From the sequence record NC_054924.1: 64,000 nt of DNA. One strand, given 5' to 3'. The notes under the pieces are model-generated. The model saw only the letters and a list, made by a program, of their open reading frames with translations. It had not been told where the DNA came from and made no database searches. Of this stretch, positions 1-64,000 are shown piece after piece; the first letter of the stretch is position 1, and the number at the start of each line of letters is the position of its first letter. The stretch comes from Escherichia phage vB_EcoM_Lutter. The position numbers were made by a program, and so were the translations under genes.

Positions 1-2
1 CT

Positions 3-1055
3 ACAGTTGTAGGTGACATCTATTCTCACTTCTTCCAGGAAACTGGTACTGTATATCTGCAAGCTTCTGCTATCGTAACACTTGATTCTGGCGCGACTGA
101 TGCAACTAAATTAGATGCCGAAGTTAAGAAACAAATGGAAGCTGGTGTACTGGTAGAAATCGCTGAAGGTATGGCTACTTCTATCGCTGAACTTCAGGAA
201 GGTTTCAACGGTTCTACCGATAACCCATGGAATGAAATGGGCTTCCGTATCGATAAACAAGTTATCGAAGCTAAATCTCGTCAGCTGAAAGCTGCTTACT
301 CCATCGAATTAGCACAAGACCTCCGCGCTGTTCACGGTATGGATGCTGATGCTGAACTGTCTGGTATTCTGGCTACCGAAATCATGCTGGAAATCAACCG
401 TGAAGTTGTTGATTGGATTAACTACTCAGCTCAGGTTGGTAAATCTGGTATGACCCTGACTCCGGGTTCTAAAGCTGGTGTGTTTGACTTCCAGGATCCG
501 ATTGATATTCGTGGTGCTCGCTGGGCGGGTGAATCCTTTAAAGCTCTGTTGTTCCAGATTGACAAAGAAGCAGTTGAAATTGCTCGTCAGACCGGTCGTG
601 GTGAAGGTAACTTCATTATCGCTTCCCGTAACGTAGTTAACGTTCTGGCTTCAGTTGATACTGGCATTTCTTATGCTGCACAGGGTCTGGCTACCGGCTT
701 TAACACTGATACTACCAAGTCAGTATTTGCTGGTGTTCTGGGTGGTAAATACCGTGTATATATCGACCAGTATGCTAAACAGGATTATTTCACTGTAGGT
801 TATAAAGGTCCGAACGAAATGGATGCTGGTATTTACTACGCTCCATATGTAGCTCTGACTCCGCTGCGTGGTTCCGATCCGAAGAACTTCCAACCAGTAA
901 TGGGATTCAAAACTCGTTACGGTATCGGTATCAACCCATTTGCAGAATCCGCTGCTCAGGCTCCGGCTTCTCGCATCCAGAGCGGTATGCCTTCTATTCT
1001 GAATAGCCTTGGTAAAAACGCTTACTTCCGCCGTGTATATGTTAAAGGTATCTAA
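3..1055 (+). CDS. 23: Major capsid protein gp23, C-terminal ~350 aa; 5' end lies upstream of the window
   Basis: Open frame from position 3 with no in-window start; clear similarity to the downstream gp24 paralog (SRQLKAAYSIELAQDL vs SRKLKTGITVELAQDL); synteny 23-24. Confidence 0.9.
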   Translation, partial: TVVGDIYSHFFQETGTVYLQASAIVTLDSGATDATKLDAEVKKQMEAGVLVEIAEGMATSIAELQEGFNGSTDNPWNEMGFRIDKQVIEAKSRQLKAAYSIELAQDLRAVHGMDADAELSGILATEIMLEINREVVDWINYSAQVGKSGMTLTPGSKAGVFDFQDPIDIRGARWAGESFKALLFQIDKEAVEIARQTGRGEGNFIIASRNVVNVLASVDTGISYAAQGLATGFNTDTTKSVFAGVLGGKYRVYIDQYAKQDYFTVGYKGPNEMDAGIYYAPYVALTPLRGSDPKNFQPVMGFKTRYGIGINPFAESAAQAPASRIQSGMPSILNSLGKNAYFRRVYVKGI

Positions 1056-1070
1056 TCTTTGACGATTTAA

Positions 1071-1099
1071 GGGACCTTCGGGTCCCTTTAGTTGTTTTT
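1071..1099 (+). terminator. Rho-independent terminator after gene 23
   Basis: GC hairpin gggaccttcgggtccc followed by a T-rich run. Confidence 0.7.
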
Positions 1100-1103
1100 A
1101 TGG

Positions 1104-1111
1104 TATAAATA
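1104..1111 (+). promoter_or_regulatory. T4-type late promoter (TATAAATA) upstream of gene 24
   Basis: Exact TATAAATA about 30 nt before the gene 24 ATG. Confidence 0.6.
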
Positions 1112-1138
1112 AATCATATAAACCAAAAGGAAAGCGCA

Positions 1139-2422
1139 ATGGCTAAAATCAACGAACTTCTGCGCGAATCAACCACAACGAATAGCAACTCAATCGGTCG
1201 CCCAAATCTCGTTGCTTTGACTCGCGCTACCACTAAATTAATATATTCTGACATTGTAGCAACGCAAAGAACTAATCAACCTGTTGCTGCTTTTTATGGT
1301 ATCAAATACCTTAACCCTGATAACGAATTTACATTTAAAACTGGTGCTACTTACGCCGGCGAAGCTGGGTATGTAGACCGAGAACAAATCACAGAATTAA
1401 CAGAAGAGTCTAAATTAACTCTCAATAAAGGCGATTTATTCAAATATAATAATATCGTTTATAAAGTATTAGAAGATACACCATTTGCTGATATTGAAGA
1501 AAGCGATTTAGAATTAGCTCTTCAGATTGCAATCGTTCTTTTAAAGGTTCGTCTATTTTCTGATGCTGCAGTAACAAGCAAATTTGAAAGCTCTGATAGT
1601 GAAATTGCGGATGCTAGATTCCAGATTAATAAATGGCAAACCGCAGTTAAATCTCGTAAACTTAAAACTGGCATTACGGTTGAATTAGCACAAGATTTAG
1701 AAGCAAATGGATTCGATGCTCCTAATTTCTTGGAAGATTTGCTTGCAACTGAAATGGCGGATGAAATCAATAAAGATATTCTGCAGTCTTTGATTACAGT
1801 ATCAAAACGCTATAAAGTCACAGGAATTACTGATACTGGATTCATTGATTTGAGTTATGCATCTGCACCTGAAGCTGGTCGTTCATTATACCGAATGGTG
1901 TGTGAAATGGTTTCGCATATCCAAAAAGAATCAACTTATACAGCAACGTTCTGTGTTGCTTCTGCTCGTGCCGCCGCGATTCTTGCTGCATCAGGTTGGT
2001 TAAAACATAAACCAGAAGATGATAAATATCTTTCACAAAATGCCTACGGGTTCTTAGCTAATGGTTTACCGCTTTATTGCGATACTAACAGCCCATTAGA
2101 TTATGTAATCGTTGGTGTAGTAGAAAATATCGGTGAAAAAGAAATTGTTGGATCAATTTTCTATGCTCCGTATACAGAAGGTCTCGACTTAGATGACCCT
2201 GAACATGTAGGTGCATTTAAAGTTGTTGTTGACCCAGAAAGTTTGCAGCCATCTATCGGTTTATTAGTTAGATATGCTTTATCAGCAAATCCTTACACCG
2301 TAGCAAAAGATGAAAAAGAAGCAAGAGTAATTGATGGTGGAGACATGGATAAAATGGCGGGTCGTTCAGATTTGTCTGTTTTATTAGGTGTTAAGCTACC
2401 AAAAATTATCATTGATGAATAA
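1139..2422 (+). CDS. 24: Head vertex protein gp24
   Basis: 427 aa ORF; paralogous to gp23 C-terminal region; position directly after 23. Confidence 0.9.
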   Translation: MAKINELLRESTTTNSNSIGRPNLVALTRATTKLIYSDIVATQRTNQPVAAFYGIKYLNPDNEFTFKTGATYAGEAGYVDREQITELTEESKLTLNKGDLFKYNNIVYKVLEDTPFADIEESDLELALQIAIVLLKVRLFSDAAVTSKFESSDSEIADARFQINKWQTAVKSRKLKTGITVELAQDLEANGFDAPNFLEDLLATEMADEINKDILQSLITVSKRYKVTGITDTGFIDLSYASAPEAGRSLYRMVCEMVSHIQKESTYTATFCVASARAAAILAASGWLKHKPEDDKYLSQNAYGFLANGLPLYCDTNSPLDYVIVGVVENIGEKEIVGSIFYAPYTEGLDLDDPEHVGAFKVVVDPESLQPSIGLLVRYALSANPYTVAKDEKEARVIDGGDMDKMAGRSDLSVLLGVKLPKIIIDE

Positions 2423-2428
2423 AACAAA

Positions 2429-2449
2429 GGGACCTTTCGGTCCCTTTTT
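2429..2449. terminator. Bidirectional hairpin terminator between convergent genes 24 and rnlB
   Basis: gggacctttcggtccc hairpin flanked by an A-run upstream and a T-run downstream. Confidence 0.65.
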
Positions 2450-2451
2450 AT

Positions 2452-3456
2452 TTAACTTACCAATTCAATCCAAGCCGGACGAAGTACATCTTGTACCATT
2501 TTAACTAATTCCTTTTTAATCAAAGAAGGATTATCCGCTTGAGTTAGAGTAATACCTTCACGAGAAGTTTCTTCCAAAATATCTTGAACAGTTAGTCCCA
2601 TCACCTTTCCAAAATCTTTTGGACCAATTTCGCCAATTTTAGAAATAACGTTATTTACTCGGTTTAGTGTAACGTAACAAGCTAAAATCCCCACCAATTT
2701 GTTATCAGCTTCTGACAGTTCAACTTTAGCTTTAATAGGCTTATCAGACTTTTTCTTTTCACTAAATTTAGAATTCTTGCATTTGATGGCTACACGATTG
2801 CGATTAGGCAGCCAAGAAGGATAACAAGGTTTCAATACATATCCTTCAGCGGTAAATACTTCGCCTTTGGCTTCAGCTTTCCAAACACATTTGTTAGCGT
2901 CAATTAAACCTGCATTATCTACGGTAAAATTATAAGACGGAACAACAGAATCCAAATCATTTGGAAGTTTAATAAGATCTTCAAATTTACCACGACCCAA
3001 AAGTGGAGCGATTTTAAACCCAAATGAATTACAAAACGATTCCATCATGTAATCATCAACATAAGTTACATCACCACTTTCGGTAGTGACAATAATGTCA
3101 AATACATAAAAATCTTTATCGCCATAATCAACATTCTTCTGAATGCCAGGTCCAGCGAATTCGCCAAAAACTTGATAAGTCACAACAGCTGAAGTTTCCA
3201 TAATTTCTTGGACAGCTTTAATAGAATCTTCGTAATTCTTTAAAATAATTTCATAACCGAAGAAATCTTCAGCAGGAAGAATTGGTCCAGTACGTTTAGC
3301 GCAAGTTACTTTATCACGCTCAATAATCAATGAGAAATTTGTGCCGTGAATCTTTTCACGAGCTACCCATTCGCCGCCAGTCAATCCCAAGCTATAAAGT
3401 TTTTCAATAAATTTAGAGTTGTAATGATTTTCAAGACTGCTATACTTTTTAAACAT
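2452..3456 (-). CDS. rnlB: RNA ligase 2
   Basis: 334 aa; N-terminal nucleotidyltransferase motif EKIHGTN with the lysine near residue 35; position after gene 24 as in T4. Confidence 0.85.
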
Positions 3457-3465
3457 AATTAATCC

Positions 3466-3744
3466 TCAAAATGTAATTTCTAACCAATCACCATCACGCT
3501 GATCACTATTGACTTTAAAGCTGAATCCCTCTTTTCTCAGCCAATCACCAATTTCTTCAGTAATCAATTTATCGCGAGCAGTACAATAATAACTAAAATA
3601 TGTTTTACCTTGTTCAGCTGCTTTATTAGCAAGTTCTGAAAAATCTTTAATAAAACACTCTAGCTTAAACTGTTTACTTTTTAATGCTTTTTCACGTAAT
3701 TGATTAGCAAAAGATTCATTTTCATAAAGATCATACTGTTCCAT
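3466..3744 (-). CDS. Hypothetical protein (T4 24.2-like position)
   Basis: 92 aa ORF, tightly packed in the rnlB operon. Confidence 0.55.
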   Translation of the reverse strand: MEQYDLYENESFANQLREKALKSKQFKLECFIKDFSELANKAAEQGKTYFSYYCTARDKLITEEIGDWLRKEGFSFKVNSDQRDGDWLEITF

Positions 3745-3946
3745 TTTTCACCTTTTTATTGATATGTCTTTTTCTATAGACAACTTTTTCTCGAGTTTCA
3801 AATTTATTCTTAGCAGTCATAGCTCGAGCCCATAATACAGCCACTTCTTTCGCCTGTAAGTTTAATTCACGAGCAATTTCAATGAATGACTTTCCAGACT
3901 CATGAAGAGTAAACACCACAACCTCAGTTCTCATAATCAATCTCAT
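3731..3946 (-). CDS. Hypothetical small protein with possible helix-turn-helix (T4 24.3-like position)
   Basis: 71 aa ORF; the segment SGKSFIEIARELNLQAKEVAVLWARA resembles an HTH; overlaps the downstream ORF start. Confidence 0.45.
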   Translation of the reverse strand: MRLIMRTEVVVFTLHESGKSFIEIARELNLQAKEVAVLWARAMTAKNKFETREKVVYRKRHINKKVKNGTV

Positions 3947-3997
3947 GTTATCGAGTTGGTGCCATTATATACATCATTTTCTGATTGTGTTTTGTGT

Positions 3998-4029
3998 GCT
4001 TTCAAAATGAAGAAAGGGGCCGAAGCCCC
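3998..4029 (-). terminator. Rho-independent terminator after hoc
   Basis: ggggccgaagcccc hairpin followed on the minus strand by a T-rich run. Confidence 0.6.
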
Positions 4030-4035
4030 TTATGA

Positions 4036-5166
4036 TTATGGATAGGTATAGATGATACCAGTTTCTAAAGCAGTTTTATGAATGATGTATCCATTACGTG
4101 ATTCTTGAACATCAACTTCTGGATAGTCTTTCATCATCTTCTGAAGGGTGTAACGATGCAGGTAGTATTTACTATCTGGATCTTCAGTTTTCCAATCTTT
4201 ACCTTCTTCGGTCATTTTTTGGATTTCATCCATAACCCACCAACCGCACCAGATGTAAGCTGAAGTACGATGTGGAAGAGGATGAACATAAGGTAATTCA
4301 CCTTCTGGTTCCGGAGCAACTTTATCAGTTACCTGAACTTGACCTTCTGCTGTAATAGTTTTGCTATCGTAATCAGTTGCAGTAATAGTTGCAGTAACTT
4401 CAATAGTTTGACTTCCAATAGATGATGTATCAACAGTGTATACATTAGTTGACCCTTCTACTGGAGAAGAATCTTTCTTCCATGAATATTCGATTTGTGC
4501 TTCTTCTGGAGCATCCGTAACATTAGCAGTAAATGTAGCCGAAGCATCTTGCTGAACGTTAATAGAAGGAGGAGTCAATGTAACCCGTGGATTCATTGTT
4601 TTCTTATTAACAGTCAATGATACTTCATTAGAAGTAACTTCCTTTTCATTGTAATTTTCTGCAGTTACTTGCGCTACACACTTAACTGTTTTAGCTCCAA
4701 CTGTGGTAGGAGTATAGTTAAATGTAGTAGTAGTTTCTCCATCGACCAGAGAACCGTCAACATACCACTGATACGTAGCAGATGCTCCTAGCGGCTGCGA
4801 AGCTAAGGCAGCAGTAAATTGAACTGGGGTTCCAATTACTCCTGCTGGAGGACTATCAGGAGTTACTGCCAACGTAGTTGACTGAGTTTTATTTTTAACC
4901 GTGATAGTCGTAGTAATTTCTGCTGTTTCGGGACTACTATCGGCAACTTGATTTGTTGCAACAACTTTAATTGTTTTTGTTCCAGCAGGTCCTTTTAATA
5001 CATAATTAAAAGTTGCTTCAGCTCCATCTTGTGGAACATCATCTACGCTCCAAGCATATGTAATAGGTCCATCTCCAGTTTGACCACTGGGTGTAGCAGT
5101 AAACTGCTGAGTCTGATCTATAACTCCAGTAGGTGTTTTAGGAGTTATATCAACTGTAAAAGTCAT
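4036..5166 (-). CDS. hoc: Highly immunogenic outer capsid protein Hoc (tandem Ig-like domains)
   Basis: 376 aa; three repeated ~90-aa beta-rich modules with recurring Y-x-W-x-V-D motifs (ITYAWSVDD, ATYQWYVDG, IEYSWKKDS) plus a C-terminal Trp-rich domain. Confidence 0.85.
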   Translation of the reverse strand: MTFTVDITPKTPTGVIDQTQQFTATPSGQTGDGPITYAWSVDDVPQDGAEATFNYVLKGPAGTKTIKVVATNQVADSSPETAEITTTITVKNKTQSTTLAVTPDSPPAGVIGTPVQFTAALASQPLGASATYQWYVDGSLVDGETTTTFNYTPTTVGAKTVKCVAQVTAENYNEKEVTSNEVSLTVNKKTMNPRVTLTPPSINVQQDASATFTANVTDAPEEAQIEYSWKKDSSPVEGSTNVYTVDTSSIGSQTIEVTATITATDYDSKTITAEGQVQVTDKVAPEPEGELPYVHPLPHRTSAYIWCGWWVMDEIQKMTEEGKDWKTEDPDSKYYLHRYTLQKMMKDYPEVDVQESRNGYIIHKTALETGIIYTYP

Positions 5167-5175
5167 AAGTTATCC

Positions 5176-5856
5176 TTATTTTAATGTTACGAAAGAAGAA
5201 TTGCGTGTTTCACGAATTAAAACTGATCCGTCACGGTTAATGTAATAAATTAAGCTAAATAAAGTTTGGTGTGCTGACGCATGCTCAAAACTTGTTGGGT
5301 GAGATTTCCAATCCGGAGTTTCAGCTATCCATTGATAAATCCACCAAGGAACAGTGCAGAATCCTGGATTTTTTCCAATCAGCTGAAGATTCGGACTAAA
5401 GTTTTCCGGAAGAGTAAATACAGACGGCTTTTCAGATTCAATAATCTCAGCTACAGCCTGCTCGAATTTTTCTTCAACAAAAGGAGTATCTTCAATCAAA
5501 ACATCGGTATTTTCAGGAATTTTATCCGTTTCTACTACTTCAATTTTAATGTCAGATTTAACCGGAGAATCAATCAGAAGTGCTGCTTCTGGATTGACTT
5601 CTTCATCGTCATATTTTAACCCCTCTGCAGCATCAGCAGCATCAATTAAGTCTTTAATAGATAACCCATCAGTCTCTGGCATAGGTTCACTAGCGAGCTT
5701 CTGGAGGGCTTCTTCAATATCAACAACGATATTATCAAAAGATTTATTCTTTTTGACTTTTATACCAAACTGTTCAGCATATTCAGCTAATTTAGCTTTA
5801 GCTTCTTTATTATCATCAAGAGCCTTCAGCTCTGCAATATAATCTTTATCTATCAT
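5176..5856 (-). CDS. inh: Inh, inhibitor of prohead protease (acidic head protein)
   Basis: 226 aa acidic ORF immediately upstream of hoc, matching T4 order. Confidence 0.7.
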   Translation of the reverse strand: MIDKDYIAELKALDDNKEAKAKLAEYAEQFGIKVKKNKSFDNIVVDIEEALQKLASEPMPETDGLSIKDLIDAADAAEGLKYDDEEVNPEAALLIDSPVKSDIKIEVVETDKIPENTDVLIEDTPFVEEKFEQAVAEIIESEKPSVFTLPENFSPNLQLIGKNPGFCTVPWWIYQWIAETPDWKSHPTSFEHASAHQTLFSLIYYINRDGSVLIRETRNSSFVTLK

Positions 5857-5869
5857 AATATTTCCTCAG

Positions 5870-5877
5870 TATAAATA
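5870..5877 (+). promoter_or_regulatory. Late promoter TATAAATA upstream of uvsW
   Basis: Exact TATAAATA about 30 nt before the uvsW ATG. Confidence 0.55.
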
Positions 5878-5906
5878 TAGATATATTTATTACATGGTAT
5901 TTAGAC

Positions 5907-7418
5907 ATGACTGACATTAAAGTACATTTTTATGATTTTAGTCACGTGAGAATTGATTGTGAAGAAAGCACATTTCATGAACTCCGTGATTTCTTTAGCT
6001 TTGAAGCTGATGGGTATCGTTTTAATCCGAAGTACAAATATGGTCACTGGGATGGACGAATCCGTCTTTTAGATTATAATCGTCTTCTTCCATTCGGTTT
6101 AGTCGGGCAAATTAAAAAGTTCTGTGATAACTTTGGCTATAAAGCCTGGATTGACCCACAGATTAACGAAAAAGAAGAATTATCAAGAAAAGATTTTGAT
6201 GAATGGCTTTCTAAATTAGAAATCTATTCAGGAAATAAAAGAATTGAACCACACTGGTATCAAAAAGATGCAGTGTTCGAAGGATTAGTTAATCGTCGTA
6301 GAATTCTTAATCTTCCAACATCCGCTGGTAAATCGTTAATTCAAGCTCTGCTTGCTCGGTATTATTTGGAAAATTATGAAGGTAAAATTCTTATCATTGT
6401 TCCAACAACTGCTCTAACAACTCAGATGGCTGATGACTTCGTTGACTATCGTTTATTCAGTCATGCAATGATAAAGAAAATTGGTGGCGGAGCATCAAAA
6501 GATGATAAATATAAAAATGATGCACCAGTCGTTGTTGGTACATGGCAAACTGTAGTAAAACAACCGAAAGAATGGTTCTCACAGTTTGGAATGATGATGA
6601 ATGATGAATGCCATCTTGCTACAGGAAAAAGTATTTCATCTATCATATCAGGTTTAAATAACTGTATGTTTAAATTTGGTTTGTCTGGTTCATTACGTGA
6701 CGGCAAAGCCAATATCATGCAGTATGTTGGAATGTTTGGTGAAATATTTAAGCCAGTAACGACCTCTAAATTAATGGAAGATGGACAAGTAACTGAGTTA
6801 AAAATTAATAGTATTTTTCTTCGCTATCCCGATGAGTTCACTACTAAATTAAAGGGAAAAACTTACCAAGAAGAAATAAAAATTATTACTGGGCTCAGTA
6901 AAAGAAATAAATGGATCGCTAAATTAGCTATTAAGCTTGCACAAAAAGATGAAAACGCTTTTGTCATGTTTAAACATGTATCGCATGGTAAAGCTATTTT
7001 CGATTTAATTAAAAATGAATACGATAAAGTTTATTACGTATCAGGGGAAGTTGATACCGAAACCCGCAATATAATGAAAACCTTAGCTGAAAATGGTAAA
7101 GGAATAATTATAGTAGCTAGTTATGGTGTATTTTCTACTGGTATTTCAGTTAAAAATCTACATCACGTTGTTTTAGCGCACGGTGTTAAATCAAAAATCA
7201 TTGTATTACAAACAATCGGTCGTGTATTACGTAAGCATGGTTCTAAGACAATAGCAACAGTCTGGGATCTTATAGATGACGCGGGCGTTAAGCCAAAATC
7301 TGCTAATACGAAAAAGAAATATGTTCATTTGAACTATCTTTTAAAACACGGCATTGATCGTATTCAGCGCTACGCAGATGAAAAATTTAATTACGTAATG
7401 AAAACAGTTAATTTATAA
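5907..7418 (+). CDS. uvsW: UvsW DNA/RNA helicase (SF2, branch migration)
   Basis: 503 aa; Walker A (LPTSAGKS) and DEAH-like (DECH) helicase motifs; N-terminus MTDIKVHFYDFSHVRI. Confidence 0.9.
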   Translation: MTDIKVHFYDFSHVRIDCEESTFHELRDFFSFEADGYRFNPKYKYGHWDGRIRLLDYNRLLPFGLVGQIKKFCDNFGYKAWIDPQINEKEELSRKDFDEWLSKLEIYSGNKRIEPHWYQKDAVFEGLVNRRRILNLPTSAGKSLIQALLARYYLENYEGKILIIVPTTALTTQMADDFVDYRLFSHAMIKKIGGGASKDDKYKNDAPVVVGTWQTVVKQPKEWFSQFGMMMNDECHLATGKSISSIISGLNNCMFKFGLSGSLRDGKANIMQYVGMFGEIFKPVTTSKLMEDGQVTELKINSIFLRYPDEFTTKLKGKTYQEEIKIITGLSKRNKWIAKLAIKLAQKDENAFVMFKHVSHGKAIFDLIKNEYDKVYYVSGEVDTETRNIMKTLAENGKGIIIVASYGVFSTGISVKNLHHVVLAHGVKSKIIVLQTIGRVLRKHGSKTIATVWDLIDDAGVKPKSANTKKKYVHLNYLLKHGIDRIQRYADEKFNYVMKTVNL

Positions 7419-7443
7419 GGGCTTCGGCCCTTTGGAGAAAAAG

Positions 7444-7674
7444 ATGTTACTAGGATTTAAACAATTTCTTTATGAAGCTTCTATTGATGAATTTATGGGT
7501 AAAATTGCCTCTTGTCAAACATTAGAAGGTTTAGAAGAACTTGAAGCTTATTATAAGAAAAGAGTCAAAGAAACTGAATTAAAAGATACTGATGACATCT
7601 CTGTAAGAGATGCTTTGGCAGGAAAAAGAGCTGAATTAGAAGATTCAGACGATGAAGTAGAAGAAAGCTTTTAA
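7444..7674 (+). CDS. uvsW.1: UvsW.1 small acidic protein
   Basis: 76 aa from the internal Met of the 80-aa track ORF; immediately follows uvsW. Confidence 0.6.
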   Translation: MLLGFKQFLYEASIDEFMGKIASCQTLEGLEELEAYYKKRVKETELKDTDDISVRDALAGKRAELEDSDDEVEESF

Positions 7675-7729
7675 ATTAAAAAAGGCCCAACCAAAAAGGA
7701 AGGGCCAAAACTATAGACTAAAGGTCACA

Positions 7730-7897
7730 CTATAGCAAAAGTTGTGTTTCATTTAATTGTTCTTCCGAACTTTCTGAAACTGGTAGTTCTTTAATGTAAT
7801 TATAGCAAGGCCCAGGATGTACAGGACCTTTGTCTGTTTCAACAACCAATGCAGAATCGATTGGAGTTTTACAGACAACACAAATCTTATCTGACAT
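7730..7897 (-). CDS. Small Cys-containing protein (uvsY.-2-like position), 55 aa
   Basis: Hand-translated minus-strand ORF MSDKICVVCKTPIDSALVVETDKGPVHPGPCYNY...; below the 60-aa threshold of the ORF track; overlaps the antisense track ORF 7830..8087, which is dismissed. Confidence 0.45.
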   Translation of the reverse strand: MSDKICVVCKTPIDSALVVETDKGPVHPGPCYNYIKELPVSESSEEQLNETQLLL

Positions 7898-7925
7898 GAT
7901 TGTCTCCTCTGAATTATATATCTAT

Positions 7926-8150
7926 TTATACAACTCTCATATGCATATCAATGCCCATATCTTTAGAATAAAAATATTCATCAAGATATCCGGCAAATTT
8001 TCCTTTAATATAAAGGACATCTTCACCACACGGGTGGTCGGCCAGGATACGAATATCCTGACGCTTAAGATTATGCTTTTTCATTAAGAATTGAATTTCC
8101 GTTTCAAATTCTTCTTCATAATTAAAAGCATCATCAATGCTATATCTCAT
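7926..8150 (-). CDS. Hypothetical protein (uvsY.-1-like)
   Basis: 74 aa ORF whose start overlaps the uvsY stop. Confidence 0.6.
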   Translation of the reverse strand: MRYSIDDAFNYEEEFETEIQFLMKKHNLKRQDIRILADHPCGEDVLYIKGKFAGYLDEYFYSKDMGIDMHMRVV

Positions 8151-8563
8151 TATTTTCCAGCCTCAAATGCTCGCATGTCTTGAATATGCTTAATAGCAAA
8201 TCCGCGTGATTTAATAGCATCAAGAGCTCCGCTACAGAAATCCAATAAAATTCCCCAATATTGCAATGAAGTATCAACCTTTAAAACATCCTTATCAGCT
8301 GATAGAACTGTCTTCATTTCTGATTTCTCGTAACGATCCATACTAAATTCATCACCATCTCCTCGTCCCGAGTAGTAGTCTAATCTAGCTTTAAGAGCAA
8401 CTTTTTTCTGTGCGTCAATTCTAAGCATTTCCTTTTTAATACTTGAATGCTTATTAAGCCATTTACTATATAACATCACATTATTAGCTGCTTCATACTG
8501 TAATTTAGTCGAATCTATAAACACATCTTTCTTCAATTCTTCTTGAAGATCTTCTAATCTCAT
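8150..8563 (-). CDS. uvsY: UvsY recombination mediator
   Basis: 137 aa; N-terminus MRLEDLQEELKKDVFIDSTKLQYEAANN. Confidence 0.9.
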   Translation of the reverse strand: MRLEDLQEELKKDVFIDSTKLQYEAANNVMLYSKWLNKHSSIKKEMLRIDAQKKVALKARLDYYSGRGDGDEFSMDRYEKSEMKTVLSADKDVLKVDTSLQYWGILLDFCSGALDAIKSRGFAIKHIQDMRAFEAGK

Positions 8564-8629
8564 ATTGTTCTCTATTCAATTGTTATTGGATGGACTTAGA
8601 TTCATTATACCACGTTTTAACGTGAAGCA

Positions 8630-9028
8630 TTATACCCTATTACTCGAAGCCAGTTGCAGTTTTATCTGCTCAATATCATCAGGGTTATCGATGACCGAAA
8701 AGCGTATTTCTACTATCAGAGTATAATCATCATAAACTGGTATCACATTAACTGATAATTTATCAATACGTGGCTCATAGTTTCTTACTGCGCTTTCAAT
8801 ATTGCGCTCAACTGTGTCAGCAGTAAGAGGAGTCATATTTTCAAAAAGCTGGTCTGATAAATCACATCCAAATTCAGGGTCAAACGGTCTTGAACCTTTT
8901 CTTGTTGTAATAATTCCCAAAAGACTGTTTTTAATTGACCTTAATCCAAGTGATCTGGAAACATCTTTGTTCCAATCCATTTTCATTTCCGGGTCAATAT
9001 CAGAATAAAGCTTATTAATATTTGCCAT
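8630..9028 (-). CDS. 25: Baseplate wedge protein gp25
   Basis: 132 aa; synteny with 26/51. Confidence 0.85.
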   Translation of the reverse strand: MANINKLYSDIDPEMKMDWNKDVSRSLGLRSIKNSLLGIITTRKGSRPFDPEFGCDLSDQLFENMTPLTADTVERNIESAVRNYEPRIDKLSVNVIPVYDDYTLIVEIRFSVIDNPDDIEQIKLQLASSNRV

Positions 9029-9654
9029 TATAGTAACTCAAAGAACTCTTTGAGGCCTCTTATTACGTGAGCATGGGTTTTTCCACACTCTGGACACTTA
9101 ATTGGAACAGCCAAATAAACGGTAGGTTTTAAAAGCATATCTTTTATAGCTACAATATCTGACTCTGTGATGATAGAATATAAATCTTCTAGTTCCTTTT
9201 CATTTAAGTCTTCAACTGGAATGCTTTCCCCGTTAGCATGAATCGTTTCTATGCATGATACTATCATGTGGGCTATATTTTTATCATCAAAAATTTTAGG
9301 GTATCGGAATTTAATTTTAATGTCACCCAGTGTATACCAGAGGTCTTCTGATGCATCTATTTGTGTATGTAATAGATTTATATGGGTTGGTATTTCAGTT
9401 CCACAGGTGCACTTCCAGGAGTTTTCGTGATTAACTTCGCCGAGAGAATGTGCCCATAAATGAATCAGCAGTAGTTCTGATTCTTGGCGGTTTAAATCTT
9501 TTGCATTTGTGCAGTCTTTGATTAGCTTTTTAACAATTACTTCTACGGAACCATTATTTTTGGCAGTAATAAGTTCTAGATATTCTTTAAGCGTGAATGC
9601 GCGACAATTGATTATTTTAGAACCAACTCTCACATCAAATTTGTATTCATACAT
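9028..9654 (-). CDS. 26: Baseplate hub protein gp26
   Basis: 208 aa; start overlaps the gp25 region; divergent from gene 51. Confidence 0.8.
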
Positions 9655-9675
9655 ATTTAGCTCCTTTATTTATCA

Positions 9676-9687
9676 TATTTATAAATA
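9676..9687. promoter_or_regulatory. Overlapping divergent late promoters in the palindrome TATTTATAAATA
   Basis: TATAAATA reads on both strands between divergent genes 26 (-) and 51 (+). Confidence 0.55.
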
Positions 9688-9704
9688 GAATAAAAGGAGC
9701 ATCT

Positions 9705-10454
9705 ATGGCAAACATTATTCGTTGTAAATTACCAGATGGTGTTCATCGTTTTAAACCATTTACGGTAGAAGATTATCGAGATTTTTTGTTAGTTCGAAAC
9801 GATATAGAACATCGGTCACCACAAGAACAAAAAGAAATAATTACTGATTTAATTGATGATTATTTTGGAGACTATCCGAAGACTTGGCAACCATTTATAT
9901 TTTTGCAGGTATTTGTAGGGTCAATAGGTAAAACAAAAGTACCAGTCACATTTGTATGTCCAAAATGTAAAAAAGAAAAGACAGTTCCATTTGAAATATA
10001 TCAAAAAGAATTAAAGGAACCTGTTTTTGATGTAGCTAATGTTAAAATTAAATTAAAGTTTCCTTCTGAGTTTTATGAAAATAAAGCAAAGATGATTACT
10101 GAAAATATTCATTCTGTTCAAGTAGATGAAATATGGTATGATTGGAAGGAAATTAGTGAATCAAGCCAAATAGAACTTGTTGACGCCATCGAGATAGAAA
10201 CATTAGAAAAAATTCTCGATGCAATGAATCCTATTAATTTAACTCTACATATGTCATGCTGTAATAAGTACATTAAAAAATACACTGATATAGTAGATGT
10301 GTTTAAGCTATTAGTTAACCCAGATGAAATATTTACTTTTTATCAAATTAATCACACACTCGTAAAAAGTAATTATAGCTTAAATTCAATAATGAAAATG
10401 ATTCCTGCCGAGCGCGGATTCGTATTAAAACTGATTGAGAAGGATAAACAATAA
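9705..10454 (+). CDS. 51: Baseplate hub assembly protein gp51
   Basis: 249 aa; synteny. Confidence 0.8.
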
Positions 10455-11629
10455 TGAGTATGTTGCAACGCCCCGGATATCCAAATCTCAGCGTTAAATT
10501 ATTTGATAGCTACGACGCTTGGAGTAATAATAGATTTGTTGAATTAGCTGCTACTATTACCACATTAACTATGCGGGATTCTCTTTATGGCCGAAATGAA
10601 GGGATGCTGCAGTTTTATGATTCTAAAAATATCCATACAAAAATGGATGGAAATGAAATAATTCAGATTTCTGTAGCTAATGCAAACGATATTAATAATG
10701 TTAAAACACGAATTTATGGATGTAAGCATTTTTCCGTGTCAGTAGATTCAAAAGGTGATAACATCATTGCTATTGAATTGGGAACTATTCATTCTATAGA
10801 AAATCTTAAATTTGGTAGACCATTTTTCCCTGATGCAGGTGAATCTATAAAAGAAATGCTTGGCGTCATTTATCAGGATCGCACATTATTAACTCCAGCA
10901 ATAAATGCTATAAATGCTTATGTTCCTGATATTCCATGGACTAGCACATTTGAAAACTATTTGTCATATGTAAGAGAAGTTGCTCTAGCTGTAGGAAGCG
11001 ACAAATTTGTATTTGTGTGGCAAGACATCATGGGAGTTAACATGATGGACTATGATATGATGATAAATCAAGAACCATATCCAATGATTGTCGGTGAGCC
11101 ATCTTTAATAGGTCAATTCATCCAAGAATTAAAATATCCATTAGCATATGATTTCGTTTGGTTGACTAAATCGAATCCTCACAAACGTGACCCAATGAAA
11201 AATGCTACTATCTATGCTCATTCATTTTTAGATTCTTCATTGCCAATGATTACTACAGGAAAGGGTGAAAACTCTATTGTAGTGTCAAGGTCAGGTGCTT
11301 ATTCTGAAATGACTTATAGGAATGGATATGAAGAAGCTATTCGTCTTCAAACTATGGCACAATATGACGGTTATGCTAAATGTTCTACTGTCGGTAATTT
11401 TAACTTGACTCCTGGTGTTAAAATTATTTTTAATGATAGTAAAAATCAATTTAAAACCGAATTTTACGTTGATGAAGTTATCCACGAATTATCAAATAAT
11501 AATTCCGTAACTCATCTATATATGTTCACTAATGCAACGAAACTGGAAACAATAGACCCAGTTAAGGTTAAAAATGAATTTAAATCTGATACTACCACTG
11601 AAGAAAGTAGTTCTTCCAATAAGCAATAA
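10454..11629 (+). CDS. 27: Baseplate hub protein gp27
   Basis: 391 aa. Confidence 0.85.
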
Positions 11630-12107
11630 AGAAGTTTCTATTCCTAAAATGGGTCTTAAACATTATAACATTTTAAAGGATGTTAAAGGTCCTGATGAAA
11701 ATTTAAAACTTCTTATTGATTCTATTTGTCCGAATTTATCACCGGCAGAAGTTGATTTCGTTTCTATTCATTTATTGGAATTTAATGGAAAGATTAAATC
11801 TCGTAAAGAAATAGATGGCTATACTTATGACATTAATGATGTCTATGTATGCCAAAGATTAGAATTTCAATACCAAGGAAATACATTTTATTTTAGACCT
11901 CCTGGAAAATTTGAACAATTTTTAACGGTGAGCGATATGTTATCTAAATGCTTGCTTAAGGTCAATGATGAAGTTAAAGAAATTAATTTTCTTGAGATGC
12001 CAGCATTCGTTTTAAAATGGGCAAATGATATTTTTACAACTTTAGCAATTCCTGGCCCTAATGGTCCAATAACTGGAATTGGCAATATTATTGGATTATT
12101 TGAATGA
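11574..12107 (+). CDS. 28: Baseplate hub distal protein gp28
   Basis: 177 aa; start overlaps the 3' end of gene 27 by 56 nt. Confidence 0.8.
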
Positions 12108-13876
12108 AAAAGCCACAAGAAATGCAAACGATGCGTAGAAAAGTTATTTCAGATAATAAACCAACACAGGAAGCGGCTAAATCCGCTTCTAATACTTTAT
12201 CTGGACTTAATGATATATCTACGAAATTGGATGATGCTCAAGCTGCCTCTGAATTAATAGCTCAAACTGTCGAAGAAAAATCGAATGAAATAATTGGAGC
12301 AATTGATAACGTAGAAAGCGCAGTGAGTGATACTACTGCTGGTTCTGAGTTAATTGCTGAAACTGTCGAAATTGGCAACAATATTAATAAAGAAATCGGT
12401 GAATCACTCGGAAGCAAATTAGATAAATTAACAAGTTTACTAGAGCAAAAAATTCAGACAGCTGGAATTCAACAGACGGGAACTAGTTTAGCCACGGTTG
12501 AAAGCGCTATTCCTGTTAAAGTCGTTGAGGATGATACTGCCGAATCTGTGGGTCCTTTATTACCAGCTCCCGAAGCAGTTAATAATGATCCTGACGCTGA
12601 TTTTTTCCCTACCCCTCAACCAGTTGAACCCAAACAAGAATCACCAGAAGAAAAACAGAAAAAAGAAGCATTTAACTTAAAATTATCTCAAGCTTTAGAT
12701 AAATTAACAAAGACAGTTGATTTTGGATTTAAGAAATCCATTTCAATTACTGATAAAATATCAAGCATGCTATTTAAGTACACCGTCAGTGCTGCTATTG
12801 AAGCTGCTAAAATGACTGCAATGATATTGGCTGTTGTTGTTGGAATAGACCTTTTGATGGTTCACTTTAAATATTGGTCAGATAAATTTTCGCAGGCTTG
12901 GGATTTGTTTAGTACAGACTTTACTAAATTCTCTAGCGAAACCGGAACATGGGGTCCTTTATTACAGAGCATCTTTAGTTCTATTGATGAAATTAAAAAG
13001 TTCTGGGAAGCGGGAGATTGGGGTGGATTAACAGTAGCTATTGTTGAAGGGCTTGGAAAGGTTCTTTTTAATTTAGGTGAACTTATTCAGCTTGGAATGG
13101 CTAAATTATCTGCTGCAATTCTTCGAGTCATTCCTGGCATGAAGGATACTGCTGATGAAGTAGAAGGAAGAGCACTAGAAAATTTCCAAAATTCTACTGG
13201 AGCATCTCTCAATAAAGAAGACCAGGAAAAAGTTGCAAATTATCAAGATAAACGAATGAATGGAGACCTTGGTCCGATAGCAAAAGGATTAGATAAAATT
13301 GCTAATTGGAAAACTCGTGCATCTAATTGGATTCGTGGGGTTGATAATAAAGAAGCACTGACTACCGACGAAGAACGTGCAGCAGAAGAAGAAAAATTAA
13401 AGCAACTTTCGCCTGAAGAAAGAAAAAATGCTTTAATGAAGGCTAATGAAGCCCGTGCCGCAATGATTCGCTTTGAAAAATATGCTGATTCAGCTGATAT
13501 GAGTAAAGACTCAACGGTTAAATCAGTTGAATCTGCCTATGAAGACCTTAAAAAACGGATGGATGACCCGGATTTAAACAATTCACCGGCAGTTAAAAAA
13601 GAACTTGCTGCTAGATTTTCTAAAATTGATGCTACTTATCAAGAGCTCAAGAAAAATCAGCCTAATGCCAAACCTGAAACTTCTGCTAAATCGCCAGAAG
13701 CGAAACAGGTCCAGGTTATTGAAAAGAACAAAGCACAGCAAGCTCCTGTTCAGCAAGCATCTCCTTCAATCAATAATACTAATAATGTTATTAAGAAAAA
13801 TACTGTCGTTCATAATATGACACCCGTAACGAGCACGACTGCTCCTGGTGTATTTGATGCGACTGGAGTTAATTAA
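12104..13876 (+). CDS. 29: Tail tube length determinant / baseplate hub gp29
   Basis: 590 aa; ATGA overlap with gene 28; coiled-coil-rich with a central hydrophobic segment. Confidence 0.85.
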   Translation: MKKPQEMQTMRRKVISDNKPTQEAAKSASNTLSGLNDISTKLDDAQAASELIAQTVEEKSNEIIGAIDNVESAVSDTTAGSELIAETVEIGNNINKEIGESLGSKLDKLTSLLEQKIQTAGIQQTGTSLATVESAIPVKVVEDDTAESVGPLLPAPEAVNNDPDADFFPTPQPVEPKQESPEEKQKKEAFNLKLSQALDKLTKTVDFGFKKSISITDKISSMLFKYTVSAAIEAAKMTAMILAVVVGIDLLMVHFKYWSDKFSQAWDLFSTDFTKFSSETGTWGPLLQSIFSSIDEIKKFWEAGDWGGLTVAIVEGLGKVLFNLGELIQLGMAKLSAAILRVIPGMKDTADEVEGRALENFQNSTGASLNKEDQEKVANYQDKRMNGDLGPIAKGLDKIANWKTRASNWIRGVDNKEALTTDEERAAEEEKLKQLSPEERKNALMKANEARAAMIRFEKYADSADMSKDSTVKSVESAYEDLKKRMDDPDLNNSPAVKKELAARFSKIDATYQELKKNQPNAKPETSAKSPEAKQVQVIEKNKAQQAPVQQASPSINNTNNVIKKNTVVHNMTPVTSTTAPGVFDATGVN

Positions 13877-13884
13877 GGAATAAT

Positions 13885-14979
13885 ATGGCAATTGTTAAAG
13901 AAATAACTACTGATTTAATTAAAAAGTCCGGTGAGAAAATTTCAGCCGGACAGAGCACTAAATCAGAAGTAGTAACTAAAACATACACTGCCCAGTTTCC
14001 AACTGGGCGTGCTAGTGGTAATGACACTACAGGGGACTTCCAGGTAACAGATCTATATAAGAATGGATTATTATTTACTGCATACAATATGTCATCTAGG
14101 GATTCTGGAAGTCTTAGATCGATGAGATCTAACTACTCTTCTTCATCTTCGAGTATTTTAAGTACAGCTAGAAACACTATTAGTAGTACAGTATCAAAAC
14201 TATCAAATGGATTAATATCAAATAATAATTCAGGAACAATAAGTAAAGCTCCTGTCGCAAACATTCTTTTACCGAGATCTAAATCTGATGTTGACACATC
14301 ATCACATAGATTTAATGATGTTCAAGAAAGCCTTATCAGTAGAGGCGGAGGTACTGCTACTGGTGTGCTAAGTAATGTTGCTTCAACTGCAGTATTTGGG
14401 GCACTGGAAAGTATAACACAAGGTATAATGGCTGATAATAATGAACAGATTTATACGACAGCCAGAAGTATGTATGGTGGTGCTGAAAATAGAACTAAAG
14501 TGTTTACATGGGATTTGACTCCACGTTCAACAGAAGATTTAATGGCTATTATTAATATCTATCAATATTTTAACTATTTTTCTTATGGTGAAACAGGTAA
14601 ATCTCAATACGCTGCTGAAATAAAGGGGTATTTAGATGATTGGTATCGTTCTACGTTAATTGAACCTTTATCTCCGGAAGACGCAGCTAAAAATAAAACA
14701 CTATTTGAGAAAATGACAGCAAGTTTAACGAACGTTCTTGTAGTTTCAAACCCGACAGTTTGGATGGTGAAAAACTTTGGTGCAACATCTAAGTTTGATG
14801 GAAAAACGGAAATATTTGGTCCATGCCAAATACAGAGCATTAGATTTGATAAAACACCTAATGGTAACTTTAACGGATTAGCTATTGCTCCAAACCTCCC
14901 TAGTACATTTACTCTCGAGATTACTATGAGAGAAATTATCACGTTAAACCGTGCTTCTTTATATGCGGGGGCTTTTTAA
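13885..14979 (+). CDS. 48: Baseplate-tail tube junction protein gp48
   Basis: 364 aa. Confidence 0.85.
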   Translation: MAIVKEITTDLIKKSGEKISAGQSTKSEVVTKTYTAQFPTGRASGNDTTGDFQVTDLYKNGLLFTAYNMSSRDSGSLRSMRSNYSSSSSSILSTARNTISSTVSKLSNGLISNNNSGTISKAPVANILLPRSKSDVDTSSHRFNDVQESLISRGGGTATGVLSNVASTAVFGALESITQGIMADNNEQIYTTARSMYGGAENRTKVFTWDLTPRSTEDLMAIINIYQYFNYFSYGETGKSQYAAEIKGYLDDWYRSTLIEPLSPEDAAKNKTLFEKMTASLTNVLVVSNPTVWMVKNFGATSKFDGKTEIFGPCQIQSIRFDKTPNGNFNGLAIAPNLPSTFTLEITMREIITLNRASLYAGAF

Positions 14980-15944
14980 TGTATTCTTTAGAGGAATTTA
15001 ATAATCAAGCAATAAACGCAGATTTCCAACGTAATAATATGTTTAGCTGCGTTTTTGCAACAACTCCATCAACTAAAAGCTCTTCGTTGATAAGTTCAAT
15101 TAGCAACTTTTCTTATAATAACTTGGGCCTAAATTCAAATTGGTTAGGATTAACTCAAGGTGATATTAATCAGGGAATTACCACGCTAATTACAGCTGGC
15201 ACACAAAAACTAATAAGAAAATCAGGAGTCAGTAAATATCTTATTGGTGCCATGAGTCAACGTACTGTCCAGAGTTTATTAGGCTCATTTACAGTCGGTA
15301 CATATTTAATCGATTTCTTTAATATGGCGTATAATTCATCTGGATTGATGATATATTCTGTAAAAATGCCAGAGAATAGATTATCTTATGAAACTGACTG
15401 GAACTATAATTCTCCTAATATTCGTATAACTGGGAGAGAATTAGACCCTTTGGTTATTTCATTTAGAATGGATTCAGAAGCTTGTAACTATCGTGCAATG
15501 CAAGACTGGGTTAACTCTGTTCAAGACCCAGTAACTGGACTACGTGCTTTGCCGCAAGATGTCGAGGCAGATATTCAGGTTAATCTTCATTCTCGTAATG
15601 GATTGCCTCATACTGCGGTGATGTTCACCGGATGCATTCCAATATCAGTGAGCGCTCCTGAGTTATCATATGATGGAGATAACCAAATAACTACATTTGA
15701 CGTTACTTTTGCGTATAGAGTGATGCAGGCTGGAGCAGTTGATAGGCAAGCTGCGCTTGAATGGCTTGAATCTGCTGCTATAAATGGTATTCAAAGCGTT
15801 CTCGGAAATAGTGGAGGTGTTACTGGACTATCTAATTCGCTTTCACGACTCAGTAGATTAGGGGGAACTGCAGGAAGCATTTCAAACATTAATACTATGA
15901 CAGGAATTGTCAATTCGCAAAGTAAAATATTAGGAGCAATATAA
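14979..15944 (+). CDS. 54: Baseplate-tail tube junction protein gp54
   Basis: 321 aa; paralogous flavour to gp48. Confidence 0.85.
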   Translation: MYSLEEFNNQAINADFQRNNMFSCVFATTPSTKSSSLISSISNFSYNNLGLNSNWLGLTQGDINQGITTLITAGTQKLIRKSGVSKYLIGAMSQRTVQSLLGSFTVGTYLIDFFNMAYNSSGLMIYSVKMPENRLSYETDWNYNSPNIRITGRELDPLVISFRMDSEACNYRAMQDWVNSVQDPVTGLRALPQDVEADIQVNLHSRNGLPHTAVMFTGCIPISVSAPELSYDGDNQITTFDVTFAYRVMQAGAVDRQAALEWLESAAINGIQSVLGNSGGVTGLSNSLSRLSRLGGTAGSISNINTMTGIVNSQSKILGAI

Positions 15945-15948
15945 CAAC

Positions 15949-15978
15949 GGGGACCTTTCGGTCCCCATATTTTTATTT
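15949..15978 (+). terminator. Rho-independent terminator after gene 54
   Basis: ggggacctttcggtcccc hairpin followed by a T-run. Confidence 0.7.
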
Positions 15979-16263
15979 GCGGAATGAAATGAAAGCAGAA
16001 ACTGAAGCAACTAAACTGTCTTCAATATAAACTTCAATTTTTACCGGAGCTTCTGACTCAAATTTACCTGTTACTACACCCTGAAAAATACTTTCAGTCT
16101 GTTCTGGCTTTGAAAAATTTTCAGAAGGAAAAATTCCGAACTTTTTATCTGTTCCGAAAATTTTGATAAATTCATCATAAACTGCTTCGTTAAAAGCATT
16201 ATCAGCAGGAATAACGCCTTCAACTACAAGTTCTTGACCTAAAAAGCGTAAAGAAGATTTCAT
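15973..16263 (-). CDS. Hypothetical protein downstream of alt (alt.-3-like position)
   Basis: 96 aa ORF with an RBS (GAGGAA) and the repeated early-promoter module immediately upstream. Confidence 0.55.
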   Translation of the reverse strand: MKSSLRFLGQELVVEGVIPADNAFNEAVYDEFIKIFGTDKKFGIFPSENFSKPEQTESIFQGVVTGKFESEAPVKIEVYIEDSLVASVSAFISFRK

Positions 16264-16270
16264 TTTGTGT

Positions 16271-16324
16271 TCCTCATGTTATGTCAGTAAGACTACTATA
16301 ACACAACACGAGGGACTTGTAAAC
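16271..16324. repeat. 54-bp promoter/leader module, copy 1 (identical to 30548..30601)
   Basis: Exact 54-nt identity with the second locus; contains GTTTAC and TATAGT hexamers on the minus strand. Confidence 0.9.
16295..16324 (-). promoter_or_regulatory. Early sigma70-type promoter (GTTTAC ... TATAGT)
   Basis: -35 GTTTAC and -10 TATAGT on the minus strand, upstream of ORF 15973..16263. Confidence 0.6.
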
Positions 16325-16680
16325 TACATTTTGAACTTTTTAGTACGCGTAATAGGCATGCGTCAATTTTATACTGTTTCATTGTTTGAAGAGCAGTATC
16401 AAAAACAGCATTAATGACGCCAATTGGATTTCCACCCAAGTTTTTAAGTTTAACTAATGATAGTTTCTCATTAACACCTATCATTACGATATGCATCATT
16501 TTGTCGCCTGGTTTAACGTTTTATCTGTATCACCGCCAGAGGTGTATGTACAAAATCTAAATCCAGGAAGCACGCTTTCTTCGCCGGCTTGAATAGCAAA
16601 AATTTGTGGTATTTTATGCTTAGGATTTAAGTTAACAACCGGCGCCGAAGCGCCGTCAAATAATTATGTAATAAGTTCCA
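16296..16680 (-). pseudogene. Decayed partial duplicate of the alt 5' region (alt paralog remnant; T4 alt.-1/alt.-2-like)
   Basis: DNA and protein similarity to alt codons ~1-120 (MMHIVMIGVNEKLSLVKLKNLGGNPIGVINAVF vs MMHIVPFTLTAKGSIAKLKGLGPSPINYINSVF); the copy of the first codons reads MELIT then stop; frame broken. Confidence 0.7.
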
Positions 16681-16684
16681 TGAT

Positions 16685-18781
16685 TTATCCTTGAACGAAC
16701 TTGTAAGGCATGTTTGCAATATCTATGCAAGACGCAATAATTCCAAGAGATGATTCTACTTTCTGTTTAACATTTGATGAAACAAATGATGCAAAGTCAA
16801 CTCTGTCTTCTATTTCAATATCACCTGTCATTGCAACCAATTCACCAGTTTCCATTAAATGGTCTCCATCATAGATTACCGATTCGGTGAGCTCTTCCGT
16901 GGTCATAACTTCAGCTTGAATGAGTTTTGTATTATTAGATGTTGTTCCGTCATTATTAGAAGCATCAGTTATTTTATTAACTTTGACCATCAATCCACGC
17001 GGTAGAATAACTTCAGCTTCTGTTGCTATTCCGAGACTTCCTGGATATACAACATTAACTTTATGAGCTCCATCAATTGCCCATCCTATTTGAACTTTAA
17101 CGTATTCAGGATTTTCTTTATACGCTCTTATTTCGTTTGGATTAATAGTTATTCCTTCTTCATTTTTATCAACTGTTAATTCATTGCGAGCTTCTGGTTC
17201 TAAAAGACCAATACCAGCATGTGTAATTCCAAAACGTCCAAAAATGATAGGAGTTAAAGAAGTAGATACAAAATTTCTGAAATAGAATACTTTATTTTTA
17301 ACTAGTGCTTCGTATATAGGAGCAGTCATACTTTGAGCACGATAAACTGTAATGCCTTCTGGTATACGATCACCATTTTCAAAAGCAGAATCTAAATTAG
17401 TTATAGCAGCTTCAATTTCTTTTTCACTCATTACTTCATAACGTTCTGGATCATAACGACCCAAAAGAAGATTATTGATGTCAGTATATCCTGAACCGCA
17501 ATACTCTCTAATGCCACGCTTTTGTGATGGAGTATATTTAGAACCATCACGGGCAATAGTAATATCAATCATTGGACCTGCACCAATTCCAGAGAAACTA
17601 TAAATCATTCTTTTGAGGAATTTAGTTTTTGTCGCGTTCCAGGAATTTTTAGTTATTTCTTCCCAGACTTCATCTGGCTGTCCTTTACGGGTTTTATTAT
17701 GTTTATCAAGCCAAGTATCTTTATATTCTTCAAATAATTGATTAACAGCTGCTGCGTATTTCTCTAAACATTTTATTGAAGTAGTCGGTTCATTTTTAAT
17801 CGCATTAAGAATTACATCTTTAATTTTTTCAGAAACTTCATTAACCTCACTTTTTGAAAAGAATTTATAGTCATAATGAAGTTCATCTGCAGTTCCTTCG
17901 GCAATGATTTTTGCTGCCTTAGTTTTAGAAGCTAATGAATTAATTCCAATTTTCATTTCTTCTGCTTCGGGAATTAAAGGTGCAGTAGCTGGTTTATTAA
18001 AATTAGCTGCTGTAGATTCATACTTCTGGAATAATTCACTTTCAAATCTAGAAGACTCTAATGATTGACTTTGTGCAATTGCTCTACGGGAAATTTTAAC
18101 TTTAACGATTACAGCTTGGTCAGAACGTTTATCATTTTCTTGTGCAATAGATGCTGCAATTGCCTCATTTTTAGTTACTTGAGCTCCAGTATCTTTATTG
18201 ATATAAACATCACCGACCTTCGATTCAACTTTAGTAAAGAGCTCAGTACTAATTTCCGGAACCCCTGGAATGTCTTCTAGTGATACATTTTTGCGATGTA
18301 TAAGAATATATGCATACTTTTTATCATAATCCCAGAGTTCCTTAAGAAGGACGTATCTGCCACCTGAACGACTACGGATAAGTCTATCAGCAATAACTTG
18401 AATTTGTCGAGCTTGACCAGCAGTTTTAGACTTAAGAATACGGAGCATACAGGCATCAATTTTATACTGACGCATTGTTTGCATTGCAACAGTAAAAACC
18501 GAATTGATATAATTAATTGGGCTTGGACCAAGACCTTTCAATTTAGCAATTGAACCTTTAGCGGTTAATGTAAAAGGAACAATATGCATCATTTTATCGC
18601 CCATCTTTAAATCGCGATTAGTATCACCTCCAGATGTATAGGTACATAAACGAAAACCTGGTTGTTCAATTGCGTCATCAACATGAACTGAAAAAATTTG
18701 TGGTATTTTCTTCTTTGGATTTAAGTTTGTAATTGGAAGAGTAGTATCTTCGTCAAATAATTCTGTAATTAGTTCCATCAT
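16685..18781 (-). CDS. alt: Alt, virion-packaged ADP-ribosyltransferase
   Basis: 698 aa; sequence and position between gene 54 and gene 30. Confidence 0.85.
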   Translation of the reverse strand: MMELITELFDEDTTLPITNLNPKKKIPQIFSVHVDDAIEQPGFRLCTYTSGGDTNRDLKMGDKMMHIVPFTLTAKGSIAKLKGLGPSPINYINSVFTVAMQTMRQYKIDACMLRILKSKTAGQARQIQVIADRLIRSRSGGRYVLLKELWDYDKKYAYILIHRKNVSLEDIPGVPEISTELFTKVESKVGDVYINKDTGAQVTKNEAIAASIAQENDKRSDQAVIVKVKISRRAIAQSQSLESSRFESELFQKYESTAANFNKPATAPLIPEAEEMKIGINSLASKTKAAKIIAEGTADELHYDYKFFSKSEVNEVSEKIKDVILNAIKNEPTTSIKCLEKYAAAVNQLFEEYKDTWLDKHNKTRKGQPDEVWEEITKNSWNATKTKFLKRMIYSFSGIGAGPMIDITIARDGSKYTPSQKRGIREYCGSGYTDINNLLLGRYDPERYEVMSEKEIEAAITNLDSAFENGDRIPEGITVYRAQSMTAPIYEALVKNKVFYFRNFVSTSLTPIIFGRFGITHAGIGLLEPEARNELTVDKNEEGITINPNEIRAYKENPEYVKVQIGWAIDGAHKVNVVYPGSLGIATEAEVILPRGLMVKVNKITDASNNDGTTSNNTKLIQAEVMTTEELTESVIYDGDHLMETGELVAMTGDIEIEDRVDFASFVSSNVKQKVESSLGIIASCIDIANMPYKFVQG

Positions 18782-18801
18782 ATCCTCTCTAGTGTTTATT
18801 C

Positions 18802-18809
18802 TATTTATA
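18802..18809 (-). promoter_or_regulatory. Late promoter (TATAAATA on the minus strand) upstream of alt
   Basis: Plus-strand TATTTATA about 20 nt upstream of the alt start. Confidence 0.5.
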
Positions 18810-18830
18810 AAATTAAAGGCCCGAAGGCCT

Positions 18831-19019
18831 TTAGTAATCTAGTGGTAAGAGAGTACGATATATTTCAAACTTTGGTCCTTTTTCATAGGCATCAAATGTT
18901 TCTGTAAATTTATTATAAGCGTATGCATCTACAAATTCGAGAATGACTTGTGATACAGAAGTAGAAACATCTCCACCTTCTTTTTGAGCAATGACAATTG
19001 TTTCTAAGTAAGCTTTCAT
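18831..19019 (-). CDS. Hypothetical small protein
   Basis: 62 aa ORF between gene 30 and alt; a hairpin overlaps its 3' end. Confidence 0.45.
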   Translation of the reverse strand: MKAYLETIVIAQKEGGDVSTSVSQVILEFVDAYAYNKFTETFDAYEKGPKFEIYRTLLPLDY

Positions 19020-20479
19020 AGACCAGTTACCTCATGAAAATCACCAAATACATCCTCGAATGTATTAGCTTTAGTTTTATCTTCACGTAAACGAATCGCA
19101 ATCGGAAGAAATAATTTAACGTAATCAGTGCGGCCATCAGATTTTAACCAACCGTTGCATTCGCACTCTAGAATTTTTCCAATATAATAATTTTGGTTTT
19201 CCATAATGCGAGTACGGTCAAGTTCATGTGATTTTACACCGGCTTTATCTTTTAAGCCTGAACCAGCATTTACCTTAATTTTTCCACACTCTGACTCAAG
19301 AATAAATCCACCCGCTTTAGTAGGGTCTTTACGGTGAGGATAAATTCCTACAATTTTTAAATCAACATCAATTACTTCTTTAAATTTATAGAGATTTTTT
19401 GAACGAGCATTTTCCCATAATCCATCGATATTTTTGAGAATAATACCTTCAAGACCTTGGTCAATATACTTTTTATAAATTACCTTAGCTTCATCTAGGT
19501 TATTTACTACCTGGTTTTCAATTAAAATTACTTTATCATAGCCTGATGTCATTTGTTCTAGTTTAGAAAAACGTACATCATATTTTAAACGAAACGCCGG
19601 AAGACCGTATATTTCTACCAACGGGACATAATCCCAGACCTGAAACTTCATGCATTGAGCTTCTTTTTCGGAAATGGTTCCCTTTAAAGATTTATTAGCG
19701 ATTCCATTAGAAGTAGTACGTGATTCAGCTACTTCGGCGAATTCTTTGGCTTTACTAATTTCAGGATAAGCATCAAAAAGAAAATCTAGGCCTTCTGGCT
19801 CCTTTTTAACTTGCTCATGGTATACCAATTCGCCATCAATTAACACGCCTTCTGGATGAATCTGGCGGGCTTCAGCGGTCATTTTGATTAATTCTTCCTT
19901 AAGAAGATCTAATCCTAGATATTCATTACCGGCTCGTGATAAAAGACGAACATCATCTAATTCATCACCTCTGACTTCGGCAAAGCACCGAGCCCCATCA
20001 GCTTTTAACTGGGCAAAGGCTGGAAATTTGATATTCTTATTAATGCCTTTTTCATCATAAGAACTTGCCAGCATTTGAGGTTGTTCAGGAATTAAACCTG
20101 GCCAAACTTTGTTTGCAATAGATACTGAAGCACCACATTCAAGGTCTCGCATCATCACTCGACGCAAAACTTCAGCATCATCTTTTTTACCATCGGTGAT
20201 ATATCCAGTTAATTCCTCAATTGCTGCATTTCCAGTCAATTTCCGAGTAGCTAATGTGAATTCAATGAAGTCAAGCATATCGGTAAGAGTCAACATTCCA
20301 AAACCCTGGGTAGCAATACCAGGTTTAGGCCATTTCTTGATATAATACTGCAGCCCACGAGAATAAGTCAGACGATATACTCGTTTAAGCAATTCATTAT
20401 CTTTATTCTTTTCAAGAATTGCTTGCTTCTGCTTAGTTGAACCAATAGATGCTATTTCGTTCAGAATTTTAAGAATCAT
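19016..20479 (-). CDS. 30: ATP-dependent DNA ligase
   Basis: 487 aa; adenylation motif KADGAR; N-terminus MILKILNEIASIGSTKQKQAILEKNKDNELL. Confidence 0.95.
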   Translation of the reverse strand: MILKILNEIASIGSTKQKQAILEKNKDNELLKRVYRLTYSRGLQYYIKKWPKPGIATQGFGMLTLTDMLDFIEFTLATRKLTGNAAIEELTGYITDGKKDDAEVLRRVMMRDLECGASVSIANKVWPGLIPEQPQMLASSYDEKGINKNIKFPAFAQLKADGARCFAEVRGDELDDVRLLSRAGNEYLGLDLLKEELIKMTAEARQIHPEGVLIDGELVYHEQVKKEPEGLDFLFDAYPEISKAKEFAEVAESRTTSNGIANKSLKGTISEKEAQCMKFQVWDYVPLVEIYGLPAFRLKYDVRFSKLEQMTSGYDKVILIENQVVNNLDEAKVIYKKYIDQGLEGIILKNIDGLWENARSKNLYKFKEVIDVDLKIVGIYPHRKDPTKAGGFILESECGKIKVNAGSGLKDKAGVKSHELDRTRIMENQNYYIGKILECECNGWLKSDGRTDYVKLFLPIAIRLREDKTKANTFEDVFGDFHEVTGL

Positions 20480-20745
20480 TGTTCATCCTTCAGAGTTTGA
20501 TTTACAGCTCTATTATAAATCAATTCATCATTAAGCTCAGTTAAAGACCTATGATATGTAGTTCTAACTTTATTTCCTTGCATCCAGTGCTTGATATAAA
20601 TGAAACCTTGCTCTACACATTTTTTAAAAATTCGTTCGTCTTTTTGAGCTCGGAATTCTGGATTGCATCTAAAAAATTGATTTACGTGACCGTAATCACG
20701 TGTAGTATTACCTTCATTTTCATAAATAGTGTGAACAACAAACAT
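20476..20745 (-). CDS. Hypothetical protein (30.1-like)
   Basis: 89 aa ORF, overlapping stop/start with neighbours. Confidence 0.55.
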   Translation of the reverse strand: MFVVHTIYENEGNTTRDYGHVNQFFRCNPEFRAQKDERIFKKCVEQGFIYIKHWMQGNKVRTTYHRSLTELNDELIYNRAVNQTLKDEQ

Positions 20746-21584
20746 TAGAATGCTCCTTGGAAAATATTATCACCACAAGTAGGTCTATTATACAAATACT
20801 CTATACCGCCGGGTTTAATATAGTTCCATGTCTGAAACGGATGTGTCTGATATGGATGATATAGATGATTATAAGGATTAAATCCAGGAGTTCTCCAGGT
20901 AGTGTTCCAACGAAAAGAATCGTTTTTAATCATCTTTTCAATTACATCTTTTATAGCTTTTTCACTATCAAAACTTTCTTTATTTTCCTTTGGTGAAAAA
21001 AGCTTATTCTCTACATCGTTCCATGTATAAACTCGCTGAGCAGTTTTTGGAATACTGTCACGTTCCCCTCGAGCCATCCAATAAACAGGAACACTTAATA
21101 TTTCACTCGCGTGATCGCAGTGGTGAGCGAGATCGTCAATATAACAAATTACGTTATATTTCTCTTTTGCCTTTTTGAACAACTCTTCTTTTGAAGAATC
21201 ATGACCACACATCAGTACTTCTGAGAAGGCACCAGGAAAAAGAGCATTCAAATTAAATTGACGATTCAGCAGAGCGTCAATAGAATCACCCAGCGCTGTA
21301 ACAGCTACAAAATTATAATCTTCTTTTAATTTGTTAATTACACACAGAGCATCTTTATATGGAGACAAGTAACGAATAAAATCTGAACGATTGTATTTTT
21401 CAATTAACTTGACACCAAGTTCTTCATCACAATTAAAAAGTTTACCAGGAGAAATAAATTTTTCATCTTGGATCATTTTTAAAATATGTTCCAACGGAAG
21501 ATTATATTTCTGAGCAAAATAAGGAAGGCCTGATTGCCAGCTTAAACACACTCCATCAATATCAGTTAAAATAGTAGGCTTCAT
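20745..21584 (-). CDS. Putative HAD-superfamily hydrolase-like protein (30.2-like)
   Basis: 279 aa; N-terminal ILTDIDGV resembles HAD motif I (DxDG). Confidence 0.5.
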   Translation of the reverse strand: MKPTILTDIDGVCLSWQSGLPYFAQKYNLPLEHILKMIQDEKFISPGKLFNCDEELGVKLIEKYNRSDFIRYLSPYKDALCVINKLKEDYNFVAVTALGDSIDALLNRQFNLNALFPGAFSEVLMCGHDSSKEELFKKAKEKYNVICYIDDLAHHCDHASEILSVPVYWMARGERDSIPKTAQRVYTWNDVENKLFSPKENKESFDSEKAIKDVIEKMIKNDSFRWNTTWRTPGFNPYNHLYHPYQTHPFQTWNYIKPGGIEYLYNRPTCGDNIFQGAF

Positions 21585-22045
21585 AGAGAGTCTCTTAATA
21601 GGTTTAACACATCAATAAATTCAGCTTCGGTTAGTATTGTATCATCTTTTGTTAGACCACTAGCCATGCTGTGCTTCAAAACTTTTCCTTTCGAGGCTTG
21701 TAATGCATCACGAAAGCCCTTGTTTTGGATCGCTGCTTCAAAATATGCATTTGTGTATAATTCTTTCCACGCCGGGGAGTATCTTGAAAATGGAACTCCA
21801 AGCCAGAAGAGGGTTCCACGGTCCTGAGCTCTTGCATAAGACCTTCCAGCTTGTTGGGCGGCAAGCCCGGATAACCCAAATATACGACGTTGTTGTTCAA
21901 CGTTTTTCACCTTGCATCCTTGGAGGAATCCTTCAAGACCTCCAAATTGAATACCATCCATAACGAAAGGCCATTGGGCGAAATTACTTAATGCACATGA
22001 TGGCCACCTAAAATTGCTTCTAATCTCTAACTCAGACATTTTCAA
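21581..22045 (-). CDS. YbiA/NADAR-like (DUF1768-like) protein (30.3-like)
   Basis: 154 aa; segment LSNFAQWPFVMDGIQF...EGFLQGCKV resembles the YbiA/NADAR core as I recall it. Confidence 0.5.
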   Translation of the reverse strand: MKMSELEIRSNFRWPSCALSNFAQWPFVMDGIQFGGLEGFLQGCKVKNVEQQRRIFGLSGLAAQQAGRSYARAQDRGTLFWLGVPFSRYSPAWKELYTNAYFEAAIQNKGFRDALQASKGKVLKHSMASGLTKDDTILTEAEFIDVLNLLRDSL

Positions 22046-22238
22046 TGCTTATAATTTCAACATCAGCCCAATGACCATAGCAAGGAAGACGAAATTCAAC
22101 TGGCCAGTTAGGGTCCTTTTCTAATATAATAGACTCAACTCGTGGTTCTTCACGTTCATCAGTATATGGATTTTTATCTGTTACTTTATATGTGACCTTA
22201 ATGTACTGAATTCCAAAAATCTTATTAATTATATTCAT
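22032..22238 (-). CDS. Hypothetical protein
   Basis: 68 aa ORF in the packed early cluster. Confidence 0.45.
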   Translation of the reverse strand: MNIINKIFGIQYIKVTYKVTDKNPYTDEREEPRVESIILEKDPNWPVEFRLPCYGHWADVEIISIENV

Positions 22239-22432
22239 ACTAATTCCTTTAATCCGTAGATAGGAGATAATTCATCACCCATACGAAGGTCTTCATTTCC
22301 ATCTACCCAGGAAACAATATAAGCCTCTTTTATTTGAATACCACTCCATTTAAATGGAGGTAGAACCTTAGAAATTAATCCAGGTATACCAACTCCCTTT
22401 AATTCAACAGTTTGACCTAAAAAGAACTTCAT
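22235..22432 (-). CDS. Hypothetical protein
   Basis: 65 aa ORF, overlapping stop/start. Confidence 0.45.
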   Translation of the reverse strand: MKFFLGQTVELKGVGIPGLISKVLPPFKWSGIQIKEAYIVSWVDGNEDLRMGDELSPIYGLKELV

Positions 22433-22480
22433 TAGAACCTCATCTGAAAACCGTGCGATTTAACATTACCGCCGCCAATA

Positions 22481-22720
22481 TCAAGAGATATTAATTTCGC
22501 GCGCAATTGAAGGGTCAATGTCAATTTCGCGATTGAGTTTAGTGATAGCTAAAGTATCACGCCCATTTACAGTACGGAACTCTAAAGGACAAACCACATC
22601 AACGTAGTTTTTAATCGATTCGCTAGTAGGCTGCAAATGAGCAGGAAGGTCTTTAGGCGCCTTTGAGAAAACCACTTCACAGAAATTTTTGCGGGTATCA
22701 AAATAAGTAGTCATAAACAT
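22481..22720 (-). CDS. Hypothetical protein
   Basis: 79 aa ORF with GAGGAAAA RBS; a GC hairpin sits just upstream in the leader. Confidence 0.5.
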   Translation of the reverse strand: MFMTTYFDTRKNFCEVVFSKAPKDLPAHLQPTSESIKNYVDVVCPLEFRTVNGRDTLAITKLNREIDIDPSIAREINIS

Positions 22721-22761
22721 AGTATTTTCCTCAGTAAGGGGCCGAAGCCCCTCATTTTATT

Positions 22762-23139
22762 TTAAATATCAAATTCGTTAAGAACTACATCAAAGATTGC
22801 TTCCAAGTGCTCAGGTTTAGCTTTGTTACTCAGAATATGACGAATCCAAGTTTTAACTAAGAGTTTACGATTAGCACCATTCCAGCAAGGATGAGTCCCT
22901 AAATCACGTTGACGGAAATCATCATCCAGAGCGATTTTAAAGTTGGAACCTTCCATCGTGATTGAAACCGTGATACCGTTTTCAAATCGCATATAAACGT
23001 AGTTAGGAGTCATATACTGTTCGATTTCGCATACTGATCCATTTTGATGTTTCCAAAGGCAGATGGTATCAATAGAACCTGCAATACCATTAGAAACATA
23101 TTTACGTTCAAAGTTAATGTAGTTCATTTTATTCTCCAA
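22762..23139 (-). CDS. Hypothetical protein
   Basis: 125 aa ORF preceded by an early promoter. Confidence 0.55.
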   Translation of the reverse strand: MENKMNYINFERKYVSNGIAGSIDTICLWKHQNGSVCEIEQYMTPNYVYMRFENGITVSITMEGSNFKIALDDDFRQRDLGTHPCWNGANRKLLVKTWIRHILSNKAKPEHLEAIFDVVLNEFDI

Positions 23140-23163
23140 GATGTTTAATTGCGGTACAGGTAT

Positions 23164-23192
23164 ATAATATCATGTCCTGTACCAAAGTAAAC
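23164..23192 (-). promoter_or_regulatory. Early promoter (GTTTAC ... TATTAT)
   Basis: -35 and -10 hexamers on the minus strand. Confidence 0.55.
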
Positions 23193-23194
23193 AA

Positions 23195-23527
23195 TTATTT
23201 TACTACTTTCCAATGCTGCATGTCAAGTTTACCAACTTTTTTCATCTTCTCAATTAAGCGTTCGGCACGTTGGCGAGCTGTAACATAATACCATTCACCT
23301 AATTCATTTTGTTCAATTTTTCCAACGATTACTGTATTCAATTCATAAATCCAACCAGTAAAGAAATTATGAACTTGAATTGTAAAGGTGAAATCTGTTC
23401 CCATACCTTCTGTTGTTTCTACTTCAATGATATCACCTTCAACTGCCATTAAGAACCACATAGTTTCATCATATTTACCATTGAAGCATTTAGTTTTAAC
23501 TGTAGCGTTCAGATTAATCGTTTTCAT
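23195..23527 (-). CDS. Hypothetical protein
   Basis: 110 aa ORF preceded by an early promoter. Confidence 0.55.
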   Translation of the reverse strand: MKTINLNATVKTKCFNGKYDETMWFLMAVEGDIIEVETTEGMGTDFTFTIQVHNFFTGWIYELNTVIVGKIEQNELGEWYYVTARQRAERLIEKMKKVGKLDMQHWKVVK

Positions 23528-23554
23528 TTTATTCTCCTTTGTTTGTGTAAGATA

Positions 23555-23584
23555 ATACTATCACAAAGGAACCATACTGTAAAC
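23555..23584 (-). promoter_or_regulatory. Early promoter (GTTTAC ... TAGTAT)
   Basis: -35 and -10 hexamers on the minus strand. Confidence 0.5.
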
Positions 23585-23601
23585 AACTTTATGCAATCTT
23601 T

Positions 23602-23633
23602 GGAAAATAAAAAAGGACTCCCGAAGGAGTCCT
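23602..23633 (-). terminator. Rho-independent terminator
   Basis: aggactcccgaaggagtcct hairpin followed on the minus strand by TTTTTATTTT. Confidence 0.7.
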
Positions 23634-23637
23634 CAAC

Positions 23638-23814
23638 TTATGCTTTCTGCTTACCAAAACGAGAAGCATCATCTCGAAGAACCGCACGTGCTCGGCGCAT
23701 GATCTTCTCAACAGTTTGATTGATACGAGAGTTCGACCCACGCTTGTAGCCAGCGCGTTTAGAATCACCAACTTTCTTTTCAACTGCTTTCTTTGCTTTA
23801 GCTTGTTTTGCCAT
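23638..23814 (-). CDS. Small highly basic protein (58 aa)
   Basis: Start at the internal Met (MAKQAKAKKAVEKK...) preceded by AAGAGAG RBS; the longer 72-aa track ORF is rejected as an extension. Confidence 0.5.
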   Translation of the reverse strand: MAKQAKAKKAVEKKVGDSKRAGYKRGSNSRINQTVEKIMRRARAVLRDDASRFGKQKA

Positions 23815-24212
23815 TATAAATTCTCTTTTAAATGAAAATGCAGGACTTATTGGCATTGCCTGCGCAAGCCCTCAAGGGGAACATAGGTTTTTGGATATTT
23901 AACGACCAGGATAACCATAAACCCGTCATCATACCTTATAGCTCTTATCTGTTGCACACCGTTAGCTTAAAGGTTCCGGGTTCGATTTCTCGAGGATAAG
24001 ATATATACTGATGGATATATAGGCCTTGAGGCGTACTCCCGATTGGCCATCACCTCGGGGTAGCATGCACTTGCCGCTATAAGAATAACATTCAAGAGGT
24101 ACACCGTAAAACTGCCGGGGTCTTAAAACTATAATGATTCGCAAATCATTAATCAGACAGTTCGACGGCTCCTCGATTTTAGCTCACACTAAGGCAGTGA
24201 ATCTCCAGTAAA

Positions 24213-24461
24213 TTACTTCAGTGTTACCACAAAGTGACGAACTGCTTTTCGTGCAGCAGAAGCCAAAGGCTTAGCATATTTAAGTTCATCTTTTTCCTGA
24301 AGCTCAGCAGCTAATGCAGTTTGAGCAGGATTCAGATGTTTGAAATAACGCAGGATTTCAAGAGCTTCGGCTTCAACATCAATAGATGCGCCATAGTTTT
24401 CGTGACCATTATTCCATGCGTTTCGTTGCAGTTCAAGAGCGTGTTGTAATTGTTTAATCAT
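24213..24461 (-). CDS. rIII: Probable RIII lysis-inhibition accessory protein
   Basis: 82 aa, matching the T4 RIII length; immediately downstream of gene 31 as in T4. Confidence 0.6.
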   Translation of the reverse strand: MIKQLQHALELQRNAWNNGHENYGASIDVEAEALEILRYFKHLNPAQTALAAELQEKDELKYAKPLASAARKAVRHFVVTLK

Positions 24462-24608
24462 TTAAAAATTCTCGTTAGAGATTAAAACTCGGTAGTCACG
24501 TTCTTCTGAATTTCATCTTCTTTCGACAGATCTCTCAGTTGTAGACTACCACATAGAATTGTTCGGTTAACTTATTATTCCGACACCCAATTCATATTAT
24601 TATTTATA

Positions 24609-24944
24609 TCACTTATAAAGACACGGAATAGCTTTATAGTGACAGGTAACAAATTTTTGTTTAATTTCTTTTGGCTGCTTAAGACCCAGAGCTACAAAAG
24701 GATGCGGAACATTTCGAATTTGACCAACTGGGAGAGAAGTCAAATCACCAACTTCGCAGAAACCTTCAGGAACATCAGGACCGACAGAGTGAATTACACA
24801 CAGTTCAGGAACTTCACCTTGAACACGTTTACCGATAATAAGTCCTGATTCTGTAACTTCTTCATCACCGGCTTGTGCAGGTTCAGAAACTAAAATAACA
24901 TATTCACCGACAGCACGAATTGGTAGCTGTTGTACTTCAGACAT
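24609..24944 (-). CDS. 31: Co-chaperonin gp31 (GroES analogue)
   Basis: 111 aa; sequence and position. Confidence 0.85.
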
Positions 24945-25000
24945 CGTTTTTCCTTTTTGTTAACAGATGAGTTAATAATAACAAATAATTCTTAAAGCAT

Positions 25001-25309
25001 TTATTTACCAATAAATTGAAGCAAATGCTCAACTTTCATACCATTAACAGAAATCAATTTGTCAATAGAAAAACCTCGCCATGCACCGAGCTCAACATCA
25101 AATACTGGAATCATATCCGTAGATTCTTTCCGAGTAGATTCAGTCAATTTACCGGTTTGCATGGTTGGCATAAAGTCTGCATCACGAGTACCTTTCATAG
25201 TACGAATAGTACCATCAGACTTTTCAAAAACTACGTTTGAAACACCCATGGACAATTTAGTTTTCAAAATTTCACGAATTGCTACTTTCTGCTCAGTTGT
25301 TAGTTTCAT
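25001..25309 (-). CDS. Hypothetical protein
   Basis: 102 aa ORF between cd and 31. Confidence 0.5.
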   Translation of the reverse strand: MKLTTEQKVAIREILKTKLSMGVSNVVFEKSDGTIRTMKGTRDADFMPTMQTGKLTESTRKESTDMIPVFDVELGAWRGFSIDKLISVNGMKVEHLLQFIGK

Positions 25310-25546
25310 TTATTTACCTATCACAGTTTTAATATGAGTTGTTCCACGTTCTTTAAGGGTGGAAAGTAATTTTTGGCATTTTTCTAAATCAGATTTCCAA
25401 CTATATGGTCTATCAATACTAGTCCAATCAGTTTTATAATACTGTTTCCATTTAGAGAAAAAATATTTCTTATACTCTACAGCAAATGAGATGTTCTCGT
25501 TAGAATAAGAACTAATTGCTGTGAGCTTTACCAAACGAAATTTCAT
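25310..25546 (-). CDS. Hypothetical protein
   Basis: 78 aa ORF. Confidence 0.45.
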   Translation of the reverse strand: MKFRLVKLTAISSYSNENISFAVEYKKYFFSKWKQYYKTDWTSIDRPYSWKSDLEKCQKLLSTLKERGTTHIKTVIGK

Positions 25547-26127
25547 TATTCACCGCAGAATTCGTTGATATTTTCCCAGTTTAACTTATTCAAGTTTTTC
25601 TTAGGAACATTAAACACTTCAATACCTGCATTTCGCAGAATATCATCCCAACCAGGTTTATTTTTGTCGTATGTTTCACAATAAACCAGCTTTTTAATAC
25701 CAGATTGAGCTATCGCTTTTGCGCAATCTGGGCAAGGAGAAAGTGTTACATACATAGTAGCACCTTCAATAGAAGAACCATTTCGTGCAGCAAACAAAAT
25801 TGCATTTAGTTCAGCATGAATTTCATTTTTAGATGACCATTCCGAGTGAGCACTACGATGTTCTTTCGCCAAAACAAAACGATCAGTTGAACCAAATGAT
25901 ACGCATTCAGGCTTATGACCTTGAATGATAGTATGTTTAGGCTTATTCAGCAACCAACCTTGCTCAGCAGCATAATCGCAGCAATTCACACCCCCGGCAG
26001 GTGAACCATTATATCCGGTAGAAATAATACGTCCATTCTTTTCAATTACCGCTCCTACCTTCCAGGAGCAACATTTTGATTCTTGTGATACTAAATATGC
26101 AATTTGAAGTACTGTACTCGCTTTCAT
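25546..26127 (-). CDS. cd: dCMP deaminase
   Basis: 193 aa; cytidine/deoxycytidylate deaminase zinc motifs (HAE...PCxxC). Confidence 0.9.
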   Translation of the reverse strand: MKASTVLQIAYLVSQESKCCSWKVGAVIEKNGRIISTGYNGSPAGGVNCCDYAAEQGWLLNKPKHTIIQGHKPECVSFGSTDRFVLAKEHRSAHSEWSSKNEIHAELNAILFAARNGSSIEGATMYVTLSPCPDCAKAIAQSGIKKLVYCETYDKNKPGWDDILRNAGIEVFNVPKKNLNKLNWENINEFCGE

Positions 26128-26462
26128 TTCATAATCACCAGATAAGCAGATTTAGCAGTTTCAACACGATAAATTTCGTGACGAAGTTTAGTTATACTTT
26201 TAATAACAGAACTAATTATATTCTGCCCATCTTTAAAGCGGTTTTTCTTATCAATAAAAATTGCACCAACCATCTTTTTGTGAAGCTCAACTGGATACTT
26301 CGTCACAATAATAGCATCATATACAGAAGGATGAATACTATTTACTAGAGTGTCATTCATTAAAGTTATTCTAATGAACTGTGCTGTTTCAGAGTCAAGC
26401 GCTCTATGATCGCCAGTATCATTTTCAAGACAATTATCAATTATATCAGTTAAATTCATCAT
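26124..26462 (-). CDS. Hypothetical protein (cd.x series)
   Basis: 112 aa ORF. Confidence 0.5.
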   Translation of the reverse strand: MMNLTDIIDNCLENDTGDHRALDSETAQFIRITLMNDTLVNSIHPSVYDAIIVTKYPVELHKKMVGAIFIDKKNRFKDGQNIISSVIKSITKLRHEIYRVETAKSAYLVIMK

Positions 26463-26695
26463 AGTACGCCATACACCCTTTGTGCTTCAACTAATCCATC
26501 AAAATCCAGTTTAAGATGCGATATTTGATCGCCATCGCCTGGATTCACAATTACTAATACTGAACGAGGAGTTTCGGTAATAACACGAACCGATGTTTCA
26601 GGAAATCGTTCAGAAACCTTATTTACCAATTCCTGAGCAAATAGTTTAACTTTTTCTTGGAATTCTTTAACAGTAATTGGTTTTTCACTTAGCAT
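26459..26695 (-). CDS. Hypothetical protein
   Basis: 78 aa ORF. Confidence 0.45.
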   Translation of the reverse strand: MLSEKPITVKEFQEKVKLFAQELVNKVSERFPETSVRVITETPRSVLVIVNPGDGDQISHLKLDFDGLVEAQRVYGVL

Positions 26696-27216
26696 GTTGA
26701 TCCCAGCTCCTTACTTTCAACGTTTTTAACTAATTTGACAGAAACTAATTCAGCATCTTGAGTAATCATTACCGGGCCTTCTTCATACTCTTCAAGATAT
26801 TCTAGAGCTTTCTTTTTAGCTTCTTCCTTCGTATCAGTTTGAGCATAGATATAAAACATACAACCAGTAATACCTACTACTTTCCACTTAATTTCTTTAT
26901 CAGTTTTAATTTCAAATTTACTGACAGAATCATCTTTTTGAACTTCTTCGAAAAAAGAATATTCTAACATATAAGCAATTGAAAATAACGGGCTAACTTT
27001 ATAAGATTCGCCCATTACATCAACAGCTTTATACCAACAATCATCAATTTCGCGTTTAATGCTAATAACATTTTTCGCAGGATCTATTTTTACTTTAAAT
27101 GAATTTTCCCCAATAAACTGGGCAATTCGTTTATTAGCCCCGCAAGTTTCATTAAAAATATCTTTATATCCAGCTTTAAAGCGATAAACCTTATCTTCTT
27201 CAAACCATTCGCTCAT
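26689..27216 (-). CDS. Hypothetical protein
   Basis: 175 aa ORF preceded by an early promoter-like GTTTAC/TATTAT pair. Confidence 0.55.
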   Translation of the reverse strand: MSEWFEEDKVYRFKAGYKDIFNETCGANKRIAQFIGENSFKVKIDPAKNVISIKREIDDCWYKAVDVMGESYKVSPLFSIAYMLEYSFFEEVQKDDSVSKFEIKTDKEIKWKVVGITGCMFYIYAQTDTKEEAKKKALEYLEEYEEGPVMITQDAELVSVKLVKNVESKELGSTC

Positions 27217-27278
27217 TTCAATTTCCTCATTTGTTTTGGTAGAGCTATAATATCACAACTCTACCGTAAAGTAAACTA

Positions 27279-27584
27279 TTAAATTGCTTTGAATTCTGAT
27301 GTCTGTGATTCAAAGCGAATATCGCCTTTGATGACTAGCTCAGCATCAAGACCGAATACAACAATGATATGCGCTGAACCTGGATACAACGTGATGGCAA
27401 CAGAATCCACCTGGTCTGGAAGCAAAGTATTCAATACATGAGTCACTTGAGCGTGGATTCGAAGTTCAGCTGCATTATCAAGCTTTTCAAACATGTTATT
27501 AGCGATAATTTGGCTAAACACTACTTCTACGATTTTAGAGTAAGTCGGAAACATATTTACCTCACATAATTTTCTTCGAGCCAA
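27279..27584 (-). CDS. Hypothetical protein
   Basis: 101 aa ORF. Confidence 0.45.
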   Translation of the reverse strand: MARRKLCEVNMFPTYSKIVEVVFSQIIANNMFEKLDNAAELRIHAQVTHVLNTLLPDQVDSVAITLYPGSAHIIVVFGLDAELVIKGDIRFESQTSEFKAI

Positions 27585-27757
27585 TCAATAACATCCAAAG
27601 CGTTATCAAAAGTTGAACCATCTACTTTGTCTTCTGTTTCATAATCAAGAACATCTAGGCCTACTCTTCCGTCAACAATAGGCCATAAACAAAATAGATA
27701 TTTCTTTTCTTTTTCAATTTTATCACAAAGACGATAAATCTTTTCTATATTATTCAT
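27557..27757 (-). CDS. Hypothetical protein
   Basis: 66 aa ORF. Confidence 0.4.
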   Translation of the reverse strand: MNNIEKIYRLCDKIEKEKKYLFCLWPIVDGRVGLDVLDYETEDKVDGSTFDNALDVIDWLEENYVR

Positions 27758-27946
27758 AAGTTTTCCATGGTAAAGGCAGTTTAGTTTTCTTTACTGTTAG
27801 TTCAATATCAGGATTCTTTTCTCTTAATTTAAGGCATTCCTCCCAAGCTCTGATTTCACTAGTGAATACACAAAATTGCCCATTACTAGTACCAACTAAA
27901 CCACTATTTACAATAACAATAGACCAAGTTTCATGATGCCACGCCA

Positions 27947-27947
<1 letters not shown>
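27750..27947 (-). CDS. Hypothetical protein
   Basis: 65 aa ORF. Confidence 0.4.
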
Positions 27948-29172
<1,225 letters not shown>

Positions 29173-29175
29173 TTA

Positions 29176-29406
29176 TTATTTCTCAACCAATGATTGAATA
29201 TAATCATGCAGGTCTTTAGATGCTTTACCCCACTTATTTTGGTATTCATTTTTAAGATTAGCCCGAGATTGAGCTAATAAAACATCATTAGTTGGAGGTA
29301 AAGATTCTAACCGTTGAATCTGGCGTCCATAAATCATTGCAGCCATCTCGGATTCATAAATCAATCCTTTGAGATGTTCAAATTGATGCCATGAAATCAT
29401 TTGCAT
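29176..29406 (-). CDS. Hypothetical protein
   Basis: 76 aa ORF. Confidence 0.45.
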   Translation of the reverse strand: MQMISWHQFEHLKGLIYESEMAAMIYGRQIQRLESLPPTNDVLLAQSRANLKNEYQNKWGKASKDLHDYIQSLVEK

Positions 29407-29696
29407 TTATCCTCTTTTAGCTCTTGACGATAATAACATATCATAGTTTTTTGGTCATGTACATATCGTTTTACATCATTAAGCCAAATACGAAATTCCT
29501 GGGAATCTTCAAATGGCATACCGACCCAAGCTTTACCATCAATAACTTTAACTTGCCAAGATAGTTTAGCTTCATCATATGACTTTATTTGTACAGGCCA
29601 ATTAGGATGAACTGTTTCTTTCTTTACTTCTAGAGGCTTTGTCGAACAACCAACTAGAAGACCAATAGATAATATTACTGCTGATAGTTTAATCAT
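29397..29696 (-). CDS. Outer-membrane spanin lipoprotein (o-spanin; T4 pseT.2-like)
   Basis: 99 aa; lipoprotein signal with lipobox LLVGC; adjacent to the i-spanin candidate. Confidence 0.7.
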   Translation of the reverse strand: MIKLSAVILSIGLLVGCSTKPLEVKKETVHPNWPVQIKSYDEAKLSWQVKVIDGKAWVGMPFEDSQEFRIWLNDVKRYVHDQKTMICYYRQELKEDKCK

Positions 29697-30046
29697 TTAG
29701 AAAGGTCCTGGATGTCTTCTGCGAACTTGTTGAAGGAGTTGTTGATTTGTTTTTCAACCAATCCTGGCTTATGAGCCACCACATCCGCCTTCTTTGCGTC
29801 TTTGCGCAGTTTTTCATTTTCACGCTCAATAGCAGCAATTGCCTCACGATTTTTATTATTCATCGCATCAATATAATTATACTGAATTCGCAAATTGTTT
29901 AATGCTAAAGCGTTTTCATTGGCCGTTTTTGTAATTTCTACAACAGACGTTTCTAATCTTTCAATTTTATTTTTTAAAATTAAAGAAGTTCCGCCCAATG
30001 CAATTACAATTAATAGCAAACCTGTTGTCGTATTACTTAATTGCAT
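29693..30046 (-). CDS. Inner-membrane spanin (i-spanin; T4 pseT.3-like)
   Basis: 117 aa; N-terminal transmembrane helix followed by a predicted coiled coil; overlaps the o-spanin start. Confidence 0.65.
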   Translation of the reverse strand: MQLSNTTTGLLLIVIALGGTSLILKNKIERLETSVVEITKTANENALALNNLRIQYNYIDAMNNKNREAIAAIERENEKLRKDAKKADVVAHKPGLVEKQINNSFNKFAEDIQDLSK

Positions 30047-30540
30047 AAAGTTTTAATAACCTCTATAATATCGTCTTGAGAAAGACCGTTAATTAAAATA
30101 TGATGTTCCGCCGGAGATTTAGAAATTTTAAAGCATGCCGCAACATCTTCTGCCATATCTGATGCACTACGATTTGGATTACTAATCCCAAGGCGGTGTT
30201 TTCCCGTTAAAGGATTAACGATGATATAGCATTTACAGTTGTTAATATGAACATTAGGTTGAGTCTGATTAATGAACACATCACAATCATATTTCGCAAG
30301 CTGATTTTCTAAAAAGACTTTCATCTCCTCAACCGCATCAGGAAGCATATCACGGGCTTGCTCAAGACGACGATTTCGATATTCTTTAATGGTCGTTTTC
30401 CGCTTGACTTGCTTAGCTAAATCTTTCTTAAGATCGGTGATATATCCAACTCGACGATTTCCTTTGAATACAAAAATCCCATCTGTAGTATCACCGTATG
30501 CTTCAACGACCATTTCAGTAGTAATAAGTTGTAAATCCAT
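30037..30540 (-). CDS. alc: Alc, inhibitor of host transcription on cytosine-containing DNA
   Basis: 167 aa from the second Met; position between the pseT cluster and rnlA. Confidence 0.7.
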   Translation of the reverse strand: MDLQLITTEMVVEAYGDTTDGIFVFKGNRRVGYITDLKKDLAKQVKRKTTIKEYRNRRLEQARDMLPDAVEEMKVFLENQLAKYDCDVFINQTQPNVHINNCKCYIIVNPLTGKHRLGISNPNRSASDMAEDVAACFKISKSPAEHHILINGLSQDDIIEVIKTLCN

Positions 30541-30547
30541 CATAAAG

Positions 30548-30601
30548 TCCTCATGTTATGTCAGTAAGACTACTATAACACAACACGAGGGACTTGTAAA
30601 C
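30548..30601. repeat. 54-bp promoter/leader module, copy 2 (identical to 16271..16324)
   Basis: Exact identity to copy 1. Confidence 0.9.
30572..30601 (-). promoter_or_regulatory. Early promoter (GTTTAC ... TATAGT) upstream of alc
   Basis: Same hexamers as copy 1. Confidence 0.6.
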
Positions 30602-30604
30602 AGC

Positions 30605-32192
<1,588 letters not shown>

Positions 32193-32197
32193 AATAA

Positions 32198-32219
32198 AAT
32201 GGGCCTTGCGGCCCACTCC
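32198..32219 (-). terminator. Hairpin between nrdB and denA
   Basis: gggccttgcggccc hairpin followed on the minus strand by ATTTTATT. Confidence 0.45.
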
Positions 32220-33389
32220 TTAAAAATATTTTTTAAAACTCATCATAACTTTATCATCAACATCATTATCAATCTGTGCTACAAGGTAAGATGACAGTTC
32301 TACTTCTTGCGGCGCGGATTGAACATTATCAGAATTAAGGTATTCACGAATCCAAGGATATGGATGTTTAACCGGAGCATCGGTAATTGGGCATGGAAGA
32401 CCGCACTGTTTCATACGAGATACAGTTAAGTAATCAATAAAGCTCCACATGCTATTTGTATTTAATCCAGGAACATCACCATCTTTAAATAAATGAACTG
32501 CCCAATCTTTTTCTTGGCGGTTAACTTCCATGAAAATATCAACTGCTTCTTGTTCACACTCTTGAGCAATTTTAACCCATTCATCGCCATCAGTGCCAAG
32601 TTGAAGTTGACGAATAATATATTGAGTGCCTTTAAGGTGAAGCTGCTCATCACGTGCAATGAACTTCATAATCTTGGCATTACCTTCCATGATTTCCATA
32701 TTCTTGTGGAAGTTAAAGGTACATGCGAAAGATACATAAAAACGAATAGCTTCTAAGGCATTAATAACGTGCAAACAGAGGTAAAGAGATTTCATTAGCT
32801 CTCGTTTGGCGTATTCAACGACTTTACCAAGTTCATCTTTGCGCCAACCTTCAGACAAAATTCCTTCGTATTCTTCTTTAGCGTTTTCCCATTCACGGGT
32901 TTTAACCAAGACATCATCGTAATATCGCCCAATGGACTCAGCACGTTTCATAATAGCTTCATCTAATACAATCTCATCAAACACCTTCGATGGATCAGTA
33001 TAAAGATTTCGCATGATATGTGTATATGAACGGCTGTGAATAGTTTCACTAAAAGTCCACGTAGCAACCCATGTATCAAGGCTTGGGTCTGAAATTAATG
33101 ACATAAGTACAGCAGATGGCGCGCGACCCTGAATGCTATCCAAAAGTGATTGATACTTCAGGTTATTAGTAAAAATATTCTGTTGATACTGAGGAAGTTT
33201 ATTAAATTGTGCAGCATCCATCATCAAGTTTACTTCTTCAGGACGCCAGAAAAATGATAAAGATTTCTCAATAAGTTCTTCAAATACTCTATGCCGTTGA
33301 ATATCATATCGAGCTAAACCCAATCCAGAACCAAAAAACATCGGCTCAGTCAAAATATTAACAGGGGATGTATTAAAAACTGTACTCAT
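32220..33389 (-). CDS. nrdB: Ribonucleotide reductase small subunit (aerobic), uninterrupted
   Basis: 389 aa continuous ORF with no intron. Confidence 0.9.
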   Translation of the reverse strand: MSTVFNTSPVNILTEPMFFGSGLGLARYDIQRHRVFEELIEKSLSFFWRPEEVNLMMDAAQFNKLPQYQQNIFTNNLKYQSLLDSIQGRAPSAVLMSLISDPSLDTWVATWTFSETIHSRSYTHIMRNLYTDPSKVFDEIVLDEAIMKRAESIGRYYDDVLVKTREWENAKEEYEGILSEGWRKDELGKVVEYAKRELMKSLYLCLHVINALEAIRFYVSFACTFNFHKNMEIMEGNAKIMKFIARDEQLHLKGTQYIIRQLQLGTDGDEWVKIAQECEQEAVDIFMEVNRQEKDWAVHLFKDGDVPGLNTNSMWSFIDYLTVSRMKQCGLPCPITDAPVKHPYPWIREYLNSDNVQSAPQEVELSSYLVAQIDNDVDDKVMMSFKKYF

Positions 33390-34027
33390 TTAGAATCCTT
33401 AAATTTACATTTATCATAATGCCATCTTAGAGCATTGCCTTTATTAACCTTCTTGCCACAATGCGGACAAGGCGGATACTCTATACTTTGCTTAGTTCTC
33501 AAAGAAATCAAATCACGAGTTTCTTTAGTATGAGGAACATCTCTTGTTGGAGAGATTGTACCATACATCGGATTAAGCACGCCGACTTTAGCAGCAGCTA
33601 TATTCTTTTTAGCTTCTTCGGTTTTAGGTTTTCTCATGCGAGCTAAATGCTCTTTGGTAAATTTCCTTCCTTTAAGAGCTCTACTTATCTTTTCCCTGGT
33701 TTCTATAGAAACTTCACGTCCTATAGCAGCTTCAGATAAACGTCGTCTACCTAATTCGTATAGTTGAGAAGAAATTTTATATGAGCGATTTTTACCAGTC
33801 AAGCACATTAAACCAAAAGCTTTCTTTAATCCTGGGGTGTCATATATTTTGCATAAAAGCCAATGAGCTATAAAATGCTCTCTACCTGTTAATTCAACTA
33901 AATTTTCTTTATCATCAGAACCTCCCATACATCTAGGGATTATATGATGAGTCTCTTTATATTCAGATAAAGGTTCCCGAGCCTGAGCTCGGGAAATTAG
34001 GTCATTATAGATTTTTTGATAATTCAT
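33386..34027 (-). CDS. mobE: HNH homing endonuclease MobE
   Basis: 213 aa; HNH-type His and Cys pairs (HHIIPRCMGG...H) and a C-terminal zinc-ribbon-like CPHCGK; sits between nrdA and nrdB. Confidence 0.85.
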   Translation of the reverse strand: MNYQKIYNDLISRAQAREPLSEYKETHHIIPRCMGGSDDKENLVELTGREHFIAHWLLCKIYDTPGLKKAFGLMCLTGKNRSYKISSQLYELGRRRLSEAAIGREVSIETREKISRALKGRKFTKEHLARMRKPKTEEAKKNIAAAKVGVLNPMYGTISPTRDVPHTKETRDLISLRTKQSIEYPPCPHCGKKVNKGNALRWHYDKCKFKDSK

Positions 34028-36291
34028 TACAATTTACACGCTGCGCAATCATCGGCTTTTGGAGTTTCTATTTCATAATCATCAGTACCAGAACCATCGC
34101 GGGTATTATGATAATAGAAATTTTTTCCGCCAAAATACCAAAAATACAAAAGGTCATCAATCATTATTGACATTGGAACCTTTCCTTTTGGAAAAATCTG
34201 TGGGTCATAATATGTATTCGCCGAAGCTGATTGACAAACCCATTTCAGCATAATAGCTACCTGCGTAAGATAAGGTTTATTACCTTTCTTAGCTAATTTC
34301 CATGTATAATCATAGAGGTCTATGTTATGCTCAATATTGGGCACGACTTGATTAAAGGAGCCCTCTTTTGATTCTTTAACAGAGACTGGTCCACGTGGAG
34401 GCTCGATACCGTTTGTACTGTTAGAAACTTGGGAAGATGACTCACATGGCATAAGTGCTGATAATGTGCTATTACGGATGCCAAAGAGCTTAAGGTCTTC
34501 CCGCAGCGACGACCAGTCACAAACGTATTTTGGAGCTGCGATTTGGTCAATCTTTTTATTGTACCAGTCGATAGGTAATTCGCCTCGAGACCAACGAGTG
34601 TCTGAATAATATTCGCAAGGTCCTTTTTCTTTGGCGAGCTTAATGGATGCTTTAATGAGTCCATACTGTAATCTCTCAAATAGTTCATGTGTTAAATCGT
34701 TAGCATCTTCATAAGAAGCAAAGTTACTTGCCAGCCAAGCTGCATAGTTAGTAACACCTACACCAAGGTTTCGACGCTTTTTAGCTTTTTCTGCTTCAGG
34801 AACTGGATATCCTTGGTAATCCAAAAGATTATCAAGAGCACGAACTTGAACTTCTGCCAATTCATTAATTTTATCTTGGTCTTGCCAGTCAAAATTATCC
34901 AGTACGAATGCAGAGAGAGTACACAATCCAATTTCAGCATCAGGACTATTCACATCATTTGTTGGAATAGCAATTTCACAGCACAAGTTACTCTGACGAA
35001 TAGGTGCCTTTTCACGAATAAACGGAGTATAGTTATTCGTATTATCAATGAACTGCACATAAATCCTTGCTGTTCCTGAACGTTCAGTCATGAGCAATTC
35101 AAATAGTTCACGGGCTTTAATACGCTTTTTACGAATATTAGGGTCTTTTTCTGCTGCTTCGTATAATTCACGGAAACGGTCTTGGTCTTTAAAATAAGAA
35201 TAATAAAGCTCGCCACCCATTTCATGCGGACTGAACAAAGTAATGTAATCGTTCTTTCCGAATCGTTCCATCATCAAATCATTCAGCTGAACACCATAAT
35301 CCATATGACGAATGCGGTTTTCTTCTACGCCTTTGTTATTTTTCAAAACGAGAAGATTTTCAACTTCCAAATGCCAAATAGGATAATAAGCAGTAGCAGC
35401 GCCGCCACGAATTCCACCCTGTGAACATGATTTAACTGCAGTCTGAAAATGTTTCCAAAAAGGAATAACACCAGTATGGCGTACTTCACCCATGCCAATC
35501 TTAGAACCTTCAGCACGAATCATACCTACGTTAATTCCAATTCCAGCGCGTTTAGAAATATATTCAACAATTGAAGCAGAAGCTTTATTAATTGACTTCA
35601 ATGAATCACCAGCTTCAATAACAACGCATGAACTAAACTGTCGAGTCGGAGTACGGCAACCAGCCATAATAGGAGTTGGCAATGAAATCTGTCGAGTAGA
35701 TACTGCTTCATAAAAACGAATAACATGTTTTAATCTATCAACAGGTTCATCTTGATGCAATGCCATTCCAATAGTCATAAATGCAAACTGTGGAGTTTCA
35801 TAAATTTGACCAGTGGTTTTATCTTTAACTAGATATTTTTCTTTTAATTGCATCGCCCCGGAATAAGTAAATTCCATATCCCGCTCGTGCTTAATTTTTG
35901 ATTCTAAAAATGTAATTTCTTCTGCTGAATATTTTGACAATAATTCAGGGTCGTATTTACCTTCATTTACACAGTAAGAAATATGGTCAATAAATGAACG
36001 TGGTTCATACTGTCCATAAACATGCTTACGAAGAGCAAACATTAAACAACGTGCAGCTACATATTGATAATCAGGCTCTTCAACCGAAATAGAATTCGCA
36101 GCAGCCTTAATGACAATAGTCTGAATATCATTAGTTGTCATTCCATCACGGAGATAAGATTTAATATTTTCATATAATTCATAAGGATCTACTGATGTTC
36201 CTTCAGCTGCCCAAGATAAAACTTTAATAATTTTTTGTGGGTCAAAGCTCTGAGAAACACCACTACTTTTGATAACATTAATTAATTGCAT
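34027..36291 (-). CDS. nrdA: Ribonucleotide reductase large subunit (aerobic)
   Basis: 754 aa; class I RNR alpha. Confidence 0.95.
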   Translation of the reverse strand: MQLINVIKSSGVSQSFDPQKIIKVLSWAAEGTSVDPYELYENIKSYLRDGMTTNDIQTIVIKAAANSISVEEPDYQYVAARCLMFALRKHVYGQYEPRSFIDHISYCVNEGKYDPELLSKYSAEEITFLESKIKHERDMEFTYSGAMQLKEKYLVKDKTTGQIYETPQFAFMTIGMALHQDEPVDRLKHVIRFYEAVSTRQISLPTPIMAGCRTPTRQFSSCVVIEAGDSLKSINKASASIVEYISKRAGIGINVGMIRAEGSKIGMGEVRHTGVIPFWKHFQTAVKSCSQGGIRGGAATAYYPIWHLEVENLLVLKNNKGVEENRIRHMDYGVQLNDLMMERFGKNDYITLFSPHEMGGELYYSYFKDQDRFRELYEAAEKDPNIRKKRIKARELFELLMTERSGTARIYVQFIDNTNNYTPFIREKAPIRQSNLCCEIAIPTNDVNSPDAEIGLCTLSAFVLDNFDWQDQDKINELAEVQVRALDNLLDYQGYPVPEAEKAKKRRNLGVGVTNYAAWLASNFASYEDANDLTHELFERLQYGLIKASIKLAKEKGPCEYYSDTRWSRGELPIDWYNKKIDQIAAPKYVCDWSSLREDLKLFGIRNSTLSALMPCESSSQVSNSTNGIEPPRGPVSVKESKEGSFNQVVPNIEHNIDLYDYTWKLAKKGNKPYLTQVAIMLKWVCQSASANTYYDPQIFPKGKVPMSIMIDDLLYFWYFGGKNFYYHNTRDGSGTDDYEIETPKADDCAACKL

Positions 36292-36548
36292 AAGTCCTCA
36301 ACTTGAAAATCGTCTTTAAACAATCGGTTAACTATATGAGCTATTATATCACCATGACACGGCTTTGGTTTACATGTGCATCCTAGCCTCATTCCACGTA
36401 AAGGCTCTAAATGTGCTTTAGTTATTTCTCCGGATTTAATTCGACGTATAAAATCTTTTTTTGAATAATTCAATGGCAGCCTCCCGGCTGCCAGCATCTT
36501 TACCGACGTAATTTCCCCAAAATGTACCGCGGTGAATATTAACATCAA
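36282..36548 (-). CDS. Hypothetical protein (nrdA.1-like)
   Basis: 88 aa ORF. Confidence 0.5.
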   Translation of the reverse strand: MMLIFTAVHFGEITSVKMLAAGRLPLNYSKKDFIRRIKSGEITKAHLEPLRGMRLGCTCKPKPCHGDIIAHIVNRLFKDDFQVEDLCN

Positions 36549-36562
36549 AGTCGGATTTGTAT

Positions 36563-36826
36563 TTATTCACTACCCGACATAGACGGCCCGCGCGGTGATA
36601 ATTCGGCATATTGTTTTTCCGTTAATACAGTAATATCGTAGTAACAGTCAGAAGAAGTTTTAACTGTGGAAATTTTATTGTCAAAATATTCACGAGTCAT
36701 TGTATGAGTATAGTATTTTTTACCATAAATGATAATAGGCTGTTCTGGTCCTGGAACTTCTAACTCGCTTGGGTTAGGAAGTGTAAAAAGAACAACGCCA
36801 GAAGTATCTTTAAATCGTAAAATCAT
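36563..36826 (-). CDS. Hypothetical protein (nrdA.2-like)
   Basis: 87 aa ORF. Confidence 0.5.
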
Positions 36827-37134
36827 ATTGCCATTTTCCCTTTAATTGCTGGATGCGATTCATAATTTTCAAGGATAAAATCTTTCGGTTTCATGTATTC
36901 AGTTAACCAGTAAAGCTGTGTTTCGGTGTCACAATTTCCAAACTCTATAGGCCAATCAATTTTAAGTTCACACAGTTCTTTAGGCTCACGACGTAAAATT
37001 TCTTTACATTGCTCAGTATGATTCATATAGATGTGAGTATTACCACCAGAAAATATCAAATCTCCTGGGATAAGATTACACATCTTAGCCACAATATGTG
37101 TCAAGGCAGCGTACGAGGCAATGTTGAACGGTAG
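36823..37134 (-). CDS. td: Thymidylate synthase, exon 2
   Basis: 3' splice site after ...ACATAATG; exon 2 begins CTACCGTTCAAC ([11 protein letters not shown]...). Confidence 0.9.
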
Positions 37135-38150
37135 CATTATGTTCAGATAAGGTCGTTAATCTTACCCCGGAATTATATCCAGCTACATGTCACCATGCAG
37201 AGCAGACTATATCTCCAACTTGTTAAAGCAAGTTGTCTATCGTTTCGAGTCACTTGACCCTACTCCCCAAAGGGATAGTCGTTAGGCATTTATGTAGAAC
37301 CAATTCCATTTATCAGATTTTACACGATAAGTAACTAATCCAGACGAAATTTTAAAATGTCTAGCTGCATCTGCTGCACATTCAAAAATAACCCCATCAC
37401 ATGAAATCTTTTTAATATTACTAGGCTTTTTACCTTTCATCTTTTCTGATATTTTAGATTTAGTTATGTCTGAATGCTTATGATTAAAGAATGAATTATT
37501 TTCACCTGAACGATTTCTGCATTTACTACAAGTATAAGCAGAAGTTTGTATGCGAACACCGCACTTACAAAACTTATGGATTTCTGGATTCCAACGCCCA
37601 TTTTTACTTCCGGGTTTACTGTAAAGAGCTTTCCGACCATCAGGTCCAAGTTTAAGCATCTTAGCTTTAACAGTTTCAGAACGTTTCTTAATAATTTCTT
37701 CTTTTAATGGATGCGTAGAACATGTATCACCAAACGTTGCATCAGCAATATTGTATCCATTAATTTTAGAATTAAGCTCTTTAATCCAAAAATTTTCTCG
37801 TTCAATAATCAAATCTTTCTCATATGGAATTTCTTCCAAAATAGAACATTCAAACACATTACCATGTTTGTTAAAAGACCTCTGAAGTTTTATAGAAGAA
37901 TGGCATCCTTTTTCTAAATCTTTAAAATGCCTCTTCCATCTCTTTTCAAAATCTTTAGCACTTCCTACATATACTTTATTGTTTAAAGTATTTTTAATCT
38001 GATAAATTCCGCTTTTCATAAATACCTCTTTGAATATAGAAGTATTTATTAAAGGGCAGTCCTACAATTTAGCACGGGATTGTCTACTAGAGAGTTTCCC
38101 CGTTTAGATAGATTACAAGTATAAGTCACCTTATACTCAGGCCTCAATTA
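37135..38150 (-). mobile_element. Group I self-splicing intron in td (1016 nt) carrying the I-TevI gene
   Basis: Intron 5' end TAATTGAGGCCTGAGTATAAGGTGACTTATACTTG and 3' end ...CATAATG match the td intron as I recall it; splicing the exons restores a 286-aa thymidylate synthase. Confidence 0.9.
37282..38019 (-). CDS. I-TevI: GIY-YIG homing endonuclease I-TevI (intron-encoded)
   Basis: 245 aa; N-terminal GIY-YIG (GIYQIKNTLNNKVYVGSA); lies wholly within the td intron. Confidence 0.95.
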   Translation of the reverse strand: MKSGIYQIKNTLNNKVYVGSAKDFEKRWKRHFKDLEKGCHSSIKLQRSFNKHGNVFECSILEEIPYEKDLIIERENFWIKELNSKINGYNIADATFGDTCSTHPLKEEIIKKRSETVKAKMLKLGPDGRKALYSKPGSKNGRWNPEIHKFCKCGVRIQTSAYTCSKCRNRSGENNSFFNHKHSDITKSKISEKMKGKKPSNIKKISCDGVIFECAADAARHFKISSGLVTYRVKSDKWNWFYINA

Positions 38151-38699
38151 ACCCAAGAAAACATCTACCGAACGTTGATACCACTGCAAATCCAAATAAC
38201 CATTACGCACATTAAACTGATAGAACATATGACAGGGCGGTAATGCCATTTGATTGATTTCAGCTGGATTCCATGCTGAAACGATTTGACGTCGATCAGT
38301 TGGTAATTTTTTAATACGATCAATAGTTTCAACTAATTGATCCACACCACCGAAATCACGCCATTGTTTACCGTATATAGGACCAAGTTCACCACTATGA
38401 TATCCTAGGTCTTTAGCTTGGTTTTCATAATTGTCATCCCAGATAGTTTTACCTTGAATAAGACTACCGTGAGTAAGAAGACGTAAATCATTAACATTGG
38501 TAGAACCGGAAATAAACCATAGAAGCTCAGCAATGCATGCATTCCAGGCGAGCTTCTTAGTTGTTACTGCAGGAAAACCTTTAGTTAAATCCCATCGTAA
38601 TTTAGTACCGAACAAAGCAATTGTTCCTGTGCCCGTTCGGTCATCGGTTTCATAGCCATTTTCAAAAATGTCTTTAATTAAATCTTGGTATTGTTTCAT
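38151..38699 (-). CDS. td: Thymidylate synthase, exon 1
   Basis: 183 codons ending ...VDVFLG; the in-frame stop TAA is provided by the first intron nucleotides. Confidence 0.9.
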
Positions 38700-38744
38700 T
38701 TAGTACCTTATATAAATTATAATACATTTTATGAAGCTGAATAA

Positions 38745-39092
38745 TCAATACGGTTTAGCATCAAATTTTCTCTCAATTTCAGGTGTGAAATATAATTCTT
38801 TACCGCGTTTGGAAAAGCGACCAATAATATGATAATTATTCTCATCAAACGTGATATTACCAATATCCATAGCTTTCAACCAAATATCGATATTTCTATC
38901 CAGCTTTATGTCAAAATTCCAATACGGAGAACTATTACCGAAAATACTACAAGCGGATTCAGTGAAACAGCTACTATAAATCTTGTCTTTAGGAACTACT
39001 AATTGATAGACACCTTTAATAAACTGAGGACCTTGCCATTTTGGCTGTTTCTCGTCTTTTTCTAATAGAATAGGGTAATAATTAAAATTCAT
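38745..39092 (-). CDS. Hypothetical 115-aa protein inserted between frd and td
   Basis: ORF with an ATG start in the frd-td spacer; no motif recognised. Confidence 0.5.
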   Translation of the reverse strand: MNFNYYPILLEKDEKQPKWQGPQFIKGVYQLVVPKDKIYSSCFTESACSIFGNSSPYWNFDIKLDRNIDIWLKAMDIGNITFDENNYHIIGRFSKRGKELYFTPEIERKFDAKPY

Positions 39093-39111
39093 ATTTCCGC
39101 CACGCGTTATT

Positions 39112-39932
<821 letters not shown>

Positions 39933-39941
39933 TATATTTCC

Positions 39942-40184
39942 TCAAACAGACTTTTTCACAATTTTCCAATCAGCTTTAAACTGTTCAACGTCAGAATGGT
40001 AAATCCAGAATCCTGCGCTTTCTCCGTCTTCATAAAGCGGACACCCATCACATTCATCTTCCCATCCCATATTACGCAAAAGATGTTCAGCTTTTTCAAC
40101 AAGTTCAGAATCTTTACCGATGATATTAAAATACCATTTACCTTTAACTTCCGAATCTTTGATGCTCTGACGTTGTAATCTCAT
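39942..40184 (-). CDS. Hypothetical protein (frd.2-like)
   Basis: 80 aa ORF. Confidence 0.5.
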   Translation of the reverse strand: MRLQRQSIKDSEVKGKWYFNIIGKDSELVEKAEHLLRNMGWEDECDGCPLYEDGESAGFWIYHSDVEQFKADWKIVKKSV

Positions 40185-40322
40185 TTTATTCTCCTTAGCA
40201 AGCTTTAATCAAAAGATATAAACAGACCAACATAACTGCTGCCATAATATAAGGTGCGAACATTTTCTTTTCTCCATTAGTTTTGATAGGGTAATAGTAT
40301 CACACTACTACCCTTCTGTAAA

Positions 40323-40685
40323 CTACTTTTTGAAAGTTTTTCGCAAAAGTTCAATGATTTCATCTACATTGTTTTCGTCTACAATGCAGTGAATTTTTGT
40401 TACGCCAGAAACCTTGTCTTCTATTTCATCTTCAGAAGTCGGTTCTTTATACTCACGAAAACAATGAAATTCATCTTCGCAGACGTTGAAGTAAAAATGC
40501 TTTCCATTGGCGCATTCTACGTGTTTTACTACTTTAAATCCATCAGCAAAGAAAACTTCTTTAACTTCAAACCATCCGCCATTTTCTTGAATAGCTTTAA
40601 CTATTAATGAATTAGAACGCGGGCGATAATTAATAAATGTATCAATAAGTCTTGGAACAAGTTCGTACTTTTTATCAATATACAT
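40323..40685 (-). CDS. Hypothetical protein
   Basis: 120 aa ORF. Confidence 0.5.
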   Translation of the reverse strand: MYIDKKYELVPRLIDTFINYRPRSNSLIVKAIQENGGWFEVKEVFFADGFKVVKHVECANGKHFYFNVCEDEFHCFREYKEPTSEDEIEDKVSGVTKIHCIVDENNVDEIIELLRKTFKK

Positions 40686-40729
40686 TATGTTTTCCTCATT
40701 TTAATAGGGGCTTGATAGCCCCTCGATAA

Positions 40730-40981
40730 TTACTGTTCAATCAATCCCATGTAAAATTCTGCATCTTCAGCATCCATACCATCACAGTATTCATTAGCCA
40801 TAAATCGTTCAAGAACTTCTAAAGGACCTTCAATAACAATAGAAAAATTGCAATAATTGGGATCATCATGAATACTTGTGATACTAAGTTCAGGATAACG
40901 ATTACGAATAATTTCTTCAATATATTCAAAATCAACGATGTCAATATCAACTTTAGCCATATTGTTTTCCTCTTTAATCAT
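40730..40981 (-). CDS. Hypothetical acidic protein
   Basis: 83 aa ORF with GAGG RBS and an early promoter upstream. Confidence 0.5.
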
Positions 40982-41003
40982 CAGCAGTATTGCCGATAGT
41001 TGT

Positions 41004-41033
41004 ATAGTACCATAAAGCTTTATGCTTGTAAAC
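41004..41033 (-). promoter_or_regulatory. Early promoter of the conserved family (GTTTAC ... TACTATACAACTATC)
   Basis: Shares extended identity with the promoters at 58287, 61427 and 61933. Confidence 0.6.
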
Positions 41034-41050
41034 CGTTTTGTGAAAAAATT

Positions 41051-41083
41051 TTTGAAATAAAAAAGGGGACCTCTAGGGTCCCC
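41051..41083 (-). terminator. Rho-independent terminator after gene 32
   Basis: ggggacctctagggtcccc hairpin followed on the minus strand by TTTTTTATTTCA. Confidence 0.7.
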
Positions 41084-41105
41084 AATTAATTAGTAATATA
41101 ATCTA

Positions 41106-42014
41106 TTAAAGGTCATTCAAAAGGTCATCCAGGTCCGTGTCATCAGCACTAGATGAACTGCCAGAGCTTGAGCTCATAAAATCATCTTCAGTTTTTGTAT
41201 TGAAGTCATCAACATTGAATGCATCCAAATCATCAGCAACTTTATCAGCTTTCTTAGCAGCAGTTGCTGCGGCACCACCCATAGCAGCAGTTCCCATAAC
41301 TTGACTGAACTTAGTGCTCAGTTCTTCAAACGATTTGAATTTATCTTTAGAAGTCATTTCAGAAAGGTCAACCATTTGTTCGAACAGTTCTTTCTGGAAA
41401 GATTCATCATCAATGTTTGGAATCGCAGATTGATTCAGGAATTTAGATTCGTCGTAGTTACTAAAACCAGAAACTTGTTTAACTTTCAGTACAAAGTTAG
41501 CACCTTCCCACGGACAAGTTACATCAACCGGAGTTTCACCCATTTCAACATCAACTGCAATCATTGCATTGATTTTATCCCAGATTTTCTTACCGAAGCG
41601 GTATTTAAATACTTTACCTTCATTTTCTGGAGCAGCTGGGTCTTTTACAACAAGAATGTTAGCCCAGTAAGAAGTTTTGCGTTTAACAAGACTGTACTCT
41701 TTATTGTCAGTGTTGTACAAATCATTTTTACTGATGTACTGACATACTGGACAAGAATCGTAATCACCGTGGGTAGATGAACACGTTTCAATATACCATT
41801 TGCCATTTTTCTTGAAACCGTGATTTACAAGAATTGCAAATGGTGCTTGTTCATCATTTTTAGACGGAAGAAAACGAATTACTGCTTGACCGTTACCCGC
41901 ATTGTCGAGTTTCAGTTTCCACTCGCCTTTATCTTCAGAAGAAAAACCACCTTTATTTCCAGCCAGTTTAGCCATTTGTGCAGCGAGTTCAGCAGTAGAT
42001 TTACGTTTAAACAT
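41106..42014 (-). CDS. 32: Single-stranded DNA-binding protein gp32
   Basis: 302 aa; acidic Ser/Asp-rich C-terminal tail; N-terminus [17 protein letters not shown]. Confidence 0.95.
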
Positions 42015-42113
42015 TTTTATTTCCTTTTTAATTTAATTAACAGTTGGTGCTATGACGATGTATGACCTCATAGCTGGTCAGTGAGATAATTATAATCTAT
42101 TTATAATAAGCAA

Positions 42114-42767
42114 TTAATACTTGCAAGATTTCACAGTTTCAATAAAAACATTTTTAGCTTTCTGTGAATCAATATTTAAAATTTTTCTATAAGCCTTTAA
42201 CTTTATAGAATAATTATTCCAGACTAAATTATCAGTCTGTTCATCATGTTTATCAATTATATTTAAAAACGAATCAAGCAAGATAAACGTTTCAAACGAA
42301 ATTATATTCGACTGAAGCAGTTTAAAAATATAACTTGATTGAACCTTTGGATTATATTCAAAGATTTCTTTAAAAGCAGAAACTTCAACTTTTTTACTAA
42401 AATAATAAATGTTGCGAATATCTTCTTCAAACTTAAATTTAATTTGCTTTAAGCGTCCGATATATTCACGATAAAACACAAGTGCATCAGCGTCAGAGAT
42501 GTCACCAATCCAAGCATCTTGGTTAGCAACAAGATTGCTTATAAAGATTAAAGCAAGTTCCTTTAATTTATATTTTTCTGATAACTTCTGGAAAAAATAC
42601 TTATCCCTTCGCTTTTGATAAGCGGCATCAGACACCCGCATGCACCAATTATACTTAATTACATCATACTTTCCATTCATATGTTGTTTTATCATTAAGT
42701 ATAATTTATAAACTGATTTACCATCAATATATCTTTCACCACCAGCAGGCATGCGGAGTTTAATCAT
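42114..42767 (-). CDS. 59: Helicase loader gp59
   Basis: 217 aa; position between 33 and 32. Confidence 0.85.
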   Translation of the reverse strand: MIKLRMPAGGERYIDGKSVYKLYLMIKQHMNGKYDVIKYNWCMRVSDAAYQKRRDKYFFQKLSEKYKLKELALIFISNLVANQDAWIGDISDADALVFYREYIGRLKQIKFKFEEDIRNIYYFSKKVEVSAFKEIFEYNPKVQSSYIFKLLQSNIISFETFILLDSFLNIIDKHDEQTDNLVWNNYSIKLKAYRKILNIDSQKAKNVFIETVKSCKY

Positions 42768-43102
42768 AATAGAAAATCTAATGTATTAGTTTTTTCACAA
42801 CGAACAACAGAAGGACGTAAAAGATTTTCGTCAATAGCTTCTGACTGAATTTTTTCAATTATACCCGAAGGAATAAATTTAGCAAATTGAGTTTCAGGAA
42901 TAGAATTTTCTTCCAAGAATGCTGTTGTAGCTTCAAGATAACTCATTCCAAACTCTTCTACCATTTTTTCAATAATAAATCCATTTTCTTGGCGGTCAAG
43001 AAGCTTTGCAATTTCATCCTTTTCTTTCTTAATTGAGAGTTCTTTTTCTGAAAGACCGGTCTCATCGACCGGGCGAATATCATTTAGAGAAAACTGTGTC
43101 AT
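42764..43102 (-). CDS. 33: Late transcription co-activator gp33
   Basis: 112 aa from the internal Met; synteny. Confidence 0.75.
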   Translation of the reverse strand: MTQFSLNDIRPVDETGLSEKELSIKKEKDEIAKLLDRQENGFIIEKMVEEFGMSYLEATTAFLEENSIPETQFAKFIPSGIIEKIQSEAIDENLLRPSVVRCEKTNTLDFLL

Positions 43103-43349
43103 AAAGTTCAACTACCTCTTCAGTTTCAGCTTCAAACACATCACGATTATCTTTATGATACAAAGCTAATAGACGATTAAACATCTTACCATCAACGCCA
43201 AGTTCATCTTTGGCACGAATTCGAATATCTTTAATCAATTCATTATAACCAGAAATTTTCAGTTTATGATCAGATGCTTCTTTAATAAATTTAGCCAAGT
43301 CTTCGCCGTGGATAGCTTCATCAAATTCAACCATTTCTTTTTTAGCCAT
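43080..43349 (-). CDS. dsbA: Double-stranded DNA-binding protein DsbA
   Basis: 89 aa; synteny. Confidence 0.75.
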   Translation of the reverse strand: MAKKEMVEFDEAIHGEDLAKFIKEASDHKLKISGYNELIKDIRIRAKDELGVDGKMFNRLLALYHKDNRDVFEAETEEVVELYDTVFSK

Positions 43350-43357
43350 TATTCACC

Positions 43358-44275
43358 TCAAAATTCATTAATGCTATTAGTTAATTTAGAAAGACCCGCT
43401 TTTACAAAATATGAATAAATTTTGCCACGCGGTGGTAATTTATATGAATTATAGTAATTCACAATGTTTGAAGCAATATTATCAGGAATATAATCAAAAT
43501 CAATTAGAACTAAATTTTCTTTATAACGATTATATTCAGATTCTGTGAGAAGCACCTTAGCTTGCTCACGGTCATTAGCAATAGCTTCAACGATTGAAGT
43601 TTTCATTGAAGGAGTTCGTTCGCCTTCAACTCTAGTAAACCAAAAATCAGACCGCACTTTAACTGAAGCAACGTTATCCTTTTTGTCGCCTTTAAGGATT
43701 TTAGTCATACAGTCAATTTCAGCAGAACCGCTTTTAATTTTAACCCATTTCTTGTGCATCGGTGACCATTGCTTAACATTTGGATATTTGTGAAGTTGAG
43801 TAAAGTCACCATCCGATGAAATGATTAAAATCTTATGTCCTTCTAAAGAGAACTTTTTAACCAAAACAGCAATATGGTCATCTGCTTCATACTTATCAAT
43901 ATCCATAACGATGTATGGCATATAAGCTTTCAATTCATCTATAACTTTATGACTGGATTCAAAATAACCTTCCCAGTCCCAAGTAGATTCTTCTCGTGCT
44001 TTTCCACGGTTTTTCTTATAATAATAAGCAAAATCACGACGCCAATATCCAGATTTCGCGTTATCAATACACAATACAATTTTAGTGTATCCAAGAGCTT
44101 TTGCTTTTTTGACATTAAACTTAATTGAGTTCAATATCAAATGACGAACCATTGATAAATTAATTTTTTCTTTATCTGGGAAGTTTACCAAAGCAGTTGA
44201 AAGCGCAATTTGACTAAAGTCAATTAAGCAGATTCCTTCTTTGTAATCTTCATCCAGCATCATTTCTAAATCCAT
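43358..44275 (-). CDS. rnh: RNase H (5'-3' exonuclease, FEN-like)
   Basis: 305 aa from the internal Met (MDLEMMLDEDYKEGICLIDFSQ). Confidence 0.9.
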   Translation of the reverse strand: MDLEMMLDEDYKEGICLIDFSQIALSTALVNFPDKEKINLSMVRHLILNSIKFNVKKAKALGYTKIVLCIDNAKSGYWRRDFAYYYKKNRGKAREESTWDWEGYFESSHKVIDELKAYMPYIVMDIDKYEADDHIAVLVKKFSLEGHKILIISSDGDFTQLHKYPNVKQWSPMHKKWVKIKSGSAEIDCMTKILKGDKKDNVASVKVRSDFWFTRVEGERTPSMKTSIVEAIANDREQAKVLLTESEYNRYKENLVLIDFDYIPDNIASNIVNYYNSYKLPPRGKIYSYFVKAGLSKLTNSINEF

Positions 44276-44337
44276 ATGAACCTCGTTCAATTAGTGAGAT
44301 TTCTATTATATACCATCCGAATCTTAAAGTAAACAAG

Positions 44338-44345
44338 TATAAATA
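44338..44345 (+). promoter_or_regulatory. Late promoter TATAAATA upstream of gene 34
   Basis: Exact TATAAATA about 35 nt before the ATG. Confidence 0.6.
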
Positions 44346-44379
44346 CTTATTATTGAAAACACAATAGGAGCCCGGGAGA

Positions 44380-47300
44380 ATGGCCGAGATTAAAAGAAAG
44401 TTCAGAGCAGAAGATGGTCTGGACGCAGGTGGTGATAAAATAATCAACGTAGCTTTAGCTGATCGTACCGTAGGAACTGACGGCGTTAACGTTGATTACC
44501 TAATTCAAGAAAACACAGTTCAACAATACGATCCAACTCGTGGATATTTAAAAGATTTTGTAATCATTTATGATAACCGCTTTTGGGCTGCTATAAATGA
44601 TATTCCAAAACCGGCAGGAGCTTTTAATAGCGGGCGCTGGAGAGCATTACGTACCGATGCTAACTGGATTACAGTCTCATCTGGTTCATATCAATTAAAA
44701 TCAGGTGAAGCTATTTCGGTTAACACTGCAGCTGGTAATGATATTACATTTACTTTACCATCTACTCCAATTGACGGTGATACTATCGTTCTCCAAGATA
44801 TTGGAGGAAAACCTGGAGTTAACCAAGTTTTAATTGTAGCTCCAGTGCAAAGTATTGTAAACTTCAGAGGCGAGCAAGTACGTTCAGTACTAATGACTCA
44901 TCCAAAGTCACAGCTAGTTTTAATTTTTAGTAATCGTCTGTGGCAAATGTATGTTGCTGATTATAGTAGAGAAGCTATAGTTGTAACACCAGCGAATACT
45001 TATCAAGCGCAATCCAACGATTTTATCGTACGTAGATTTACTTCTGCTGCACCGATAAATATTAAACTTCCGAGATTTGCTAATCATGGCGATATTATTA
45101 ATTTCGTTGATTTAGATAAACTGAATCCACTTTATCATACAATTGTTACTACATACGATGAAACGACTTCAGTACAAGAAGTTGGAACTCATTCCATTGA
45201 AGGCCGTACATCTATTGACGGTTTCTTGATGTATGACGATAATGAGAAATTATGGAGATTATTTGACGGGGACAGTAAAGCACGTTTACGTATCATAACA
45301 ACTAATTCAAACATTCGTCCAAATGAAGAAGTTATGGTATTTGGTGCGAATAATGGAACAACTCAGACAATTGAGCTTAAGCTTCCAACTAATATTTCTG
45401 TTGGTGATACTGTTAAAATTTCCATGAATTACATGAGAAAAGGACAAACAGTTAAAATCAAAGCTGCTGATGAAGATAAAATTGCTTCTTCAGTTCAATT
45501 GCTGCAATTCCCAAAACGCTCAGAGTATCCACCTGAAGCTGAATGGGTGACTGTTCAAGAATTAGTTTTTAACGGTGAAACTAATTATGTTCCAGTTTTG
45601 GAGCTTGCTTACATAGAAGATTCTGATGGAAAATACTGGGTTGTACAGCAAAATGCTCCAACTGTAGAAAGAGTTGATTCTTTAAACGATTCTACTAGAG
45701 CAAGATTAGGCGTGATTGCTTTAGCTACACAAGCTCAAGCTAATGCCGATTTAGAAAATTCTCCACAAAAAGAATTAGCAATTACTCCAGAAACATTAGC
45801 TAACCGTACTGCTACAGAAACTCGTAGAGGTATCGCAAGAATAGCAACTACTGCTCAAGTAAACCAGGATACTACATTCTCTTTTGCTGACGATATTATC
45901 ATCACTCCTAAAAAGCTGAATGAAAGAACTGCTACAGAAACTCGCAGAGGTGTCGCAGAAATTGCTACGCAGCAAGAAACTAATGCAGGTACTGATGATA
46001 CAACCATCATTACTCCTAAAAAGCTTCAAGCTCGCCAAGGTTCTGAATCATTATCTGGTATTGTAACTTTTGTATCTACTGCAGGTGCTACTCCAGCTTC
46101 TAGCCGTGAATTAAATGGTACAAACGTTTATAATAAAAACACTAATAATTTAGTTGTTTCACCTAAAGCTTTAGACCAGTATAAAGCTACTCCAACACAG
46201 CAAGGTGCAGTAATTTTAGCAGTTGAAAGTGAAGTAATTGCTGGACAAAGTCAGGAAGGATGGGCAAATGCTGTTGTAACGCCAGAAACGTTACATAAAA
46301 AGACATCAACTGATGGAAGAATTGGTTTAATTGAAATTGCTACACAAAGTGAAGTTAATACGGGAACTGATTATACTCGTGCAGTCACTCCTAAAACTTT
46401 AAATGACCGTAGAGCAACTGAAAGTTTAAGTGGTATAGCTGAAATTGCTACACAAGTTGAATTCGACGCAGGCGTCGACGATACTCGTATCTCTACACCA
46501 TTAAAAATTAAAACCAGATTTAATAGTACTGATCGTACTTCTGTTGTTGCTCTATCTGGATTAGTTGAATCAGGAACTCTCTGGGACCATTATACCCTTA
46601 ATATTCTTGAAGCAAATGAGACACAGCGTGGTACACTTCGTGTAGCTACACAGGTTGAAGCTGCTGCAGGAACATTAGATAATGTTTTAATAACTCCTAA
46701 AAAGCTTTTAGGTACTAAATCTACTGAAGCACAGGAAGGTGTTATTAAAGTTGCAACCCAGTCTGAAACTGTGGCTGGAACGTCAGCAAATACTGCTGTA
46801 TCTCCAAAAAATTTAAAATGGATTGTGCAGAGTGAACCTACCTGGGCAGCTACTACTGCGATAAGAGGTTTTGTTAAAACTTCATCTGGTTCAATTACAT
46901 TCGTTGGTAATGATACAGTCGGTTCTACCCAAGATTTAGAACTATATGAGAAAAATAGCTATGCAGTATCACCATATGAATTAAACCGTGTATTAGCAAA
47001 TTATTTGCCGTTAAAAGCAAAAGCTGCTGATACAAATTTATTGGATGGTCTAGATTCATCTCAGTTCATTCGTAGGGATATTGCACAGACGGTTAATGGT
47101 TCACTAACCTTAACCCAGCAAACGAATCTGAGTGCCCCTCTTGTATCATCTAGTACTGCTACGTTTGGTGGATCAGTTTCGGCAAATAGTACATTAACTA
47201 TTTCTAATACTGGAACGGCAACTCGTCTGATTTTTGAGAAAGGACCTCAAACTGGAACTAACCCAGCACAGACGATGACTATCAGAGTTTGGGGAAATCA

Positions 47301-48249
47301 GTTTGGCGGCGGTTCAGATACAACACGTTCTACTGTATTTGAAGTTGGTGATGAAACATCTAATCACTTTTATTCTCAACGTAATAAAGCTGGGAATATA
47401 ACGTTTAGTATTAATGGTACTGTGATGCCAATAAATGTTAACGCTTCCGGTTCATTGAATGCGAATGGCGTAGCAACATTTGGTAGTTCAGTTACTGCTA
47501 ATGGTGAATTCATTAGCAAGTCTGCAAATGCTTTCAGAGCAATAAACGGTGATTATGGATTCTTTATTCGCAATGATGCTGCTAATACCTATTTTATGCT
47601 CACTGCATCCGGTGATCAGACCGGTGGATTTAATGGATTACGTCCATTATCAATTAATAATCAATCCGGTCAAGTCACAATTGGTGAAAGCTTAATCATT
47701 GCCAAAGGTGCTACTATAAATTCAGGTGGTTTGACTGTTAACTCGAGAATTCGTTCTCAGGGTACTAAAACATCTGATTTATATACCCGTGCGCCAACAT
47801 CTGATACTGTAGGATTCTGGTCAATTGATATTAATGATTCAGCTACTTATAACCAGTTCCCGGGTTATTTTAAAATGGTTGAAAAAACTAATGAAGTGAC
47901 TGGGCTTCCATACTTAGAACGTGGCGAAGAAGTTAAATCTCCTGGTACACTGACTCAGTTTGGTAACACACTTGATTCGCTTTACCAAGATTGGATTACT
48001 TATCCAACGACGCCAGACGCGCGTACCACTCGCTGGACACGTACATGGCAGAAAACCAAAAACTCTTGGTCAAGTTTTGTTCAGGTATTTGATGGAGGTA
48101 ACCCTCCTCAGCCGTCTGATATTGGTGCTTTACCATCTGATAATGCTACAATGGGGAATCTTACTATTCGTGATTTCTTGCGAATTGGTAATGTTCGCAT
48201 TGTTCCTGACCCAGTGAATAAATCTGTTAAATTTGAATGGGTTGAATAA
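44380..48249 (+). CDS. 34: Long tail fibre proximal subunit gp34
   Basis: 1289 aa; internal ~40-aa repeats (T-x-T-E-T-R-R-G-x-A-x-I-A-T-Q...I-T-P-K-K-L). Confidence 0.9.
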   Translation: MAEIKRKFRAEDGLDAGGDKIINVALADRTVGTDGVNVDYLIQENTVQQYDPTRGYLKDFVIIYDNRFWAAINDIPKPAGAFNSGRWRALRTDANWITVSSGSYQLKSGEAISVNTAAGNDITFTLPSTPIDGDTIVLQDIGGKPGVNQVLIVAPVQSIVNFRGEQVRSVLMTHPKSQLVLIFSNRLWQMYVADYSREAIVVTPANTYQAQSNDFIVRRFTSAAPINIKLPRFANHGDIINFVDLDKLNPLYHTIVTTYDETTSVQEVGTHSIEGRTSIDGFLMYDDNEKLWRLFDGDSKARLRIITTNSNIRPNEEVMVFGANNGTTQTIELKLPTNISVGDTVKISMNYMRKGQTVKIKAADEDKIASSVQLLQFPKRSEYPPEAEWVTVQELVFNGETNYVPVLELAYIEDSDGKYWVVQQNAPTVERVDSLNDSTRARLGVIALATQAQANADLENSPQKELAITPETLANRTATETRRGIARIATTAQVNQDTTFSFADDIIITPKKLNERTATETRRGVAEIATQQETNAGTDDTTIITPKKLQARQGSESLSGIVTFVSTAGATPASSRELNGTNVYNKNTNNLVVSPKALDQYKATPTQQGAVILAVESEVIAGQSQEGWANAVVTPETLHKKTSTDGRIGLIEIATQSEVNTGTDYTRAVTPKTLNDRRATESLSGIAEIATQVEFDAGVDDTRISTPLKIKTRFNSTDRTSVVALSGLVESGTLWDHYTLNILEANETQRGTLRVATQVEAAAGTLDNVLITPKKLLGTKSTEAQEGVIKVATQSETVAGTSANTAVSPKNLKWIVQSEPTWAATTAIRGFVKTSSGSITFVGNDTVGSTQDLELYEKNSYAVSPYELNRVLANYLPLKAKAADTNLLDGLDSSQFIRRDIAQTVNGSLTLTQQTNLSAPLVSSSTATFGGSVSANSTLTISNTGTATRLIFEKGPQTGTNPAQTMTIRVWGNQFGGGSDTTRSTVFEVGDETSNHFYSQRNKAGNITFSINGTVMPINVNASGSLNANGVATFGSSVTANGEFISKSANAFRAINGDYGFFIRNDAANTYFMLTASGDQTGGFNGLRPLSINNQSGQVTIGESLIIAKGATINSGGLTVNSRIRSQGTKTSDLYTRAPTSDTVGFWSIDINDSATYNQFPGYFKMVEKTNEVTGLPYLERGEEVKSPGTLTQFGNTLDSLYQDWITYPTTPDARTTRWTRTWQKTKNSWSSFVQVFDGGNPPQPSDIGALPSDNATMGNLTIRDFLRIGNVRIVPDPVNKSVKFEWVE

Positions 48250-48257
48250 GAGGTATT

Positions 48258-49373
48258 ATGGAAAAATTTATGGCAGAGTTTGGACAAGGATATGTCCAAA
48301 CGCCATTTTTATCGGAAAGTAATTCAGTAAGATATAAAATAAGTATAGCGGGTTCTTGCCCGCTTTCTACAGCAGGACCATACGTTAAATTTCAGGATAA
48401 TCCTGTAGGAAGTCAAACATTTAGCGCAGGACTTCATTTAAGAGTTTTTGACCCTTCCACCGGAGCATTAGTTGATAGTAAGTCATATTCTTTTTCGACT
48501 TCAAATGATACTACATCAGCTGCTTTTGTTAGTTTCATGAATTCTTTGGCGAATAACAGACTTGCTGCTATATTAACTAGCGGAAAGGTTAATTTTCCTC
48601 CTGAAGTAGTATCTTGGTTAAGAACCGCAGGAACGTCTGCTTTTCCATCTGATTCTATATTGTCAAGATTCGACGTGTCATATGCTGCTTTTTATACTTC
48701 TTCTAAAAGAGCTATTGCATTAGAGCATGTTAAACTGAGTAATAGAAAAAGCACAGATGATTATCAAACTATTTTAGATGTTGTATTTGACAGTTTAGAA
48801 GATGTAGGAGCTACCGGGTTTCCAAGAAGAACGTATGAAAGCGTTGAGCAATTCATGTCGGCAGTTGGCGGAACTAATAACGAAATTGCGCGTCTACCAA
48901 CTTCAGCTGCGATAAGTAAATTATCTGACTATAATTTAATCCCTGGTGATGTTCTTTATCTTAAAGCACAGTTATATGCCGACGCCGATTTACTTGCGCT
49001 TGGAACTACGAATATATCCATTCGATTTTATAATGCATCTAACGGATATATTTCTTCAACACAGGCTGAATTTACCGGGCAAGCTGGTTCTTGGGAATTA
49101 AAAGAAGATTATGTGGTTGTTCCAGAAAACGCTGTCGGATTTACGATATATGCACAGAGAACTGCGCAAGCTGGTCAAGGTGGCATGAGAAATTTAAGCT
49201 TTTCTGAAGTGTCAAGAAATGGAGGTATTTCGAAACCTGCTGAATTTGGCGTCAATGGTATTCGAGTTAATTATGTCTGTGAATCCGCTTCACCTCCGGA
49301 TATAATGGTACTTCCTACACAAGCATCGTCTAAAACTGGTAAAGTGTTTGGACAAGAATTTAGAGAAGTATAA
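48258..49373 (+). CDS. 35: Long tail fibre hinge (kneecap) protein gp35
   Basis: 371 aa; synteny. Confidence 0.85.
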   Translation: MEKFMAEFGQGYVQTPFLSESNSVRYKISIAGSCPLSTAGPYVKFQDNPVGSQTFSAGLHLRVFDPSTGALVDSKSYSFSTSNDTTSAAFVSFMNSLANNRLAAILTSGKVNFPPEVVSWLRTAGTSAFPSDSILSRFDVSYAAFYTSSKRAIALEHVKLSNRKSTDDYQTILDVVFDSLEDVGATGFPRRTYESVEQFMSAVGGTNNEIARLPTSAAISKLSDYNLIPGDVLYLKAQLYADADLLALGTTNISIRFYNASNGYISSTQAEFTGQAGSWELKEDYVVVPENAVGFTIYAQRTAQAGQGGMRNLSFSEVSRNGGISKPAEFGVNGIRVNYVCESASPPDIMVLPTQASSKTGKVFGQEFREV

Positions 49374-49378
49374 ATTGA

Positions 49379-49405
49379 GGGAGCCTTCGGGCTCCCTTTT
49401 TCTTT
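49379..49405 (+). terminator. Rho-independent terminator after gene 35
   Basis: gggagccttcgggctccc hairpin followed by TTTTTCTTT. Confidence 0.65.
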
Positions 49406-49412
49406 ATAAATA
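49405..49412 (+). promoter_or_regulatory. Late promoter TATAAATA upstream of gene 36
   Basis: Exact TATAAATA about 25 nt before the ATG. Confidence 0.6.
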
Positions 49413-49435
49413 CTATTAAAATAAAGGGGCATACA

Positions 49436-50101
49436 ATGGCTGATTTAAAAGTAGGTTCAACAACTGGAGGCTCTGTCATTTGGCATCAAGGAAATTTTCC
49501 ATTGAATCCAGCCGGTGACGATGTACTCTATAAATCATTTAAAATATATTCAGAATATAATAAACCACAGGCAACTGATAACGATTTCGTTTCTAAAGCT
49601 AATGGTGGTACTTATGCATCAAAGGTAACATTTAACGGTGGCGTACAAGTTCCGTATGCTATAAACAACACAAACCAATGTGGTATTTATCCAGGTAACG
49701 GTGATAATGCTACTTTTGCTGTAGCAAATATTGATATTGTTTCGTGGAATGGTATTGGTTTTAAATCATCACAAGGTTCAGCAGACCGAACTGTTGTAAT
49801 TAATGCACGTAATGGTGATATTAGTACAAAAGGCGTTGTGACAGCAGTAGGTCAAATAAGAAGTAATGCAGTTTCTCCTGTATCAGCAAATGACCTTACT
49901 AGAAAGGACTATGTTGATGGAGCAATAAATACTGTTACGGCAAATGCGAACTCTAGGGTGCTACGGTCTGGTGACACCATGACAGGTAATTTAACCGCAC
50001 CAAACTTTTTCTCGCAGAATCCTGCGTCTCAACCTTCACACGTTCCACGATTTGACCAAATCGTAATTAAGGATTCTGTTCAAGATTTCGGCTATTATTA
50101 A
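49436..50101 (+). CDS. 36: Long tail fibre distal connector gp36
   Basis: 221 aa. Confidence 0.85.
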   Translation: MADLKVGSTTGGSVIWHQGNFPLNPAGDDVLYKSFKIYSEYNKPQATDNDFVSKANGGTYASKVTFNGGVQVPYAINNTNQCGIYPGNGDNATFAVANIDIVSWNGIGFKSSQGSADRTVVINARNGDISTKGVVTAVGQIRSNAVSPVSANDLTRKDYVDGAINTVTANANSRVLRSGDTMTGNLTAPNFFSQNPASQPSHVPRFDQIVIKDSVQDFGYY

Positions 50102-50109
50102 GAGGACTT

Positions 50110-53100
50110 ATGGCTACTTTAAAACAAATACAATTTAAAAGAAGCAAAACCGCAGGTGCACGTCCTGCTGCTTCAGTATTAGCCGAAGGCGAATTGGCTA
50201 TAAACTTAAAAGATAGAACAATTTTTACTAAAGATGATTCAGGAAATATCATTGACTTAAGCATTTCCGCTGGCGGTAATATCAGTGGAAATATCACTCA
50301 AACTGGTGATTATACACAGACTGGAAAATTTAATTTAATTGGTCCACAAATTGTAGCAAGTGGTGGATATATTGAGTTTAATTATCGTACTACTGGAAGT
50401 GGGGCTTGGTCCGGTCAACACACTGCAAAAGCTCCAATTTTTGTAGATTTAAGCTCAGCTACTTCCACATCTGAATATAATCCTATAATTAAACAGCGCT
50501 TTAAAGATGGAACTTTTTCATTAGGTACTTTAGTTTCTGAAGGTTCGTTAAAGATTCATTATATTGATGAAACTGGTCAATCTAAATATTGGACATTTGC
50601 GCGCTCAGGTAATTTTCAAGTTGATTCTGGTAATTTATTAGTATCTGGTGGGTATTTAGTCGCTCAGAGTAATATTGAAACAAGAACAGGTTCTTTGATT
50701 GGTCCATCTGTTGTAACTAAAAATATTTCATTTGATACGAAAGCGTTTGGACAATATGATTCGCAGTCATTAGTTCAATATGTTTATCCTGGAACTGGTG
50801 AAACAAACGGAATTAATTACCTTCGTAAATTCCGTGCAAAATCCGGTGGTACGATTTATCATGAATTAGCTTCTGCACAAACCGGAAAAAGTGATGAACT
50901 GTCTTGGTGGACCGGTAATACAGCCGTTAATAAACAAATGGGCCTTCGCAATGATGGGTCTTTAGTATTGCGACGCTCACTCGCAATTGGTACAATTACA
51001 ACAGATGAAAACATTAATAATTACGGCTCCACTGGAGCAATGGGTGAATGCTATATAGTCATTGGAGATGCCGCAACTGGTATATCATATAAAAGATCTG
51101 GTGTATATGATTTAGTTGCTAATGGTCTTTCTATCGCGTCTATTACTCCTGACAGTTTCCGTAGTACTCGTAAAGCATTATTTGGACGCTCAGAAGATCA
51201 AGGTACAACATGGATTATGCCTGGAACGAATGCTGCATTTTTATCAGTTCAAACACAGGCTGATGAAAACGGTGCTGGAGACGGTCAGACACATATTGGC
51301 TATAATTCAGGCGGAAAAATGAACCACTATTTCCGCGGCAAAGGCAAAACTAATATTAATACTCAAGAAGGCATGGAAGTTAACCCGGGTATTCTTAAAA
51401 TAGTAACCGGTGCAAATAATGTAATGTTTTATGCTGATGGCGGTATTACATCCACTAAGCAGCTTTCAATATATAATGGTGTATATTTAGCAGCTAATAA
51501 TTCTACTGCTGGGCTAACATTCGCTCCAACTACTACAGTTGATGGCACTAAGCAAATTTTGTGGGAAGGTGGTAAGCGCGCTGGACAGAATAAAAGCTAT
51601 GTAACTGTTAAAGCGTGGGGTAATTCATTTAACGCATCTGGCGATCGTAATCGTGAAACAGTTTTTGAAGTAGCTGACGGACAAGGTTATTATTTTTATG
51701 CGCAGCGTGTAGCTCCTGCATCAGGTTCAACAACTGGAGTAATTCAATTTAGAATTGCTGGAGCATTATTAACCGGTGGGGGTATTACATCATCAGGTTC
51801 TATTGTTACTGAGTCAAGTTTAGTTGCAAATAATGGATTGTCTGTAAATGGACAAGCTAAATTTGGTGGAACAGCAGATGCATTAAGAATTTGGAATGCT
51901 GAATACGGTGCTATTTTCCGCCGTTCGGAAACTAACTTTTATATTATTCCAACTTTACAAAATGCTGGAGAATCGGGCGGTATAAGTAATTTACGCCCAT
52001 TTACCATCAATCTCGCAAATGGTAGTGTTATGATGGGCAATCATACACAAGCCGGAAAAAATTTGCTTACTATTGATAACGTATCAAAATTCGTTCAAAC
52101 CGATGTTAGACTTCGAGTTAATATGGATTCTGACGCTATTGTGGTAAATGCTTCATCTCAAGCTGCATCTAACTTTATTCAAGGACGTAAGGCTGATGTT
52201 ACAAAATGGTATTTAGGTATTGGCGATGGCGGAAACGTCGTTCGTATGCATAATTACACCTACTCTCACGGTATTGCATTAAACTCTGATACTGTCGATA
52301 TTACTAAGCCTCTTAAAATTAATGATATTCGAATTGGTACAGATGGTAACATCACAGGTGGTACTGGTAATTTTGCTAACTTAAATACAACGTTAAATCG
52401 TAAAACCAGCGTGGGCGGTTGGGCTGGTAGTTCTGTTGACGGATGGTATAAATTTGCTACGGTAACAATTCCTCAGGGTACTGGTACAGTGACTTTTAAG
52501 ATTTCCGGCGGCGCTGGTTTTAATTTTAAAAGCTATAGCCAAGCTTCTGTTGCAGAAATAGTTCTTCGCACGGGTAATAATCCTAAAGGCATAAACGCTG
52601 TACTGTGGAATAGGTCAGACCTGAGTTTTAATCAGATAGCTACTATGAATACATCTGGCGATACTTATGATGTATACGTGTTCTGTGCCGGTTATACAAA
52701 TGCATTAGTGGTTGAATATTCCTGTAGTGAAAACTCTTCGGTAACCGTAGTCGGTCTTAACGGAGGCATTCAGCCAGTTGTTGATGCATTGCCTGAGGGA
52801 CATGTTGTAGGTAAAACAGTTCGTCTGTTAAATAATATTGGCGGAACTTTCGCAGCTGGAGAATCTAACATTGTTACTCGCGGTGAATACGTTACTGATA
52901 ATCAAAAAGGCATGCGTATTAAATCTAACGGTAATAATATCGGTTCTAACGCAGCTTTAATTAGAAATGATGGCGGAAGTTTTTATATTTTAGCTACAGA
53001 TAAAAATACGGAAGAAAAACCCGATGCAGCTAATGGTGATTGGAATGGCTTAAGACCTTTCTCTATTAATATGACTGATGGCCGCGTTAGTATGAACCAC

Positions 53101-53985
53101 GGGTTGAATATTACTGGCGGTGGATTAAACGTTACTGGTGGTAATACTAGCTTAGGTAATATCTCGTCTCGTTTGGTTTCATACGCCCGCGCGCCATCTG
53201 GATGGGGAGATACCTCAGATGCCATGAAATCTAAAATCACCTTTATGGCAGACCACGGGGATTTATCTAATTCAGACAGTTATTATCCTATTGTCGGTGC
53301 ATACAGCAACTATGGTTCAGCGGGTTATCGTCAAACATTTGAATTTGGATGGGTCGGCTCTGGTACCACCGCTGGATGGCGAGAAGGTATTATTCGTATT
53401 CGCGGTGATAATGCTAATGGCCAGCAAGCAAGATGGCGATTTACAATGGATGGTATTTTAGATTGCCCGGGTAAAGTACAGATGCCACAAACAAGCGCAT
53501 TTGGCGTCAATACAACAAATGGATGGGGTGGTAACTCCATTGCAATTGGTGATAGCAATACTGGTTTTAGACAAGTAGGCGATGGGCTTTTAGAAGCGTG
53601 GGCGAACAATGTTAAAGTTGTTAGATTCACCTCAGGTGAAGTTTATTCCGAGAAAAACGTTAACGCTCCTAATGTTTACATTCGTTCTGATGTTCGCTTG
53701 AAATCTAATTTCAAACCTATTGAAAACGCGCTCGAAAGGGTTGAGCAACTTGATGGTTTAATCTATGATAAAGCTGAATATATAGGCGGTGAGCCTGTTC
53801 AAACTGAAGCGGGTATTATAGCTCAAACGTTGCAAGACGTTTTACCAGAAGCTGTCCATGAAACAGAAGACAGTAAGGGTAATAAAATACTCACTGTTTC
53901 TTCTCAAGCCCAGATTGCTCTTCTGGTTGAAGCTGTGAAAACACTTTCTGCTCGTGTAAAAGAACTTGAATCTAAACTTATGTAA
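50110..53985 (+). CDS. 37: Long tail fibre distal subunit gp37 (long, T2-like type with a C-terminal chaperone-like domain)
   Basis: 1291 aa; N-terminus MATLKQIQFKRSKTAGARPAASVLAEGELAINL; segments homologous to gp34; C-terminal ~99 aa resemble an intramolecular chaperone domain. Confidence 0.85.
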   Translation: MATLKQIQFKRSKTAGARPAASVLAEGELAINLKDRTIFTKDDSGNIIDLSISAGGNISGNITQTGDYTQTGKFNLIGPQIVASGGYIEFNYRTTGSGAWSGQHTAKAPIFVDLSSATSTSEYNPIIKQRFKDGTFSLGTLVSEGSLKIHYIDETGQSKYWTFARSGNFQVDSGNLLVSGGYLVAQSNIETRTGSLIGPSVVTKNISFDTKAFGQYDSQSLVQYVYPGTGETNGINYLRKFRAKSGGTIYHELASAQTGKSDELSWWTGNTAVNKQMGLRNDGSLVLRRSLAIGTITTDENINNYGSTGAMGECYIVIGDAATGISYKRSGVYDLVANGLSIASITPDSFRSTRKALFGRSEDQGTTWIMPGTNAAFLSVQTQADENGAGDGQTHIGYNSGGKMNHYFRGKGKTNINTQEGMEVNPGILKIVTGANNVMFYADGGITSTKQLSIYNGVYLAANNSTAGLTFAPTTTVDGTKQILWEGGKRAGQNKSYVTVKAWGNSFNASGDRNRETVFEVADGQGYYFYAQRVAPASGSTTGVIQFRIAGALLTGGGITSSGSIVTESSLVANNGLSVNGQAKFGGTADALRIWNAEYGAIFRRSETNFYIIPTLQNAGESGGISNLRPFTINLANGSVMMGNHTQAGKNLLTIDNVSKFVQTDVRLRVNMDSDAIVVNASSQAASNFIQGRKADVTKWYLGIGDGGNVVRMHNYTYSHGIALNSDTVDITKPLKINDIRIGTDGNITGGTGNFANLNTTLNRKTSVGGWAGSSVDGWYKFATVTIPQGTGTVTFKISGGAGFNFKSYSQASVAEIVLRTGNNPKGINAVLWNRSDLSFNQIATMNTSGDTYDVYVFCAGYTNALVVEYSCSENSSVTVVGLNGGIQPVVDALPEGHVVGKTVRLLNNIGGTFAAGESNIVTRGEYVTDNQKGMRIKSNGNNIGSNAALIRNDGGSFYILATDKNTEEKPDAANGDWNGLRPFSINMTDGRVSMNHGLNITGGGLNVTGGNTSLGNISSRLVSYARAPSGWGDTSDAMKSKITFMADHGDLSNSDSYYPIVGAYSNYGSAGYRQTFEFGWVGSGTTAGWREGIIRIRGDNANGQQARWRFTMDGILDCPGKVQMPQTSAFGVNTTNGWGGNSIAIGDSNTGFRQVGDGLLEAWANNVKVVRFTSGEVYSEKNVNAPNVYIRSDVRLKSNFKPIENALERVEQLDGLIYDKAEYIGGEPVQTEAGIIAQTLQDVLPEAVHETEDSKGNKILTVSSQAQIALLVEAVKTLSARVKELESKLM

Positions 53986-54015
53986 AAGAGGGCTTCGGCC
54001 CTCTAAGGATTTTTA

Positions 54016-54822
54016 ATGGCAATTGTAGGTGTTCCTGGCTGGATTGGCGAATCTGCCGTGAATGAAACTGGACAACGTTGGATGGATGCTGCGATGAGAG
54101 CAGTTCGTGTTTCAGTTCCCGGTTGGATGAGTTCAATGGCAGGAAAGTCAGTTGAAAAAGCTTATTCAATTGGCTCAAATCATTCATATAATAAAGATAC
54201 TTTAATTAATTGGCTTAAATCAATTGGAACAGCTCCTGCTGTTGTAACAATAACAGGAGATATTGTTTCTAGTTCTTCGACTATTCCATGTTTAGATTTT
54301 CCTAGTTCATTAACTAATGAATATGTGACATTGATTATTAACTCTGGCGTTACTGTTTATGGCCGAGGAGGTAATGGATCTGGATCTAGTGGAGGTTCTG
54401 GAGATGCTTTAGTTCGAGCAACTGCTGGCGGTACGGCTATTAATAATGGTATTGGTACACGCTTACGTATTACGAATAATGGCGCAATCGCTGGCGGTGG
54501 CGGTGGTGGAGGTGGTTGGTCCATAGACTATAACTTCACATTAGGTAATGTTGCTGGTGGTGGAGGCGGACGTCCTTTCGGTACTGGTGGTCGAGGTGGT
54601 CGAGGTAATGGTGGTAATGCATCGTTAACCGCCGCAGGTGGTAAAGTAACTGTTGATGGTAATAACATGAGTGGTGCGGGTGGTAATGTTGGCTCAGCTG
54701 GTGGCGCTGCTGTTCGTACATCAAACTTTCAAACTAGTGGCGCTGGCGCTGCGGGTAAAGCTGTTACCGGAAATGCCCCAACATGGACTAAGGTTGGTAC
54801 AATATACGGTTCAAGAGTATAA
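54016..54822 (+). CDS. 38: Receptor-recognising adhesin gp38 (T2-type, glycine-rich motifs)
   Basis: 268 aa; conserved N-terminal half then several poly-Gly motifs separating short variable segments. Confidence 0.8.
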   Translation: MAIVGVPGWIGESAVNETGQRWMDAAMRAVRVSVPGWMSSMAGKSVEKAYSIGSNHSYNKDTLINWLKSIGTAPAVVTITGDIVSSSSTIPCLDFPSSLTNEYVTLIINSGVTVYGRGGNGSGSSGGSGDALVRATAGGTAINNGIGTRLRITNNGAIAGGGGGGGGWSIDYNFTLGNVAGGGGGRPFGTGGRGGRGNGGNASLTAAGGKVTVDGNNMSGAGGNVGSAGGAAVRTSNFQTSGAGAAGKAVTGNAPTWTKVGTIYGSRV

Positions 54823-54854
54823 ATTTTGAATAAATATCCTTAAAAGGAGGGTCT

Positions 54855-55511
54855 ATGGCAGCACCTAGAATATCATTTTCGCCCTCTGATATTCTATTTG
54901 GTGTTCTAGATCGCTTGTTCAAAGATAACGCTACCGGGAAAGTTCTTGCTTCCCGGGTAGCTGTCGTAATTCTTTTATTTATGATGGCGATTGTTTGGTA
55001 TAGGGGAGATAGTTTCTTTGAGTACTATAAGCAATCAAAGTATGAAACATACAGTGAAATTATTGAAAAGGAAAGAAATGCACGCTTTGAATCTGTCGCC
55101 CTGGAACAACTCCAGATAGTTCATATATCATCTGAGGCAGACTTTAGTGCGGTGTATTCTTTCCGCCCTAAAAACTTAAACTATTTTGTTGATATTATAG
55201 CATACGAAGGAAGATTACCTTCAACAATAACTGAAAAATCACTTGGAGGATATCCTGTTGATAAAACTATGGATGAATATGCAGTTCATTTAAATGGACG
55301 TCATTATTATTCCAACTCAAAATTTGCTTTTTTACCAACTAAAAAGCCTACTCCCGAAATAAACTACATGTACAGTTGTCCATATTTTAATTTGGATAAT
55401 ATCTATGCTGGAACGATAACCATGTACTGGTATAGAAATGATCATATAAGTAATGACCGCCTTGAATCAATATGTGCTCAGGCGGCCAGAACATTAGGAA
55501 GGGCTAAATAA
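54855..55511 (+). CDS. t: Holin T
   Basis: 218 aa; N-terminal transmembrane segment and large periplasmic domain; N-terminus MAAPRISFSPSDILFGVLDRLF. Confidence 0.9.
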   Translation: MAAPRISFSPSDILFGVLDRLFKDNATGKVLASRVAVVILLFMMAIVWYRGDSFFEYYKQSKYETYSEIIEKERNARFESVALEQLQIVHISSEADFSAVYSFRPKNLNYFVDIIAYEGRLPSTITEKSLGGYPVDKTMDEYAVHLNGRHYYSNSKFAFLPTKKPTPEINYMYSCPYFNLDNIYAGTITMYWYRNDHISNDRLESICAQAARTLGRAK

Positions 55512-55784
55512 TTATTTGTTCGTATACATCTCTAGATATCGATATACACCCTCAAAACCCTCGTTGAATTCGTCGATGAGGGTTTTCTTATCTTCTTGAG
55601 TTAATTCAGAAACAATTTTACGGAATGAATTCTGATTTAATTTTCTACCTTCATGCGTTACTCCAATCTCATTCAGAAATGCAATAAAATTAGCACGATT
55701 CTCAACAATATCTTCTCTGGAAAATTTAATCAAAATAGACGCAACAGTAATAATTTCACGAACTGTATCAATGTTTTTATTCAT
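55512..55784 (-). CDS. asiA: Anti-sigma70 factor AsiA
   Basis: 90 aa; N-terminus MNKNIDTVREIITVASILIKFSRED. Confidence 0.9.
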   Translation of the reverse strand: MNKNIDTVREIITVASILIKFSREDIVENRANFIAFLNEIGVTHEGRKLNQNSFRKIVSELTQEDKKTLIDEFNEGFEGVYRYLEMYTNK

Positions 55785-55796
55785 TAACTATACCAC

Positions 55797-55955
55797 TCAA
55801 TTAGTTGACTTTGTTATAATATCATCAGACGCTTGATTTGTAAACTGGTCTGTGTTATTTTCTTCAAAAAAAAAAAATTTTTCTACGAATTCCTTGAACG
55901 ACTTACGTTCCTGAGCTACATTATGCTCGATTACCTTTTCAAGATTATGACTCAT
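55797..55955 (-). CDS. Hypothetical 52-aa protein containing a T12 homopolymer tract in the coding strand
   Basis: Hand-translated ORF (MSHNLEKVIEHNVAQERKSFKEFVEKFFFFEENNTDQ...); ATGA overlap with the arn stop. Confidence 0.4.
   Translation of the reverse strand: MSHNLEKVIEHNVAQERKSFKEFVEKFFFFEENNTDQFTNQASDDIITKSTN
55816..55846 (-). promoter_or_regulatory. Early promoter (GTTTAC ... TATTAT) upstream of asiA
   Basis: -35 and -10 hexamers on the minus strand inside the 3' part of the upstream small ORF. Confidence 0.5.
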
Positions 55956-56230
55956 TCGAAATAATCTTCAATTTCATAATCATGGACATAAATCATTATA
56001 GTTTTTAATACATCATCAATACTTTTTCCTGGAGCTGGAATTACGTAGAAATATCCTGCTTTTGAGAGGTCTTTATAAGTTCCAATCAAGAAATCATTAT
56101 TCTCAAGATGTAGTTCTTCAACTAATTCATTAACAATTGAATGGTATAGGTTTGGTAGAAACTTATATAGCTTTTCTAGAATATCAATTTTGATTGTGTA
56201 TTGAACCACGGATTGAGAATCAATAATCAT
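55952..56230 (-). CDS. arn: Arn, anti-restriction nuclease (McrBC inhibitor)
   Basis: 92 aa, acidic; position between asiA and motA. Confidence 0.7.
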   Translation of the reverse strand: MIIDSQSVVQYTIKIDILEKLYKFLPNLYHSIVNELVEELHLENNDFLIGTYKDLSKAGYFYVIPAPGKSIDDVLKTIMIYVHDYEIEDYFE

Positions 56231-56313
56231 AGACCTTCCCCTTATGTTTCTGTTTGCGATTAGATTCTTTAAACGCTTTCTTCTTATCCTTATGAACAGA
56301 AGCTTTATTAAAA

Positions 56314-56532
56314 TTATGTTTTGCGACTAAATTGTTCATAGTGCTGAATTACCTCTCTCAAACATTTGCATGTGAATGAAAACTTTTTAGCTACACCACA
56401 TTCAAATATATGTTCTCTTAAATCACGTGTGTCAGTATATCCCATCTCAACAATAAAATGCCGTATTAGATTTTTATCTTTATCATTGAGAGAGTTAAAA
56501 TAATCGGATTTTGAATTAATTTCCCTGGCCAA
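56314..56532 (-). CDS. Hypothetical protein
   Basis: 72 aa ORF. Confidence 0.45.
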   Translation of the reverse strand: MAREINSKSDYFNSLNDKDKNLIRHFIVEMGYTDTRDLREHIFECGVAKKFSFTCKCLREVIQHYEQFSRKT

Positions 56533-56812
56533 ATTGAATCACCTTCAGTTGACGTTTTAACTCTTTTATCATTTCTTCGTTCATCGCAATATAAAGATCG
56601 CGTAAAGCAGGTTTTAGCATTCCATTTACTGGAGAACTAAATGGACATACATAATCTTTTCCTACAAGCTTTTTGGCGAATTCCATATCGCAGAACTTAA
56701 ATCCCGGCTCATTGGTATAAATTCCCCAATTAGTTGACATCATTTTATTAGCATATTCCAGTGCCTGGATTTGATTCATAATTCCATCAATTTGAAACTT
56801 TTTAATATTCAT
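56516..56812 (-). CDS. Hypothetical protein
   Basis: 98 aa ORF. Confidence 0.5.
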   Translation of the reverse strand: MNIKKFQIDGIMNQIQALEYANKMMSTNWGIYTNEPGFKFCDMEFAKKLVGKDYVCPFSSPVNGMLKPALRDLYIAMNEEMIKELKRQLKVIQFGQGN

Positions 56813-57273
56813 TAGTAAAGGTCCTCAGAGTAAAGTTCTTTTTCATTACCACCACGTTCAATACGTACTTGTCCAGCGTAAGTTGCAATAATCATTGCTT
56901 CTTCACGTGTCCAATAATTACTATATTGGTCAATAAACCCTTGGTCATCATTACAAACTTGTTGAGTAACTAATTGAGGTTTAACTACATCTAAAACTTC
57001 TGCCATATCTTTAGAATAATGACGAGCACCTGGAATAATAAGAGTTCGTCCATCTTTTAATTTAAAACGGTTGGCTGCACAGACAATTCGTCGTTGATAC
57101 TTTTGGTTTTCATCCCAATACACAGTCTGCCAACAGATTTCAGGAACTTCATCTAAAACATTTTGTTCTGTATATTCACCACCGTAAGAAGCTAATTTAG
57201 CAGCCAGACTTTCCGGAGTCTCACGCGACAAAGCTTTATCTAACAGAGCTAAACGTTCTTTAAAAGTTTTCAT
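56812..57273 (-). CDS. Hypothetical protein
   Basis: 153 aa ORF. Confidence 0.5.
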
Positions 57274-57599
57274 TTAAACCATCCTTTAATACGTTGCCAC
57301 AAAGTTTTCTGTTGAGCTTTGTTAACACCAATTGAACGAATAACCGGTTGAGATTCCTGGAATTCTTTATAATCAGCAAGGTAAATTTCGTAAGCTGCAT
57401 CAGTAAATGAACTTATCGCTGCCATAAAATTATTGCGAATACCTACTGGAGCATCTTTACTTTCACGAATAATCATGTATTTACCAGTCTTAATCTTTAC
57501 GATAGTTCCAAGATAAGCTCCATGATACCAGATGTCCCACCCCTCTTGAGTGGGTTCTGCACAACGACGAAGTTCATTGACAATTTCTAACTTGTTCAT
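57270..57599 (-). CDS. Hypothetical protein
   Basis: 109 aa ORF. Confidence 0.5.
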
Positions 57600-57609
57600 T
57601 ATTTATTCC

Positions 57610-58245
57610 TCACAGTTCAGATGCTACAGTGATTACAGCTTCAATGTTTTCTGCCGAGCGTTTAATGTCAAGATACACATTACCGTTTTTAGCGATTTTA
57701 CATGACATTCCGATATCAGTAAATTTCTGAATATGATGTTCCATCATTTTGTATCCAAAAATTCGCATATTTCCATTGTTGTTAATTTCAAAATTACGAA
57801 TTCCGTGAGTGCGTTTTTCTAAAATAGCGAGATAGTTACTGCGATAAGTTTCAACCTTTTTAAGAACAAATCCATTTTCATCTAAAAGTTTTAACATGAG
57901 GTCTTTATCTTCTTCCATATCGGAAGTAATCTCACGAGCTTTACGAGTTGCTCGTTTTTTCAGCAGTTCCGGAGCATTTTCTTGTGCGTATAAAGTTGCT
58001 GCATTTGAAATAATATCCTGAGCTTCACCAGTAATGATTAATCCATCACCAGATTTCTCCACCAGGCCTTTTTTAATCAATACCCCAATATTACTATTAA
58101 CTACTGCGTTACCTAAATCTGGATGCACCTCACGAACTTCTGCAGCTGTAATGAAATCTTTCTTAGCAATAGTAATTAAAATCGCAGCAGTTTTTTCATT
58201 CAGAACATCGTTAGAAGCTTTGATGATGTAAGTTACTTTAGACAT
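57610..58245 (-). CDS. motA: MotA, activator of middle transcription
   Basis: 211 aa; N-terminus MSKVTYIIKASNDVLNEKTAAILITIAKKDF. Confidence 0.9.
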   Translation of the reverse strand: MSKVTYIIKASNDVLNEKTAAILITIAKKDFITAAEVREVHPDLGNAVVNSNIGVLIKKGLVEKSGDGLIITGEAQDIISNAATLYAQENAPELLKKRATRKAREITSDMEEDKDLMLKLLDENGFVLKKVETYRSNYLAILEKRTHGIRNFEINNNGNMRIFGYKMMEHHIQKFTDIGMSCKIAKNGNVYLDIKRSAENIEAVITVASEL

Positions 58246-58286
58246 TTTCTAATCTCCGTAATTCTGTATCAGTAGTTGATAGTTGT

Positions 58287-58316
58287 ATAGTACCACAGTA
58301 TGCTTTGGTTGTAAAC
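58287..58316 (-). promoter_or_regulatory. Early promoter of the conserved family upstream of motA
   Basis: GTTTAC ... TACTATACAACTATCAACTAC on the minus strand. Confidence 0.6.
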
Positions 58317-58335
58317 CGTTTTGTGAAAAAATTTT

Positions 58336-58366
58336 AAAATAAAAAAGGGAGAGCCTCGGCTCTCCC
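58336..58366 (-). terminator. Rho-independent terminator
   Basis: gggagagcctcggctctccc hairpin followed on the minus strand by TTTTTTATTTT. Confidence 0.7.
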
Positions 58367-58371
58367 TAAAA

Positions 58372-58521
58372 TTACTGCATGAATGTGATAACTATCATGA
58401 TAACACGTTGAATTCCGAACGCAAGAAGACCTCCTGCTACGGCTGGAACAACGCCTAAACCCGCCAGTAAAATGCTACCAGATACTAATGCAGCGCTTGT
58501 AATACCAATGAATGGACTCAT
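58372..58521 (-). CDS. Small hydrophobic membrane peptide (49 aa)
   Basis: Hand-translated ORF MSPFIGITSAALVSGSILLAGLGVVPAVAGG...; ATGA overlap with the gene 52 stop. Confidence 0.45.
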   Translation of the reverse strand: MSPFIGITSAALVSGSILLAGLGVVPAVAGGLLAFGIQRVIMIVITFMQ

Positions 58522-59846
58522 TTGATTTCCTCTAAATCTTTGGTGTATTCTGTAACTACATCAGTAGTTTTCCAATATTCGTTTTCTTCTTTCTTAGCTT
58601 TAGCTTCTTCAGCAAGTTTCTTTGCTTCGTCGGAAGTCATATGAAAAATATTCATACCAACTAGTTTATCAACATAAGAAGAATACATCTCAATTTTAGA
58701 AAGTTCTTCGGTCAGTTCTTTACGAGTTTTACCCTGTACAACAATTTCACCTGAAATTACTTTCTTAATGAAATGCGCCTTGGCAAAGGCTAAACGAAAT
58801 GCTGATTCAGTTTCTTTGATTTTGTTATCAATTCGTTTTTGGACATAAGTTTTACGAACTTCAACGAAGTCTTTGATTAAATCAACTACGTTATCGTAAA
58901 CTTGCAGCTTTCCTTTCTCATTAATAACAGTAATATTCTGTGAACGACGCTCAATCAACCCGAAGTCTTTCATAATTTTAGCGTGACGTTCTTCTTCATT
59001 ATCGCTCAAAGAGTATTCTTTGCGGAATTTAACTTTGAAGCCAAAACCATGCTCACCACAAGCATCATCCCACGTAATGAAGCCTTTATCTTCAAGCGGG
59101 TCTAAGATTTTACTCACATAAGTTTCACGATCATACTTATACGGAATCTCAGTGATATGCATTTGAGTTCGTGAAGTAAACTTATATGTTCCACGAATTT
59201 CATATTGCCCATCAATTTCAACGACTTCACCACGAAATTCTGGGAATTCTACCTTCGGTTTAGTTACTTTCTTTCCTTGAAGAGCTTGCAGTACAGCTTT
59301 CTTAACAGAAGAAACACTATGAGGAAGAATGTAAGTTGCATAACCAGTTGCAATACCGGAAACGCCATTAAGAAGAACAGTAGGAATAACAGGCAAATAG
59401 AAAGCAGGCGGAATGTGTTCTTTATCTTGATGTACCGGAGCATATTCAGTATCTTTATATACGTTATAGAAATTTTTACTTACACGAGCAAAAATATAAC
59501 GACTTGCTGCTGCTTTTTGAACGGTACGAGAACCAAAGTTTCCTTGACCATCTAACAGAGGAAAGTTATTATTCCAAGTATTAGCCATCAAAGCACCTGC
59601 GTCTTGCGCAGAGTTTTCACCATGATGATATCCAAGGTCCGCTACACCACCTGCAATAGAAGCGAGTTTGTGAAACTTATCTTTATTTCCTCGCGCCAAA
59701 TCAAGAGCTCGAGCAATAACAAATCGTTGAACTGGCTTAAATCCATCAATCATATTTGGAATGGCACGATTTTCAACCGTGTACATAGCATAAGCCAATG
59801 CTTCATTATCAATGATACTTTTTAAATCGCGATTATTCAGTTGCAT
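58518..59846 (-). CDS. 52: DNA topoisomerase II medium subunit gp52
   Basis: 442 aa; topoisomerase II A-subunit-like N-terminal region. Confidence 0.9.
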   Translation of the reverse strand: MQLNNRDLKSIIDNEALAYAMYTVENRAIPNMIDGFKPVQRFVIARALDLARGNKDKFHKLASIAGGVADLGYHHGENSAQDAGALMANTWNNNFPLLDGQGNFGSRTVQKAAASRYIFARVSKNFYNVYKDTEYAPVHQDKEHIPPAFYLPVIPTVLLNGVSGIATGYATYILPHSVSSVKKAVLQALQGKKVTKPKVEFPEFRGEVVEIDGQYEIRGTYKFTSRTQMHITEIPYKYDRETYVSKILDPLEDKGFITWDDACGEHGFGFKVKFRKEYSLSDNEEERHAKIMKDFGLIERRSQNITVINEKGKLQVYDNVVDLIKDFVEVRKTYVQKRIDNKIKETESAFRLAFAKAHFIKKVISGEIVVQGKTRKELTEELSKIEMYSSYVDKLVGMNIFHMTSDEAKKLAEEAKAKKEENEYWKTTDVVTEYTKDLEEIK

Positions 59847-59850
59847 AAAT

Positions 59851-59991
59851 TTACCATACTAGTGAATGTAGTGCCATAATAACATCAGAAATGAAAAGCA
59901 CGACTTGAATTAATCCGAACATTACTCCATAATATAGTGCTATCAATAAAATAGCAAGGGCTAATGAATAGCCCAAGATTTTCTTAATCAT
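59851..59991 (-). CDS. Small hydrophobic membrane peptide (46 aa; T4 52.1-like position)
   Basis: Hand-translated ORF MIKKILGYSLALAILLIALYYGVMFGL... Confidence 0.45.
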   Translation of the reverse strand: MIKKILGYSLALAILLIALYYGVMFGLIQVVLFISDVIMALHSLVW

Positions 59992-60142
59992 TAGTAGATA
60001 ACAACACAAATGTTAAATATGCACACATACCCTGAGCTAAAGCTTGCGAAAACACACTGCTGGCATCAATACAGATAGTTAAAACACATGCTACTATCCA
60101 ACAAATAAATGAAATAACTCCTAATAATTTTGCAATATTCAT
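59984..60142 (-). CDS. ac: Small hydrophobic membrane peptide (52 aa), possible Ac
   Basis: Hand-translated ORF MNIAKLLGVISFICWIVACVLTICIDASSVF...; length and position next to stp fit T4 ac. Confidence 0.45.
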   Translation of the reverse strand: MNIAKLLGVISFICWIVACVLTICIDASSVFSQALAQGMCAYLTFVLLSTND

Positions 60143-60149
60143 ATTTTCC

Positions 60150-60230
60150 TCACTGGCGTCCGAAGACGCCTTTGGTTTTAAGATTGTTACGATAGAACTG
60201 CATCACGTGTTCGTTATGGAAATTACTCAT
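60150..60230 (-). CDS. stp: Stp peptide (26 aa)
   Basis: Hand-translated [26 protein letters not shown]; TAATG overlap with the ndd stop. Confidence 0.85.
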
Positions 60231-60688
60231 TAATATGCCTGCAAAACAAATTTAAAGTTATCAGCCAACATACGGTTCATTTCTTCAAGTGTTTGATACT
60301 CAGAATGATGATTACGAGTAAACGCCAAAGCTAACTGACCTTTACCAAATCCCGTCGTCAGAGGTTTCATCTTAGAAGCAGGCAGATAAAATACTGTGTA
60401 TGGAACATTGTTATTTGCAATAGTACGCGCAAGCTGAGACCGACGCTGACGAATATGACTTAGAACCGCACTGAATCCTTGCTTAGAACGCTGATTACCT
60501 ACATAAAATCGTGCAGACACGCACGGATTACTAAATGGACGACCATCTAATTTACACACTAAAAAGTAAAATCCAGGTTTAGATAAAATATCTTTATGTG
60601 GAACTCCCAAAAACCATTCACCGTTCTTGATTGTACCAATAACGGTAGCGCCTGCGTTGTTCAGATCAGTAACAGTCATATATTTCAT
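60230..60688 (-). CDS. ndd: Ndd, nucleoid disruption protein
   Basis: About 151 aa from the internal Met ([16 protein letters not shown]...) preceded by a GAGGAA RBS; the 168-aa track ORF is an N-terminal extension. Confidence 0.85.
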
Positions 60689-60748
60689 ATTAATTTCCTC
60701 TAAATTATTTTCTACTCCAAGGCCGCATGAATACACACGGCCATTAAA

Positions 60749-60964
60749 TTAATCGTCGCAGTCGACGCTCAATTCCCAGAATTCTTCTACGGTATAAGTT
60801 TCAGTATCATTTTCAATACAGAAACGTTCATTACTATTATTTGCTAAAGTAGCATTAACTGTCGGTTTCTCGCTAGTGCTCTTAAGAGGTGAAATACGAA
60901 TTAACTGATCACCGTTATCTAAACAAAAAATTTCACCAACTTTTACATCTTTAAAACTTTTCAT
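60749..60964 (-). CDS. Hypothetical acidic protein
   Basis: 71 aa ORF. Confidence 0.45.
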   Translation of the reverse strand: MKSFKDVKVGEIFCLDNGDQLIRISPLKSTSEKPTVNATLANNSNERFCIENDTETYTVEEFWELSVDCDD

Positions 60965-61079
60965 AATTCACCTCAAGGAGTATAAAATCCAAATGCAGTT
61001 GTTGACCATCCCATCCAATATGGGAAATTTGCACCAATGTAAAACATAAGAATATAAAACCAAATGTTTAGTAAATTCA

Positions 61080-61298
61080 TCATTTTACACCATTCCAAAT
61101 TGTTTCAACTACGGATTTTAAACCATTTTGATGAATATCAATTCCGACTACTGTCATCAAATAGATTCCAACTACAACTGAACCTAAGGCAAAAATCAGC
61201 ATGAAAATGAATAAAGCCGGAAAAATATTATCGAAAAACCATTCAATAGATGTAAAAGCACTGCGTTTACGCTTCATATTTTCCTCACATAAATCCAA
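61080..61298 (-). CDS. Hypothetical membrane protein
   Basis: 72 aa ORF with a central hydrophobic helix. Confidence 0.45.
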   Translation of the reverse strand: MDLCEENMKRKRSAFTSIEWFFDNIFPALFIFMLIFALGSVVVGIYLMTVVGIDIHQNGLKSVVETIWNGVK

Positions 61299-61397
61299 AG
61301 TAAACGTTTAATACATCAATCATTAAAACGATTGGGAATATACTCAAAACTATTAGTATTATAACTACATTCCATATAGCTTTAACAATCTTTTTCA
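61285..61397 (-). CDS. Small membrane peptide (37 aa)
   Basis: Start at MKKIVKAIWNVVIILIVLSIF... with GGAGG RBS directly downstream of an early promoter; the 82-aa track ORF overlaps that promoter and is rejected. Confidence 0.45.
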
Positions 61398-61426
61398 TTT
61401 TCTGTTCCTCCGTAGTTGATAGTTGT

Positions 61427-61456
61427 ATAGTACCACAGAGGAACAGTCTTGTAAAC
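61427..61456 (-). promoter_or_regulatory. Early promoter of the conserved family
   Basis: GTTTAC ... TACTATACAACTATCAACTACGGAGG on the minus strand. Confidence 0.6.
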
Positions 61457-61641
61457 AACTTTTTTAAAAATATTCGTAATAAATGTGAATACCAACTACT
61501 ACCGCTGAAACCTGTGCAACCCACCACGCACAAGCAATAAGTACAGAATTCAAAATTTTCATAATAACCTCATCACAAAAGTAAATGTTAAACAAATTAA
61601 TGGAATACTAATTAACCAAACAAAACACCACCATAATGAAC

Positions 61642-61905
61642 TCATAGTTCAATCTCAATGATTTCCAGGTGTTTTTGTTTTATTGCCTTTTTAACACAAT
61701 CATGGACTAAATATGACCATGAATCATTATATTCTCCATTAACTAATCGTTGGAGATCTTCACGTGATGATAAGTAAGGTTGATCTGATTCCCATTTTGA
61801 TAAAAATACTGCAGTAAAAATATCTCCTTCACCTGTAGTTGAAGTCGTAAATGCAATAAATTCACCGGTAATTTTATGTTTAGCGTAATAAAATTTAAAT
61901 TTCAT
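61642..61905 (-). CDS. Hypothetical protein
   Basis: 87 aa ORF with GGAGG RBS after an early promoter. Confidence 0.5.
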   Translation of the reverse strand: MKFKFYYAKHKITGEFIAFTTSTTGEGDIFTAVFLSKWESDQPYLSSREDLQRLVNGEYNDSWSYLVHDCVKKAIKQKHLEIIEIEL

Positions 61906-61932
61906 TTTTACTCCTCCGTAGCTGATAGTTGT

Positions 61933-61962
61933 ATAGTACCACGGTCCTTGTGGTATGTAAAC
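61933..61962 (-). promoter_or_regulatory. Early promoter of the conserved family
   Basis: GTTTAC ... TACTATACAACTATCAGCTACGGAGG on the minus strand. Confidence 0.6.
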
Positions 61963-61981
61963 TGTTTTGTGAAAAAATTTT

Positions 61982-62539
61982 TTAAATGGAAAGATACCAT
62001 CCGTTGTAGTTGCTTTTTCTTACAACCTTACGAAGGTCTTCTCTGTCACCGATGAACTTCGGAGTGTACTGGATGACACCTGAATGAATTTCTTTAGTGT
62101 TGAATATAATTATACAGTCAGCGACTTGATGATTTAGAATGGGCCCTAGATTTATTCCAGAACCGTATGGATACTCTCCGCTGCATCCTGTTGTTACAGA
62201 AATCCAACGTGAGTCAGTTTGGTGTGTCTTAACTTCTACACGAAGCCCGCAGTATCTTGGATGCGCCAATACATCCCATGCGTATGTATACGGGTCATTA
62301 ACATCCTCTTGGCCTTTATTGACATATCCGCTTAGCCAATCTGCTACAAAAAACTCTGCGTACACAGCGATACGGCATCTTTCGATAACTTCTGCCTTAT
62401 CCTGATTCGGATTTTGTTTTAAAGAGTATCTTGCTGTATCAGCAATTTTGACCTTCATTTCACTAGTCAAGTCACTGTTCGATAGGGTAAATGTCGGAAT
62501 CTGAAATAGTCTCTGTAAACCCGGATTCGTTTTCTGCAT
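61982..62539 (-). CDS. denB: DenB, endonuclease IV (cytosine-DNA-specific)
   Basis: 185 aa; position between ndd and rIIB. Confidence 0.8.
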   Translation of the reverse strand: MQKTNPGLQRLFQIPTFTLSNSDLTSEMKVKIADTARYSLKQNPNQDKAEVIERCRIAVYAEFFVADWLSGYVNKGQEDVNDPYTYAWDVLAHPRYCGLRVEVKTHQTDSRWISVTTGCSGEYPYGSGINLGPILNHQVADCIIIFNTKEIHSGVIQYTPKFIGDREDLRKVVRKSNYNGWYLSI

Positions 62540-62801
62540 TTAGACTTTCCTTTTTACCACTGAGATAGGCGTTATATACTTTAAGAGTGCCATAATAAAT
62601 TCGGTCATTTTCATCTAAAGACTCGCGGTCAAGTTCATCGAGCTCCTTTTTATCCATGACTATAACATCATTACAGTAAAGAAACCCAAGTTTTTCGTGA
62701 CCAAACTCAAATTTATTACAGTACACAATATTAGCGTGATGATTTCCGTGCAGTTTAATCTCTTTTATGTCGGAATCACCGATATTCATACAATAAATCA
62801 T
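62472..62801 (-). CDS. Hypothetical protein (denB.1-like)
   Basis: 109 aa ORF; its 3' end overlaps the denB 5' end by 68 nt. Confidence 0.4.
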   Translation of the reverse strand: MIYCMNIGDSDIKEIKLHGNHHANIVYCNKFEFGHEKLGFLYCNDVIVMDKKELDELDRESLDENDRIYYGTLKVYNAYLSGKKESLNAENESGFTETISDSDIYPIEQ

Positions 62802-62838
62802 AATTTTTCCTTAAAACAAAAGGGCCGAAGCCCTTATT

Positions 62839-63033
62839 TTATTTGAATTGTGCAATTCTTTTCTCTAGACATTCAGCATAAGATTTCATTGAGATGAACT
62901 GTGAAAGTAGCAGTTCTTGCTCAACTGCACTAACTGTTAGAAACTTTGCGCTTTCTAAAAATTTGCTCAGTGCATTAATTTTGAGCATTAATTGATCGTA
63001 TTCTTCTTTTACTCGTGCTTGATAACCTAACAT
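62839..63033 (-). CDS. Hypothetical coiled-coil protein
   Basis: 64 aa ORF flanked by GC hairpins. Confidence 0.45.
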   Translation of the reverse strand: MLGYQARVKEEYDQLMLKINALSKFLESAKFLTVSAVEQELLLSQFISMKSYAECLEKRIAQFK

Positions 63034-63061
63034 AATTTTCCTTAGTTAAGGGCCGAAGCCC

Positions 63062-64000
63062 TTATTTAAATTGTTCAGTAACGTCTTCAACTACTTCGTA
63101 TTGGCAGGTACGCATTTTAGCGTCGTTGTAATCAATCGGAATTGATACTACATCGCGAGGATGTACTTTAACTTTTACGACTCGGCTGGTTGAACTGCCA
63201 AAGTGACGAATATAAGATTTAGAACACACATGCAGACCACGAGAACAAGTTTGTGTATCATCGTCATTCACACGAGTACGTGGCATTTTAACTACTTTAC
63301 CAGGACTGTTATCAAAGGTATTTGAGTGACAGTCAAAGTAATTACTACGAACTACTTTCCAAGCATAGAAGTAACCATCTTCTGTAATTTCAATATCATT
63401 TGCTACCAAGAAATCAAAGAGTCGAGATACCGCTTTTTGGCTTGGGTTTTCCAACAGATTTTCCAAGAACGGAAAATAAAATTCAAAGTTTTCACCTTTT
63501 TCCATCGAGTCAAGAATACGATCAACCAAACCAGACCGTAATTCGATATTTTGATAGAACAAGCTTCCGCCTTCAATTCGAACATCGCCGGAAATATATT
63601 TTTCAACAGCGCGACGAACATTAATTTTTTGTGCCGCTTCTTCCAACTTATCTGCTACAAGCAGATTAAGAATTTCCTGGAAGTTTGAATGAGTATTAGG
63701 AGTTGCGTTATAAGTTACACCGTCAACGGTAATTGAAATGAATTTTTTAGATGCATTCCAAATAATGTCAGATTTAGCAACTGGAGCAATAGCTGCATCG
63801 CTATTAACTTTAACTGTAATATCACCGCTAATAGTAACTTTAGAGCGTTTAGCTTCTTCAGCATTTTTCAAAACACGACGGATTGTGTCAACCGATACAC
63901 CTTGCCAATCAGCCAATTCCTGCTGAGTGTAATTACCACTTGAATACAGCTTAACAATTTCAGCTTGTTCGTTTTTGGTCAGGCATTTAATATTGTACAT
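63062..64000 (-). CDS. rIIB: RIIB lysis-inhibition / rapid-lysis protein
   Basis: 312 aa; start codon at the last three bases of the window; N-terminus MYNIKCLTKNEQAEIVKLYSSGNYTQQELADW. Confidence 0.9.
   Translation of the reverse strand: MYNIKCLTKNEQAEIVKLYSSGNYTQQELADWQGVSVDTIRRVLKNAEEAKRSKVTISGDITVKVNSDAAIAPVAKSDIIWNASKKFISITVDGVTYNATPNTHSNFQEILNLLVADKLEEAAQKINVRRAVEKYISGDVRIEGGSLFYQNIELRSGLVDRILDSMEKGENFEFYFPFLENLLENPSQKAVSRLFDFLVANDIEITEDGYFYAWKVVRSNYFDCHSNTFDNSPGKVVKMPRTRVNDDDTQTCSRGLHVCSKSYIRHFGSSTSRVVKVKVHPRDVVSIPIDYNDAKMRTCQYEVVEDVTEQFK

Follow-up and report, generated by a model that had tools for sequence, protein, structure and literature searches.

The window analyzed here, a 64,000-nucleotide stretch of Escherichia phage vB_EcoM_Lutter (NC_054924.1), carries the frd and td genes on its minus strand, separated by 412 nt that hold a single ATG-initiated ORF of 115 codons on the same strand (ORF115; Table 1). 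ORF115 starts 19 nt past the frd TGA and ends 45 nt ahead of the td ATG. A sequence-only reading of this DNA had described a 115-aa ORF in a spacer of about 410 bp and a separate AAGG ribosome-binding site for td, and both are present, with the AAGG 6 nt 5´ of the td ATG. The same reading gave the frd stop and td start as overlapping (ATGA) in T4, which agrees with NC_000866: frd occupies 145109..145690, td ends at 145112, and the two genes share the 4 nt with no ORF between them.

The flanking genes are readily recognized. The name frd is carried by the matching gene in hundreds of phage records, and the layout of the td intron and I-TevI is that of T4, T6, RB7 and Bas37. An Rfam search of positions 36700..39800 at the gathering threshold missed the td group I intron, probably because the 738-nt I-TevI ORF splits the intron core; as Pfam clearly identifies I-TevI and the two td exons, the intron is very likely there.

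Table 1. Features of the frd-td region and of related loci (window coordinates unless another record or locus is named)
Feature	Position	Strand	Basis
frd.1	39942..40184		
80-aa ORF (phrog_4308, no assigned function); stop overlaps frd start	39690..39932	-	
frd, encoding a 193-aa dihydrofolate reductase; upstream gene of the operon	39112..39693	-	Pfam DHFR_1 PF00186, E 5e-19
Direct repeat copy 1, TAAATGAAAtAA: frd TGA stop and vestigial ATG-AAA-TAA mimicking the td start	39107..39118	-	
9-mer TAAATGAAA, copy at the frd end	39110..39118		
frd-ORF115 spacer, 19 nt; purine-rich Shine-Dalgarno-like GGCGGAAA directly 5´ of the ORF ATG	39093..39111	-	sequence
ORF115 (phrog_1928; RB32ORF229c; orthologue of bas37_0070), 13 kDa, predicted beta-rich, single-domain	38745..39092	-	
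ORF115 stop codon	38745..38747	-	
ORF115-td spacer, 45 nt; sigma-70-like promoter match and td AAGG	38700..38744	-	consensus scan and sequence
Sigma-70-like promoter match	38748..38719	-	consensus scan
td ribosome-binding site AAGG	38706..38709	-	sequence
Direct repeat copy 2, TAAATGAAAcAA: holds the td ATG	38691..38702	-	
9-mer TAAATGAAA, copy at the td start	38694..38702		
td exon 1, encoding residues 1-183 of thymidylate synthase	38148..38699	-	Pfam PF00303 Thymidylat_synt positions 1-175, E 2e-63
td group I intron (inferred) and td exon 2	36823..38147	-	Pfam domains
I-TevI within the td intron	37282..38019	-	Pfam GIY-YIG, I-TevI_ZnF and I-TevI_DNA-bd
td exon 2	36823..37137	-	Thymidylat_synt positions 176-266
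T2 ORF115, intact	NC_054931.1 138755..139099 (L008 1501..1848)		
RB7 region of the lengthened frd	L007 897..1511		
F2 region of the lengthened frd	L011 594..1211		
Gene C, SHFML-26	L013 900..1106		
Gene C, EcNP1	L014 1305..1511		
Gene C, metagenomic contig	L012 4670..4879		

A conserved gene of a family without assigned function

ORF115 is a conserved protein-coding gene. Among seven copies (the window, T2, T6, RB7, Bas42, SF and F2), pairwise dN/dS is 0.01-0.06, with at most 35 synonymous and 10-11 non-synonymous changes, and these ratios, together with recognizable homologues in many phage genera, mark ORF115 as more than a chance reading frame. The ORF itself was already known, being deposited in databases under many accessions: the exact protein of the window is in NCBI as "hypothetical protein" and an earlier name is RB32ORF229c.

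When 1.84 billion representative proteins were searched with a profile, approximately 21 true relatives emerged, all single-domain proteins of 95-120 aa, and none outside T4-like phages. Two long profile matches (P0021 and P0024) that might have been taken for fusions were rejected as false positives, since they are repetitive sequences of eukaryotic type. Across 24 family members, with identity down to 26%, residues Q16, W19, G27, G91, K95 and G97 are invariant, and the motifs LLExDxxQKKW, HGIYxLxF, GNIxFD and IIGRFxKxGxxxxFxP recur. The sole family match is the PHROGs profile phrog_1928 (E 3.1e-36, residues 4-111 aligned to positions 2-125 of 126); sequence and profile searches of Pfam, NCBIfam, PADLOC and PDB were empty, with 0 PADLOC families at E up to 1, which accords with the earlier statement that the protein has no recognizable motif. 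The phrog_1928 family, which includes RB32ORF229c, bas37_0070 and the paralogue B described below, resembles ORF115 in size, in motifs and in its place 3´ of frd, and ORF115 differs from it in nothing, being an ordinary member of a family without assigned function. Neither the 64-kb window nor the T4 segment contains a further paralogue. Literature searches under phrog_1928, RB32ORF229c or the protein accessions found no publication, and the SegB/T6 paper (PMC13096335) does not deal with the frd-td ORF locus.

An ancestral slot and the T4 junction

We found the ORF115 protein at 90% identity or more in approximately 361 Tequatrovirus records, including T2, T6, RB7, RB18 and RB27, and homologues of 25-45% identity in a further 227 phage records (both by tblastn). 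In at least six other Tevenvirinae genera the homologue, at 30-45% identity, lies directly 3´ of frd, and in many of these cases the genes B and C described below precede td. The loci examined came from Tequatrovirus, Mosigvirus SF, Kanagawavirus IME523, Jiaodavirus JY1, Gelderlandvirus STML-198, Moonvirus Merlin, Pectobacterium phage PM2, IMG/VR contigs and one Logan metagenome contig. In 21 of these 22 loci a gene of the ORF115 type (A) directly follows frd, the exception being the SHFML-26 locus, which has only gene C, and in all 21 the order is Frd, A, optionally B, optionally C, Td. B is a paralogue of A (hhalign probability 98.8%, E 1e-16) and likewise belongs to phrog_1928, while C encodes 68-69 aa and belongs to phrog_9550. 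Stop and start codons of the genes in this slot overlap in most loci. The frd-ORF spacer of the window is missing in other genera, where the start of the ORF overlaps the frd stop, and the ORF-td spacer is not conserved, being 13-15 nt in SF and F2 and replaced by an overlap in other genera. The frd-td interval is thus a slot for up to three small genes, of which Tequatroviruses have three alleles: A only (the window and the approximately 361 records above), C only (for example SHFML-26 and EcNP1) and none (the T4 type).

Several observations on individual phages accompany this distribution. The C protein is basic, has no Pfam match and takes the place of ORF115 in many Tequatroviruses, overlapping the stop of frd as well as the start of td. 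The full arrangement frd-A-B-C-td occurs in a metagenomic contig (L012) and in two IMG/VR loci (L019 and L020). In the T2 RefSeq record the ORF is intact and 99% identical but was left unannotated, and a hypothetical protein is annotated at the same site in MH751506 and PV958097. In RB7, two extra A's before the frd stop cause a frameshift, such that Frd is annotated as 11 aa longer and the lengthened frd overlaps the ORF115 start; in F2 and SF, too, a longer frd runs into the start of the ORF. The ORF115 alleles of SF (L010, Mosigvirus) and F2 (Tequatrovirus) differ by one amino acid, with dS 0.12, and are 92-93% identical to the common Tequatrovirus allele. This near-identity across assigned genera suggests that the region was exchanged between genera or that the classification is questionable.

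The T4 junction can be derived from that of the window in a single step. The 9-mer TAAATGAAA occurs twice in the window, at the end of frd and at the start of td, and the copies match at 11 of 12 positions when extended to 12 nt. In an alignment of the window with T4, T2 and RB7, removal of the 416 bp between the repeats gives the T4 junction exactly, and the simulated 50-nt string is found verbatim in T4. We counted T4-type junctions with a 36-nt probe, used in view of the fact that BLAST pieces of a 201-nt probe get joined across the insert. Just 32 records have this junction, compared to the approximately 361 with the ORF; carriers are T4 and its laboratory derivatives, RB55, RB59, vB_EcoM_112, HY03, SG1, G28, F1, FN, JEP6, FL12, FL18 and G2133.

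Since the gene is found at the same place 3´ of frd in other genera, T4 represents the derived state, and ORF115 is ancestral in the frd-td operon. On the strength of these comparisons, T4 and a handful of relatives very probably lost ORF115 by a 416-bp deletion between the TAAATGAAA copies, by which the stop of frd would have been joined to the start of td. The parsimonious reading is that the T4 lineage underwent one repeat-mediated deletion, rather than that Lutter gained an insertion, for which outgroup genera carrying the gene are the opposite of what is needed. The sequence-only reading had taken the ORF for a lineage-specific insertion; this did not hold, as the ORF is the majority state and occupies the same site in other genera, and the direction of the event is best corrected to a deletion in T4. 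The junction alignment across T-even genomes that it proposed shows a widespread ORF from which T4 departs by the 416 bp, and the ORF is absent from T4, as it had supposed, and is conserved in relatives. T4 is the reference for the whole phage family, and a gene deleted in T4 is invisible in classical genetics.

Host-specific requirement for the Bas37 orthologue

Functional information comes from an orthologue. In Bas37 (MZ501089), bas37_0070 lies between td and frd, flanked by spacers of 19 and 45 nt as in the window, and encodes a protein identical to ORF115 at 114 of 115 residues. This phage was included in a HIDEN-SEQ phage Tn-seq preprint, whose Extended Data Table 7 is the source of the values given here (bioRxiv 10.1101/2025.11.20.689424). 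On E. coli K-12, insertions were recovered in 34 of the 36 TA sites of bas37_0070, which was scored "Non-essential" (bioRxiv 10.1101/2025.11.20.689424), consistent with the accessory status that had been proposed from sequence. In competitive infections, expressed as log2 fold change (log2FC) relative to the K-12 control, bas37_0070 was unaffected on four clinical strains (CFT073 +0.40, CFE299 +0.18, CFE303 -0.09 and CFE331 +0.16; adjusted P 1) and in the presence of a cloned Mokosh type I system (+0.02, adjusted P 1) (bioRxiv 10.1101/2025.11.20.689424). On the uropathogenic strain CFE336, the mean count fell 25-fold, from 372.4 to 14.1 (log2FC -4.62, adjusted P 0.00000) (bioRxiv 10.1101/2025.11.20.689424). 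Thus, a near-identical orthologue of ORF115 is strongly required on one clinical host and is non-essential on K-12.

Ten genes were significant on CFE336, of which td, dmd and bas37_0260 were enriched (bioRxiv 10.1101/2025.11.20.689424). The depleted genes were those for the beta-alpha-glucosyltransferase (log2FC -7.70), PseT (-7.58), bas37_0070, Srd (-3.44), Cef (-3.37), bas37_0225 (-1.52) and rIIB (-0.99). The depletion of bas37_0070 was the third strongest overall and the strongest among genes without assigned function. On the same host, frd and td had values of +0.37 and approximately +1.5 (bioRxiv 10.1101/2025.11.20.689424), and the phenotype is therefore due neither to polarity on td nor to loss of Frd or Td function. 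The authors of the preprint nowhere name bas37_0070 (bioRxiv 10.1101/2025.11.20.689424). As a side observation, insertions in td and I-TevI (bas37_0068 and bas37_0069) were enriched relative to K-12 on several clinical strains, with log2FC +2.6/+1.9 on CFT073 and +2.0/+1.3 on CFE331, which points to a greater cost of losing phage td on K-12 BW25113 than on those clinical hosts.

A gene that is dispensable on K-12, on four clinical strains and in the presence of Mokosh, and that is required on CFE336 where frd and td are not, reads most naturally as a host-specific counter-defense or host-range factor. We lean toward this assignment for ORF115, as a candidate that would act independently of Frd and Td enzymatic function, and class it with phage accessory host-range or counter-defense genes on that footing. 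The pattern of an anti-defense gene, dispensable on a permissive host and required on one other, is seen for the orthologue in these literature data. The possibility of an anti-host factor, one of those raised by the sequence-only reading, fits the sole functional data there are, the conditional essentiality of bas37_0070 on CFE336.

In our model, ORF115 is a genuine, presumably expressed gene and an old resident of the Tevenvirinae frd-td operon. Its product, a mildly basic, aromatic-rich single domain, probably acts by binding something, and could in this way neutralize or bypass something present in CFE336-like hosts, independently of what Frd and Td do as enzymes. The obstacle is most likely an immune system. 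One candidate target is the predicted Lamassu-Cap4 nuclease system, the one defense system selected for cloning from CFE336 (bioRxiv 10.1101/2025.11.20.689424). Another could be an RNA- or tRNA-directed system, which we consider because PseT and Cef are also required on this strain. The best overall explanation, and in our judgment a probable one, combines an ancestral gene, a deletion in T4, and a non-enzymatic protein with a host-specific counter-defense or host-range role.

The closest parallels are the T-even anti-defense proteins NrdC.1 (against Septu) and Bas37_0203 (against Druantia III), which were also found by conditional essentiality (bioRxiv 10.1101/2025.11.20.689424). ORF115 is of the same type in being small, without known domain or structural neighbor, dispensable on K-12 and required on one defense-rich clinical host. 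Its candidate role is proposed from Tn-seq, whereas NrdC.1 and Bas37_0203 have been paired with Septu and Druantia III, and it differs from most such anti-defense genes in its fixed position, its translational coupling to a metabolic gene in most genera and its very slow evolution.

[quoted passage not shown] A more far-reaching proposal is that ORF115 represents a new, structurally unprecedented Tevenvirinae family of counter-defense proteins against CFE336 immunity (Lamassu-Cap4 or an unrecognized system), that its loss is part of the reason T4 fails there, and that the frd-td interval is a slot for anti-defense cassettes. We offer this as a tentative idea that, taken as a whole, is possible and somewhat doubtful.

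Being ancestral, constrained and required on one clinical strain, ORF115 is a testable candidate for a host-range determinant, which is of relevance to phage-therapy cocktails assembled from T4-like phages. A specific defense target and a new inhibitory mechanism, if confirmed, would raise its importance. What we consider new is the likely polarity of the T4 deletion, the A/B/C structure of the slot, the rejection of the endonuclease label discussed below, a confident predicted fold for an orphan protein, and the connection of the Lutter gene to a host-specific requirement, a phenotype that sat unremarked in a supplementary table of the preprint.

Predicted fold and alternative roles

AlphaFold2 with the 24-sequence family alignment gave a model with pLDDT 90.1 and pTM 0.83; an earlier model with 4 sequences (pLDDT 61) was set aside in its favor. 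The predicted strands span residues 6-12, 27-34, 62-64, 80-82, 86-96 and 99-104, with a helix at 68-77, giving the order beta1-beta2-(variable loop)-beta3-alpha-beta4-beta5-beta6. The loop at residues 40-60 is more variable in sequence and is modeled with lower confidence. Family members are mildly basic (pI 7-9.4) and aromatic-rich, and conservation falls on basic or aromatic residues (K, R, W, Y, F). The predicted fold is a small beta-barrel-like domain and not a nuclease fold. Its weak structural neighbors, none of them significant, are nearly all OB-fold nucleic-acid binders: Teb1, Cdc13, RPA, S1, SSB and the anticodon-binding domains of aminoacyl-tRNA synthetases. With no catalytic motif and no significant structural neighbor, binding is a more likely activity than catalysis, and we take ORF115 for a small binding domain without a catalytic signature, possibly a very divergent OB-like barrel.

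These features raise the possibility that ORF115 is an OB-like RNA or DNA binder that serves the phage's own nucleic-acid transactions, with counter-defense an indirect effect. Such a protein might shield tRNA or mRNA or assist in their repair, or it might cover DNA ends or forks, and it would matter only where the host attacks these molecules. OB-fold domains of the RPA/SSB/S1/Teb1 type share with ORF115 the predicted order of elements (beta1-beta2-beta3-alpha-beta4-beta5, with the helix between strands 3 and 4), a size of approximately 100 aa and basic or aromatic conserved residues. The RNA-repair kinase PseT and the tRNA-maturation factor Cef are co-required on CFE336, and Lamassu, predicted in CFE336, senses DNA ends (PMC12663957). 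No one of these hints is significant alone, and we treat the idea as a mechanistic sub-hypothesis that is unlikely as it stands.

The main rival to a counter-defense or host-range role is a place for ORF115 in the thymidylate/folate module as an auxiliary subunit or adaptor, for example one that bridges or stabilizes Frd and Td in the dNTP-synthesizing complex, the conserved position between the two genes reflecting stoichiometric co-production. The invariant gene order, the overlap of stop and start codons seen in most genera, the very strong purifying selection and the confinement of homologues to T4-like phages would all be expected of such a partner. However, T4 and at least 12 natural relatives are viable without ORF115, with nearly identical flanking Frd and Td, and on K-12 insertions are tolerated better in the ORF (mean count 372) than in frd (117) or td (approximately 30) (bioRxiv 10.1101/2025.11.20.689424). 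Moreover, on CFE336 the loss of frd or td is harmless or even beneficial, whereas loss of the ORF is costly. This asymmetry contradicts a mere helper of Frd and Td, and we regard this role as quite improbable.

A free-standing homing endonuclease or its remnant, a selfish element inserted between frd and td, is a further reading; the sequence-only reading had named homing-endonuclease passengers as an option, and ORF115 is labeled "putative homing endonuclease" in the BASEL phage records. Indeed, the label "hypothetical" or this mistaken one is attached to the gene in hundreds of genomes. The presence/absence polymorphism within Tequatrovirus, the adjacency of I-TevI and the string GVYQL..KIYSS, superficially like GIY..YIG, all invite the label. 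GIY-YIG enzymes such as I-TevI and Seg do share with ORF115 a local GxY-hydrophobic strand motif and an on/off presence between T-even genes, but ORF115 has neither a GIY-YIG nor a DNA-binding domain and its predicted fold is a different one. None of the 24 family members has a Pfam match at E up to 1, whereas I-TevI, as a positive control with the same Pfam library in separate scans, matched GIY-YIG at E 2e-18; hhalign of the family against I-TevI gave a probability of 0.6% over 8 columns. The "YIG" half is not conserved, with only G27 and Y29 kept, a protein of 115 aa is too small to include a DNA-binding domain, and the predicted fold is beta-rich and barrel-like. Across genera the gene keeps a fixed, syntenic position instead of a sporadic one, dN/dS is approximately 0.03, and the indel boundaries are those of a simple repeat-mediated deletion. 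We therefore rejected a GIY-YIG identity, there being no PF01541 match and no conserved YIG, Arg or Glu catalytic positions, as well as an HNH endonuclease, for which there is no Pfam or NCBIfam match and no His, Asn or Cys among the invariant columns; a homing endonuclease is hardly credible. Of the sequence-only interpretation as a whole, the absence from T4, the accessory status and the anti-host option stand, and the insertion and the endonuclease passenger fall.

Lastly, the interval could be a regulatory spacer that gives td a promoter and a ribosome-binding site, the ORF being incidental. The sigma-70-like match (TTGATT-18-TATTAT, overlapping a TATAAT and with its -35 hexamer overlapping the ORF stop codon) and the AAGG 5´ of td fit this idea, but promoter-like matches are not enriched (15 observed compared to 9.5 +/- 3 expected), other genera as well as SF and F2 keep the ORF though the 45-nt spacer is missing, selection acts at the codon level, and the Tn-seq data place the phenotype in the ORF itself, insertions in td being tolerated; we give a mere spacer next to no credence and rejected it. 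The promoter match is not conserved in other genera, and its absence from T4 would follow from the deletion. The difference between insertions in the Bas37 ORF and those in td fits with td having its own promoter or with a non-polar transposon.

The frd-td interval is not the only polymorphic position in this region. The slot between frd.1 and frd, which in the window is filled by the 80-aa phrog_4308 ORF, contains an unrelated 81-aa ORF in T2 and a 71-nt spacer alone in T4.

Follow-up and report, generated by a model that had tools for sequence, protein, structure and literature searches.

For gp38, deletion analysis and a model of glycine-rich motifs (GRMs) and hypervariable segments (HVSs) have been reported together, the canonical scheme of Trojet et al. 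comprising five GRMs and four HVSs (PMC3157838). The structure of gp38 and its docking mode have also been described: in S16, three tryptophans, located on three short helices, dock into the gp37 trimer (PMC6851490). The earlier note on this DNA held that the segments between the glycine motifs set receptor specificity, and this is upheld by the literature (PMC3157838; PMC12032242; PMC12892980; bioRxiv 10.64898/2026.04.02.716166). HVS swaps as well as point changes can switch the receptor (bioRxiv 10.64898/2026.04.02.716166; PMC12892980); in other T-even phages, such a switch was obtained by swapping gp38 from HVS2 onward or by a single HVS3 substitution (bioRxiv 10.64898/2026.04.02.716166). 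In PP01 gp38, cross-links were obtained between loops D and E and loops 5 and 7 of OmpC; loop E, the integrity of which is essential, provides the main contact to OmpC (PMC12892980). Modelling of this complex relied on cross-link restraints, as models made without them proved unreliable (PMC12892980).

vB_EcoM_Lutter is a T4-like myovirus isolated on a STEC O104 strain (PMC7471380). The window considered here is the whole 64-kb stretch of its DNA that was analyzed. Its gene 38 almost certainly encodes a monomeric T2/S16-type adhesin, expected at the very end of the long tail fibre. The exact protein is public (YP_010071999.1 / QLF82168.1, vB_EcoM_Lutter), with the annotation "tail fiber protein; host specificity", and its UniRef name is "Receptor-recognizing protein gp38". 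Descriptions and annotations already exist for the gp38 family, including its structure and modular logic, and for this very protein.

Gene 38 in its tail-fibre block

As the earlier note had reported, an ORF of 268 aa follows gene 37. It is intact, lies on the plus strand, opens with an ATG, preceded 6 nt upstream by an AAGGA ribosome-binding site, and closes with a TAA at 54820-54822. The gap between the stop of gene 37 (50110-53985, 1291 aa) and gene 38 is 30 nt, and a further 32 nt separate gene 38 from holin gene t (54855-55511, 218 aa), the product of which is assigned to holin T by Pfam (E 8e-116). Upstream of gp37, gp36 was found by Pfam, while the gp34 (44380-48249) and gp35 (48258-49373) labels were given because T2, CrRp10, and KRT47 have matching ORFs. 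Judged from these assignments, the locus is a T-even 34-35-36-37-38-t tail-fibre block, and the same order is found in T2, FJ1, CrRp10, and KRT47.

No exact late promoter motif (TATAAATA) was found between 49412 and gene 38, so that a late promoter of its own, sought for gene 38 by exact match between gene 36 and gene 38, was rejected. Since the nearest exact upstream late promoter lies before gene 36, this suggests a late transcript covering genes 36, 37, and 38, which would be co-transcribed and probably starts at the 49405 promoter. A hairpin in the 37/38 intergenic region (-13.4 kcal/mol) was rejected as a terminator, its z-score against shuffled sequences being only -1.7 and no T-run following it directly. 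Scans for tRNAs and Rfam families gave no match across the whole 64-kb window.

Two Pfam families account for the protein, namely Gp38_N (PF21721), matched by residues 1-42 (E 8.5e-18, 64.5 bits, cut-off 25), and GP38 (PF05268), matched by residues 47-268 over the full profile, 1-218 of 218 (E 1.7e-66, 224.6 bits, cut-off 25). With phmmer, two entries only were retrieved among PDB sequences: 6f45_D (E 4.7e-43), which is the adhesin in the tip complex of S16 gp37 and gp38, and 9v85 (E 5e-41), in which the receptor-binding domain of PP01 gp38 is fused to GFP. A tblastn search against about 50,000 phage genomes yielded 761 records matching gp38, nearly all of them from enterobacterial T-even relatives.

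Motif layout and predicted fold of gp38

The two parts of the protein differ strongly in composition, the Gly content being 8.7% in residues 1-115 vs 32.7% in residues 116-268. Chance composition does not account for this richness, as Pfam GP38 is matched by the protein as a whole, at the E-value given above. Boundaries were drawn from alignments with 19 and 13 reference gp38s, including T2, T6, Ox2, M1, PP01, S16, RB51, RB3, KRT47, CrRp10, Bas45, FL12, FL44, and others, and a layout of five GRMs and four HVSs was obtained (Table 1), which together with the Pfam and S16/PP01 matches bears out the T2-family tip-adhesin layout proposed in the earlier note. These boundaries are our own assignment, and GRM2 is drawn more narrowly by Lutz et al.

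Table 1. Positions in the window of gene 38, of its domains and segments, and of the neighbouring features (res, residues of the encoded protein; AF2, AlphaFold2).
Feature	Positions	Strand	Basis
T4-type late promoter TATAAATA before gene 36	49405..49412	+	Exact motif search
Body of gene 37, distal half-fibre shaft	50110..53523	+	Pfam gp37_trimer, Gp34_trimer; 47.5% identity to T4 gp37 res 1-849
gp37 distal tip, res 1139-1192, surface predicted to be capped by gp38	53524..53685	+	Aligned to S16 gp37 in 6f45_A; FJ1-type sequence
gp37 C-terminal intramolecular chaperone, then tail to 1291 and stop	53686..53985	+	PF13884, E 8.4e-14
Gene 38, T2/S16-type receptor-recognising adhesin	54016..54822	+	ORF; PF21721 and PF05268; PDB 6f45_D, 9v85; exact protein YP_010071999.1
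N-terminal attachment domain, res 1-42	54016..54141	+	Gp38_N, E 8.5e-18; three Trp aligned with S16; AF2 helices
First part of central beta-helix, res 43-114	54142..54357	+	AF2 strands 48-115, pLDDT 89-98; aligned with S16/PP01 beta-helix
GRM1, YGRGGNG, res 115-121	54358..54378	+	G116, R117, G118, G119 invariant in 83 homologues; alignment
HVS1 / loop A, SGSSGGSGDALVRATA, res 122-137	54379..54426	+	Alignments; PP01 loop A equivalent
GRM2 (broad sense), res 138-167	54427..54516	+	Strands 142-144, 150-154, 157-159; invariant columns
HVS2 / loop B, WSIDYNFTLGNVA, res 168-180	54517..54555	+	Alignment; polymorphism hot spot in subtype
GRM3, GGGGGRPFGTGG, res 181-192	54556..54591	+	G184, G185, P187, G189 invariant
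HVS3 / loops C and D, RGGRGNGGNASLTAAGGKVTVDGNNMS, res 193-219	54592..54672	+	Alignment; nearly invariant within subtype
GRM4, GAGGNVGSAGG, res 220-230	54673..54705	+	G220, G222 invariant
HVS4 / loop E, AAVRTSNFQTSGA, res 231-243	54706..54744	+	Alignment; polymorphism hot spot 238-240
GRM5 and conserved C-terminus, GAAGKAVTGNAPTWTKVGTIYGSRV, res 244-268	54745..54819	+	G247 invariant; strands 250-252, 256-259, 262-264

The earlier note had described the Gly-rich part as four poly-Gly blocks separated by short non-Gly segments. All four are present verbatim, namely GGNGSGSSGGSG (residues 118-129), AGGGGGGGGW (159-168), AGGGGGRPFGTGGRGGRGNGGNA (180-202), and GAGGNVGSAGGAA (220-232). However, that description omitted a fifth motif, G244-AAGKAVTGNAPTW, which is less Gly-dense than the other GRMs, and two of its blocks include variable residues, since the HVS residues concerned happen to be Gly-rich in this lineage: block 1 reaches into HVS1 (SGSSGGSGDALVRATA) and block 3 into the first residues of HVS3 (RGGRGNGG). 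GRM2, taken broadly, is made up of GG, a beta-helix return (TAINNGIGTRLRITNNGAIA), and a G8 run at 160-167, and its invariant residues among 83 homologues are G138, G139, I142, N144, G147, L150, N154, I158, G163, and G165. The columns invariant in these 83 homologues are nearly all occupied by GRM glycines, and across subtypes the identity amounts to 55-100% in the GRMs vs 0-38% in the HVSs.

The AlphaFold2 model of gp38, built with 83 homologues, has a mean pLDDT of 91.3 and a pTM of 0.86. Confidence dips solely in the HVS blocks, with pLDDT dropping to 78 for residues 121-130 in HVS1, which is modelled as a small hairpin. In a Foldseek comparison against the PDB, this model matched only 6f45_D (TM 0.81/0.87) and 9v85 (TM 0.76/0.92), the next match having an E-value of 0.9. 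The predicted fold is a central beta-helix combined with a three-layer polyglycine-II sandwich; the predicted strands of the beta-helix span residues 48-115, 142-159, and 250-264, and GRM5 with the C-terminus is predicted to close it. Helices are predicted in the N-terminal domain at 10-18, 23-29, and 38-41, and W9, W22, and W37 align with all three docking tryptophans of S16. W9 and W22 are conserved in at least 90% of the 83 homologues, while a Tyr takes the place of W37 in the N-terminus of the Krischvirus-like type. By alignment, PP01 loops A to E map to residues 122-127 and beyond, 170-179, 193-197, 212-217, and 233-240.

The gp38s of S16 (PDB 6F45) and PP01 (PDB 9V85), both OmpC binders, are thus matched in predicted fold with TM values of 0.76-0.92. 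Common features are the three docking Trp, the beta-helix with its polyglycine-II sandwich, and a gp37 tip of the S16 type, while sequence identity is 43-47%. In contrast, sequence differences from S16 and PP01 are found in every one of the five distal loops, loop A being about twice as long here, and the two excursions forming the sandwich cover about 24 and 90 residues vs 18 and 77 in S16 (PMC6851490).

The gp37 partner, T4, and gene integrity

Residues 1139-1289 of gp37 match the S16 gp37 fragment that was crystallized with gp38 (6f45_A, E 2.2e-8). The Peptidase_S74 match (PF13884, E 8.4e-14) covers residues 1193-1250 and starts with SDVRLK. Judged from the family, gp37 would cleave itself at Ser1193 after trimerisation, and its C-terminus would then lie near Arg1192. 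Over the last 240 or so alignment columns, gp37 is close to T2 gp37, with block identities of 70-100%.

With T4, the locus has in common its position and a homologous gp37 shaft. T4 gp38, however, is an unrelated 183-aa chaperone, and in place of this arrangement the present locus combines a gp37 with S16-type tip and S74 chaperone domain with an adhesin. That gene 38 might nevertheless encode a T4-type assembly chaperone that stays outside the virion and leaves receptor binding to gp37 could be supposed from its position after gene 37 and from those homologue records which are labelled "distal long tail fiber assembly catalyst". In a direct tblastn test, this reading of the locus was rejected at the sequence level. 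The T4 gp38 chaperone has no match in the whole 64-kb window (best E 3.9, outside the locus), and no tail-fibre-assembly chaperone family was matched by Pfam in the ORFs scanned. Furthermore, T4 gp37 aligns in the window over its residues 1-849 only, and its last 250 residues find a match at positions 4-73 only, inside the 1-849 stretch; the receptor-binding tip of T4 gp37 is therefore without counterpart in the window, and its structure is absent among the PDB matches of the gp37 C-terminus. As solved adhesins are matched both in sequence and in predicted fold, the probability left to a T4-type chaperone is negligible, and the gp37-plus-gp38 tip that the earlier note had preferred to the T4 arrangement is supported at the sequence level, also by the 6f45_A match and the S74 domain. 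The low-complexity composition of the C-terminal half raises another question, namely whether this half has decayed or is a low-complexity relic, the gene being non-functional here; in one bacterial assembly, the gene is indeed split into ORFs of 190 aa and 70 aa. Such decay is very improbable: the ORF is uninterrupted and preceded by a ribosome-binding site, every GRM glycine invariant in the 83 homologues is retained, the AF2 model is confident, and the protein is identical to that of Lutter, an isolated, plaque-forming phage. In addition, the cluster of gp38s at 90% identity or more has 54 members, and 11 of the 15 listed are full-length proteins of 268 aa.

For the adhesin of the T2/S16 type, a course of events can be proposed, all steps of which are drawn by homology with S16 and PP01. 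Late in infection, genes 36, 37, and 38 would be expressed, and gp37 would trimerise with the aid of its own C-terminal chaperone domain, which would then cleave itself off at about Ser1193. A single gp38 would cap the exposed end of the gp37 trimer by means of three N-terminal helices, each contributing one Trp (W9, W22, and W37). The rest of gp38 would form a five-ring beta-helix, from which two long excursions (about 116-139 and 160-249) would build the three-layer polyglycine-II sandwich out of the GRMs. The HVSs would then be the turns at the distal end of the sandwich, i.e., loops A to E, which jointly would make up the receptor-binding face. Reversible binding of these loops to an outer-membrane component would be the first step of adsorption and would set the host range.

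The loop-set subtype, its exchange, and its receptor

By its HVSs, this gp38 belongs to a discrete loop-set subtype found in Lutter, FJ1, G8, and IsaacDaniel. Each HVS is at least 77% identical in Lutter, FJ1, IsaacDaniel, G8, and the metagenomic P0001 and P0003-P0005, and the more divergent P0002 has the same loop set at 69% or more. The Lutter protein is identical to the one studied here, and that of FJ1 is 99.6% identical; at the DNA level, gene 38 of the Hafnia phage IsaacDaniel and of G8 is 96 and 94% identical, respectively. The gp38s of FJ1, G8, and IsaacDaniel differ by few substitutions, mainly at positions 170 and 177 in HVS2 and 238-239 in HVS4. Within the subtype, recurrent polymorphisms are found in HVS2 (170 I/V, 171 D/N, 177 G/A, and 178 N/G) and in HVS4 (238-240 FQT/YNT/YNA/YYT), while HVS3 is nearly fixed; this clustering fits a fine-tuning at the putative contact loops B and E. 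Compared with T2, KRT47, PP01, S16, and T6, HVS1 has six additional residues, at about D130-T136, and it exceeds that of Ox2 by about three. A long HVS1 is not unique to the subtype, since a comparable length is found in another lineage (P0104 and P0118). E. coli, Shigella boydii, and Hafnia paralvei have all served as isolation hosts for phages with the subtype loop set.

The flanking DNA is mosaic. In the gp37 shaft (50810-53100), the DNA is 90-100% identical to that of CrRp10 and SH-2, while from about 53500 to the end of gene 38 it is 86-100% identical to FJ1 and only 57-83% to others. Given this switch of identity near 53500, and since the gp37 shaft of FJ1 is largely unrelated to the present one, the gp37 tip, the chaperone domain, and gp38 have moved together as one recombination cassette. 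Exchanges are also seen within gp38 itself. The gp38 of Shigella phage SH-2 is a natural chimera with an N-terminus and HVS1 of the KRT47 type followed by HVS2 to HVS4 of the subtype, and P0006 likewise has HVS2 to HVS4 of the subtype after a foreign HVS1. The full loop set can be found on a Krischvirus-like N-terminus, as in P0003 to P0005, or on a T6/Ox2-like body, as in P0024. Such shuffling of gp38 agrees with the modular evolution known for the family (PMC3157838).

With regard to the receptor, identity was computed segment by segment against the gp38s of T2 (FadL), RB51 (OmpF), PP01, S16, and KRT47 (OmpC), Ox2, FL12, and Bas45 (OmpA), and RB3 and FL44 (Tsx), as well as more than 100 database homologues, and M1 (OmpA) and T6 (Tsx) were compared in a 14-sequence alignment. 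The alignment with T2-family gp38s such as T2, T6, and Ox2, proposed in the earlier note, does reveal similarity, and the variable segments could be assigned from it. T2 gp38, which recognizes FadL, has the same family, gene position, and architecture and is 60.5% identical overall, with 73% identity in the N-terminal 114 residues and 73-100% in the GRMs. In HVS1 to HVS4, in contrast, identity to T2 is 19, 8, 33, and 23%, HVS1 of T2 being shorter by the six residues mentioned above and its HVS3 carrying a KIGSD insertion; with such low values, the FadL specificity is not transferable. Outside the subtype, the nearest receptor-assigned type among those compared is that of KRT47, ECP2301, and CrRp10, with 70-72% identity, and the fibre shafts of these phages are likewise the closest. 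KRT47 needs OmpC; the identity of this type to the present gp38 is only 12-31% in the HVSs, so that OmpC is not to be assumed either. More generally, no HVS exceeded 38% identity to any compared gp38 with an assigned receptor, whether FadL, OmpF, OmpC, OmpA, or Tsx. Assignment by homology was therefore rejected, as the receptor cannot be inferred from HVSs with at most 38% identity to receptor-assigned adhesins.

Literature searches found no genetically mapped receptor for Lutter, FJ1, G8, or IsaacDaniel. FJ1 and G8 are absent, by name and by accession, from the supplementary tables of the 2026 receptor-screen preprint, and the subtype is absent among the receptor-mapped phages (BASEL, FL/AV, and RB) of the phage collection searched. 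For FJ1, adsorption was reduced by 48% after periodate and unaffected by proteinase K, from which its authors infer an LPS receptor (PMC10035155). This is the only adsorption experiment found for a phage with a gp38 of the subtype. Beta-barrel outer-membrane proteins in intact cells generally resist proteinase K, and periodate also disturbs the LPS-dependent secondary adsorption via gp12. The assay therefore does not discriminate, and its outcome fits a carbohydrate primary receptor or a protease-resistant beta-barrel with LPS-dependent secondary binding alike.

It can accordingly be asked whether, for the loop set of this T2-type adhesin, the primary receptor is a carbohydrate of the LPS core or O-antigen and not a beta-barrel protein of the customary range (Tsx, OmpA, OmpC, OmpF, FadL, or OmpW). 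The gp38 of FJ1 being 99.6% identical, the sensitivity of this phage to periodate and its insensitivity to proteinase K (PMC10035155) would speak for sugars, as would the span of the loop set over phages of E. coli, Shigella boydii, and Hafnia paralvei. Gp38-bearing phages of Cronobacter and Enterobacter are reported as LPS users (PMC10194368), and loop B of PP01 may contact LPS sugars (PMC12892980). However, the FJ1 assay reads equally well with protease-resistant barrels and gp12-mediated secondary adsorption, and the gp37 shaft of FJ1 is very different. Moreover, in the studies consulted, the genetically mapped gp38s of E. coli Tequatrovirus, Mosigvirus, and Krischvirus phages all use a porin-type protein (PMC12032242; bioRxiv 10.64898/2026.04.02.716166), and a carbohydrate as primary receptor is thus rather unlikely. 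Considering the longer loop A and the lack of meaningful loop similarity to receptor-assigned gp38s, the receptor of the subtype could conceivably lie outside the known T-even repertoire (Tsx, OmpA, OmpC, OmpF, FadL, and OmpW), a suggestion which is put forward tentatively and with low confidence. In that case, a further protein of the outer membrane would be a candidate, as would an LPS/core carbohydrate common to E. coli, Shigella boydii, and Hafnia paralvei.

As an adhesin, gene 38 is a textbook, ordinary member of its family, with little discovery value and some practical value. A receptor outside the known T-even repertoire would, if true, be of moderate interest. The cassette made of the gp37 tip and gp38 provides a further example of the swapping of host specificity in T-even phages. 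Gene 38 is presumably the host-range determinant of the phage, and mapping the receptor of its subtype would fill a gap in the sequence-based prediction of receptors for T-even phages.

Mosaic structure of gene 37 and the tip cassette

Two types of sequence can be found within gene 37, which encodes the fibre component carrying the gp38 adhesin. While the shaft is of the type found in phages CrRp10 and SH-2, the last ~160 codons of the gene, together with the whole of gene 38, are of the type found in phage FJ1 (see the table). Such a change of affinity marks a recombination junction within gene 37, so the gp37 tip, the chaperone domain and the gp38 adhesin were swapped as a single cassette. 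Two additional patches can be observed inside gene 37, one of them T2-like over its first part and the other shared with CrRp10.

Segments and elements around genes 37 and 38
Feature	Coordinates	Observation
gp35, residues 58-126	48258-49373 (whole gene)	Pfam match to ILEI (PF15711), E 9e-7
Gene 37, first patch	50310-50700	Only 57-77% identity to CrRp10 over the whole patch; 98% T2-like at 50310-50500, 84% at 50510-50609, down to 55% by 50610
Gene 37 shaft	50810-53100	CrRp10/SH-2-type, 90-100% nt identity
Gene 37, second patch	52010-52300	99-100% identical to CrRp10; blastn finds nothing equivalent in T2 or FJ1
End of gene 37 and gene 38	within 53100-54822	FJ1-type, 86-100% nt identity
Hairpin with UUCG tetraloop	53987-54004	between gene 37 stop and gene 38 ribosome-binding site

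Further elements

The hairpin preceding gene 38 has a perfect 7-bp stem (AGAGGGC-UUCG-GCCCUCU; -13.4 kcal/mol), and its counterpart in the record of phage G8 is annotated as a putative terminator. Since no T-run directly follows it on the 3' side, it may instead be an mRNA-stabilising or processing element. Neither tRNA genes nor Rfam families at gathering score were found in the whole 64 kb (1-64000); T-even genomes have a tRNA cluster elsewhere.

Regarding gp35, the proximal hinge connector, the match to ILEI (interleukin-like EMT inducer) lies just over threshold (29.7 bits for a cut-off of 27) and may reflect a common small beta-rich domain or be marginal.

Natural variants of the adhesin

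The gp38 of Hafnia phage IsaacDaniel is near-identical to that of Lutter but lacks W22, the second docking tryptophan, as residues 22-28 lie in QRCVDAA-SAV where QRWMDAAMRAV is otherwise found. Either the difference arose in sequencing, or the interface with gp37 tolerates it. In an E. coli TPA assembly, the Lutter gp38 is split into two ORFs of 190 aa and 70 aa (P0122 and P0123). The 168-kb contig that holds them bears the label E. coli but probably comes from a phage, its glycine-rich region being interrupted by a frameshift or an error in sequencing.

Other variants combine hypervariable segments of different origin. The HVS2-HVS4 set of the Lutter subtype is associated with a KRT47-type HVS1 in gp38 of Shigella phage SH-2 (L007 and L020), and with another foreign HVS1 in protein P0006. 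Both are natural chimeric adhesins, and they reveal exchange points at GRM2, the glycine-rich motif between HVS1 and HVS2, inside the specificity domain of gp38 itself.
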